A stretch of 48,642 bases of DNA from Acidobacteriota bacterium (GCA_031394595.1 JANNTZ010000269.1:1-48642); one strand, 5' to 3'; shown: positions 1 to 48,642, numbered from the stretch's first letter. Notes: generated by a model not told the origin, from the letters alone. Made by a program: numbers and translations.

Positions 1-21
1 TCGCTGCGGAGGGTTGACGAC

Positions 22-1540
<1,519 letters not shown>

Positions 1541-1587
1541 TCATGGGTGGAGTGTAGCCCGGAAATCGCTCCGGTCCCGCCGGTTCG

Positions 1588-2004
1588 CTACTTCACGACC
1601 AGCGTGCCGTTCCTGCTCCAGTGCTTGACGCCCCAGCTCCTGGTGCAGCGGAACTCGAAGGTCCCGGCCTCGTTCGGGACGAACTCGACCACGGCGGCCT
1701 TCTCGGGCGACACCCGGGTGCTGACATCGAAGTCCTTGAACTTGATGCCGTAGGTCCCGTCCCGGCTCACGAAGGTGATTTGCACGTGATCGCCCCGATT
1801 CACCCGGATGATGCTGGGTGCGATGCTCCCTTCGGAGGCGGTGACGTGGAACTTCTTGACCTGACCGGGAGCGACCGATTTCGCCGCCACCGCGTTGCCA
1901 CGTTCTTCGTTGTTCCGCCCTGGCTGATCGGCGGCCGTGGTAACGGTGCAAAACGTCAGAACGGTCACCACGGCGACGACTGAACTCGAGAAGTGGGATC
2001 GCAT
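1588..2004 (-). CDS. Secreted cupredoxin-fold protein with degenerate copper ligands
   Basis: RBS aaggag before ATG 2004; signal peptide; 'PSIIRVNRGDHVQITF...GTFEFRC...H...GTLVVK' cupredoxin pattern. Confidence 0.75.
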   Translation of the reverse strand: MRSHFSSSVVAVVTVLTFCTVTTAADQPGRNNEERGNAVAAKSVAPGQVKKFHVTASEGSIAPSIIRVNRGDHVQITFVSRDGTYGIKFKDFDVSTRVSPEKAAVVEFVPNEAGTFEFRCTRSWGVKHWSRNGTLVVK

Positions 2005-2535
2005 GCTGTCCTCCTTGGCGCGCCGGGAGTGACATCCCCCGCCGCGACCCCGTGACGCCCCGATGGGTCGGGGCGTCCCAATCGAATATGCGATGGGGGG
2101 CGGGGGGATCAAGGGACTTGCGAAACTGGCACCATCGCGAATCCGCTCCTGACAAGGGATTGCCGCGATCGGCCGGGGGCGTGTCCCGGCGCCGCACACG
2201 GAGGACGGGACCTGGGTCCCGCGCGTTTCCCTGGAGGGTGGGTGCAGCGGGGTTCCCGTTCCTTACCGTGTTTGCCGTGAATCATCGGCAGGACGCGGGA
2301 CCCAGGAGCGTCCTCGCCGGTTCGGCCCCTGCCCGGAGGCGGCCGGTGCGGGGTGCCTTCGGGCGGACCGTTACGGGACCGAACCGGCTTGACTGCATAC
2401 AGAAATGTACTCGTGGGTTTACCGCCAGCCCTGAGAACCGATCCCGGGATGGTGCAGCCTCACCGCACCCGCCTGCGGTTCCGGCTCCGCGATCCGTTTC
2501 ACACTCCGGCGACCGGTTCACAGCCCCGGGCTCCC

Positions 2536-2563
2536 TTGACGGCGGGCAGGCATGACATAGATT
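2536..2563 (+). promoter_or_regulatory. Putative sigma70 promoter TTGACG-N16-TAGATT
   Basis: Consensus-like hexamers about 30 nt upstream of ATG 2595. Confidence 0.45.
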
Positions 2564-2594
2564 GAGACTCCGACAACGAACCGGAGGTGTGGTC

Positions 2595-3374
2595 ATGCGC
2601 TTCATCCGAACGAGCGTGGCGTTGGTGGTGGCAGGTGCCGTCCTGCTCCCCGGGTGCGTCACCAAGCCGTCCAAGATGCTGGCCGATCGGGAGAAACGCC
2701 GTGAACTGGTGGAAGCCCTGGTCACCGACCCGACAGGCCGCCAGGAAGTGATCGATCGGCTGGTGGGATCGCCGACCGAGCGGACGGCGGTCTTCGATCG
2801 CATTCAGAAAGATGAAGCCATTGTCGCCGCCCTGATCGAGAAGGTCGTGGCCGAGGATCGGGGCCGGGCCATCCTGGCCGCGAAGGTGGCCGCCAACCCG
2901 GAGGGCGCGAAGACCTTCATCCGCATGCTGATGCTCACCGGGGTCATGGGCGAGTCGATGACCCAGCAGCAGGCCAACGCGCTCGGCCTCAGCGAGCCGT
3001 TCGCCTTCGGCAACCAGCGCCGGACGATGCTGGATCTCAGGCGGGTCGGTGCGGAGATCGACACCTGGGCGAAGAAGAACGAGGGGCGCTACCCGGCGTG
3101 CGACGACTTCGGCCGGGTGGATGGCTGCCTGTCAGGCCACATCAAGGGCGGCGAGTTTGCGGAGCTGCGGACCAAGGATGCGTGGGGGCACCCGTTCCTG
3201 TACCACAGCGACCCCGAGGGGACGCAGTACGTGCTGATCTCCTACGCCACCGACGGCAAGGATGACGGGATGGGAAAGATCGGACCGACCGCATCCTTCG
3301 ACTGCGACATCGTCTTCTCGAACGGCGACTTCATCCAGTGGCCCGGCTGGATCCGCAAGGGCGAGCTGCGTTAG
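2595..3374 (+). CDS. Lipoprotein with 14-aa helical repeats and C-terminal GspG/T2SSG-like globular domain
   Basis: RBS ggagg; lipobox LPGC; 'GRYP...KDAWGHPFLY...YVLISYATDGKDDG' resembles the GspG C-terminal motif. Confidence 0.7.
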   Translation: MRFIRTSVALVVAGAVLLPGCVTKPSKMLADREKRRELVEALVTDPTGRQEVIDRLVGSPTERTAVFDRIQKDEAIVAALIEKVVAEDRGRAILAAKVAANPEGAKTFIRMLMLTGVMGESMTQQQANALGLSEPFAFGNQRRTMLDLRRVGAEIDTWAKKNEGRYPACDDFGRVDGCLSGHIKGGEFAELRTKDAWGHPFLYHSDPEGTQYVLISYATDGKDDGMGKIGPTASFDCDIVFSNGDFIQWPGWIRKGELR

Positions 3375-3426
3375 AGGCTTGAACCGGCCGCCGCGGCCGC
3401 CTGGCCGGCGACCGGCCGGGTTCCCT

Positions 3427-4182
3427 TCACAGGATCGCCAGGTAGACGAGCAGATCCTCGATCTCCTCCGGGCTCAGGGTTTCCGTCGATCCGAGCGTTT
3501 TCAGGTACTCGAGCTTCGCCGGAATCAGCGCCTGCAATGTCGGATGACGGCCGTCATGCAAGTACGGCGCCGTCGTCGAGACGCCGCGCAGGGAAGGCAC
3601 GTTGAACGACCCGCCGCTGCCGATGTCCTCGTTGTCCGGCTTGGCGAAAACCGGCGGGACGTGGCAGGCGTTGCAGGACGCCTTCAGGAACGCCTGGTGG
3701 CCACGGCGGGCCGCTGCCGGGGCGGCGTCCGAAGGAGTGCCGTCCGCGTTCAGGTTCGGGTTGGCCGGGAACTCGAGCGATCCCAGGTAGGCTTCCAGGT
3801 GCGCCAGCTGATCGGCGGTCGGTTCCTTCCCCTTCATCCGGTTGACGATGATCCCCTTGACGTTGTCCTGCAGGCTCTTGCCGCCGGCCCAGGAGTAGGG
3901 GGCCGTGTCCCGGACGCCCCGGAGCGTCGGCGTGCTGCGACCGTCCGGCTGGCCGTCGGGGACGATGTTCAGTCCGACGTAGGTCTTGTTGTCGGTGTGG
4001 CCTCCGCCCGGATGACAGCTGGCGCAGGCGGTCTTCCCGTCGCCGGAGAGCGTCGTATCGTTGAACAGCCGGAATCCCGCCTCGACCGGGGTGGCTGGTG
4101 CCGGCGGCGCCGGAGAGCACGCGGCCAGAAGGCCGGCTCCGACAACGAGTGTGGCGAGAGCGACGAATCGTGATCGGTTCAT
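3427..4182 (-). CDS. Di-heme cytochrome c lipoprotein, cytochrome c peroxidase/MauG-like superfamily (short form)
   Basis: RBS aggag; lipobox LAAC; heme motifs CASCH and CNACH; TPTLRG..TAPYSW and VPSLRG..TAPYLHDG. Confidence 0.8.
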   Translation of the reverse strand: MNRSRFVALATLVVGAGLLAACSPAPPAPATPVEAGFRLFNDTTLSGDGKTACASCHPGGGHTDNKTYVGLNIVPDGQPDGRSTPTLRGVRDTAPYSWAGGKSLQDNVKGIIVNRMKGKEPTADQLAHLEAYLGSLEFPANPNLNADGTPSDAAPAAARRGHQAFLKASCNACHVPPVFAKPDNEDIGSGGSFNVPSLRGVSTTAPYLHDGRHPTLQALIPAKLEYLKTLGSTETLSPEEIEDLLVYLAIL

Positions 4183-4218
4183 CGGGAGCCCTCCTGCGGG
4201 ATGCCGGGGCGAAACGAA

Positions 4219-4295
4219 TGGTGCGCCCAGCAAGATTCGAACTTGCGACCTTCGGATTCGTAGTCCGACGCTCTATCCATCTGAGCTATGGGCGC
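4219..4295 (-). tRNA. tRNA-Arg(ACG)
   Basis: Minus strand GCGCCCATAGCTCAGATGGATAGAGC-GTCGGACTACGAATCCGA-AGGTCGCAAGTTCGAATCTTGCTGGGCGCACCA; cloverleaf, anticodon ACG, encoded CCA. Confidence 0.97.
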
Positions 4296-4346
4296 ACACC
4301 CGGTTCTGTGTTGTCAGGGCGCGAAGTCTAGCACAGGGCAGGAGTT

Positions 4347-5723
4347 TCAGACGCGCGACTGGGCGCGCCACCAGGCCTGTCCCGACCCGGGGAGCGTGTA
4401 AACCGGGTCGTAATACTCGTAGCGCCGGGTCAGCGCCTGAGGATCGTCGGCCTCGATGCCGGTGCGGTAGTTCTTGGTCCAGTAAGTGATCCCCTTGTCG
4501 CGGTCGTAGTCGGCAATCTGGTTGACCCAACGCTTGCCGACGAACGGCACATCGCACACCATCCTCGGCGTCGCGAAGCCCGGCAGGTAGCCCATAATGT
4601 CGTGCTGCAGTTGCTGGACCTCGTGGATTGCCAGCCGCCAGTGCTCGGCCCCGGGGATCATGTCGCACTGGTAGAAGTAGTACGGCATGATCTTGCCGTG
4701 GTCGAGAAGCGTGAAGCAGAGCTCGAGGAGCGTCTCGGCCTTGGTGTTCACGCCCCGCAGCAGCACTCCCTGGTTGCGCACGTCCCGGTATCCGAGGTCG
4801 AGGAGTTTCTGCACCGCCCTGGCCACCAGCGGGGTGACCTGGTTCGCGTGGTTGACGTGGGTATGGACCGCGAGGTCGACACCGCGCTCGCGTGCTTTTA
4901 CCGCCAGCCGTTCCAGACCGCGCACCACGTCGTCCTGCAGGAAGTGCTGCGGGATCCCCATCAGACCCTTGGTGGCGAGCCGGATGTCGCGGATGTTCGG
5001 GATGTCCATGAGCGCCGACACGAAGGTCTCCAGGACCCCGATCGGCAGGTTGGCGATGTCGCCGCCGGAGACCACCACATCCCGCACCTGCGGCGTGCGC
5101 TTGAGATAGTCGAGGATGCGGGCGTAACGGTCCTTCTGCGGCACCGTGAAGCGGTGTTTCTCGACCTGCGGGACATCGTTGCCGACCAGGTCCATGCGGG
5201 TGCAGTGACCGCAGTACTGCGGGCAGGTGGACAGCATCTCCGCCAGCACCTTGGTCGGGTAGCGATGCGTCAGTCCCTCGACCGCCCACATGTCGGCCTC
5301 GTGCAGGCTGTCGCGCTGCGCCTTCGGGTGTGACGGCCAGTCCGGATCGCGGTCCTCGAATGCCGGCAGCATGTAATGCCGCACCGGGTCGTTCCAGAGA
5401 TCTTTCTCATCCATGGTGTTCAGCATCTGCGGCGGGATCAGGAGCGACATCGTGGCGCGCTCCTTCTGGTCCCGCTCGATGCCGGCGACCAGCGACTCCG
5501 GGATCAGCGAACCGAAGACTTCGCGCAGCTCGCGGAGATTCTTGACCGTGTTCTTGCGCTGCCAGAGGGCGCTCTCCCAGTCCTGGCGGCTGACCTCCCG
5601 GAACCCGGGGAGGCGGCGCCAGTCCGGCTCGACGAACTCGCGCTGGAGGGGATAGTGAAACGGCTGTTCGCCCGCCCGGACCTGCGGCGGGGCAAGGGTC
5701 GTGTCTGGGGTCGTTCGCGCCAT
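4347..5723 (-). CDS. KamA-family radical SAM/PLP aminomutase (lysine 2,3-aminomutase-like, long form)
   Basis: GLTHRYP, CPQYCGHCTR (CxxxCxxC), DVVVSGGD, HVNH, NQGVLLRGVN, PYYFYQCD, GKRW. Confidence 0.88.
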   Translation of the reverse strand: MARTTPDTTLAPPQVRAGEQPFHYPLQREFVEPDWRRLPGFREVSRQDWESALWQRKNTVKNLRELREVFGSLIPESLVAGIERDQKERATMSLLIPPQMLNTMDEKDLWNDPVRHYMLPAFEDRDPDWPSHPKAQRDSLHEADMWAVEGLTHRYPTKVLAEMLSTCPQYCGHCTRMDLVGNDVPQVEKHRFTVPQKDRYARILDYLKRTPQVRDVVVSGGDIANLPIGVLETFVSALMDIPNIRDIRLATKGLMGIPQHFLQDDVVRGLERLAVKARERGVDLAVHTHVNHANQVTPLVARAVQKLLDLGYRDVRNQGVLLRGVNTKAETLLELCFTLLDHGKIMPYYFYQCDMIPGAEHWRLAIHEVQQLQHDIMGYLPGFATPRMVCDVPFVGKRWVNQIADYDRDKGITYWTKNYRTGIEADDPQALTRRYEYYDPVYTLPGSGQAWWRAQSRV

Positions 5724-5879
5724 GATCGAAGTCTCTCGTCTGTGATCGTTTGTTCCGGATTACGAAACCATGTCTCCGCGGACGGTTTATTGTCGCCGAT
5801 CCACGCCATTCTCTGCAAGCCGCGCCACCGGAGGATCAGGGCGGGACGGCGAGGACGAAGTCCGGGTCGGCGGGACCGC

Positions 5880-7133
5880 TCAGGTCGTGTAGTGCGCGTT
5901 GATGTCGATGTAGCGCCGGGTCAGGTCGCAGGTCCAGAGGGTGGCGCTGCCTGGACCCCGGCCGACGCCGAGGCGAAGTGCGACCCGCGGCCGCCGGAAC
6001 AGGTCGGCGCGACCAGCGCCGGCTGTACCGCAGCCACGACGGACAATCGGCACCCCCTCGATCTCCAGTGACACGTCACCCGGCTCGAAGTCGATACCGG
6101 CGCTGCCGGCCGCCGACAGGATCCGCCCCCAGTTCGGATCGCCGCCGGCGAGCGCCGTCTTCACCAGCGGGGAATTGGCGATCGCGCGGGCGATGCTGTC
6201 CGCGTCCCGGCGGCTCGCGGCGCCGGTCACCCGGACCTCCAGGATGCGGCGCGCCCCCTCGCCGTCGGCGACGATGTCGAGAGCCAGAGCGTGGCAGACC
6301 TCCCGCAGGGCCTCGACGAACGCCCGCTCGCGGCGCCCGGACTGGATCAGCGTCGGGTTGCCGGCGGCGCCGCTGGCCAGCAGCAGGACGGTGTCGTTGG
6401 TAGACCGGTCGCCGTCCACGCTGATGGCGTTGAACGAGTCGCGGACGGCCTCCTTCAGGAGACGCTGCAGCAGCCAGGGATGCACGGCGGCGTCGGTCAG
6501 GAGGAAGGCCAGCATGGTCGCCATGTTGGGATGGATCATCCCGGATCCCTTGGCGAAGCCGGTGATCGTGACTGTGTGGCCGTTGATCCGGGCCCGGCAG
6601 CATCGGATCTTGGCGCGCGTGTCGGTGGTCAGGATGGCGGTCGCCGCGTCGGCCAGCCCGCCGGGCGAGAGGGCCCGGGCCGCGCGGGGCAGAGCGGACA
6701 GGATTCGATCGTGCGGCAGGGCCCGGCCGATGACCCCGGTCGACGCGATCAGCACCTCCTCGGGGCGACAGCGCACCAGACGCGCGGCCGCGGCCGCGAC
6801 CGCCCGGGCGCGGCGCAACCCGTCGATCCCGGTGGCGGCGTTGGCGCAGCCGGAGTTCACCACGACGACCCGCGCCAGACCGGGGCTGCGCTTCAGGTGT
6901 TCACGGCAGACAATGACCGGCGCCGCCGCGAAGCGGTTGGTCGTGAAGACGCCGGCGGCGGCGGCGCGGCGATCGCAGGCCACGACCATCAGGTCGAGCG
7001 CCGGCCGGCTCCCACGCCCGCGGGACTTGATCCCGCAAGCCACTCCAGAGGCGCGGAATCCGCCGGGCAGGACCGGGCGCCGGGGAATGGTCAGACTGCC
7101 GGTCGATCCGCGCCGCACGTTCCGGGGCTTCAT
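5880..7133 (-). CDS. argJ: Bifunctional ornithine acetyltransferase/N-acetylglutamate synthase
   Basis: GVFTTN, NSGCANA, STGVIG, ILTTDT, KGSGMIHPNMATML, DGEGA, DPNWGR, TCDLT. Confidence 0.96.
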   Translation of the reverse strand: MKPRNVRRGSTGSLTIPRRPVLPGGFRASGVACGIKSRGRGSRPALDLMVVACDRRAAAAGVFTTNRFAAAPVIVCREHLKRSPGLARVVVVNSGCANAATGIDGLRRARAVAAAAARLVRCRPEEVLIASTGVIGRALPHDRILSALPRAARALSPGGLADAATAILTTDTRAKIRCCRARINGHTVTITGFAKGSGMIHPNMATMLAFLLTDAAVHPWLLQRLLKEAVRDSFNAISVDGDRSTNDTVLLLASGAAGNPTLIQSGRRERAFVEALREVCHALALDIVADGEGARRILEVRVTGAASRRDADSIARAIANSPLVKTALAGGDPNWGRILSAAGSAGIDFEPGDVSLEIEGVPIVRRGCGTAGAGRADLFRRPRVALRLGVGRGPGSATLWTCDLTRRYIDINAHYTT

Positions 7134-7185
7134 GGCAGCTCCTTGATCGACGCCGGCCGGATGGCGAGGTTCGAAGCCGCGGGGG

Positions 7186-8679
7186 TCATGCGTCGTCCGC
7201 CTCCCGGGGGCGGCCGGATCTGCGGGCGATGGCGGCCGGCCCGAGGCGCGCCGATCGCGCCCAGGTCTCGAGATCGTCGAGCGCGGCCCTGACGCGGGCC
7301 GGGGCTGTCCCGCCGATGGCGGCGCGTCGATCGAGCGCCCGGCGCAATCCGAGCCGGCGGATCAACGGTGCGTCGATCCGGGGCGACAGCCGGTGCAGCG
7401 TGGCGACCGGCAGGTGGTGCACGGGGACACCCTGACGGCGCGCCACCTCCGCGGCGCGGCCGGCGAGAGCGTGGGCGCGCGCGAACGGAAGCCCGCGCTC
7501 GACGAGAAGATCGGCGAGATCGGTCGCCAGCATCCCGCCCGTGTCGGCGTCGCGCAGCCCGCGCGATTGGACCGGCTCGAGGTGCCACAGCGTGGCGATC
7601 AGCGCAGTGAGCGAGGCGCCGGTGGTGTCCACGACATCGAAGACCGCCTCCTTGTCCTCCTGGAGATCGCGGTTGTAGGCCGCGGGGAGCCCCTTGAGGG
7701 TCGCCAGGAAACCGCCCAGCCGGCCAAGGACGCGCCCCGCCTTGCCACGCATGAGTTCCAGGGCGTCGGGGTTTTTCTTCTGTGGCATCAGGCTGGACCC
7801 GGTGGCCGCGGCGTCTCCCAGACGGAGCCAGCCGAACTCCTCCGCGGTCGCCAGGATCAGGTCCTCGGCGATCTGCGACAGATGCACCATCAGGACGGCG
7901 CCGGCGTACAGGAGATCGGCGACGAAGTCACGGTCGGCGACGGCATCGAGGCTGTTGGCGGTCGGGGCACGGAAACCGAGACGGCGGGCCAGGCGGCGGC
8001 GGTCGACACGCAGTGCCGTGCCCGCGACAGCGCCGCTTCCCAGCGGGCAGGTCCCGGTGGCGGAGCGGGCCGCGTCGAGGCGTGCGACATCGCGCCGCAG
8101 CCGCTCGGCGTGCGCCAGCAGGAGGTGTGCCAGCAGGACCGGCTGGCCGCGGCGGAGATGCGTGTAACCGGGCACCACCAGGTCCCCGCAGCGCCGCGCG
8201 AGCCCGGTGAATCCGTCGATCGCCGAGAGGAGGCGATCCCGCAGGCCGTCGATCGCCGCGCCGCACCAGATCTTGAGATCGGTGGCGACCAGGTCGTTGC
8301 GCGATCGTCCGGTTCGCAGTTTCCCGGCCAGCGCCGGCCCGACACGCGCGGCCAGCCGCGCCTCGACCCAGGAGTGAATGTCCTCCGGATCGCCCGGCCC
8401 GCCGTCCGCCGGCGGGGTTTCGGCGGCGATCGCGGCCAGGGCCCGGTCGATGCGCCGCCCCTCGGTCGCCGACAGCACACCGGATTCGACGAGGGCGCCG
8501 ACCCAGGCGCGATTCGCGGCGATATCGGCGGGGAGCAGCCGCCGGTCGAAGGCGAAGGACGAAAGATAGGCCTCGATGGCCGGGTCGATCGGCGCGGCGA
8601 AGCCGCCGCCCCAGAGCCGGTGGCTCCGGACCCGCGTCCGTGGGCGGGTGCGGCGACGTGTGGCGTCACGTCCGCTCAT
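7186..8679 (-). CDS. argH: Argininosuccinate lyase
   Basis: LWGG, EDIH, GRSRND, PGYTHL, TGSSLMPQKKNPD, YNRDLQEDKE; ATGA overlap with argG. Confidence 0.96.
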   Translation of the reverse strand: MSGRDATRRRTRPRTRVRSHRLWGGGFAAPIDPAIEAYLSSFAFDRRLLPADIAANRAWVGALVESGVLSATEGRRIDRALAAIAAETPPADGGPGDPEDIHSWVEARLAARVGPALAGKLRTGRSRNDLVATDLKIWCGAAIDGLRDRLLSAIDGFTGLARRCGDLVVPGYTHLRRGQPVLLAHLLLAHAERLRRDVARLDAARSATGTCPLGSGAVAGTALRVDRRRLARRLGFRAPTANSLDAVADRDFVADLLYAGAVLMVHLSQIAEDLILATAEEFGWLRLGDAAATGSSLMPQKKNPDALELMRGKAGRVLGRLGGFLATLKGLPAAYNRDLQEDKEAVFDVVDTTGASLTALIATLWHLEPVQSRGLRDADTGGMLATDLADLLVERGLPFARAHALAGRAAEVARRQGVPVHHLPVATLHRLSPRIDAPLIRRLGLRRALDRRAAIGGTAPARVRAALDDLETWARSARLGPAAIARRSGRPREADDA

Positions 8680-9974
8680 CGGACCTCCTCCCGCCGCGCG
8701 CCGCGGCGCGACAGCAGGCGGGCCGCCGCCGGCGTGAGACGTGCGGGCCGCGTCCGCGTGGGCGGGGCGGTGTCCGTCGTGGCGGCGCCGGCCTCCGCGC
8801 CACGGGTCGCCAGGCCAAACAGCCGGATGAACCCCTCGGCGTCCTTCGGGTTGAAGCCGTCACCCATGTCGAAACTGCCGAGCCGGGCGTCATAAAGCGA
8901 TCGGTCGGCGCTGCGCCCCAGCACGACGACCGTGCCACGCTGCAGGCGCAGCGTCACCTCGCCGGTCACCGATTCCTGGGTGGCGGCGACGAACGCGTCG
9001 AGTGCCCGGCGCAGCGGCGTGTACCAGAGTCCGTCGTAGACCAGCTCGGCATAGCGCAGGGCCAGGCGCTGCTTCTCGTGCATGGTGGCGCGATCGAGAC
9101 AGAGCGCCTCGATCTCCCGGTGCGCCTGCGACAGGACCGTGCCGGCCGGGGTCTCGTAGACGCCACGCGACTTGATCCCGACCAGGCGGTTCTCGACCAG
9201 ATCGGCGCGCCCGACACCGTGCATGCCGGCGATCCGGTTGAGGTTCGCGATCAGCCGGACCCCGTCGAGGGTCACGCCGTTGAGGGTGACCGGGACGCCG
9301 CGCTCGAACCCGACCCGCACCTCGGCCCCGTCGGCGGGGGCGGTCCGGGGGCCGCGCGTCAGCAGATACATCGACTCGGGCGGCGGCTGTGCCGGGTCCT
9401 CGAGCGGTCCGCCTTCGTGGCTGACATGCCAGAGGTTGCGATCGCGGCTGAAGATCGAGGCCCGGGTCACCGGGACCGGGATGCCGCGGGCTGCGGCGTA
9501 GTCGAGCGCCTCCTCGCGGGACCGGATCTCCCATTCGCGCCACGGCGCGATCACCTTGAGGTGCGGCGCCAGCGACTGATAGACCAGCTCGAAGCGGACC
9601 TGGTCGTTCCCCTTGCCGGTGCAGCCGTGGACCAGCGCATCGGCCCCCGACTCCAGGGCGACACGCACCTGCTCGCGGGCGATCACCGGCCGGGCCAGCG
9701 CGGTGCCGAGAAGGTAGCCGTTCTCGTACACCGCCCCGGCGCGCAGAGCCGGCCAGATCTGCTCCTCGACGAACGCCTGCCGCAGGTCGCGGCGCACGAA
9801 TCCGTCGGCGCCGGCGGCGCGCGCACGTTCTTCGAGGCCATCGAGTTCCTCGGCCTGCCCGACATCGGCGACCATCGCGATCACCGCACAGCGGTAGTGG
9901 TCCTTCAGCCACGGGATGATGATCGACGTGTCCAGTCCGCCGGAGTAGGCCAGCACCGCCCGCTTGACGTGCAT
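8676..9974 (-). CDS. argG: Argininosuccinate synthase
   Basis: LAYSGGLDTS, HGCTGKGNDQVRFE, GIKSRGVYETP; ATG 9974 with RBS aggagg; TGATG overlap with argD. Confidence 0.97.
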   Translation of the reverse strand: MHVKRAVLAYSGGLDTSIIIPWLKDHYRCAVIAMVADVGQAEELDGLEERARAAGADGFVRRDLRQAFVEEQIWPALRAGAVYENGYLLGTALARPVIAREQVRVALESGADALVHGCTGKGNDQVRFELVYQSLAPHLKVIAPWREWEIRSREEALDYAAARGIPVPVTRASIFSRDRNLWHVSHEGGPLEDPAQPPPESMYLLTRGPRTAPADGAEVRVGFERGVPVTLNGVTLDGVRLIANLNRIAGMHGVGRADLVENRLVGIKSRGVYETPAGTVLSQAHREIEALCLDRATMHEKQRLALRYAELVYDGLWYTPLRRALDAFVAATQESVTGEVTLRLQRGTVVVLGRSADRSLYDARLGSFDMGDGFNPKDAEGFIRLFGLATRGAEAGAATTDTAPPTRTRPARLTPAAARLLSRRGARREEVR

Positions 9975-11161
9975 CAGCACCCTCCTGACAGGGTCTTGAG
10001 CGCCCCGTCGAGAATGTTCAGGAACCGATCGATCTCCGCGTCCGACACGATGAACGGTGGCAGCAGCCGCAACACCCGATCGCCGGCGGTGCCGACGACG
10101 ACGCCGTCCGCGAGGAGCCGCTCGACGACCCGGTCCGCCGGCACGCCCAGAGCCACCCCCAGCATCAGCCCGCGACCGCGCACCTCCTCGATGACCGGGT
10201 GCCGCGTGGCGAGGAGGCGCAGGCCGTCGGCCAGGCGGTGGCCACGCTGTCGCACTACGTCCAGCAGGCCGTCGGATTCGACGACGTCGAGAAAGGCCAG
10301 CGCCAGCCGGCAGGGGAGCGGTCCGCCGCCGAAGGTCGATCCGTGGGTCCCCGGCCCGAGATCGGCCGCCAGGTCCTCGCGACCCAGGAGAGCGCCCAGG
10401 GGCAGACCGGATGCCAGTGGCTTGGCGAGCGTCACCAGGTCGGGGCCGATACCCGCCTGCCGGCAGGCGGACCATGAACCGGTCCGCCCGAGGCCGCACT
10501 GCACTTCGTCGGCAATCAGGATCGCCCCGTGCGCATCGCAGGCGGCACGCGCCGCCTGAAGCATCGCGGTGCCCAGTGGCCGCACGCCGCCCTCTCCCTG
10601 CACCGGTTCGAGGATCACGGCCGCGGTGGCCGCGGTAACGGCCGCCGTCAGAGCGGCGGGATCGTGGGCGGGGACGAAGGTGACGCCCTCCACCAGGGGA
10701 CCGAATGGGGCTCGGTACTTCGGCTGCCCGGTGACCGACAGTGCGAAGGCGGTCCGCCCGTGAAACGATCCCTCGATCGCGACGATCCCGGTGGCCTCCC
10801 CCCCCTTCAGGCGACGGGCCCGCGCCCTGGCCAGCTTCAGCGCCGCCTCCACCGCTTCGCTGCCGCTGTTGCAGAGGAACACGCGTGGCAGGTCGAACAG
10901 ACCGCCAAGACGCGCCGCCAGCGGGTCCTGCCAGGGATGGTGATAGAGGTTCGAACAGTGCAGCAGCATCTCGGGGTCGGCCGCCGCCTCCCGGATGACG
11001 GCGAGGATGCGGGGATGGGCATGACCGAGAGCGTTCACGGCGATCCCGCCCAGCATGTCGAGATAGCGCCGGCCCCCGGCGTCGCGCAGCCAGCACCCCG
11101 ATCCACCGACGAATCGGATCGGGCCGCGGCCATAGGTCGGGAAAAGCTGCGCCCCGATCAT
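9974..11161 (-). CDS. argD: Acetylornithine aminotransferase
   Basis: GIAVNALGH, NSGSEA, SFHGRT, EPVQGEGG, DEVQCG, LAK, HGSTFGG. Confidence 0.93.
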   Translation of the reverse strand: MIGAQLFPTYGRGPIRFVGGSGCWLRDAGGRRYLDMLGGIAVNALGHAHPRILAVIREAAADPEMLLHCSNLYHHPWQDPLAARLGGLFDLPRVFLCNSGSEAVEAALKLARARARRLKGGEATGIVAIEGSFHGRTAFALSVTGQPKYRAPFGPLVEGVTFVPAHDPAALTAAVTAATAAVILEPVQGEGGVRPLGTAMLQAARAACDAHGAILIADEVQCGLGRTGSWSACRQAGIGPDLVTLAKPLASGLPLGALLGREDLAADLGPGTHGSTFGGGPLPCRLALAFLDVVESDGLLDVVRQRGHRLADGLRLLATRHPVIEEVRGRGLMLGVALGVPADRVVERLLADGVVVGTAGDRVLRLLPPFIVSDAEIDRFLNILDGALKTLSGGC

Positions 11162-11949
11162 CGTGCCACCGGCGTGTCGGCGTGGAGCAGGACCCGGGTC
11201 CCGATGCCGTCCCGATGCAGACCGGAGGCGATCCGGACCTCGCCCACGCCAGCGCGCAACGCCTTCCGGCAGGCTTGGAGCTTCGGGATCATCCCGTCGG
11301 TGGCGCCACCGGATCGGATGAGGGATTGCATCCCACCCAGGGTCAGGGTTTCCATCCAGGTTCCGTCAACGCCGCGCACACCCGGTGTGTCGGTCAGCAG
11401 GAAAAGACGGCGCGCCCGCAGCCCGGCCGCGAGGGCCGCGGCCATCAGGTCGGCGTTGACGTTCAGCCAGCCGTGGCGGCGGCCCCAGGTCAGGCTGGCG
11501 ACGACCGGCACGTGGCCGGCGTCGATCAGGCCGTGGAACAGCCGGGTGTTCACCGCCGTGATCTCGCCCACGGCGCCCAAACGCCCGCCGCGCACCCGGC
11601 GCGCCGTGGTGGCGGATCCGTCGGCGCCGGTCAGACCGATCGCCGGGCAGCCGCGGCGCACCAGCCCCTCGACGATACCGCGGTTCAGCAGGCCGCCGAG
11701 CACCATCACCGCCGCCGGCACCATCTCCGGTGTGGTGATCCGCTGTCCCGCGAGGAAGCGGCTCTTGAGACCGAGGCGCTCGATCCAGCGGCTCAACTCG
11801 GCGCCGCCGCCATGGACCAGGAGGAGGCGTTCGCCGCGGGCCCGCGCCCGGGCGACGGCGGCGAGGACCGCGCCGCCGCCATTGGCGTCGAGGACGCTGC
11901 CGCCCAGCTTGATGACCGTGAGGTCACCGGACCTTCGGCGCGCGCTCAT
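11158..11949 (-). CDS. argB: Acetylglutamate kinase
   Basis: VIKLGG, VHGGG, NVNAD, GMIPK; ATGA overlaps at both ends. Confidence 0.93.
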   Translation of the reverse strand: MSARRRSGDLTVIKLGGSVLDANGGGAVLAAVARARARGERLLLVHGGGAELSRWIERLGLKSRFLAGQRITTPEMVPAAVMVLGGLLNRGIVEGLVRRGCPAIGLTGADGSATTARRVRGGRLGAVGEITAVNTRLFHGLIDAGHVPVVASLTWGRRHGWLNVNADLMAAALAAGLRARRLFLLTDTPGVRGVDGTWMETLTLGGMQSLIRSGGATDGMIPKLQACRKALRAGVGEVRIASGLHRDGIGTRVLLHADTPVAR

Positions 11950-13025
11950 CGCGACAGCCCTTCCGTCTCGGGTCGGCCGCCCATCAGGTTGAGGTTCTGG
12001 ATCGCCTGCCCGGCGGCGCCCTTGATCAAATTGTCGATGACGGAATGCAGGACGATGTGACGTCCACCTGGCGCCAGGGTCCACCCGAGGACGCAGGCGT
12101 TGGTGACGCGCACTTCGCCGGTCGAGGGCAGCCGGCCGTCACCGGCGATGCGGACAAAGGCCGCATCACCGTAGGCTGACGCGAAGGCGGCGGCGATCTC
12201 GCGGTCCCCGGTTCCTGGCGACAGCCGGGCGCTCAGCGAGCAGATCAATCCGCGTTCGAGTGGCGCGAGGTGGGGGACGAAGAGCAGTCCGTCCCCGGGC
12301 ACCAGGTCGGCGATCCGGGCGATCTCGCCGAGGTGGCGATGACGCGGCAGACCGTAGGGACGGACCGACCCTTCCACTTCGCAGAACAGGAGGTCCTCCC
12401 GCATCCTTCGGCCGGCGCCGGAAACCCCGGAGACCGCGTGGACGGTCACCGGCATGCCGGCGTCCAGGAGACCGGCGCGCCGCAGCGGCAGGATCGCCAG
12501 CAGGGCCGCCGTCGGGTAACAGCCGGGGTTGGCCACCAGATCCGCCGCCGCGATCGCGTCGCGCCGCCACTCCGGCAGGCCGTAGACGGCCCGGTCGAAC
12601 AGCCCCGGCGCCTCATGAGGGAAGCCATACCATTCGGCGAATTCGGTGGGCCCCGCGAGACGGAATGCGCCGCTCAGATCGACCACCCGCAGGCCGGCCA
12701 CGATCAGGGCGGAGGCGAGGCGCATGGAGGTTTCCTCGGGCGTGGCGAGCAACGCGAAGCACACGCCACGCGCGGCCAGATCGCCGGCGAGGCGGGCGGC
12801 GTCCCCGTTCGCCGGGAGCGCCTCGCAGCGGTTGTCCACCGATCCGTGCAGCGAGGGGTGGATGGCCGCCAGCGGCACACCCTGGCGATCCGGTCCGCCA
12901 AAGACCGCCGCCAGCCGGAACGCCGGATGCCCGGCGATCAGTCGCGCCGCCTCGCGACCGGTGTAGCCGGTCGCGCCGAACAGGGCGACGCCGGTTTCCG
13001 ACGTCACCCCCTTCGTTCCCTGCAC
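11946..13025 (-). CDS. argC: N-acetyl-gamma-glutamyl-phosphate reductase
   Basis: GATGYTG, DLSGAFR, ANPGCYPT, SGVSGAG, DNLIKGAAGQAIQNLN; GTG start with ggagg RBS. Confidence 0.95.
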   Translation of the reverse strand: MQGTKGVTSETGVALFGATGYTGREAARLIAGHPAFRLAAVFGGPDRQGVPLAAIHPSLHGSVDNRCEALPANGDAARLAGDLAARGVCFALLATPEETSMRLASALIVAGLRVVDLSGAFRLAGPTEFAEWYGFPHEAPGLFDRAVYGLPEWRRDAIAAADLVANPGCYPTAALLAILPLRRAGLLDAGMPVTVHAVSGVSGAGRRMREDLLFCEVEGSVRPYGLPRHRHLGEIARIADLVPGDGLLFVPHLAPLERGLICSLSARLSPGTGDREIAAAFASAYGDAAFVRIAGDGRLPSTGEVRVTNACVLGWTLAPGGRHIVLHSVIDNLIKGAAGQAIQNLNLMGGRPETEGLSR

Positions 13026-13046
13026 GGACGCACCTCCAGAAAAGTT

Positions 13047-13080
13047 CAGCGGCCGGCCCGTTCATCGGGGCCGGCCGCTG
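13047..13080 (-). terminator. 13-bp GC hairpin with short U-rich tail between argR and argC
   Basis: Arms cagcggccggccc (13047-13059) and gggccggccgctg (13068-13080); followed on the minus strand by aactttt. Confidence 0.5.
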
Positions 13081-13098
13081 CGAAGAAATTCCGCGACG

Positions 13099-13587
13099 TT
13101 ACCGGCGCCCGATCAGCCCGTGGAGCCTCCGCTCCAGGGTCCGGGCGCGACGCGGGTTCGGGGTCGCGGCAAACAGGGTGTCATCGCCGGCGACGGTGCC
13201 GACGACACCGTCGAGATCGGCGCGATCGAGGGCCACGCCAAGCGCGTGGGCCATGCCGGGCGTGGTCCTGAGGACCACGAGATTCCCGGCGCGTGCCGCG
13301 CTCGTCAGGTACCCGCGCATCATCCGATCCATGTGAATCCGGTGCGTCGCGGGAGCCGCGGCGGACAGATCGTCACCGGGCTCGCGGTATCCCGCGGGCC
13401 CTTTCATCAGGCCGAGGGTCCGGAGATCGCGCGACAGGGTGGACTGCGTCACCTGGATGCCCTGCGCGCGCAGGCGGCGGAGCAGGTCGCCCTGGCTGCG
13501 CGGGCCTTTGGATCGCACCGCCGAAAGGATCTGGTCCTGGCGGTGCACCTTGCTGGCGCGCGGTCGGTGGAATGCAACTTTATGCAT
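13099..13587 (-). CDS. argR: Arginine repressor
   Basis: RQDQIL..SQGDL..VTQSTLSRDL winged HTH and GTVAGDDT arginine-binding motif. Confidence 0.93.
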   Translation of the reverse strand: MHKVAFHRPRASKVHRQDQILSAVRSKGPRSQGDLLRRLRAQGIQVTQSTLSRDLRTLGLMKGPAGYREPGDDLSAAAPATHRIHMDRMMRGYLTSAARAGNLVVLRTTPGMAHALGVALDRADLDGVVGTVAGDDTLFAATPNPRRARTLERRLHGLIGRR

Positions 13588-13588
13588 C
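13571..13588. promoter_or_regulatory. ARG box-like operator overlapping the argR start codon
   Basis: Minus strand GATGCATAAAGTTGCATT matches the TGCATA-N3-(A/T)TGCA ARG-box pattern. Confidence 0.65.
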
Positions 13589-13597
13589 GTGATGCGA

Positions 13598-13626
13598 AAA
13601 TTACCAAAGTTCGGCGCGATCGTCAA
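13598..13626 (-). promoter_or_regulatory. Sigma70 promoter of the arg operon, TTGACG-N17-TAATTT with extended -10
   Basis: Near-consensus hexamers with 17-nt spacing and TGn before the -10. Confidence 0.65.
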
Positions 13627-13721
13627 CCGGAAAAACACCCCGGATGAGGTGGGGGCCGTATGGTGAAACTGCCTGCGGGGCGGGGGACGGCGCCGCAATA
13701 CGGCGATGACCGGAGCGGACG

Positions 13722-15128
13722 CTAGCGGATCAGGGCGGCCAGATAGAGAACGGCCAGAAGGGTGTAGGCGGTGGCCGAGATGAAGATCAGCGCCCGCGCG
13801 AACCCTCCCATGGGGGGGAGGTCGGGGGCGATCCGCGGCAGGAGGCGAAAGTTGAGCGCCACCAGGGCCCAAGTGTAGATCACCGTACCCGCGAACCCGA
13901 TCACCGAGGTCAGCAGGATGAGCGGTCCGGGCTCCGCAAGAGGCAGCGTCAGGACCGTCAGGATGGAGCCGCCGCCGAGAAACAGGTAGTAGAGCCGTCG
14001 TGCCGGAACGGCGGCGCAGCGGGCAAACAAGGCTCGGGTCACGTCGGTGTGGACGCGGGCCATCGTGTCCATGGTGCCGATCCAGGTGTCGCAAAGGAAA
14101 GCGGCGGCAACCACCAGGAACAAGATCCGGCCGGTGTCCCCGAACCGGGCCGCGAAGAACTCGCTCTGGACAACTGCCAGGTGGTACCCGTCGGGGTAGA
14201 TGCCGCGGGGGAACAGGAGTGCGTAGGCCAGGAGGCAGGTCAGGATCGTCGTCAGGATGTTTCCCAGGACGCCCACACCCGAGTCGACGACGAGATACCG
14301 GAACCAGCGCCGCAGCATGCCGCCGTCCGATGCCGGCAGCAGCGCCTCTTCCTGGGCCTGAGAAGCCTCGAGGTCGGCCGCGGGCGCCGCGGCGTCGAGG
14401 TGCGACGCCATGCCGGCGCCCTTGGCCCGCAGCCAGTACGAATAAAACAGAGTCCAGAACCCTCCCAGCCCCGCGAAGGTCACCGCGGTGAGAAGCCGCG
14501 TCGCGTCGGCGGGATCCCAGGGGCGGACGGGCGGAAGCCGCGGGACGAACAGGCCACTGGCGAACTCACCGGCAACGGCGCGGACTGCCGGGTGGGTGCA
14601 GGCCAGGATCAGACCGGCGAGGGTGACGGCCGCCACGCCCGCCATGAAGCGCTCGATGAAACGATAGAACCGTCGGCTCAGGAGGAAGGCGCCGAGCAGC
14701 CCACCCATCGAGATCAGGGCCCACAGGAGAGTCCGCGCCCGATCGCTCCAGCCGGCCGGCCAGTCCACCAGTGCCGCCAGGGCCGTGCCGCCCGCCGCGG
14801 CGAACGCGCCGACCCAGAGGAACGAGACGGTCATCAGGACCCACAGTGCGATCCCCAGCGGCCGGTTGAGGCGGATGAAGCCGCGCAGGACGCTTTCTCC
14901 GGTGAGGACGGTGTAGCGTCCGATGGCGTAATTAACCGGCCACTGGACGAGGCAGGCCGGCAGGAGGTGGAACAGGAAGGCGAGACCGTAACGCGCGACA
15001 ACGTAGGGCCACCAGATCAGCTCGCCGCTGCCCTGGGCCAGCGCCAGCCAGACCACGCCCGGGCCGAGGGCCCCGAGGTACCCGGGGAACGCCGGCAGCG
15101 GAGCCCGTCGGAACCGGGGAAGGGTCAA
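13722..15128 (-). CDS. NRAMP-like (Nramp/APC superfamily) transporter
   Basis: 'LGPGVVWLALAQGSGELIWWP' and 'RYTVLTGES' motifs; about 11 TM helices; TTG start overlaps the upstream stop (TTGA). Confidence 0.75.
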   Translation of the reverse strand: MTLPRFRRAPLPAFPGYLGALGPGVVWLALAQGSGELIWWPYVVARYGLAFLFHLLPACLVQWPVNYAIGRYTVLTGESVLRGFIRLNRPLGIALWVLMTVSFLWVGAFAAAGGTALAALVDWPAGWSDRARTLLWALISMGGLLGAFLLSRRFYRFIERFMAGVAAVTLAGLILACTHPAVRAVAGEFASGLFVPRLPPVRPWDPADATRLLTAVTFAGLGGFWTLFYSYWLRAKGAGMASHLDAAAPAADLEASQAQEEALLPASDGGMLRRWFRYLVVDSGVGVLGNILTTILTCLLAYALLFPRGIYPDGYHLAVVQSEFFAARFGDTGRILFLVVAAAFLCDTWIGTMDTMARVHTDVTRALFARCAAVPARRLYYLFLGGGSILTVLTLPLAEPGPLILLTSVIGFAGTVIYTWALVALNFRLLPRIAPDLPPMGGFARALIFISATAYTLLAVLYLAALIR

Positions 15129-15385
15129 GCGCCCCGATCCCCATTGATGGCGCCGCGGTTCGATGACCGCCGGATGGCCGCGATGAGGCGGGCCCATCCG
15201 CGGACGACGGCGTACAGCGTCGTCATCACGACCAGCACCGGGACCGCGAGTAGGACGATGAAGATCAGGTAGAGGAACCCGATCGGGACCCGAACGAGCC
15301 GGTCCACCGGCCTCAGGCGACGCGGAGGGCGGGGGAGCGCGACCATCGTCCTGACCGGATCCGATGGCTCGATGGGGGAGGTCAT
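15125..15385 (-). CDS. Small membrane protein coupled to the transporter
   Basis: ggaga RBS; one long hydrophobic segment; stop overlaps the transporter start. Confidence 0.55.
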   Translation of the reverse strand: MTSPIEPSDPVRTMVALPRPPRRLRPVDRLVRVPIGFLYLIFIVLLAVPVLVVMTTLYAVVRGWARLIAAIRRSSNRGAINGDRGA

Positions 15386-15707
15386 GCGTCTGGACGTCTC
15401 CGCAGGGGTCGGCGATTCTAACACCCGCCGACCGGCGATTATGGCGCCGCTCGAATCCTTCCCGGCTGCCCCGATGGTGTTCGAGGTCTGAATCTTCACC
15501 ACTCATCGACCACGAGTTATTCCTGATTGACGCATCGGGGGAATGAGGGTATTGCTATCGGTACTGTTCAGGATCCAATCGGCGCACTCCCACTCCACTC
15601 TGCCGGATGCAGCGGACGCATCGGTCCGAAGTCTGCGCAGAAGGGTGGTCGCCCCGGGCAGTGGACGACGATTCCCGTTTCTCATGCTTCGGAGGAGGAC
15701 GATTCCG

Positions 15708-16181
15708 ATGACACCACGACCTGATCACCCGACCCGCGCGGCGCAGATCCCGGGGCTGGCGTTGCTGGCCTGCCTCGCGCTCGCCCTGGTTCCCGCGGTC
15801 CCGTCGCGGGCCGATTCCGCCACCGATGGGAGCGCCCTGCGCTTCGACGGCCGGGACGACTACGTCACCTTCGATCCCGAAGGAGGGTTGGCGCTGCGCG
15901 CCTTCACGGTCGAGACCAGGTTCAAGCGCCTCGGGCCCGGCCGCCCGGTCGGCATCGGCTCGTCCGGGATCGAGGCGATCCCGTTGATCAGCCGCGGCAG
16001 CATCCGCGACGGTGGGAAAGTCCAGGGCCTCAATTACTTCCTCGGCCTGCGCGCGGGGGACGGTGTGCTGGTCGCCGGGTTCCAGGATCAGTCCGGCAGG
16101 GAAACCCGGATGATTTCAGGAACGACGCCACCATCGGCGTCGGGGCCCTGGACAAGACGGTTAACGTGGCGTAAAAAGTGA
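15708..16181 (+). pseudogene. Signal peptide plus truncated LamG/concanavalin-like domain; probable 5' part of the downstream large secreted protein
   Basis: RBS ggaggagg; 'ALRFDGRDDYV...FTVETRFK' LamG start; the domain breaks off after ISGTT; same frame as the ORF at 16239. Confidence 0.55.
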
Positions 16182-16238
16182 ACCAGAATCACCGTCGACT
16201 TTCAACGGAGAACGGGACATCCCCAGGCGGGGACCTCG

Positions 16239-18503
16239 ATGAAGTACCAGGCGAACCAGACGGCGCCACCTGAACGGGCGCTGATCGAGTCGGGCTCGCG
16301 GATGTCCTACCTGGTCAACTCGAGCGACCCCGGCACGCTCGTTTCCGAGACCTGGATGACGACCGGGTTCGACGCCGGGACGTGGACCTCCGGGTCCTAC
16401 GGAGTCGGCTACGAGTCCGTTCCCCCTGGGGCGTCGGCACTGATCCAGACCCCCGTCTCCAGCACCGCGTACTCGGTTTTCTCCCGCACGACCTTCAGCA
16501 TCGCCGATGTGGCCATCGTGGGACAGATCCTCCTGGGGGCGGATTACGACGACGGGTACGCCGCCTGGATCAATGGCCATGAGGTGGCCCGATCGGTCGA
16601 GCTGCCCCAGACCGGCGCGCTGGCGTGGAACACCAATGCCACATCGCACGAATCGAGCAACGGCAGCACCCCTGGCTACGGTACGCCAGTCGACATCACC
16701 GCGGCGGCGATGCCGTGGCTGGTGAGCGGCGACAACGTCCTGGCGATCGGTGTCTGGAACAGCGGCGCGCCCGCTTCCACCGACCTGGTGCTCGTCCCCC
16801 GGCTCGCCGTTGGACTCGACTGGACGGCCGAAGGGTTCGACGACGCCTCCTGGGCCACCGGTCGGTACGGGGTGGGCTACGACAGCGGCGCCGCACCCAA
16901 TGCGCTGGCGCTTCTGGAAACCCAGGTGGCCACGGGTGCATTCTCGATCTTCACGCGAGCGACCTTTGAAGTCGCGAACGCGGGAGGAGTTTTCGAGGTG
17001 CTGCTCGGTGCCGACTACGACGACGGCGTTGTCGCCTGGATCAACGGCACGGAGGTCTACCGGTCGGGAGAAATCCCGGGTGCCGGCGTCCCTTCATGGA
17101 ACCTCGATGCCGGGCTGCACGAATCGAGCAACGGCGCCAGCCCCGACTATGGCACCCCGGTGGATCTGTCCAGTTTCATCCCCCTGCTGCATGACGGCGC
17201 CAACGTTCTCGCAGTCGGTGTCTGGAACAGCGCGGCGCCGACCTCCACCGACCTGGTGCTGGTGCCGCGGCTGCAACTGCGGTCGACCCTCGATCTCTGC
17301 GATGGGATCGACAACGATTGCGACCTGGAGATCGACGAGGACCACGTCGTCGTGCCGACCCGCTGCGGCGTCGGCCGCTGCTCCGGGAACCGCGGGGCCC
17401 TGGTCTGCTCCGGCGGCGTGCCTGTGGACACCTGCGATCCCTTCCGGGGGGCGCGCTCGGAAACCGTGCTGATCGAATACGACTCGGCCATGCGCTACCA
17501 GGCGAACACGGCGGCGGCCGGCATGGACTGGACCAAGACGGAGTTCGACGACTCCGTCTGGGCGGCGGGTGTTTACGGCGTCGGCTACGAGACCCGCACC
17601 GCGGCCGAACCGAACGCCCATAACCTTCTCCAGACCGGGACCGTGGCGCCGGGAACCGCCTCGGTGTTCACGCGCGCGACCTTTGACATCGCCGACCCCG
17701 GCGCCGTGGAGGGGATGTTCCTCGGCGTCGATTACGATGACGGCTTCGTCGTCTGGTTGAACGGGACCGAGATCCTGGGATCCCCCGAAATGCCCGGCGG
17801 ACCGCTGACCGGCACGACACCGGCCGGATTGCACGAATCGAGCAACGGGCTGATCCCCGGCTACGCCCCGATTCATGACCTCTCGGCGCGTGCCGGGCTG
17901 CTCGTTGCGGGAGAGAACGTCCTGGCGATCGGCGTCTGGAACCGGGACACCCCGTCCATTTCCACGGACCTGGTGCTGGTCCCCCGGTTGTCGATCAACG
18001 AAAACGATTCCTGCAACGGGATCGATGACGACTGCGACGGCATGACGGACGAAGGCCACCGGGACGGCGATGGTGACCGACAGGCCGATTGTGTTGATCC
18101 CGACGACGACAATGACGGCGTGGCTGATTCTCTCGACTGCTGGCCCTTCGATCCGGGACGGGCCGCGCAGCCTCCGAGCGAAGTCCAGGACGTGACCTGG
18201 ACGCCGACCCAGAGACCGGCGCGCGCGATCGTCTGGACCGACCAGGGACCGGGAATCGTGTACGACGTCGCGGGCGGGATGATCTCCGAACTGCGTTTGG
18301 ACGGCGGGGTGGACAACGCCGTCTGTCTGAGCGACGGCCACTCAGGCGCCCTGTTCGTCGATGGGCGGCCGGATCCTCCGGTCGGAAACGGCACCTACGT
18401 CATCATCCGGGCTGAGAAGACCGGCTGCGGCGCCGGCAGCTATGGCGTCGCCACGACCGGCGAGGAGCGGCTGCCGATCGCCGCCTGCCCTCCGGCGCCT
18501 TGA
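16239..18503 (+). CDS. Secreted multidomain protein (5' truncated): three ~165-aa beta-sandwich repeats, CDGxDNDCD metal-binding motifs, TSP3-like Asp repeats and a Cys-containing C-terminal module
   Basis: Three copies of YGVGY...DYDDG..W.NG.E..S.E...HESSNG...NVLA.GVWN...STDLVLVPRL; CDGIDNDCD and CNGIDDDCD; DGDGD and DDDNDG. Confidence 0.8.
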   Translation: MKYQANQTAPPERALIESGSRMSYLVNSSDPGTLVSETWMTTGFDAGTWTSGSYGVGYESVPPGASALIQTPVSSTAYSVFSRTTFSIADVAIVGQILLGADYDDGYAAWINGHEVARSVELPQTGALAWNTNATSHESSNGSTPGYGTPVDITAAAMPWLVSGDNVLAIGVWNSGAPASTDLVLVPRLAVGLDWTAEGFDDASWATGRYGVGYDSGAAPNALALLETQVATGAFSIFTRATFEVANAGGVFEVLLGADYDDGVVAWINGTEVYRSGEIPGAGVPSWNLDAGLHESSNGASPDYGTPVDLSSFIPLLHDGANVLAVGVWNSAAPTSTDLVLVPRLQLRSTLDLCDGIDNDCDLEIDEDHVVVPTRCGVGRCSGNRGALVCSGGVPVDTCDPFRGARSETVLIEYDSAMRYQANTAAAGMDWTKTEFDDSVWAAGVYGVGYETRTAAEPNAHNLLQTGTVAPGTASVFTRATFDIADPGAVEGMFLGVDYDDGFVVWLNGTEILGSPEMPGGPLTGTTPAGLHESSNGLIPGYAPIHDLSARAGLLVAGENVLAIGVWNRDTPSISTDLVLVPRLSINENDSCNGIDDDCDGMTDEGHRDGDGDRQADCVDPDDDNDGVADSLDCWPFDPGRAAQPPSEVQDVTWTPTQRPARAIVWTDQGPGIVYDVAGGMISELRLDGGVDNAVCLSDGHSGALFVDGRPDPPVGNGTYVIIRAEKTGCGAGSYGVATTGEERLPIAACPPAP

Positions 18504-18528
18504 CGGAGGCGGGGGCCGATGCTAACCT
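18500..18528 (+). promoter_or_regulatory. Putative sigma70 promoter TTGACG-N17-TAACCT (extended -10)
   Basis: Consensus-like hexamers upstream of ATG 18569. Confidence 0.5.
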
Positions 18529-18568
18529 CCCCGCTCCTCATCATGAACCGCCAGAACGGGAGAAGACC

Positions 18569-18799
18569 ATGGCCACGGCCGGTCAGCTGAAGCCGAAGAT
18601 CGACGTCCTGAAGAAGAAGATCGCCACCAAGGGGAGCGGGATCGAGCCCGGCCTGCGTCGCACCCTCAAGAAACGACTCCGCAGGATGCAGCGGGCGCGG
18701 CGCACGGCCGCGGCCACCGAGGCGCGGCTCGCAAAGCGGGCCGCGAAGAGAGCTGCGGCCGAGGCGAAGCCCGAGGCCGCCTCTGGCGGGGCACCATGA
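18569..18799 (+). CDS. Small, very basic Lys/Arg/Ala-rich hypothetical protein
   Basis: RBS gggag; codon usage typical of the genome; helical basic sequence. Confidence 0.65.
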   Translation: MATAGQLKPKIDVLKKKIATKGSGIEPGLRRTLKKRLRRMQRARRTAAATEARLAKRAAKRAAAEAKPEAASGGAP

Positions 18800-18813
18800 C
18801 TAAGGAGAGACGC

Positions 18814-19221
18814 ATGAACGGAACAGGCAGGGTCCGCATCCTGGCGGCATCGGTGGCGCTTCTGACGGCGGTCGGCTGCGGAGCGAGCGTCGACGACATG
18901 ATCATGAATCCCACGACCAAGGACCAGATCGTCCAGAAGCTCCTGGGCGACGAGGTGGCGAAGCAGGACATCATGACCCGTCTCACGACCCACGATCAGG
19001 ACAAGAAGAACCTCGCGGACACCCTGTTGGGGGACACGTCGATCAAGGCAATGGCCATCGAGCACCTGCTGGCCGAGGCCGGTCAGCGGACGGCAATCAT
19101 TCAGAAACTGACGGCTGATGCCGCCACGCGCGCGGAGGTCATCGTGGCTTTGACCGCCAGCGATGACCTGCGCAAGGAAGTGCAGGAAGCGCTGAAGAAG
19201 CCGATCGCCAAGACCCCGTAA
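18814..19221 (+). CDS. Lipoprotein made of seven 14-aa helical repeats
   Basis: RBS taaggag; lipobox AVGC; repeats IMNPTTKDQIVQKL/LGDEVAKQDIMTRL/.../TASDDLRKEVQEAL. Confidence 0.8.
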   Translation: MNGTGRVRILAASVALLTAVGCGASVDDMIMNPTTKDQIVQKLLGDEVAKQDIMTRLTTHDQDKKNLADTLLGDTSIKAMAIEHLLAEAGQRTAIIQKLTADAATRAEVIVALTASDDLRKEVQEALKKPIAKTP

Positions 19222-19224
19222 GAG

Positions 19225-19734
19225 CTAGTGGGCGTTGACTTGGACGGGGTTTGAGAGGGTGCGCTTGCCCTGCGTATCGATCATCCGCAGGCGGACTTGG
19301 TAAGTCCCGGGCCGGTCGAAGCGCACTTCGTGCGAGTAGTCGAACCCTTCAGAGGTGCGGGAGAGGTTGCCCCCCTCGCAAACCGGTCCGGTGGGGAGTG
19401 TTTCGGGCCGCCCGCGGGCGTCCATGGGATCGGCCCCACGTCCGTCGCTGCGGGCCCCGTGCTCATCGCGTCCCATCGTCGTCGCCCCCACCATCGGCAG
19501 GACCGGTGATCGACACAGTTCGATCTGATCGGGCACCGCCCCGACGATCTTGCCGTAGAGCGACACCGTGAACGGGACGAAGCCGACGATGCGGTCGGCG
19601 ACGATCCAGAGCATCGGTCCGGGGGCGCCGCTCTTTCGCGTCTTCGCCCAGGCGGTCCCACCGCCGGAGATCAGGGCGAGAGTCAGCGCCACCACCGCTG
19701 TGGAAACCGGAAAACCGCGAGCCTGCCGACTCAT
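19225..19734 (-). CDS. Secreted hypothetical protein with Ig/PKD-like C-terminal strands
   Basis: Signal peptide ending AWA; 'GFVPFTV...FDRPGTYQVRLR'. Confidence 0.6.
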   Translation of the reverse strand: MSRQARGFPVSTAVVALTLALISGGGTAWAKTRKSGAPGPMLWIVADRIVGFVPFTVSLYGKIVGAVPDQIELCRSPVLPMVGATTMGRDEHGARSDGRGADPMDARGRPETLPTGPVCEGGNLSRTSEGFDYSHEVRFDRPGTYQVRLRMIDTQGKRTLSNPVQVNAH

Positions 19735-19781
19735 GAGCCCCCCAGGGCGGGAACCGGTCGGGTTCCCGGCAGTGTCAGTTC

Positions 19782-19895
19782 ACATATGTAATCATATATA
19801 ACTACATATGTTACAGGAGTAATATTCCTCAGAATTTCCACTAGGTCAATGAGTAAATTCGTAATCTTGACTGCCTACCTGCCCAACCCAATATT
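19782..19895. promoter_or_regulatory. AT-rich divergent promoter region with a 9-bp inverted repeat operator candidate
   Basis: acatatgta-N12-tacatatgt (19782-19811); minus TTGACC-N17-AATATT (19849-19821); plus TTGACT-N17-AATATT (19867-19895). Confidence 0.5.
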
Positions 19896-19951
19896 GATGT
19901 TGTTGCAGGAGTTCCGGCGGAAAACGCCTCACCGGATCAGGACGGGACACT

Positions 19952-21703
19952 TTGCCGACCAGCGGGACCAGCGGGCAGCGGACCGGTGATTTCCAGGCCG
20001 CCGGGTCCTCCCCGGACACATTCGAGAGAGCCTGCCGCCAGATGGCGGCGTTCAGCCGATCGGCCAGCCGGATCGTCCAGGAGGATGACCTCAATGCAGC
20101 CTGCCGGGTCTTCCTGGAGGCGATCCGCGAGCACTCCGGGTATGGGCGAGCGATCCTGACCCTTCTCGACGAGGCCGGTCGCGACATCCAATGGCTTTTC
20201 GCCGGCTGCGACGACGCCACCATCGATCATTTCCACCGCCACCGGATGACGTCGGCGCAGCGCGCGGCAGCGCTGCACGAGCGCTATCGTGCCGGCGGGT
20301 CCTTCGTCGTGCCCTCCACCGACGCGATCGGTCACGGCGGCCTGCCGGCTCCCCCACCGTCAGGGATGACGCCGCCGCTGCTTTTCGTGCCGCTGCACGG
20401 GTCGAAGGGAGCCCTGGCCGGGACGCTCATGCTGGATCGACCGCACGCGGGGGACGCGCCGGACGCCGCATCTCTGTCCCCCCTCGAATTGTTCGCCAGT
20501 CAGATGGCCCACGCCATCGAGAAGAAACGGTTTGACCATGCGGTACGGTCGATGCAGACCCGGCTGCGCGCGGCGCAGGAACAGCTCATGCAGGCCGAGA
20601 AGCTGTCGGCGATCGGTCAACTGGTCTCCGGCGTCGCGCACGAACTGAACAACCCCCTGGCCGGCATCATGGGGTTCGCCCAGCTGATCCTGAAGAGCGA
20701 GACGAACCCGCAGGTTCGGAAGAACCTCGACCGGATCTACAACGAAGCAGTCCGTTGCCAGAGGATCGTCCAGAACCTGCTGGGCTTCTCCCGCCATCAT
20801 AAGCCGGAGAAAGCCGGCGGCAGCCTGAACGCCGTGCTGGACAGCGTGCTGGATCTGCGTGAGAACCAGCTCCAGGCAGACAACATCGAGGTGATCCGGC
20901 GCTATGCCCCAGCTCTGCCGCGGACGATGTTCGATTTCCACCAGATGCAGCAGGTCATCCTGAATGTCGTCAACAACGCCCACCAGGCGATGCTCGACAA
21001 CGGCGATCGAGACCGGCGTCTGACGGTGGCCACCGCCCGCGACGGTCCGGTGCTGCGTGCCAGCTTCACCGATACCGGCCCCGGGATCGCCGCCGACCGC
21101 CTCGCATCGATTTTCGAACCGTTCTACACGACCAAGAAGGAAGGGAAGGGGACCGGGCTGGGATTGAGCGTGTCGCGCGGCATCATGCGCGATCACCAGG
21201 GGATCATGCGGGCCACGAGCGTCGTGGGCGAGGGGACCACCTTCATCGTGGACCTGCCAATCGTCGAGGTCCCCGGGGCGGTGGTGGCGGCGGAGCAGCC
21301 CGGGGCCGCGAGCATCGCGTCACGCCCGCTGCGCCTGCTGGTCGTGGACGACGAGCCGGTCCTGGTGGACCTCCTGGCCGAGTTCCTCGAGTCCGCCGGT
21401 CACAGCGTGGACGAAGCGCGCGACGGCGTGCGGGGCCTGGAAATGGCGCGCGCCGGGAACTACGACGCCATCCTGACTGACCTCAAAATGCCCGGGCTCG
21501 ATGGCCAGGGATTCTACGAACGGCTCGTCCAGGAGCGCCCGGCAATGGCCCGCCGGTTCATCTTCTCGACCGGCGACCTCGCCAACCCGAAGGTCCAGAC
21601 CTTCTTCCAGAAAACCGGCTGTCTGTACCTCTGCAAGCCTTTCAAGCTCGAAGCGGTGCTGCAGATCCTCGACGAACTGATGCGAACCCGGCACGCCGCA
21701 TAA
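19952..21703 (+). CDS. Hybrid sensor histidine kinase (GAF-like, HisKA, HATPase, receiver)
   Basis: AEKLSAIGQLVSGVAHELNNPL, NVVNNA, DTGPG, FEPFYTTK..GTGLGL, VVDDE..DLKMP..KPF; start uncertain. Confidence 0.92.
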   Translation: MPTSGTSGQRTGDFQAAGSSPDTFERACRQMAAFSRSASRIVQEDDLNAACRVFLEAIREHSGYGRAILTLLDEAGRDIQWLFAGCDDATIDHFHRHRMTSAQRAAALHERYRAGGSFVVPSTDAIGHGGLPAPPPSGMTPPLLFVPLHGSKGALAGTLMLDRPHAGDAPDAASLSPLELFASQMAHAIEKKRFDHAVRSMQTRLRAAQEQLMQAEKLSAIGQLVSGVAHELNNPLAGIMGFAQLILKSETNPQVRKNLDRIYNEAVRCQRIVQNLLGFSRHHKPEKAGGSLNAVLDSVLDLRENQLQADNIEVIRRYAPALPRTMFDFHQMQQVILNVVNNAHQAMLDNGDRDRRLTVATARDGPVLRASFTDTGPGIAADRLASIFEPFYTTKKEGKGTGLGLSVSRGIMRDHQGIMRATSVVGEGTTFIVDLPIVEVPGAVVAAEQPGAASIASRPLRLLVVDDEPVLVDLLAEFLESAGHSVDEARDGVRGLEMARAGNYDAILTDLKMPGLDGQGFYERLVQERPAMARRFIFSTGDLANPKVQTFFQKTGCLYLCKPFKLEAVLQILDELMRTRHAA

Positions 21704-21721
21704 GAGCCTGTCCGGTGCGCG

Positions 21722-21750
21722 TTGACTGGCGCGCCGTTCCGCCGTACCTT
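21722..21750 (+). promoter_or_regulatory. Putative sigma70 promoter TTGACT-N17-TACCTT
   Basis: Lies just upstream of GTG 21760, which supports that start. Confidence 0.5.
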
Positions 21751-21759
21751 TCGTGCCCC

Positions 21760-24621
21760 GTGATCCGCTTCTCCCGGTCCCTCCGCCTCCTGGCCGCCGC
21801 AGCGTGTGTGGCGGCTTCGGTCACCCCCGGTGTCACCGGGATCCACGCCGAGGACCCGGGTGGCGTGCGCCTCGAGACGCGCGTCGTCGGCAGCGCTGGC
21901 GCGGATCAGCGCGAGAACGTGGATCGGAGGGAGGGTGAGAAACCAGGCGATGAGGCAGTCGCGCTGGTCCGCAAGGGGAATGCCGCCCGGCAGGCCGGGC
22001 GACTCCGGGAGGCCGTTGCCTCGTTCCGGCGGGCCGCCGTGCTGGCGCCCCGCCATTATGAGATCCGGGTCCTGCTGGCGGACACCCTGCGCCGGGTCGG
22101 GCGGGACGAGGAGGCGCTGGCCGAGTACGGGCGGGCCGGTGAAATCGATCCAACCCGCGCCGGCGCCTGGACCGGGCGGGCGCTGATCCTCAGGCACCGG
22201 CAGGATTACGAGTCCGCGGTCGCCGTGCTCCGGGAAGGCCTGGTCAAGGTCCGCGCTGACGATCGTGACGCGCTGCGCCTGACGCTCGCCGAGACCTGGC
22301 GCCGCCAGGGACATTCGGTCGACGCGGCGCAATTGTTCCGGGAGATCGTGACCGCGCGCCCCGACGACCCCCAGGCCCGTGCCGGTCTGGCGCGGGTTGC
22401 CGAGGACCGGGGCGATCTCGATGGGGCGATCTCAGGCTGGGACGATTACCTGGCGCTGCGGCAGGATGACGAAGCGGTCTTCCTGCGGCGCCGCTCCGTC
22501 GCTGATCTGCGGGCAGCGATCCTGGCCCTCGAAGCGACCGTTGCCGCCCGCAGCACCCCCGGGCCGGCCGGGCGGGATGGCGACGGTGCCCGGCCCGATC
22601 CGTCCACGAGGACCCGTGATCTCGCCGCGCTCTGGGAGGAGATCGGGAGACTCCGGGGCGTCGCCGGCGACACGCGTGGTGCGGCCGACGCCTGCGGCCA
22701 GGCGCTGGAGATCGACCCCGCCCGTAACGCGGCCCGGCGCCGGCTGGCGCTGGCGTTGCGAGGTCTCGATCCGGTGGCTGCGGCGCGCGAGTTCCGGCAC
22801 CTCCTCAAGGCGGTGCCCGGCGACGGAGTGGCGCTCTACAACTTGGTTGTGCTGGCCGCCGCAGGGGGCGATAAGACCGAAGAGCGTCGGGCGTGGCGGA
22901 CTTTGCTCGAGGCCCGGCCCCGTGACCTTGCGGCGGCCCGGGCCTTCGTCGCCCAACTCTCCGGCTCCGGCCGCGAGGTGTTGCTGAAGGAAGCGGGACG
23001 GATTCCCGGCGACGGTGGGATGTCGAACGGCGACGATGTGGGGCGAACCGCGGCCCGCCTGGCGCTGCGCGCGATGTTGCTGGAGGCGGCCGGGCGTGGC
23101 AACGAGGCGGCGGCAGCGCTCCTCGTCGCACTGCGGTCCGATCCAACCGATCCCTGGGTGCTCGATGCCGCCTCCGACCTGTTTGCGGCGCGGCCGGCCT
23201 TCCTGGAACAGGTGGCTGCGCTGTGGCGCGCCGGCGCTTCCGCCGACCCGGCCGCCGCGGGCGGCGCGGCCGATGCCGTGCTGCGGGGCAGGCTGCTGTG
23301 GTGGGCCGGCCGCACTGGCGAAGCGATCGCCGAGTTGCAGCGGGCGGTCGTGGAACACCCTGCGGCGCCGGTGGCGAGGGCCGCACTGGCCGAGGCGTAC
23401 CGTGCGATCGGGCACCGGCCGGACCTGGCGCTCGGGGAACGGATCCGGACGGTGGGCCTTGCCGGGGCGCGACTGAGCGACCACGTCGACCTTGCCCTGG
23501 GGCTCCTGGAGTCGGGCCGGCCGGGCCGCGCCGAAGCGGTCGCCCGTCAGACTCTCGACCGCTGGCCCGGGACCGCGCCCGCGCTGTCGGTGCTGGGCGC
23601 AGCTCTCCTGGAGCAAGGGCGGCTCGAGGAGGCGGCCGCCATGATGGCAGCCGCAATCGAGGCCGACCCGATCGACTTCTTCGGCCTGGCAAGCGGCCGG
23701 TACCCGTTGCTGCTCGCGGCGCTCGGCCGGCACCTCGAAGCGCGCCACGCCCTGCGCGGCGACGTCCCGCCGATCCCGGCCCTGGTGTATGGCGAAGCCT
23801 GGAAGTTCGCCCGCGATCTGTTTCGCGATCGGTCCTACCGGGACCAGGACTGGAACCGCTGGCGCACGGCCGGCGCGACGGTCCGGACGCCGGGGGAGGC
23901 CTGGCGGGCCGTCGCCCTGATGCTCCGGAGCCTTGAAGACCCGTACACCCGGCTGCGGGACCCGGAGGAGACCGAAGCGGCCTGGCTCGGGCCGCGCGGG
24001 GAGAACATCGCGTTCGACCGGGTCGGTCGGTCGCGCCCTTACAGCCGGACGGTGGTTGTCGAGGACCGGGGCGAACTCGGCTACATCCGGCTGAGCAACC
24101 TCAGCGACCCCATGGTTGTGGAGGAGGTGCGCGCCGCCCTTCTCGCGTTGCGTGAGAAGGCGGGGATCATCCTCGATCTCCGTGGAAACCCCGGCGGCTT
24201 CTCGCACGCCGCCGACGCCATCGGCGATCTGATTGTCGGGCCCGGCCGGAAGTCGGGCGTCGATGTCGGCCCGGAAGGGATGGAGGATCAGATCACCGGT
24301 GGTGAGGGGGCCATCACCGGGGCCCCGATGACCGTCCTGGTCGACGAGCAGACCGCCAGCGCGGCGGAGCGGCTGGCCCGCACTCTGCAGGAGAGCGGGC
24401 GGGCGACACTCGAAGGGACCTCCACGCACGGCAAGGGGCTGGCCCAGATGTCCCGCGTTCTCCCCGGGGGCATGACGGTCCTGGTCTCGGTCGCCGAAAT
24501 GCTCGGACCCGACGGTCGTCCGGTCCAGGGCGAGGGGCTGACGCCACGCCCGAAACGGCAACCGGGCGATGACCCCGGCCCCGCCCTGCCAGCGCCCCCC
24601 GCCACTCCCCCCCGCCCCTGA
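21760..24621 (+). CDS. Secreted TPR-repeat protein with C-terminal S41 (CtpA/tail-specific protease-like) domain
   Basis: Signal peptide; many TPR-like helices; LEDPYTR, GYIRL, ILDLRGNPGG, TASAAE, GKG. Confidence 0.8.
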   Translation: MIRFSRSLRLLAAAACVAASVTPGVTGIHAEDPGGVRLETRVVGSAGADQRENVDRREGEKPGDEAVALVRKGNAARQAGRLREAVASFRRAAVLAPRHYEIRVLLADTLRRVGRDEEALAEYGRAGEIDPTRAGAWTGRALILRHRQDYESAVAVLREGLVKVRADDRDALRLTLAETWRRQGHSVDAAQLFREIVTARPDDPQARAGLARVAEDRGDLDGAISGWDDYLALRQDDEAVFLRRRSVADLRAAILALEATVAARSTPGPAGRDGDGARPDPSTRTRDLAALWEEIGRLRGVAGDTRGAADACGQALEIDPARNAARRRLALALRGLDPVAAAREFRHLLKAVPGDGVALYNLVVLAAAGGDKTEERRAWRTLLEARPRDLAAARAFVAQLSGSGREVLLKEAGRIPGDGGMSNGDDVGRTAARLALRAMLLEAAGRGNEAAAALLVALRSDPTDPWVLDAASDLFAARPAFLEQVAALWRAGASADPAAAGGAADAVLRGRLLWWAGRTGEAIAELQRAVVEHPAAPVARAALAEAYRAIGHRPDLALGERIRTVGLAGARLSDHVDLALGLLESGRPGRAEAVARQTLDRWPGTAPALSVLGAALLEQGRLEEAAAMMAAAIEADPIDFFGLASGRYPLLLAALGRHLEARHALRGDVPPIPALVYGEAWKFARDLFRDRSYRDQDWNRWRTAGATVRTPGEAWRAVALMLRSLEDPYTRLRDPEETEAAWLGPRGENIAFDRVGRSRPYSRTVVVEDRGELGYIRLSNLSDPMVVEEVRAALLALREKAGIILDLRGNPGGFSHAADAIGDLIVGPGRKSGVDVGPEGMEDQITGGEGAITGAPMTVLVDEQTASAAERLARTLQESGRATLEGTSTHGKGLAQMSRVLPGGMTVLVSVAEMLGPDGRPVQGEGLTPRPKRQPGDDPGPALPAPPATPPRP

Positions 24622-24921
24622 CCCGGCCGCAGTCAGCGCGGCGTCGCAGTCCGAGTGTGAATTCCGGGCGTAGGTGGCGGGACGCAGCGCGGCACAGCGA
24701 CCTCGAGCCGCGCCGGGCGCGTCGGTTGGGCGCCCCGTGGCCCGCGCGAGCGAGTGCGGAGCCACGCCGCGCTGCGGCCCGCCACCCGGGTCCGGGGCTC
24801 GCTCCGGGGCAGTCGGCGGTTGCACCACCCGGCACGGGCCGGTGACAGAATGCTGGAGGCTGGGGTACGATGCGCGTCCATCGAACGTTGCGAACGCCAA
24901 CGTCGTTCACAGGGGGAAGGC

Positions 24922-25476
24922 ATGCCCAAGAAGATCGGTATTCGTTTCGGCGAGGCGATGGTGGCGGGGAGCGAGGACTGGCTCTGGGTCGAGCCGGAGA
25001 TCACGATCGGCGAAATCGACGGTCCGGTCGGCCAGGCAATGGCCAACATGATGGGCCAGTCAGCCGGGTTCTCGCGCTTCTTCTGCCTGGTGGACGGCGG
25101 CAAGATGGTCAAGCCGGCGACGTTGATGGTCCCCAAGGTGCAGATCCGCAAGACCGCCGACGTGCAGGTGTTCGGCGGTCCGGTGCAGGCCGGAATCGCC
25201 GACGGCGTGCTCGACGCCGTCGAGTCAGGGCTGATCCCGAAGAACCGCGCCGAGGAGATCGGCATCATCGCGCTGGTGTGGGTCGACCCGCGTCTGTCGA
25301 ACATGCTGAAGGAAGCCAACTTCGACGAGCTCTATCGCAACAACCGCGCGGCGATGAAGGAAGCGATCGAGAAGGCCCTGAAGGGGAAGCCCTCGGTCCA
25401 GGACCTGCTCAAGGAGAACCGCAAGTCGCCGCGCCACATGTACTGGAACCGCGACGCGCGGAAATGGGAGCTCTGA
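24922..25476 (+). CDS. fae: Formaldehyde-activating enzyme family protein (divergent, lacking the canonical His)
   Basis: GEA.V, GPVGQAMAN, VKPATLMVPKV, GPVQAGIADGVLDAVESGLIP, LYRNN..AMKEAI..AL.GKPS. Confidence 0.8.
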   Translation: MPKKIGIRFGEAMVAGSEDWLWVEPEITIGEIDGPVGQAMANMMGQSAGFSRFFCLVDGGKMVKPATLMVPKVQIRKTADVQVFGGPVQAGIADGVLDAVESGLIPKNRAEEIGIIALVWVDPRLSNMLKEANFDELYRNNRAAMKEAIEKALKGKPSVQDLLKENRKSPRHMYWNRDARKWEL

Positions 25477-25515
25477 TCCGCACCGCCGCCTGATCCGCCA
25501 CGAGAGAGGTGACCC

Positions 25516-25872
25516 ATGCCCGAGAAACCGCCGACCATCCCGGATGAGACCGTTCAGACCCGGCTGGCAAAGGAACTCCCCGGCTGGACGTTCGAGAACG
25601 GCTGGATCCGGCGCAAGTACAGCACCGACGGCTGGCCGACGACGTTGATGTTGGTGAACGCCATCGCGTTTCTCAGCGAGGCGGCCTGGCACCATCCCGA
25701 TCTCGAAGTCACCTGGGGCAAAGTGTGGGTCAAGCTGAAGACCCACGTTTCCGGCGGCATCACCGAGCGCGACTTCGCGCTCGCGAAGGAAATCGAGAAG
25801 GCGGCGCTGTGGCGTCCGGGGACCGGTTCGGCCATGGAAGGGACTCCCAACAAATGGGTGCAGGCGAAGTGA
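25516..25872 (+). CDS. Pterin-4a-carbinolamine dehydratase family protein
   Basis: LPGW, EAAWHHPDL, THVSGGIT.RDF.LA; RBS gaggt. Confidence 0.88.
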   Translation: MPEKPPTIPDETVQTRLAKELPGWTFENGWIRRKYSTDGWPTTLMLVNAIAFLSEAAWHHPDLEVTWGKVWVKLKTHVSGGITERDFALAKEIEKAALWRPGTGSAMEGTPNKWVQAK

Positions 25873-25897
25873 GCGGGATCGCCACCCGGGCCGGCCG

Positions 25898-26371
25898 ATG
25901 ATCGCTGCCCTGCGCTACCTGCATCTGGTCGCGCTGGTCGTCTGGATCGGCGGGGTCATCTTTTTCTCGCTGGTGGCGGCGCCGACGCTGTTCCAGTCGT
26001 TGCCACGGGAGGTCGCCGGGCGGGCGACGTCGGTCATCTTTCCGCGCTACTACCTGGTGGGAGGGATCGCCGCCGGCGTCGCGTTGCTGACGGCGGCGGC
26101 CCGGGGACTGGTCGCCGGGCACTGGCCGCGGGCCCTGGTCATCGAGATCGTCCTGATCGCGCTGATGGGCGGCATGACGATCTACGCCGGCCAGGTGATC
26201 CTCCCGGAGGCGCAGCGGATCCGGGCCACGCTCCCCACCATCGAGGGGAGCCCGGAGCACCCCGTGGCCCAGGCGCGGTGGGCGGTCCTGCACCAGCGGT
26301 CCGTCCGGCTGAACGGTGCGGTCCTGCTCCTCGGCCTCGTCACCCTCTGGATCGTCGCGCAACGCCCCTGA
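25898..26371 (+). CDS. DUF4149/TMEM205-like membrane protein
   Basis: WIGG..FF...AAPTLF..L....AG.....FP.YY and LHQRSVRLN; four TM helices. Confidence 0.8.
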   Translation: MIAALRYLHLVALVVWIGGVIFFSLVAAPTLFQSLPREVAGRATSVIFPRYYLVGGIAAGVALLTAAARGLVAGHWPRALVIEIVLIALMGGMTIYAGQVILPEAQRIRATLPTIEGSPEHPVAQARWAVLHQRSVRLNGAVLLLGLVTLWIVAQRP

Positions 26372-26402
26372 TCGCGAGGCGGTCTCGCGGTATATTGATG
26401 CC

Positions 26403-28472
26403 ATGCCCGGGCGTCAGCGGTTCCCCGCACAGGACTTGATCCGCCAGGCGGCAAGCCGGCTCCGCGAGACGCGCCCGTTGATCCGGCTGGCGGCCGGTAC
26501 GATCGGCCTGACGATCGCCGCCCTCCTCCCCTGCCAGGCCCAGGTCCTGCGGGATCCCGCCCTGCAGGTCGAGACGGTGGTCACCGGGCTCAGTTCGCCC
26601 ACCAGCATGGCGTTCCTGGCGCCGGGCGATATCCTGGTCCTGCAGAAGAACGACGGCCGGGTGCGGCGGGTGATCGGTGGCCTCCTGCAGGCCGGGCCGG
26701 TCCTCGATGTCGCCGTCCACTTCTCCAGCGAGCGTGGCTTGCTCGGCATCGCGCTGGCGCCCGACTTCGCCCTCAGCCGGCATGTCTTCCTCTATTACAC
26801 GGAAAGCTCCAGCGGGGCGGACACCAGCCTGAGCAGTTCGACACCGCTCGGCAATCGGGTCTACCGCTACACCTGGGACGGCAGTCTGCTGGTGGACCCG
26901 GTGTTGATCCTCCACCTGCCGGTCACGACCGGACCCAACCACAACGGCGGCGTGATCGCCTTCGGTCCGGACGAGGCCCTCTACGTCGTCATCGGCGACC
27001 TCAATCGCAATGGCAAACTGCAGAATTACCCGGCCGGCCCCGACCCGGACGACGCCGGCGTCATCCTGCGGGTCGACCCGCGCGGCCAGGCGTTGTCCAC
27101 GAACCCGTTCTTCGACCCGGCGCGGCCGGCCGATCCGATGGGGCGTTACTTCGCCTACGGGGTGCGCAACTCCTTCGGCCTGGCGTTCGACCCGCTGACA
27201 GGTTCGCTCTGGGACACCGAGAACGGGCCGGCGAGCTTCGACGAGATCAACCGCGTGGTCCCCGGATTCAACAGCGGCTGGGAGCAGATCATGGGACCCG
27301 ACGCGCTCGATCCTCAGGGAACCCAGGACCTCTGGGTGGCGCCCGGATCGGTGTACCGCGACCCGGCATTCGCCTGGGCGGTGCCGGTGGCGCCGACCGC
27401 CCCGGTGTTCGTGCGTGGCCCCAACCTCGGCTGCGACCTGCAGAACGATCTGCTGGTCGCCGACAACAACTGCGGCCAGATCTACCGTTTCAACCTCGAT
27501 GCAGCGCGCACCGGCCTGTCGTTCACGTCGCCGGCGCTTCTCGACCGGGTCGCCAACAACACCGGCTGCGCCGGGGAGATGGACGAGATCCTATTCGGGA
27601 GCGGGTTCGGGACCGGGATCACCGATCTGGAGAACGGCCCGGACGGTCGCCTCTACATGGTCGCCCTGGGACGCGGCGTCATCTACCGGATCGGCCCCAA
27701 GCCCGGCGCCCTTGCCGACGGTGACGGCGACGGGGCGCCGGACGCCTGTGACTGCGCTCCCGGGAATGCGGGGGCATTCGCCCCGCCGGGGGAAGCCCGG
27801 CGTCTGAGCGTCGCCGAGGCGGGTGGGACGATGCTTGACTGGGACTCGCTGGCGCCGATCGCGGGCGCCGGCACCACCTACGACCTGGTGACCGGCGACG
27901 CGGCGACGCTGCGCCGCGACGGCGGCTTCGCTTCCGCCTGCACGCTGCGGGCCGGTGTTGCGGCGCCGTCGATCACCGACGCGTTGCCCGGGCCGGCGCC
28001 CGGTGCCGCCTCGCACTACCTGGTGCGCGCCGCCAACGTTTGCGGGACCGGCACCTTCGGCGACGGCACGCCGGTCCCGGACCCGCGCGACCTCCTGGAC
28101 ACGGCGCTTCCACCGGCCTGCCTGTGCGCCGATCGCACCGGCGGCGCCTTGATCACGTTCGGGATCGTGAACGAGTCGCTGACCGTCTGGATCACCGATC
28201 CGGTCTTCATCGACCGCGCCCTCGAACTCCTGGCCACCGGGACGCGCCAGGTCCCGATCTTCGGGACGCTCCTCGACGGCCGCGCCTGCGACCCGCAGTG
28301 GACCTGGCAGGTCGATCCGGCCGACGTGGTGTTCGCCGACGCCGCCATCGAGCTGTGCGACGGCCTCCCCTCCCACATCGAGGCCGACAAGGCGTACTGG
28401 CTGGGGACCGTCCGGTCATACTGTCCGTGGTCGGGGGTCGTCCGCGCGGTGGACGACCGCCGCGCCCCCTGA
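26403..28472 (+). CDS. PQQ-dependent glucose/sorbosone dehydrogenase-family beta-propeller fused to a Cys-containing module and a BP74-like domain
   Basis: PTSMAF, ERGLLGIAL, HNGG.IAFGPD, YGVRNSFG.AFD, TENGP...DEIN...GFNSGW; C-terminal W.W..DP..V.F....IELCDG.P..I...YCPW. Confidence 0.8.
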   Translation: MPGRQRFPAQDLIRQAASRLRETRPLIRLAAGTIGLTIAALLPCQAQVLRDPALQVETVVTGLSSPTSMAFLAPGDILVLQKNDGRVRRVIGGLLQAGPVLDVAVHFSSERGLLGIALAPDFALSRHVFLYYTESSSGADTSLSSSTPLGNRVYRYTWDGSLLVDPVLILHLPVTTGPNHNGGVIAFGPDEALYVVIGDLNRNGKLQNYPAGPDPDDAGVILRVDPRGQALSTNPFFDPARPADPMGRYFAYGVRNSFGLAFDPLTGSLWDTENGPASFDEINRVVPGFNSGWEQIMGPDALDPQGTQDLWVAPGSVYRDPAFAWAVPVAPTAPVFVRGPNLGCDLQNDLLVADNNCGQIYRFNLDAARTGLSFTSPALLDRVANNTGCAGEMDEILFGSGFGTGITDLENGPDGRLYMVALGRGVIYRIGPKPGALADGDGDGAPDACDCAPGNAGAFAPPGEARRLSVAEAGGTMLDWDSLAPIAGAGTTYDLVTGDAATLRRDGGFASACTLRAGVAAPSITDALPGPAPGAASHYLVRAANVCGTGTFGDGTPVPDPRDLLDTALPPACLCADRTGGALITFGIVNESLTVWITDPVFIDRALELLATGTRQVPIFGTLLDGRACDPQWTWQVDPADVVFADAAIELCDGLPSHIEADKAYWLGTVRSYCPWSGVVRAVDDRRAP

Positions 28473-28499
28473 TTGCCCAACACGAGGAGGATCCCCCTG

Positions 28500-30584
28500 A
28501 TGGCATCGATCCGATCTCCACACGCGCGACCGGGCCGCTTCGTCATTGCGGCGTTCGTCGCCACCGTCCTCGGACTGGCGACCTCGGTTGCCGTCCCGGG
28601 ACCAGCACCCGCCGGGACCCACGCCTTCTCGGTGCACGACATGGTGGCGATGGAGCGGATCGGCGAGCCGCAGCCTTCCCCGGACGGACGGCGTGTCGTG
28701 TTTACCCGGCGCACCTACGATCCGGCGGCGGGGCGCGCCACGACCAACCTGTGGGTCGCCGGGATCGACGGTGGCGAGCCGCTCCGCCTGACGAACGCCA
28801 AGGCCTCCGACACTCATCCCCGCTGGTCCCCGGACGGCGGCACCATCGCCTTCATCTCCGACCGTTCGGGTTCGTCGCAGATCTGGAGCATCGATCCCGC
28901 GGGGGGCGAGGCGCGGCAGCGATCGACCTTCCCGATCGATGTGGACAACGTCGAGTGGTCACCCGACGGCACGCGCCTGGCGTTCACCGCGGAGGTCGTG
29001 ATCGATTGCCCGGACCTGAAGTGCACCGCCGCGCGCGACCAGGACCGCGACAAGGACCCGGTCAAGGCCCGCGTCTACACCCGGGTGCCGGTGCGCCACT
29101 GGGACACCTGGGAGGACAACAAGCGCAGCCACATTTTTGTCTGGCCCGTGGACGGCGGCACTCCGGTGGACATCATGAAAGGGGTTGACGCCGACGCCCC
29201 GCCGAAACCGTTTGGCGGCAGCGAGGAATTCGCCTGGTCGCCCGACGGGCGCTCGATCGCCTTCACGGCGAAGATCCGCGACGACGCCGCCTGGTCCACC
29301 GACCTCGACATCTACCTGGCGACCCTCGATGGCGGCGGCGTGCGCTGCTTGACCGAGCCCAACCAGGCGCAGGACTCGCAGCCGGTTTTCTCACCCGACG
29401 GCCGCAGCCTCGCCTGGCTGGCGATGGCGCGGCCCATGTACGAGGCCGACCGGATGCGGGTGACCGTCATGGACCTGGCCTCCCGTGCGACGCGCGTCGT
29501 GACCGACGCCTGGGACCGTTCGGCCGATTCGATGACGTGGACGCCGGACGGATCGCATCTCATCGTCACCGCCGGCGACCTGGGACGCAGCCGGATCTTC
29601 TCGGTCGAGGCTGCCACCGGCAAGGTGACGCCGATCGTCCAGGATCATTTCAACTCGGAGGTCGGGGTGGCCGGGAGCGATCGACTGGTCTTCCTGCAGG
29701 ACTCGTTGACCTCGCCGGCGGAGGTGCACACCGCGCGGCTGGACGGCGGCGACCTCCGGGCGCTGACCAGGGTCAACGCGCCGGGGTTGAAGGCGGCGCG
29801 GATGAGCACGCCGGAGGAGTTCTGGTTCAAGGGGGCGAAGGGGGACAAAGTGCACGGCTGGATCCTCAAGCCGGTCGACTTCCATCCCAAGAAGAAGTAC
29901 CCGGTCGCCTTTCTCATTCACGGCGGACCGCAGGGGGCGTGGGACGATCACTTCCATTACCGCTGGAACCCCCAGGCCTACGCGGGGGCCGGCTACGTCA
30001 CGGTAGCGATCAACTTCCATGGCAGCACCGGGTTCGGGCAGGCGTTCACCGACGCGATCCGGAAGAACTGGGGCGGCGCGCCGTACGAGGACCTGATGAA
30101 GGGGCTCGATCACGTGATCGCCACCTACGACTACATCGACGGCGACAGGGTCTGCGCCCTCGGCGCATCCTACGGTGGGTACATGGTCAACTGGATCGCC
30201 GGGCAGACCGACCGGTTCCGCTGCCTGGTGAGTCACGACGGCGAGTTCGATCTGCACGCCGGGTACTACACGACGGAGGAACTCTGGTTCCCGGAATGGG
30301 AGCAGGGCGGGCCGCCCTGGGTCCCGGAAAGCACCTACGACCGGTGGTCACCGGCAAACCACGTCACGAAATGGAAGACCCCGATGCTGGTGATCCACGG
30401 GGCCCGCGATTACCGGCTGCCCGACACCGAAGGACTTGCCACCTTCAACGCGCTGCAGCGGCGCGGCATCCCCTCGAAGTTCGTCCACTTCCCCGACGAG
30501 AACCACTGGGTCCTGAAGCCGGCCAACAGCATCTTCTGGCACGAGACGGTCCTGGCATGGCTGCACCAGTGGATGAAGGAGTAG
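28500..30584 (+). CDS. S9 family secreted peptidase (dipeptidyl peptidase 5-like) with PD40 propeller
   Basis: WSPDG repeats, IHGGPQ, GASYGG nucleophile, D in GARDYR, H in DENHW; RBS gaggagg. Confidence 0.93.
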   Translation: MASIRSPHARPGRFVIAAFVATVLGLATSVAVPGPAPAGTHAFSVHDMVAMERIGEPQPSPDGRRVVFTRRTYDPAAGRATTNLWVAGIDGGEPLRLTNAKASDTHPRWSPDGGTIAFISDRSGSSQIWSIDPAGGEARQRSTFPIDVDNVEWSPDGTRLAFTAEVVIDCPDLKCTAARDQDRDKDPVKARVYTRVPVRHWDTWEDNKRSHIFVWPVDGGTPVDIMKGVDADAPPKPFGGSEEFAWSPDGRSIAFTAKIRDDAAWSTDLDIYLATLDGGGVRCLTEPNQAQDSQPVFSPDGRSLAWLAMARPMYEADRMRVTVMDLASRATRVVTDAWDRSADSMTWTPDGSHLIVTAGDLGRSRIFSVEAATGKVTPIVQDHFNSEVGVAGSDRLVFLQDSLTSPAEVHTARLDGGDLRALTRVNAPGLKAARMSTPEEFWFKGAKGDKVHGWILKPVDFHPKKKYPVAFLIHGGPQGAWDDHFHYRWNPQAYAGAGYVTVAINFHGSTGFGQAFTDAIRKNWGGAPYEDLMKGLDHVIATYDYIDGDRVCALGASYGGYMVNWIAGQTDRFRCLVSHDGEFDLHAGYYTTEELWFPEWEQGGPPWVPESTYDRWSPANHVTKWKTPMLVIHGARDYRLPDTEGLATFNALQRRGIPSKFVHFPDENHWVLKPANSIFWHETVLAWLHQWMKE

Positions 30585-30586
30585 GG

Positions 30587-30904
30587 TTACTTCTCTTCCT
30601 TCGAGACGTCCTCGGCCCACGAGAGCGCCGCCATCATGGAGGGGAAGCCGATGGTGGTGGTCGCGAGCAGGATCACGTGGCGGCATTCGTCGATCGTCGC
30701 CCCGGCCTCCAGCGAGCGGCGGACGTGGGAGTGGACCGCGCCTTCGAGGCGTCCGCCGACGGCGATCCCCAGTTTCACCAGCGCCTGGGTTTTCGCGTCG
30801 AGCGGCCCCGCTTTGCGGAGGGCGTCCCCGAGGCCCTCGTACGACTTGAAGACGGCCGGAAATCGCTTCCCCTGTTCCTCGTACCAGCCCGGAATCTTTC
30901 CCAT
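30587..30904 (-). CDS. Carboxymuconolactone decarboxylase/AhpD-family protein
   Basis: GPLDAKT..LVKLGIA.....EGAVHSHVRR.LEAG.T..E..H......TTIGFP; RBS aggag. Confidence 0.88.
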   Translation of the reverse strand: MGKIPGWYEEQGKRFPAVFKSYEGLGDALRKAGPLDAKTQALVKLGIAVGGRLEGAVHSHVRRSLEAGATIDECRHVILLATTTIGFPSMMAALSWAEDVSKEEK

Positions 30905-30926
30905 GCGCTCCTCCTGAATGCGGCGA

Positions 30927-32165
30927 TTATGCCTCAAGGTTGCCCGGAGCAGGGCCGCCGGCGCGGACCCGCGACAGGAGAAGCAGGCCGAGGACGAAAA
31001 AGACGCCGACCGCCAGCACACCCGCCCTCTGGTCACCGCCCGTGGCCTGGGAGATCCCCCCGAACACGAGCGGTCCCAGGATGGCGGCGCTCTTGCCGCA
31101 CAGTGCGTAGAAGCCGAACATCTCGGCTTCCATGCCGCGCGGAATGAGCGACGCCATGAAGGCACGGCTGGCGGCCTGGACCGCCCCGAGACCGGTGCCG
31201 GCGAGCACCGCGACCACGAAGAACTGTGTCTGGGTGCGGACCGCGTAACAGAGCAGCACCACCACGATCCACTGCGCCAGGACGATCATCACCACGCGCC
31301 GCGGGCCCAGCCGATCGGTCGGCCCGGCCCAGGCGAAGGCACCGGCCAGGGCCGACACCTGCACGACCGCGAACAGCAGCACCAACTGCGTCATGCTGAA
31401 GCCGAGGGTCCGGGCGGCGAAGATCGCCGAGAACGCCACGACGGTGTTCACCGCATCCTCGTAAATGAAATAAGCCGCCAGGAACCGCCGCAGATCTCGC
31501 AGCGCCAGGATGCGGCGGAAGGTCGCCAGCACGCCGGCGAACCCTTCGCGCGCGGCACGCCAAGCCGGCACCCCCTGCGACGGCGCGCGTGGCAGGAACA
31601 GCATCGCCGGCAGTGCCGCGACCGCGAACAATGCCGCGGTCATCAGGAAGGCGCCCGCCGGACGGCCGGCGCGAACGAACGGCAGGGCCGCGATTAGCGC
31701 CACCAGTGACCCGAGGTACCCGGCGGCAAAGCCATACCCGGAAATGCGGCCGCGGCGGTCGGGAGGGGCGATCTCCGGCAGCCAGGCGTTGTAGTAGACC
31801 AGCGCCCCCTCGAAGCCGATGTTTCCCAGGACACCGAGGACGAACCCCCAGATCACCATCCCCTCCTGGACGGTGGCCATCAGGGCTGTGGCGCCGACCG
31901 CCAGGGCGGTCATTGCGACCAGGAGACCGCGGCGCACACCGGCGCGGTCGGCGATGCCGCCGAGAAACGGCGACGCGATGGCGACGATCGCCATCGACAA
32001 CGCGATCACCCGTCCCCACCAGAGATCTCCCTCGCCCCGGTCGTTCCCGACCACCACCTGCGCGTAGTAGGCGGCGTAGATGGTGGCGAGGATGACGGCG
32101 GCGAAAGACGAGTTGGCGAAGTCGTACGACACCCAGGCGGCCAGGACGCGGCGATCAATCGCCAT
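30927..32165 (-). CDS. MFS transporter, UMF1/Atg22-like
   Basis: W..YDFANS, VYYNAWLP, GRISGYG...GY.G, QAASR, FGFY...GK...LGP; 12 TM helices. Confidence 0.88.
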   Translation of the reverse strand: MAIDRRVLAAWVSYDFANSSFAAVILATIYAAYYAQVVVGNDRGEGDLWWGRVIALSMAIVAIASPFLGGIADRAGVRRGLLVAMTALAVGATALMATVQEGMVIWGFVLGVLGNIGFEGALVYYNAWLPEIAPPDRRGRISGYGFAAGYLGSLVALIAALPFVRAGRPAGAFLMTAALFAVAALPAMLFLPRAPSQGVPAWRAAREGFAGVLATFRRILALRDLRRFLAAYFIYEDAVNTVVAFSAIFAARTLGFSMTQLVLLFAVVQVSALAGAFAWAGPTDRLGPRRVVMIVLAQWIVVVLLCYAVRTQTQFFVVAVLAGTGLGAVQAASRAFMASLIPRGMEAEMFGFYALCGKSAAILGPLVFGGISQATGGDQRAGVLAVGVFFVLGLLLLSRVRAGGPAPGNLEA

Positions 32166-32377
32166 CGGCAGTAGTCAGGCGCGGCGCCCTTGCGGGCCCG
32201 TGCTCCTGAATCCTCCTTTCAAACCTGCGTTCAGCTTGGCGACGAGTTGTCGTGCCTTTTCAGAATCCCGCAAACTGAGGATACTTTAGGCTCATGCCTG
32301 CTTGCACCCATCGTCAAAGGCCCATTGCGCGTGGTCCAATTCCGGACTCATGCCAGCAACGGCGGAGACAGCTACTC

Positions 32378-32938
32378 ATGCGAAACAAGGTGCTGGTTCC
32401 GGTGATCGTATCCCTGATGTCCTCCATCCTGATGTGTGCACGGGGTGCCCGCGATGACAGAGTCGTGCAGGTCATGGCGACCCCGACGACTGCCGAGATT
32501 CGCCGACTGATCCAGGCGAAAGGAGCGAAGGAGACGCTTGCCGACCTGACGGCCGACACAGGGAGGTGGGACGGGGTACTCGATAGGATGGCGAACGGCG
32601 AACAGGAGTGGCTGGAGATCATGATCGAGCTCTACAAGGGTTCAGATGGGGGCGCGGCGTTGGATCTTGGGATCGTCGCCGCGGAGGCACTGGCGGCAGA
32701 ACCTGAGCGAGTCCTCGAAGTGTTGGAGCCCGTTTTTGGATTTGAAATCCTGTGTCTGAATGAATCGAGTGTGGGCGTCGACTTTCAGGCCGCAGTCCAG
32801 AAAATCAAGACTCGCCGGTTGGCAGTCAGCGGCGTCCGTGATCTCAAGCTGTCGAAGCAGCGCGCTCGGTGCCTCACAATGCTTGAAAGCCTCGAACAGG
32901 AGATCCGATCTGCAAAAGCGCGAGGGGACATGGAGTGA
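32378..32938 (+). CDS. Exported hypothetical protein in a lower-GC patch
   Basis: RBS ggag; hydrophobic N-terminus; more A/T-ending codons than its neighbours. Confidence 0.6.
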   Translation: MRNKVLVPVIVSLMSSILMCARGARDDRVVQVMATPTTAEIRRLIQAKGAKETLADLTADTGRWDGVLDRMANGEQEWLEIMIELYKGSDGGAALDLGIVAAEALAAEPERVLEVLEPVFGFEILCLNESSVGVDFQAAVQKIKTRRLAVSGVRDLKLSKQRARCLTMLESLEQEIRSAKARGDME

Positions 32939-33206
32939 CAAAATACAGGCTTCGGGGCGCGGCCACGATCGGCCACCGATCCGGGTTCCGTGCGGTCCAC
33001 CGGGCGACTCCGACCGACCAGTTGGTCGGGGTCCCGCCGCCGACCGGGACGCGTCTGTTCGCCGTGGGTGAGGTGGGATGAAGTGAACTACGGGTGGTGC
33101 GGCACCAACTGCACTTCGTTCGCCGTCAACCGCGTCCCGGTCGGCGTGGATTGGAACGTCGTCGTGGGCCCCCGGGTTCCATCGAGGCGGCGGCCGCTGC
33201 CGGCGC

Positions 33207-35014
33207 TCATGCCCCGATCTCCGATCGGCCCGGGTCCACTTCGTTCAGGATGACAATCGGCACCCGGCGCTCCCCTGCCGGTTCGAGCCGCACGTTGCCG
33301 GTCCCCGCCGACCGGGTCGCCTGCGGCGCTGCGTCACGCGCCTCTCCCTCTTCGGCGGAGGTCGGCCGCGGTCCCACAGTCAGCGGATCGCCGGATCGGC
33401 GCAGCAACAGGCCGTACTCGTACGATTCGACGATCGCCTTGAGGGTCGCCGCGATGATGTTCGGGTCCACCCCGGTCGTGCTCCAGGCGGTTCGGCCGTC
33501 GCTGGTCTCGACGTGCACCCGGGTCCGGGCGGCGGTGCCGTCGTGACCGTCGAGGATCCGGACCTTGAAATCGGCGAGATGGAACTCGCGGATCTCCGGG
33601 TAGACACCGCCGAGGGCGGCGCGCAGCGCCTGGTCGAGGGCGTGCGCCGGACCGACACCGAGACTGGCGGCGTGCGCCTCGTCCTTGCCGACACGCACCC
33701 GCACGGTCGCCTCCGGCGGGCGGCCGGCCGCCAGCAGGACGTGGTAGTCCACCATCTCGAAATAGCGCGGCCGGCGCCCCAGCGCCTCGAGGACCAGCAG
33801 CGTGAACGACCCCTCGGCGTCCTCGAACTGGTACCCCTGGTACTCCAGTTCCTTGATCCGATCGACCAGCACGCGCATCGTCTCGGGCCGCCCCGAAAGA
33901 TCGATCCCGAGGGACCGGGCGCGGTTCAGGACGTTGCTCGAACCCATCTGGTCGGAGACCAGCACGCGTGTGACGTTGCCAACGTCGGCCGGCTCGATGT
34001 GCTCGTAGGCGCGGCGGGTTCGCTCGATGGCGCTGACATGGATGCCGGCTTTGTGGGTGAAGGCGCTGCGGCCGACGAACGCCTGGTGGCTGTTCGGGAT
34101 CCTGTTGGCGACTTCGCTGACGAAACGGGCGGTCGGCGTCAGTCGCGGCAGCCGCCCCTCCGGCAGCGTTTTCAGTCCCATCTTCAACTCCAGGTTCGGG
34201 ATGACCGAGCAGAGGTTGGCGTTGCCGCAGCGCTCGCCGATGCCGTTGATCGTCCCCTGCACGTGACGCGCCCCGGCGGCGACCGCCGCCAGCGAGTTGG
34301 CCACCGCCAGCTCGCCATCGTTGTGGGCGTGGATGCCGATCGGCACGGTGCCGAGACGCGACGCCGCCACCAGGACGGCCGCGCGCGCACCTGCGCCGGC
34401 AGCGTCCCGCCGTTGGTATCGCACAGGACAATCCGGTCGGCGCCGGCTTCCGCCGCCGCCAGGATCGTCAGGATGGCGTACTCCGGGGCGTCGCGATGCC
34501 CGTCGAAGAAATGCTCGGCGTCGTAGATCACCTGCCGTCCGGTCTCCTTCAGGAAACGGACCGATTCGGTGATCATCGCCAGGTTCTCCTCCTGCGTGGT
34601 ACGCAGCGCCTCGCGCACGTGGAAGTCCCACGACTTCCCGAAGATCGCCACCCAGGGGGTGCCGGCGTCGACCAGCGCCTTCAGACCCGGGTCGCGGTCG
34701 GCGGCGATCCCGGCGCGGCGCGTGCTGCCGAAGGCGACCAGACGCGTGTGTTCGAGCGGCGTGCCGGCGGCGCGCTGGAAGAACTCGACGTCCTTCGGAT
34801 TGGCGCCGGGCCAGCCGCCCTCGACGAAGTCGACCCCCAGCCGGTCGAGCGCCTTCAGGACCTTGAACTTGTCTTCGACCGACCAGGAGATCCCCTCGCT
34901 CTGCGCCCCGTCGCGCAGGGTGGTGTCGTAAATCTCGATGCGCCCGGTGCCACGGTCGCGGTCGGGCCGGTATTCGGAGACCGGCGGCGGGATCGGCCGG
35001 ATCGTCTCAGACAT
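33207..35014 (-). pseudogene. cimA: Citramalate synthase split by a frameshift near 34385
   Basis: 5' frame [39 protein letters not shown]; 3' frame [37 protein letters not shown]; frames switch inside a (GC)n run at 34380-34388. Confidence 0.85.
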
Positions 35015-36008
35015 GGGTGAGCCACTCTGCGTAGAGCGGCGCCCGCCCGCGGACGCAGTCGAAGTAGAGACGCTGCAGCCGCGCCGTGACGCCGTCGGCC
35101 GGGCGATCGGGCAGAGTCCGATCGTCGAGCGCCGAAACCGGCGTCACTTCCGCCGCCGTGCCGGTCAGGAACACCTCGTCGGCGGCGAACAATTCGTCGG
35201 GACCGAACGGCCGGACCGCGACGCGGATCCCGAGATCCCGTGCCAGACGCAGGACGCTGTCGCGGGTGATCCCCGGGAGGATATTGGAAGTCTCGTCGTT
35301 GGTGATCATGACCCCGTCCTTGACGAAGAAGACGTTCTCGCCGGTCGCCTCGGCCACCGTGCCGTCGGCGTTCAGGAGGATCGCCTCGGCGGCGCCGCGC
35401 GCCGCCGCCTCCTGCGCCGCCAGGATCGAATTGGTGTAGTGACCCGACCCCTTTACCGTCGGCGGCAGCATCGTCCGGTCGAACTTGCGCCAGGTCGCGA
35501 TCGCCACCTTGATGCCACGCGCGATCCCCTCGTCGCCGAGGTAGGCCCCGAGCGGCCGCACCGCGATGAACATCTCGGTCGGGCAGGTGCTCTTCGGAGT
35601 CAGGTGGATCGGGCCTTCGCCGAAAAACGCCAGCGGCCGCATGTAGGCGTTGCGCACACCGTTGGTGCGCACGACCTCGCGGGCCGCCGCGACCAGGGCC
35701 GCCGTGTCGTACGGCACCCGCAGACCGTAGCAGAGCGCCGAGGCCAGCAGCCGCCGCATGTGGTCCTCGAGCCGGAACAGGGCCGGCCCGCGGGAGGTCT
35801 CGTAGCAGCGGATCCCCTCGAACACCCCGCTGCCGTAATGCAGGGCGTGGGTGAAGTAGTGGACCCGGAGGTCGGCGGTGCGGACCAGGCTGCCGTTGAC
35901 CCACACCCACGGAGCGTGCGTCTCGGTCCCGGGTGTCAGGCGGCTCTCCGCCCCGGCACCCGGTCCGCTCTGGGCCCCTTCCACGATCGCCACGCGTCCC
36001 TCGTTCAT
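35007..36008 (-). CDS. ilvE: Branched-chain amino acid aminotransferase
   Basis: HALHYGSGVFEGIR, K..G.Y.NS, EATGENVF, ILPGITR, EVFLTGTAAEVTP; alternative TTG start at 36032. Confidence 0.94.
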   Translation of the reverse strand: MNEGRVAIVEGAQSGPGAGAESRLTPGTETHAPWVWVNGSLVRTADLRVHYFTHALHYGSGVFEGIRCYETSRGPALFRLEDHMRRLLASALCYGLRVPYDTAALVAAAREVVRTNGVRNAYMRPLAFFGEGPIHLTPKSTCPTEMFIAVRPLGAYLGDEGIARGIKVAIATWRKFDRTMLPPTVKGSGHYTNSILAAQEAAARGAAEAILLNADGTVAEATGENVFFVKDGVMITNDETSNILPGITRDSVLRLARDLGIRVAVRPFGPDELFAADEVFLTGTAAEVTPVSALDDRTLPDRPADGVTARLQRLYFDCVRGRAPLYAEWLTHV

Positions 36009-36028
36009 CGGCAACGGCTCCGCGTCGT

Positions 36029-37057
36029 TCAATTCCGGCTCCGATCCACCAGACGGTTGCGCCCGAGCCACGGCATCATCGCCCGCAGCTGCTCCCCCAC
36101 CCGCTCGATCAGGTGTTCGCGCCCGGCCGCCTCCAGTCGCTTGAAGTTCGGCTTGCCGGCGCGGTGCTCGGCCATCCACTCGTCCGCGAACTTGCCCGAC
36201 TGGATGTCGGCCAAAAGCTCCTTCATGACCCGTCGCGCCTCCGGTCCGATGACCCGTGGCCCGCGCGTCAGGTCGCCGTACTCGGCGGTGTTGCTGACCG
36301 AGTAGCGCATCGTGCCGATGCCGCCCTCGTACATCAGGTCGACGATCAGCTTCATCTCGTGCAGGCACTCGAAGTAGGCCATCTCGGGCGGGTACCCGGC
36401 TTCCACCAGGGTCTCGAAGCCGGCGCTGATCAGCGACGTCAGCCCGCCGCACAGGACCGCCTGCTCGCCGAACAAATCGGTCTCGGTTTCGTCCTTGAGC
36501 GTGGTCTCGATGATCCCGGCGCGCCCGCCGCCGATGGCGCACGCGTACGCGAGTCCCACACCCTTGGTGTCGCCGGACGGGTCCTGGTGCACCGCCAGGA
36601 GCATCGGCACGCCGCCCCCCTTGGTGAACTCGTGACGGACCAGGTGCCCCGGCGCCTTGGGGGCGACCATGAAGACGTTGACGCCGGCCGGCGGCACGAT
36701 CTTCCGGAAGTGCACCGAGAAGCCGTGCGCCACGGCGAAGTACTTCCCCGCCGTCAGCCCGGCGGCGATGTCGCGGTCCCAGGTCTCCGGCGCCATCTCG
36801 TCCGGGACCAGCATCATGACGATGTCGCCCCAGCGCGCCGCCTCGGCGGTGTCCAGGACCCGAAGCCCGGCCGCCTCCGCCTTGGGGCGGCCGGCGCTGC
36901 CCGGCCTCAGACCGACACGCACCTCGTGCCCGGAGTCCTTCAGGTTCAGGGCGTGCGCATGCCCCTGGCTGCCATAGCCGAGGATGGCGATCTTCCGCCC
37001 CTTGAGTTTCGCCGGGTCGGCGTCCTTGTCGTAGTAGATGTTCAGCTTGCGTTCCAC
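36029..37057 (-). CDS. ilvC: Ketol-acid reductoisomerase
   Basis: [46 protein letters not shown]. Confidence 0.96.
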
Positions 37058-37095
37058 GTCGGCTCCCCCCATCCCATTCAGTCCGGCGATCTCCT

Positions 37096-37682
37096 TCAGA
37101 CCGCCGATTCCGCCTCCGGCACGTCGTTCACCACACCCCCGTTGACCACCGCGTCGGTGCCGGTCGCCGTCCGCACCGTGGCGACCTCGCTGATCCGCGG
37201 GATCGCCACCGTCCCGGTCCGCACGATGTCGCGGATCCCGAGCGGACGCACCAGATCGAGCAGCGCCTCCACCTTGTCCTGGCTGCCGGTGGTCTCGACG
37301 GTGATGGCGTCCGGCGCGATGTCGATCACCTTGGCGCGGAACACATGCACCAGGTTGAGGACCTCCTGCCGCGCCGCCGGGTCGGGCGTGTTGACGATCA
37401 ACAGCGCCATCTCGCGTTCGACGTGGTTGACCTGGTTGAGATCGACGACCTCGCGGACCCGCACCAGCTTGCCGACCTGTTTGAGGATCTGTTCGATGAT
37501 CGCCTCGCTGCCGGCGGTGGTCAGGATGATCTTCGAGAACGCCGGGTCGGGTGTCGGCGCGACGCACAGCGTGTCGATGTTGTAGCCCCGCCCCGAGAAC
37601 AACCCGACGATCCGGCAAAGCTCGCCGAAGCGATTCTCCACCAGGATCGACAGGATGTGGCGGTGCAATCCGTTCGTGCCGT

Positions 37683-37686
<4 letters not shown>
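37096..37686 (-). CDS. ilvN: Acetolactate synthase small regulatory subunit
   Basis: [35 protein letters not shown]; ATGA overlap with ilvB. Confidence 0.93.
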
Positions 37687-39562
<1,876 letters not shown>

Positions 39563-39566
<4 letters not shown>

Positions 39567-40693
39567 CGCCCGCCTCCGGTCACGGCATCCGTGCGTCGTC
39601 CGCCGGCCGGGGCGGCTGCCATCGCCCGGCGCACCGCGGCACCCATCTCGGACGTCGAGAGCTTCTTTTCCCCGCCACGCGCCAGGTCGGTGGTCCTGGC
39701 GCCGTCGTGCAGGACCCGGTCGACCGCCGCTTCGATCCGGGCGGCCGCCTCCGGCAGATGCAGCGAGTGACGCAGCAGCAGCGCCGCCGACAGGATCGCC
39801 GCCAGCGGGTTGGCGATGCCACGGCCGGCGATGTCGGGCGCCGATCCGTGCACCGGCTCGTAGAGCCCCGGCCCCTCGCCCAGGCTCGCCGATGGCAGCA
39901 TGCCGATCCCGCCGGCCAGCATCGCCGCTTCGTCGCTCAGGATGTCGCCGAACAGGTTTTCGGTCAGGATGACGTCGAAGTCCGCCGGACGCGCCACGAG
40001 CTGCATCGCCGCGTTGTCGACGTACAGGTGGTCGAGCCGGACATCCGGATAGCCCTTGGCGGTTTCCTCCACCACCTCGCGCCACAACTGCGAGGTTTCC
40101 AGGATGTTGGCCTTGTCCACCGAAGTCACCTGTCGCTTCCGGCCGCGGGCGGTCTCGAACGCCACCCGGGCGATCCGCCGGATCTCGCCGGCGCTGTAGG
40201 TCATGGTGTTGCGCGCCCGGCGTCCCTCGCCGGTCCCCTCGAGACCCCGCGGCGTCCCGAAGTAAAGGCCACCGGTCAGCTCGCGCACGATCACCAGGTC
40301 GGTGCCACCGACGATCTCGGGCCGCAGGGGTGAAGCGCCGATCAACGCCGGGTGCAACCGCACCGGCCGGAGATTGGCGAACACTCCCAGCTCCTTGCGC
40401 AGCCCCAGGAGTGCCTGCTCCGGCCGCTGATCGCGCGGCAGCCGGTCGTGCCGTTGGCTGCCGACGGCCCCCAGCAGCACGGCATCCGCGCCGCGGGCGG
40501 CGGCGAGCGTCGGCTTCGGTAATGGCGCCCCGTCGCGATCGATCGCCGCCCCGCCGACGGCATGCTCCACCAGATCGAGACGCACCCCTTCCGAAGCGGC
40601 GGCTTCGCGCAGAACCTGCGCCGCCTCGGCGATCACCTCGGGGCCGATGCCGTCCCCCGGCAGGAGGACGATCCGGCGTGCCGTCTCAGGCAC
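39563..40693 (-). CDS. leuB: 3-isopropylmalate dehydrogenase
   Basis: [54 protein letters not shown]. Confidence 0.96.
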
Positions 40694-41189
40694 TCGATCC
40701 CCCTGTCGTCTGCCTCAGCACGTAGGGCAGCAGCCCTCCCGCCTCGAGGATGTCGAGGGCGAAGGGGGTGAACGGCACGTAGCCGAATGCCGTGCCGCGG
40801 CTGAGGTTGCGCACCACGCCGTCCTTCAGGTCGATCTCGACCAGGTCACCGTCGCGGATCCCGTCCACCGCCGCGGGGCATTCGATGGCGAGAAAGCCGT
40901 TGTTGAGGGCGTCCCGGAAGAAGGCCGGGGCGAACGATTTCGCCACGACCGCGGCCACCCGGGCACTCGCGAGGGCCCGCACCGCCGCCTCGCGCGCCGC
41001 CCCGGAACCGAACTCCTGGCCGCTCACGATGATGTCGCCGCGAGCGGTGCGTTCGGCGAATTCGGGGTCGATCCCGGCCATGGCGTGACGGCCGAGGTCG
41101 GCCTCGCCGGCCGATCCCTGGAAGCGCGCCGGAAGGATCTCCTCCGTGGTGATACGGTCCCGTTCGAAAAGGTGCGCTCTGCCTCTCAT
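40686..41189 (-). CDS. leuD: 3-isopropylmalate dehydratase small-subunit homolog (LeuD/HacB type) with degenerate catalytic motifs
   Basis: RBS aaggag; overall LeuD fold pattern ending ILEAGGL; GSSRE is replaced by GAARE and ARIFxRN by APAFFRD. Confidence 0.75.
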   Translation of the reverse strand: MRGRAHLFERDRITTEEILPARFQGSAGEADLGRHAMAGIDPEFAERTARGDIIVSGQEFGSGAAREAAVRALASARVAAVVAKSFAPAFFRDALNNGFLAIECPAAVDGIRDGDLVEIDLKDGVVRNLSRGTAFGYVPFTPFALDILEAGGLLPYVLRQTTGGSSA

Positions 41190-41340
41190 GATGGTCGTCT
41201 CCTTGCGGGCCTCCATCCCGCTCCGGCCGCCGCTCCGGCGGCGGCCGTTCGAAACCGCGGTCTTTCCTGCCGCCGGCGGCCGGCCCGGGAACAACCCCGT
41301 GCCAGCCTCCCCCTCCGGCGGCAGAAAGGACCGCGGGGGA

Positions 41341-41398
41341 AAAATTAAGCGCAGGCCATGGTGTCCGGCTGCCCTGAGGCTGGCCGGACCGGCCTGCG

Positions 41399-41400
<2 letters not shown>
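41341..41400 (-). terminator. Terminator-like hairpin directly after leuA
   Basis: agcgcaggcc...ggcctgcgct outer stem with an inner gtccggc/gccggac stem, followed by TAATTTTT on the minus strand. Confidence 0.55.
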
Positions 41401-43114
<1,714 letters not shown>

Positions 43115-43277
43115 CGAGGCTTCCCCGCCTTCACCCGATGGGGCTGATATACGGGTCGATCCGGTGTCGGTCAACTTGATTCTCCCCGGCCTGCGCCACG
43201 AGTTTCACATTACGGCACTCGCGTCACCAAGCCGTCACGCGTGCTCCGGAGTCGCTCGAACGACAAACGTGACGCGT

Positions 43278-43307
43278 ACTTTACACTACTGACCGACCGG
43301 TCGGCAA
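43278..43307 (-). promoter_or_regulatory. Putative leu/ilv promoter TTGCCG-N18-TAAAGT containing a perfect 12-bp palindrome
   Basis: ccgaccggtcgg at 43293-43304 overlaps the -35 and spacer. Confidence 0.45.
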
Positions 43308-43405
43308 GTGGGGTCGGATCCACCCCGACGACGACCCCACGGTCCACATGGCGATACGCCTGGAGAGGCAGTTGTTCCGCAGGCTGCGGCAAGAACGGAC
43401 GGAAG

Positions 43406-43434
43406 TTGACAGAGCGTGGATCGCGTGGTACGTT
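43406..43434 (+). promoter_or_regulatory. Sigma70 promoter TTGACA-N17-TACGTT (extended -10) for the riboswitch operon
   Basis: Perfect -35, 17-nt spacer, TGn before the -10. Confidence 0.7.
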
Positions 43435-43485
43435 GCCGGTGTTGCTTCATGGAGGTGCCCCGAACTTTTAGACATCGACAGCGTC

Positions 43486-43600
43486 CCATCTTATCGAGAG
43501 TGGGGGAGGGACAGGCCCGACGATCCCACGGCAACCGCTCCGGAATACCAGGAGGCCGGTGCCAAGTCCTGCGGGGTTTTTGGCCCCGAAAGATGAGGGA
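43486..43600 (+). ncRNA. SAM-I (S-box) riboswitch
   Basis: Hallmark motifs CTTATCGAGAG..GGAGGGAC.GGCCC.ACGA..CC..GGCAACC...GGTGCCAA.TCC...GAAAGATGAG. Confidence 0.95.
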
Positions 43601-43628
43601 CGGAACGCGAAGACGAATGCTCCCCCGC

Positions 43629-43658
43629 AAACCTCTTCGACGTCTCGAAGAGGTTTTT
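43629..43658 (+). terminator. Riboswitch expression-platform terminator
   Basis: aaacctcttcga-cgtc-tcgaagaggttt-tt: perfect stem with U tract. Confidence 0.85.
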
Positions 43659-43692
43659 CCATTTCAGGGGCACGCGGGGAGAGGAACGGCGC

Positions 43693-44799
43693 ATGACCAA
43701 CGACGACAAGGACAGGCAGCCGGGGCCCGGGACAGGCGGCGGGACGACCGGCGCCCCCGCCGGGGCGGCGACCGGCGGGATCCCGGCCCGCTACTCGCGC
43801 CAGGTCCTGTTCGAGGGGATCGGTGCGGAGGGCCAGACCCGCCTGATGGCGGCGCGTGTGGCGCTGGTCGGTTGCGGTGCCCTCGGCACCGTGCAGGCGT
43901 CGCTCCTGGCGCGCGCCGGGGTCGGGACGCTGCGGATCATCGATCGTGATTTCGTGGAGGAGTCCAACCTCCAGCGTCAGATCCTGTTCGACGAGGACGA
44001 CGTCCGATCGCTCCTCCCCAAGGCGGTGGCCGCCGAAAAGAAACTGCGCGCCGTCAATTCGCTGATCCGGGTCGATGGGATCGTCGACGACCTCAACCCG
44101 GGGAGCGTCCGGCGGCTGCTCGACGGGTTCGACCTGGTCCTCGATGCCACCGACAACTTCGACGCCCGTTTCCTGATCAACGACTACTGCGTGCAGACCG
44201 GGACCCCATGGGTCTACGGCGCCTGCGTCGGCTCGTACGGTCTGTCGTTCCCGGTCATCCCGGGTGACACCGCCTGCCTGCGCTGCGTCTTCGAGACGGC
44301 GCCGCCGCCCGGACTCTCCCCATCCTGCGACACCGCCGGAGTCCTCGGTCCGATCGTCGCCATCATCGCCTCTCTTCAATGCGCCGAGGCGCTCAAGATC
44401 CTGACGGGACGGCGCGAACGTCTCAGCCGGAAGATGAACGTCGTGGACGTTTGGGAGGGACGATATAACATGATCGACCTGCCGCCGCGCGACCCCGGCT
44501 GCCTGTGCTGCGGCAAGCGCGAGTTCTCCTGGCTCGACGGCGCGGCCGGGGCCGACTCGGCGAACCTGTGCGGCCGGAACTCGGTGCAGATCCGGCGCCG
44601 CGATGGCGTCCGGCTCGATCTCGACGAAGTGGCCCGCCGACTGCGACCGCTCGGGAATCTGGAACAGAACAAGTTTCTCCTGCGCGCCCGCATCGATCGT
44701 TTCGAATTGACCGTGTTCGCCGACGGCCGGACCATCGTCGGTGGGACGACCGACGCGGCGGTGGCGCGATCCCTGTACTCGCGTTACGTGGGGAATTGA
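43693..44799 (+). CDS. ThiF/MoeB-family sulfur-carrier adenylyltransferase
   Basis: RYSRQ, GCGALG, DRDFVEESNLQRQ, DATDNF, CLRC, SCDTAGVL, CLCC; no rhodanese domain. Confidence 0.92.
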   Translation: MTNDDKDRQPGPGTGGGTTGAPAGAATGGIPARYSRQVLFEGIGAEGQTRLMAARVALVGCGALGTVQASLLARAGVGTLRIIDRDFVEESNLQRQILFDEDDVRSLLPKAVAAEKKLRAVNSLIRVDGIVDDLNPGSVRRLLDGFDLVLDATDNFDARFLINDYCVQTGTPWVYGACVGSYGLSFPVIPGDTACLRCVFETAPPPGLSPSCDTAGVLGPIVAIIASLQCAEALKILTGRRERLSRKMNVVDVWEGRYNMIDLPPRDPGCLCCGKREFSWLDGAAGADSANLCGRNSVQIRRRDGVRLDLDEVARRLRPLGNLEQNKFLLRARIDRFELTVFADGRTIVGGTTDAAVARSLYSRYVGN

Positions 44800-44839
44800 C
44801 CATGACTCGCCGGGGCGACCGCGAACGGGGGATGGCGCG

Positions 44840-45997
44840 ATGATTTATCTCGACAACGCCGCCACCACCTTCCCCAAGCCGGAGGGGGTTTACCGCGAGA
44901 TGGACCAGTTCGCGCGGAACTCCGCCGCCAACCCGGGGCGCGGCGGGCACCGACGCGCCGTCGAGGCGGAGGCGATGATCGAGGAGACCCGCCGGCTCCT
45001 GGCGCGTCTGTTCAATGCGCCGCGGGCGGAACGGATCGTCTTCGGTCACAACGCCACCGACGGTCTGAACATGGCAATCAAAGGCGTGCTGCGCCCCGGC
45101 GACCACGCCATCACTTCGGTCCTCGAGCACAACTCGGTGTCGCGGCCGCTCAATCGCATGGAGAAGGAAGGCGCCATCACCCTGACCCGCCTGCCGGCGT
45201 CCGCCGATCACCTCATCGACCCGGATGCCGTGACTCGCGCCTGGACATCGAAGACCCGGCTGGTCGCCATCACCCATGCCTCCAACGTGACCGGCACCAT
45301 CCAGCCGGTGGCGGAGATCGGCCGGATCGCCCGCGAACGGGACGGCCTGCTGCTGGTGGACGCCGCCCAGAGCGCCGGGGTGGTGCCGATCGATCTCCAG
45401 AAGGACTCGATCGACCTGCTCGCCTTCACCGGCCACAAGGGACTCCTCGGACCCACCGGTGTCGGCGGCCTGTTCGTCGGCGAGCGCGCCGAGGTCCGGT
45501 GCTGGCGCGAGGGGGGCACCGGCGGCGACTCGACCCGGCCGGTCCAGCCGGAGGAGTTCCCGCATCATCTCGAAGGCGGCACCCCGAACGTCATCGGTCT
45601 CGCCGGCCTGCGCGCCGGCCTGCGCCTGGTCCTCGAGCGCGGCGTGGACAGCATCCTGACGCACGAGCGCGCCATGCTGCGCGAGTTCCAGCAGGCGATC
45701 CGGCGACCCGACCGACTGTCGTGGTACGGCGCCGACCGGGTGATCGCCGGCAAGGACGGCGAGGGCAGGGTCGGCCTGCTCGGCCTCAACGTGACGGGGT
45801 TCGCCCCGGCCGAGGTCGGCGCCATCCTGGACGAGCGGCACGACATCGCGGTGCGACCGGGGTTGCATTGCGCCCCTTATGCCCATCGGCATCTCGGGAC
45901 CTTCCCCCAGGGGACCGTGAGGCTGAGCGTCGGGATTGACACGACCGCGGAACAGATGCGTCAGGCGGCAGCCGCCTTCGACGAGCTGACCGCCTGA
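44840..45997 (+). CDS. Cysteine desulfurase-family (class V PLP) enzyme
   Basis: IYLDNAATTFPKP, EHNSV, HASNVTG, DAAQ, FTGHKGL, EGGTPN, RPGLHCAP (catalytic Cys). Confidence 0.92.
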   Translation: MIYLDNAATTFPKPEGVYREMDQFARNSAANPGRGGHRRAVEAEAMIEETRRLLARLFNAPRAERIVFGHNATDGLNMAIKGVLRPGDHAITSVLEHNSVSRPLNRMEKEGAITLTRLPASADHLIDPDAVTRAWTSKTRLVAITHASNVTGTIQPVAEIGRIARERDGLLLVDAAQSAGVVPIDLQKDSIDLLAFTGHKGLLGPTGVGGLFVGERAEVRCWREGGTGGDSTRPVQPEEFPHHLEGGTPNVIGLAGLRAGLRLVLERGVDSILTHERAMLREFQQAIRRPDRLSWYGADRVIAGKDGEGRVGLLGLNVTGFAPAEVGAILDERHDIAVRPGLHCAPYAHRHLGTFPQGTVRLSVGIDTTAEQMRQAAAAFDELTA

Positions 45998-46070
45998 GAC
46001 GAACACCAACAACGCCGCGGCGCCCACCCCCCACCGGCGCCCGGCTTTTCCGGGAAAGGATGGTCGAGTC

Positions 46071-47414
46071 ATGGGTTTCGTTCTCGGTATGAAGTGCCGC
46101 GAGTGCGGGGCGCACCTGCCGGTGGCCCCGCGGGCGATCTGCGAGGAGTGCTTCGGCCCTCTCGAGATCGTCTACGACTACGACGCCATAAGCCGGCGCG
46201 TCGATCGCGACGCGCTGGTGGCGCGTGGCCGCTCGATGTGGCGCTACCGGGAACTCCTGCCGGCCGGCGACGAAACGATCCTCGGCGCGGAAGTCGGCTT
46301 CACGCCGCTGGTGCGCGCCGACCGTCTGGCCACACGTCTCGGGGCGCGCGAGGTCTACGTCAAGAACGACGCGGTAAACTTCCCCACCCTGTCGTTCAAG
46401 GACCGGGTGGTGTCGGTCGCCCTCACCAAGGCGCGCGAGTTCGGCATGACCACGGTCGGCTGCGCCTCGACCGGCAACCTGGCCAACTCGGTCGCTGCCC
46501 AGGGGACCCGGCACGGATTCGAGACGGCGATCCTGGTCCCGGAGGACCTGGAGCCGGCCAAGATCCTCGGCACCACGGTCTACGGTGCGCGGCTGTTCGG
46601 CATCCGGGGCGACTACGACCAGGTCAACCGGCTGTGCAGCCAAATCGCCGACCGGTTCGGCTGGGGGATCGTCAATGTCAACCTGCGGCCGTTCTACGGC
46701 GAGGGGTCGAAGACGGTCGGCTACGAGATTGCCGAGCAGCTCGGCTGGCGCACCCCGGCGCACGTCGTCTGCTGCATGGCTGGCGGATCGCTGATCACCA
46801 AGATCGCCAAGGCGTTCCAGGAACTGCAGACACTCGGCTGGATCGGCGCCCACCCGGTCCGCTTCCACGGCGCCCAGGCGGCCGGCTGCAACCCGATCGT
46901 CACGGCGGTGAAGGATGGCAGCGGCGAGATCCGCCCCGTCAAGGCGCGCACCATTGCCCGATCGCTCGCCATCGGCAACCCGGCCGACGGCTACTACGCC
47001 GCCCGGGTGATCCGCGACAGCGGCGGTGCCGCCGAGGACGTCACCGACACCGAGATCGTCGAGGGGATCCGCCTGCTGGCGGAGACCGAGGGGATCTTCG
47101 CCGAAACCGCCGGCGGGGTGACCATCGCCGTCGCCCGCAAGCTGATCCAGCAGGGGATCATCCCGCGTCACGATCCGATCGTCCTGGTGGTCACCGGCAA
47201 CGGCCTGAAGACCACCGAGGCGCTGGCCGCCACCGCCGCCGCCTACCCGGTCATCGACCCACGCCTCGACCAGTTCGAACAGGCGGTCGCGACCATGGCA
47301 ACCGGATCGCGGCCTATGGCCGCCGCCACGCCGACCACCATTCGCCCATTGTCACCTTCATCCGGGCCGTCCGTCGTCGGGGTCGTCCCCGCCGCCGCGC
47401 GGCCATCCCACTGA
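46071..47414 (+). CDS. Threonine-synthase-like fold type II PLP enzyme, probably a sulfhydrylase
   Basis: Zn ribbon CRECG..CEECFGPL, PTLSFKDR, CASTGN, EGSKT, LAIGNP.DG, TGNGLK. Confidence 0.88.
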   Translation: MGFVLGMKCRECGAHLPVAPRAICEECFGPLEIVYDYDAISRRVDRDALVARGRSMWRYRELLPAGDETILGAEVGFTPLVRADRLATRLGAREVYVKNDAVNFPTLSFKDRVVSVALTKAREFGMTTVGCASTGNLANSVAAQGTRHGFETAILVPEDLEPAKILGTTVYGARLFGIRGDYDQVNRLCSQIADRFGWGIVNVNLRPFYGEGSKTVGYEIAEQLGWRTPAHVVCCMAGGSLITKIAKAFQELQTLGWIGAHPVRFHGAQAAGCNPIVTAVKDGSGEIRPVKARTIARSLAIGNPADGYYAARVIRDSGGAAEDVTDTEIVEGIRLLAETEGIFAETAGGVTIAVARKLIQQGIIPRHDPIVLVVTGNGLKTTEALAATAAAYPVIDPRLDQFEQAVATMATGSRPMAAATPTTIRPLSPSSGPSVVGVVPAAARPSH

Positions 47415-47424
47415 GGAGGCATTC

Positions 47425-47700
47425 ATGGCCATCCAGGTCCGTATTCCATCCGTCCTGAGGCGCCAGACCAACGGCGACGAATCGGTTGCACTCGAAGGTC
47501 AGACCCTGTCCGACATCCTCGACGGTCTCGAGGATCGCTATGCCGGGCTGAAGGGGAAGCTGCGCGGCCCCGAGGGCGATCTCCGCCGCTTCGTCAACAT
47601 CTACATCAACGACAACGACGTCCGCCTGCTCTCCGGCCCGACTACGCCGGTCAGCGACGGTGACGAGGTGACCATCATCCCGGCGGTCGCGGGCGGATAG
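47425..47700 (+). CDS. MoaD/ThiS/CysO-like ubiquitin-fold sulfur carrier protein
   Basis: RBS gaggagg; VRIP..LR, RRFVNIYIN, C-terminal PAVAGG. Confidence 0.93.
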   Translation: MAIQVRIPSVLRRQTNGDESVALEGQTLSDILDGLEDRYAGLKGKLRGPEGDLRRFVNIYINDNDVRLLSGPTTPVSDGDEVTIIPAVAGG

Positions 47701-47712
47701 CCGGACAGGCTC

Positions 47713-48642
47713 CTAGTCGTCTTTCGGGGTCCTCGCCTCATCCGCGGCGGGATCGGCCGTGGTCGTCTCGGTGCCCGCCGCCGTTTCCGGCTCATCGCCA
47801 CGGGGGCCGAGGCTGCGCAGGTACTCCGCCAGGAGTCCCTGGTCGCGCGACGGCATGTCGATGACCCGGATCGCCGCCTCGTACCGGCCATTCCCCCGAT
47901 CCTCGACCCGGATGACCCGCCCCGACGAGGCGATCGTCCGGCCACCCGGGAGCGCGATGTTGATGTCGATGAGCGACCCCACCGGCAGGGTTCGCTCGGC
48001 CAGGAACAGCAGGCCCCCCTCGCTGAGGTTGAGGGTGGTCAGCGGATGCTGCTCGGTCGCCAGGAGGCAGAACCGGCCGTCGAGTTTCGCGTCGATCCGG
48101 CGGTACGACCGGCGGTTCTGGCCGTACAGGTGCACCTGGTTCTTGCCATGACTCTTGGCGACGTAGAGGGCCGCGTCGGCGCACCGCACCAGGCCGCCGG
48201 GATCGCGCGCGTCGGCCGGGCAGGTCGCCACTCCCATACTGACCGTGATCAAGGCGCCGGGCCGCCCGTCCTCGAGCGGGAAGAGGTGCCGCTCGACGCA
48301 TTCGCGGATCCGCTCCGCCACTTGGTGCGCGCCGGTCTTGCTGGTCGCCGGCAGGATGAGGGCGAACTCCTCGCCGCCGTACCGCGCCGCGACGTCCATC
48401 TTCCGGAGCGAGTCGGTCAGCAGCCGGGACACGATCGCCAGCGCCTGGCTGCCCGCCTCGTGCCCGTGTGCGTCGTTGTGCTGCTTGAAGTCATCGAGAT
48501 CGATCATGACCAGCGACATCGGTGGGTGGTAGCGCTGGCTGCGGTGGACTTCACGCGCCAGGTACTCTCGGAAGTAGCGGTAGTTCCACAACCCGGTCAG
48601 GTCATCGCGGTAGGCCGAGGCCCGCGTCTGCTCGAACAGCTT
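47713..48642 (-). CDS. Diguanylate cyclase with C-terminal PilZ domain (5' end outside the window)
   Basis: DDLTGLWN, DLDDFK..ND..GH, RKMD (RxxD) then RYGGEEF; PilZ RRSYRR...NLSEGG. Confidence 0.9.
   Translation of the reverse strand, partial: KLFEQTRASAYRDDLTGLWNYRYFREYLAREVHRSQRYHPPMSLVMIDLDDFKQHNDAHGHEAGSQALAIVSRLLTDSLRKMDVAARYGGEEFALILPATSKTGAHQVAERIRECVERHLFPLEDGRPGALITVSMGVATCPADARDPGGLVRCADAALYVAKSHGKNQVHLYGQNRRSYRRIDAKLDGRFCLLATEQHPLTTLNLSEGGLLFLAERTLPVGSLIDINIALPGGRTIASSGRVIRVEDRGNGRYEAAIRVIDMPSRDQGLLAEYLRSLGPRGDEPETAAGTETTTADPAADEARTPKDD

Follow-up and report, generated by a model that had tools for sequence, protein, structure and literature searches.

Introduction

In Mycobacterium tuberculosis, the CysM/CysO/MoeZ/Mec system (PDB 3dwg) makes cysteine by supplying a CysK/M-like PLP enzyme, which acts on an O-phospho amino acid, with sulfur from a thiocarboxylated ubiquitin-fold carrier. 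Homocysteine synthesis from a protein thiocarboxylate is found in Wolinella succinogenes, where the HcyS/HcyF/HcyD/MetY system combines an operon-encoded E1 with an O-acetylhomoserine sulfhydrylase of the Cys_Met_Meta_PP fold and with a carrier-trimming JAMM protease. A single shared E1 system is known from Thermus thermophilus (TtuC). MoeZ presumably carries a rhodanese domain, which fits its NCBIfam name, 'adenylyltransferase/sulfurtransferase MoeZ'.

A further thiocarboxylate route, the MetM/MetO pathway from O-phosphohomoserine to homocysteine, was described in Streptomyces albulus (Hasebe et al. 2024, AEM) and is now part of GapMind (PMC13759103, bioRxiv 10.1101/2024.10.14.618325, PMC12172450). 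These summaries describe MetM, a homologue of threonine synthase, as a homocysteine synthase that depends on MetO-thiocarboxylate, and list MetO, MoeZ and Mec as further members of the pathway (bioRxiv 10.1101/2024.10.14.618325, Appendix 4; PMC13759103, Table 2). According to the GapMind summary, Mec serves the maturation of MetO, and MetM is frequently misannotated as threonine synthase (bioRxiv 10.1101/2024.10.14.618325). A SAM riboswitch is reported upstream of S. albulus metM, and a cyanobacterial carrier-linked homologue is reported to be 51.6% identical to MetM (PMC12172450).

Here, we analyse a locus on a 48,642-nucleotide stretch of DNA (the window) from an Acidobacteriota bacterium (GCA_031394595.1 JANNTZ010000269.1:1-48642), which an initial annotation had read as a riboswitch-controlled sulfur-carrier relay.

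Results

A SAM-I leader precedes four co-oriented genes

The locus consists of four plus-strand genes behind a SAM-I leader, with intergenic gaps of 40, 73 and 10 nt. The gene assignments of the initial annotation, i.e. a ThiF/MoeB protein, a cysteine desulfurase, a threonine synthase homologue and a Gly-Gly carrier in the same orientation and closely spaced, were all borne out. The features are as follows.

43406..43434, +, possible sigma-70-type promoter (read from the sequence; weak evidence)
43488..43599, +, SAM-I riboswitch aptamer, RF00162 (full-length covariance-model match)
43629..43666, +, intrinsic-terminator-like hairpin with T-rich tail, putative expression platform (OFF switch; pattern and fold)
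43693..44799, +, ThiF/MoeB-type E1 adenylyltransferase, 368 aa, with a C-terminal domain of ~100 aa (PF00899, E 2.8e-75)
44840..45997, +, cysteine desulfurase of the TIGR01977 family, 385 aa (PF00266, class-V aminotransferase, E 1.5e-83)
46071..47414, +, candidate MetM-type homocysteine synthase, a ThrC homologue with an N-terminal Cys-rich ribbon, 447 aa (PF00291, E 1.3e-68)
47425..47700, +, MetO/CysO-like ubiquitin-fold sulfur carrier, 91 aa (PF02597, ThiS family, E 1.1e-16)

An Rfam RF00162 match spanning all 108 model positions (90.9 bits, E 1.6e-20; gathering threshold 44.4) confirmed the aptamer claimed for the leader and is the sole match to this model in the genome. The other two leader elements of the initial annotation fared less uniformly. 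A promoter is plausible in that TTGACA (43406-43411), a 17-nt spacer and TACGTT (43429-43434) can be read by eye, but a consensus scan of positions 43150-48000 gave no support, returning no promoter-like site because the -10 hexamer agrees with the consensus at only three of six positions. The terminator stands as a hairpin in a fitting position: the stem (43629-43656; 12 pairs, loop of 4) is followed by a T-rich tail and recurs in the minimum free energy fold, and when the 3' arm is blocked in folding, about 43607-43616 becomes the pairing partner of the 5' arm. Terminator-like patterns in the region are, however, no more frequent than chance (2 against a shuffle mean of 1.9), and the call is supported by the location of the hairpin between the aptamer, which ends 30 nt earlier, and the first start codon, which follows after 37 nt. 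We regard this terminator-like hairpin as a putative SAM-controlled OFF switch.

The PLP enzyme groups apart from thrB-linked threonine synthases

The PLP enzyme scores above the cut-off of the NCBIfam threonine synthase model TIGR00260 (278.5 versus 167.1 bits), and all of its named homologues are annotated as 'threonine synthase'. By comparison, it stays far below the cut-off of the cysteate synthase model TIGR03844 (56.7 versus 324.9 bits) and reaches 39 bits with the cysKM model. With ThrC (TIGR00260; PDB 2zsj, 6cgq, 1uim) it shares the fold, the PLP lysine motif SFKDR and the STGN phosphate loop. The genome holds three ThrC-family genes, namely that of the window, a thrC linked to thrB and a PRK08197-type paralogue, and the window's enzyme is only ~30% identical to the thrB-linked ThrC. 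In a phylogenetic tree, it fell in a carrier-linked clan (SH-aLRT 100; rows picked by similarity to the window's enzyme) separate from the clan of thrB-linked ThrC proteins of the same genomes (100) and from a PRK08197-like clan (100). There are 32 positions at which 95% or more of the 82 clade members share a residue that is absent from the 8 ThrC rows, as in SFKDR-VV versus SFKDR-GM in ThrC and STGN-LA versus STGN-TS.

In Nonomuraea, an actinomycete, a SAM-I leader is followed by a MetM-like and then a MetO-like gene, to whose products the window's PLP enzyme and carrier are 48% and 45% identical. A homologue search seeded with the Nonomuraea protein gave only Streptosporangiales among the best 120 matches listed. 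Judged indirectly, from the likeness to the Nonomuraea protein and from the 51.6% identity reported between the cyanobacterial homologue and MetM, the candidate may be an orthologue of S. albulus MetM (UniProt A0A059WBP2, per PMC13759103).

Carrier, E1 and desulfurase

The carrier ends in AVAGG, with the stop codon directly after Gly-Gly, and its top PDB matches are 4n6e_B (9.7e-24) and 3dwg_C (2e-23), the latter being the carrier of the M. tuberculosis system. Gly-Gly stands at the aligned end of all 68 carriers examined. The initial annotation had pointed to a missing JAMM/Mec peptidase, and indeed neither an HMM search of the 463 contigs of the genome nor tblastn queries with 9 JAMMs from operons found a Prok-JAB/JAMM protein; this lack is nevertheless unproblematic because Gly-Gly is already the end of the carrier. 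Where related loci have JAMM genes, these mostly lie beside carriers with C-terminal extensions.

PF00899 is the sole Pfam match of the E1 (model positions 1-237 of 238), whose nearest PDB matches are ThiF, Uba4 and MoeB. It remains below the cut-offs of NF009123 (358.6 versus 510 bits) and of the MoeZ model NF005902 (183 versus 647 bits), and a Pfam search gave no match to the rhodanese domain PF00581. Among 8 orthologues, the GxGxxG motif (G60-G65) and the cysteines Cys195/198, Cys212, Cys270/272/273 and Cys293 are invariant, including the pairs C195/C198 and C270/C273; we take GxGxxG to be the nucleotide loop and these pairs to be two CxxC motifs. The predicted structure of the C-terminal domain (pLDDT only 77.6) resembles half of a TATA-binding protein, with a Foldseek E-value of 1.4e-2 and, against TBP halves (VIA), a Z-score of 8.2 and an rmsd of 2.5 over 80 residues. 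Judged by its best matches, this modelled domain, which bears the invariant Cys293, thus appears TBP-like. The E1 of one related locus (L038) does carry a PF00581 match.

The desulfurase exceeds the cut-off of TIGR01977, 'cysteine desulfurase family protein' (415.1 versus 377 bits), and falls below that of the SclA model (319.7 versus 525 bits). The ORF list places its start at GTG 44741, but the alignment with homologues begins at ATG 44840. All of 10 orthologues share His199-Lys200 and Cys344, and by analogy with SufS/CsdA we take Lys200 to be the PLP lysine and Cys344 the persulfide cysteine.

Related loci

Relatives of the PLP enzyme are encoded in 599 of 600 pattern-matched genome stretches, from which the best 80 were retained. 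These best 80 of at least 599 related loci span about 18 named phyla. In 71 of the 80, a carrier homologue is encoded no more than 2.5 kb downstream of the PLP enzyme; for the 9 loci in which none was seen downstream, 3 contigs end within 120 nt. A SAM-I leader is present upstream in 48/80 and an E1 nearby in 21/80, a CysK/M-like PALP gene adjoins the enzyme-carrier pair in 15/80, and a ThrB-like GHMP kinase directly follows the carrier in 4/80.

The four-gene set is kept with leuA synteny in three relatives (L032, G005, G008), and six Planctomycetota loci show the same four genes rearranged in the order MetM-MetO-x-E1-Csd. The initial annotation had called it unusual to have the activator and a dedicated desulfurase in one riboswitch unit, but with 21/80 loci a nearby E1 is not rare, and E1 plus desulfurase recur as a set in Planctomycetota. 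Two further relatives (G003, G004) encode the same pair of E1 and desulfurase, there unaccompanied by riboswitch, MetM or MetO, and exactly one E1 per genome was found in 7 of 8 family relatives. MetA is missing from all 10 relatives without MetM, and a real MetX is present in only one of them, so that the presence of MetM and the absence of MetX/MetA are not cleanly complementary.

Genome context

The genome is rated 100% complete but lies in 463 contigs, and gene absences are for that reason not proven. A thrB-thrC pair is present elsewhere in the genome (ThrB 220 bits, over cut-off), so there is a second thrC, while neither MetX nor MetA gave a match in the 463 contigs; O-phosphohomoserine is thus the logical substrate. 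The genome also contains three MetH-like matches and three Cys/Met-metabolism PLP enzymes of no assigned specificity, by which a plant-like cystathionine route from O-phosphohomoserine is possible. MoaD-MoaE and ThiS-ThiG gene pairs are present, and HMM and tblastn searches of the genome found no second ThiF-family gene besides the window's E1.

Discussion

We consider it likely that SAM represses this operon and that its products make homocysteine by the MetM/MetO route, independently of cystathionine. Gene identities, riboswitch, clade and conserved linkage come from the present analysis, and we infer the chemical steps by analogy with the published accounts of the Streptomyces pathway, ThiF/MoeB, SufS/CsdA-type desulfurases and CysM/CysO. 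At low SAM, the SAM-I leader would let transcription run through the terminator. The E1 would adenylate the Gly-Gly end of the MetO carrier, and the desulfurase would draw sulfur from L-cysteine as a persulfide, which would pass, probably via a conserved E1 cysteine (Cys212, or Cys293 in the C-terminal domain), to give MetO-thiocarboxylate. MetM, the ThrC-like PLP enzyme, would then exchange the phosphate of O-phospho-L-homoserine, the ThrB product, for the carrier sulfur, and MetH-type enzymes would methylate the resulting homocysteine to methionine. This path from cysteine over desulfurase and carrier thiocarboxylate to γ-replacement on O-phosphohomoserine had been proposed in the initial annotation; the comparative data fit it, and it is in agreement with the MetM/MetO route as published.

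Like the S. albulus system as described, the locus has a SAM riboswitch upstream and pairs a ThrC-homologous PLP enzyme with a small carrier ending in Gly-Gly. Whereas the Streptomyces pathway is described with the sulfur ligase MoeZ and with Mec maturing MetO, the window encodes an E1 with no PF00581 match and a predicted TBP-like domain together with a TIGR01977 desulfurase, its genome yielded no JAMM, and its carrier needs no trimming. The core route is thus already known, and it is the sulfur-loading half, an apparently rhodanese-less E1 plus desulfurase, that differs. In contrast to M. tuberculosis CysM, the PLP enzyme is ThrC-like and under SAM control, and no Mec was found in the genome. 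The locus shares with W. succinogenes a carrier-thiocarboxylate homocysteine route with an E1 in the operon, but has a ThrC fold, a presumed O-phosphohomoserine substrate and, in the searches of the genome, no protease. A single ThiF-family E1 for MoaD, ThiS and MetO, as in the TtuC system, is the simplest reading of the single match, although the E1 of the window follows a SAM riboswitch and has a desulfurase of its own as partner.

Whether the sulfur-loading genes are dedicated to MetO bears on this comparison. All four genes lie under one riboswitch and travel together in two phyla with differing gene order, as one would expect if E1 and desulfurase served MetO only and another E1, missed in an assembly of 463 contigs with 1154 withheld bases, activated MoaD and ThiS. 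We nevertheless think this rather unlikely: neither HMM nor tblastn searches brought up a second ThiF-family gene, although the genome is rated 100% complete; exactly one E1 per genome is also what most family relatives show (7 of 8); and the pair in G003 and G004 comes with no riboswitch, MetM or MetO. The activator and desulfurase, which the initial annotation had called dedicated, are therefore probably shared, i.e. the pair is probably the general thiocarboxylation module of the organism, common to MoaD and ThiS, which heads a methionine operon in this lineage. A shared E1, along with the 9 loci lacking a downstream carrier (3 of them on contigs ending within 120 nt), would also suit a PLP enzyme fed in vivo by free sulfide or another small donor, with carrier, E1 and desulfurase co-transcribed for Moco, thiamin or tRNA thiolation. 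This is quite improbable, since the carrier adjoins the enzyme in 71/80 loci of many phyla and is closest to CysO-type carriers, which are donors to PLP enzymes, the genome has its own MoaD and ThiS beside MoaE and ThiG, and MetM is summarized as dependent on MetO-thiocarboxylate (bioRxiv 10.1101/2024.10.14.618325).

The CysO-type relatives of the carrier, and the CysK/M-like genes alongside in 15/80 loci, could instead point to a carrier-dependent cysteine synthase that uses O-phosphoserine in place of O-phosphohomoserine. Such an activity is very hard to reconcile with a ThrC-like enzyme that scores only 39 bits with cysKM, with control by SAM and no cysteine signal, and with ThrB-like kinases after the carrier in four loci; the separate CysK/M-like genes in those 15 loci suggest that cysteine synthesis is theirs. 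Least credible of all is the database annotation, an ordinary second threonine synthase with unrelated sulfur neighbours. It has on its side the TIGR00260 score and the uniform naming of homologues, and against it a genome already equipped with a thrB-linked ThrC and a PRK08197-type paralogue, the low identity to the former and the separate clade, clade-specific substitutions by the PLP lysine and in the STGN loop, and the SAM-I control of the gene.

On the MetM/MetO reading, a sole E1 has a consequence for regulation: if the genome truly has no other, Moco and thiamin synthesis would likewise be curbed by SAM repression, and leaky termination or an unseen promoter would be needed. As a tentative possibility, the apparently rhodanese-free E1, with its predicted TBP-like domain and invariant Cys293, and the TIGR01977 desulfurase may form the only general thiocarboxylation module of the lineage, so that, with this module behind the sole SAM-I riboswitch of the genome, SAM would gate all carrier sulfur traffic, with homocysteine in bulk and Moco and thiamin by leaky read-through, and homocysteine would be freed without a JAMM peptidase. 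In this four-gene variant, a peptidase would be dispensable where the carrier ends in Gly-Gly.

The E1 with its Cys-bearing C-terminal domain and the desulfurase are a concrete candidate for rhodanese-free carrier loading, and a sole E1 behind a SAM switch raises a regulatory question for Moco and thiamin synthesis. MetM/MetO was described in one genus in 2024, and the carrier-linked enzyme here occurs in about 18 named phyla when the best 80 of at least 599 loci are counted. This SAM-controlled, carrier-linked enzyme is widespread, and the label it bears is nearly always 'threonine synthase'; predictions therefore likely understate methionine prototrophy in Acidobacteriota, Planctomycetota, Verrucomicrobiota and others.

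A SAM-I leader precedes four co-oriented genes

The initial annotation described a SAM-I riboswitch operon of four genes, and this organization proved to be real: the leader carries an Rfam SAM-I aptamer and a terminator-like hairpin, and is followed by four genes on the + strand with the corresponding domain matches and intergenic gaps of 40, 73 and 10 nt.

43406-43434, + strand: possible promoter (TTGACA, 17 nt, TACGTT), read by eye from the sequence
43488-43599, + strand: complete SAM-I aptamer (Rfam, 90.9 bits; gathering threshold 44.4; E 1.6e-20)
43629-43656, + strand: terminator-like hairpin, 12 pairs and a T-rich tail (terminator scan; present in the minimum-energy fold)
43693-44799, + strand: ThiF-family E1 (ThiF Pfam domain)
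44840 (most likely ATG start), + strand: class-V aminotransferase of the cysteine-desulfurase family (TIGR01977, 415 bits; cut-off 377)
46071-47414, + strand: threonine-synthase homologue, PALP fold (MetM candidate)
47425-47700, + strand: ThiS-family protein of 91 aa with a Gly-Gly-stop end (MetO-like carrier)

The aptamer ahead of the E1 gene is the sole SAM-I of the whole genome, and the hairpin starts 30 nt past it, before the start codon. The terminator pattern occurs at chance level in this GC-rich region (2 found versus 1.9 expected), and it is the placement between aptamer and start codon that makes the hairpin credible; when the leader was folded, the alternative pairing for a putative antiterminator was only modest. 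The proposed promoter stood in part: its two elements are readable, whereas a consensus scan reports no promoter. Among solved structures, the carrier comes closest to 4n6e_B and to 3dwg_C (E about 1e-23), the latter being CysO in its M. tuberculosis complex with CysM.

The genes leuA (with HMGL-like and LeuA_dimer domains) and leuB (Iso_dh), together at 39563-43174 on the - strand, diverge from the riboswitch, and the leuA/SAM-I junction is kept in the related locus L032 and in the relatives G005 and G008. A convergent gene for a GGDEF-PilZ protein (47713-48591, - strand) ends 12 nt past the MetO stop codon, leaving no room for a separate terminator after MetO. The window also contains a tRNA gene (4222-4295, - strand, 73.1 bits).

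The PLP enzyme groups with carrier-linked enzymes, apart from ThrC

The Streptomyces MetM/MetO system that the initial annotation invoked does exist. Table 2 of PMC13759103 and Appendix 4 of 10.1101/2024.10.14.618325 give it as a four-part GapMind 2026 pathway, after Hasebe et al. 2024 on Streptomyces albulus; in that list MetO is the sulfur carrier and MoeZ the sulfur ligase, and Mec is needed for maturation of MetO (PMC13759103; 10.1101/2024.10.14.618325). Passages of PMC12172450 place a SAM riboswitch upstream of S. albulus metM and a metO-like gene next to cyanobacterial metM homologues. The S. albulus proteins have the accessions A0A059WBP2 for MetM and A0A059W7F4 for MetO.

A search for a second thrC in the organism's genome (G000; 463 contigs, completeness rated at 100%) yielded two ThrC-family genes besides the window's, one right after thrB on contig C247 and cut by the contig end, the other of PRK08197 type on C57. 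Of 101 rows collected, 62 went into a quick tree with IQ-TREE, for which the carrier-linked rows were thinned by half and all paralogues kept. In this tree the carrier-linked enzymes, which had been gathered by similarity to the window's enzyme, form one clan that includes it (SH-aLRT 100). The thrB-linked ThrC clan (SH-aLRT 100) and the PRK08197-like clan (100) both lie apart from it. Comparison of 82 carrier-linked rows with the 8 ThrC-type rows gives 32 alignment positions where the residue common to 95% or more of the former never occurs in the latter; these include the two positions after the PLP-lysine motif (SFKDR-VV in carrier-linked enzymes versus SFKDR-GM in ThrC) and residues following the STGN loop.

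The actinomycete Nonomuraea gerenzanensis, represented by a mislabelled 11.8-Mb PLSDB record, has a SAM-I leader (69 bits with our own model). The next gene encodes an enzyme with 48% identity to the window's, and the one after it a 91-aa Gly-Gly carrier with 45% identity, which is the gene architecture reported for Streptomyces. No Streptomyces was among the best 80 of at least 599 related loci (one genome per species), and with the Nonomuraea enzyme as query, the best 120 protein matches listed were all from Streptosporangiales. Orthology of the window's PLP enzyme to S. albulus MetM is strongly, though indirectly, suggested, and the initial interpretation of the operon is right in substance.

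The PRK08197-type paralogue (C57 1901-3088, locus L028; 496.9 bits, cut-off 303) has an N-terminal Cys ribbon, and its gene adjoins a DsbD-like gene. This type occurs in nearly all relatives searched (L118-L123, L126-L130). It is the only ThrC-family match at E<=1e-30 in G009, G010, G012, G004 and G007, and may be the real threonine synthase of these relatives.

Related loci occur across phyla

A pattern scan with one genome per species returned at least 600 stretches, 599 of 600 encoding relatives. The best 80 of at least 599 show 53-79% identity and come from about 18 named phyla. In 71 of these 80, the same strand has a MetO-like gene no more than 2.5 kb downstream; in three of the nine loci without one, the contig ends within 120 nt. 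With our own covariance model, a SAM-I leader was found directly upstream of the unit in 48 of the 80, and the Rfam model itself detected SAM-I in 10 of a 20-locus subset. Genes nearby encode an E1 in 21 of the 80 (8 long-form and 13 short-form, one of the latter fused to rhodanese), a CysK/M-like PALP protein in 15, a Prok-JAB peptidase in nine and TusA in eight. In 24 loci the MetO carrier is accompanied by a NIL domain (PF09383), either as a fusion or encoded just downstream (e.g. L033 8709-9239, L038 9288-9800, L041 9275-9787, L054 3326-3853 and L043 3502-3789). In four loci a ThrB-like GHMP kinase immediately follows the carrier; this linkage, together with SAM control, points to O-phosphohomoserine as substrate and methionine, rather than cysteine, as product.

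In L068 and L104 the reading frame of the carrier stays open past Gly-Gly, for a further 269 and 346 residues downstream; in L068, where the E1 starts within about 30 nt of the carrier, this may be a MetO-E1 fusion. Four relatives of the same order as the window's organism (G009-G012; L136-L139) have genes for a short E1 (37-40% identity) and, some 450 nt away, for a MetO-like carrier (43-48% identity); the stretches examined contain neither a MetM-type enzyme nor SAM-I.

The putative sulfur-loading half combines an apparently rhodanese-less E1 with a desulfurase

ThiF is the sole Pfam domain of the window's E1, which has about 100 further residues. In the database, 1747 proteins have this C-terminal extension, which in every case follows a ThiF domain, and its Cys293 (LCGRN[AS]VQ) is invariant in eight aligned orthologues. 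Folded alone (pLDDT 77.6), the extension comes closest to a half of TATA-binding protein (E 1.4e-2 in Foldseek; in VIA, Z 8.2 with 80 residues at an rmsd of 2.5 Å), a borderline case for a TBP-like fold; no rhodanese fold was among the matches listed for this model. The desulfurase has a His-Lys pair and Cys344, all invariant in 10 orthologues, presumably the PLP lysine and persulfide cysteine by analogy with SufS/CsdA. Complex prediction for desulfurase and E1 scored 0.01 (mark 0.32), which weighs neither way.

The order leuA/SAM-I-E1-desulfurase-MetM-MetO recurs in L032, G005 and G008 (73-82% identity), while six Planctomycetota loci have SAM-I-MetM-MetO-(ORF of about 110 aa)-E1-desulfurase (49-57% identity). 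That the four genes stay together in two phyla, in different orders, speaks for a functional link among them.

The Planctomycetota ORF has no Pfam match and no cysteine, is 50-64% identical among loci (alignment A3), and has no homologue in G000 by tblastn. Several of these operons also have Uma2-family (putative restriction endonuclease) ORFs between E1 and desulfurase.

ORF of about 110 aa: L036 9709-10053, L037 10901-11236, L064 4790-5152, L067 9626-9955, L069 6419-6793, L074 10263-10589, also L040 8144-8494
Uma2-family ORFs: L036 11488-11832, L037 12476-13087, L064 6832-7464, L069 7965-8669

The missing peptidase is expected for a carrier that ends at Gly-Gly

The lack of a JAMM peptidase, first remarked for the operon, was also seen across the 463 contigs of G000: no Prok-JAB gene was found there by HMM, and no JAMM by tblastn with nine operon-encoded JAMMs from related loci. 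All 68 carriers examined share the Gly-Gly where the alignment ends. In 36, as in the window's, the protein stops at this point; another 20 go on for 1-5 residues, and 12 have longer extensions, NIL fusions included. NIL-fused carriers need proteolytic trimming after Gly-Gly, and JAMM genes are mostly in loci with fused carriers. Because GapMind gives Mec the role of maturing MetO and the window's carrier already stops at Gly-Gly, the absence of a JAMM is expected. When G000 was searched for TusA by tblastn, two short queries gave weak matches on C324, and long TusA-cluster ORFs matched C419.

Homocysteine synthesis and carrier loading in the genome

G000 contains ThrB and three MetH-type homocysteine methyltransferase matches; neither MetX nor MetA was found in its 463 contigs. 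Three Cys_Met_Meta_PP enzymes are present, none reaching an NCBIfam equivalog cut-off, and with these unassigned PLP enzymes of Cys/Met metabolism a cystathionine route from O-phosphohomoserine is possible. Among 13 relatives, all three with MetM lack MetX and MetA. A clean complementarity of MetM with MetX/MetA was rejected, since nine of the ten relatives without MetM also lack both. The initial annotation regarded the desulfurase as dedicated; the E1-desulfurase pair is probably not. HMM and tblastn searches of G000 found no ThiF-family gene other than the window's E1, yet MoaD-MoaE (C415) and ThiS-ThiG (C350) are also present, and in G003 and G004 the pair recurs (71-79% identity) with neither a riboswitch nor MetM or MetO in its vicinity. 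A second E1 may have been missed in an assembly of 463 contigs; seven of eight family-level relatives have exactly one, and the organism probably has no E1 but the window's.

A second MoaD-like carrier with a Gly-Gly end (88 aa, ending ALSGG; C7 9450-9713, - strand; L024 5447-5713) lies downstream of a flavin amine oxidase. Its gene converges with that of a Cys_Met_Meta_PP enzyme, which scores 404 bits and was assigned to no equivalog (C7 8147-9382, + strand; L024 4147-5382). This could be another carrier/PLP pair or coincidence. In G003, the desulfurase matches in two frames (L147 4096-5219; query residues 1-313 and 309-375), which suggests a frameshift or assembly error.

The pathway is already published and in GapMind, and the SAM-I/MetM/MetO core is widespread. 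New with respect to the literature searched is the riboswitch unit in which an apparently rhodanese-less E1 with a Cys-bearing, putatively TBP-like domain is joined to a TIGR01977 desulfurase, with no peptidase; the Streptomyces set has, by the GapMind list, the MoeZ sulfur ligase and Mec instead. This literature, short of Hasebe et al. 2024 and the GapMind supplements, where a prior description is possible, does not describe the E1-desulfurase combination. The simplest reading is that E1 and desulfurase are a general thiocarboxylation module of the organism's family, which in the window's lineage heads a methionine operon. If the E1 is shared, SAM would modulate all carrier loading, because the genome has no other SAM-I than this leader: read-through past the terminator would be enough for cofactor-level demand, and derepression would serve bulk homocysteine synthesis.
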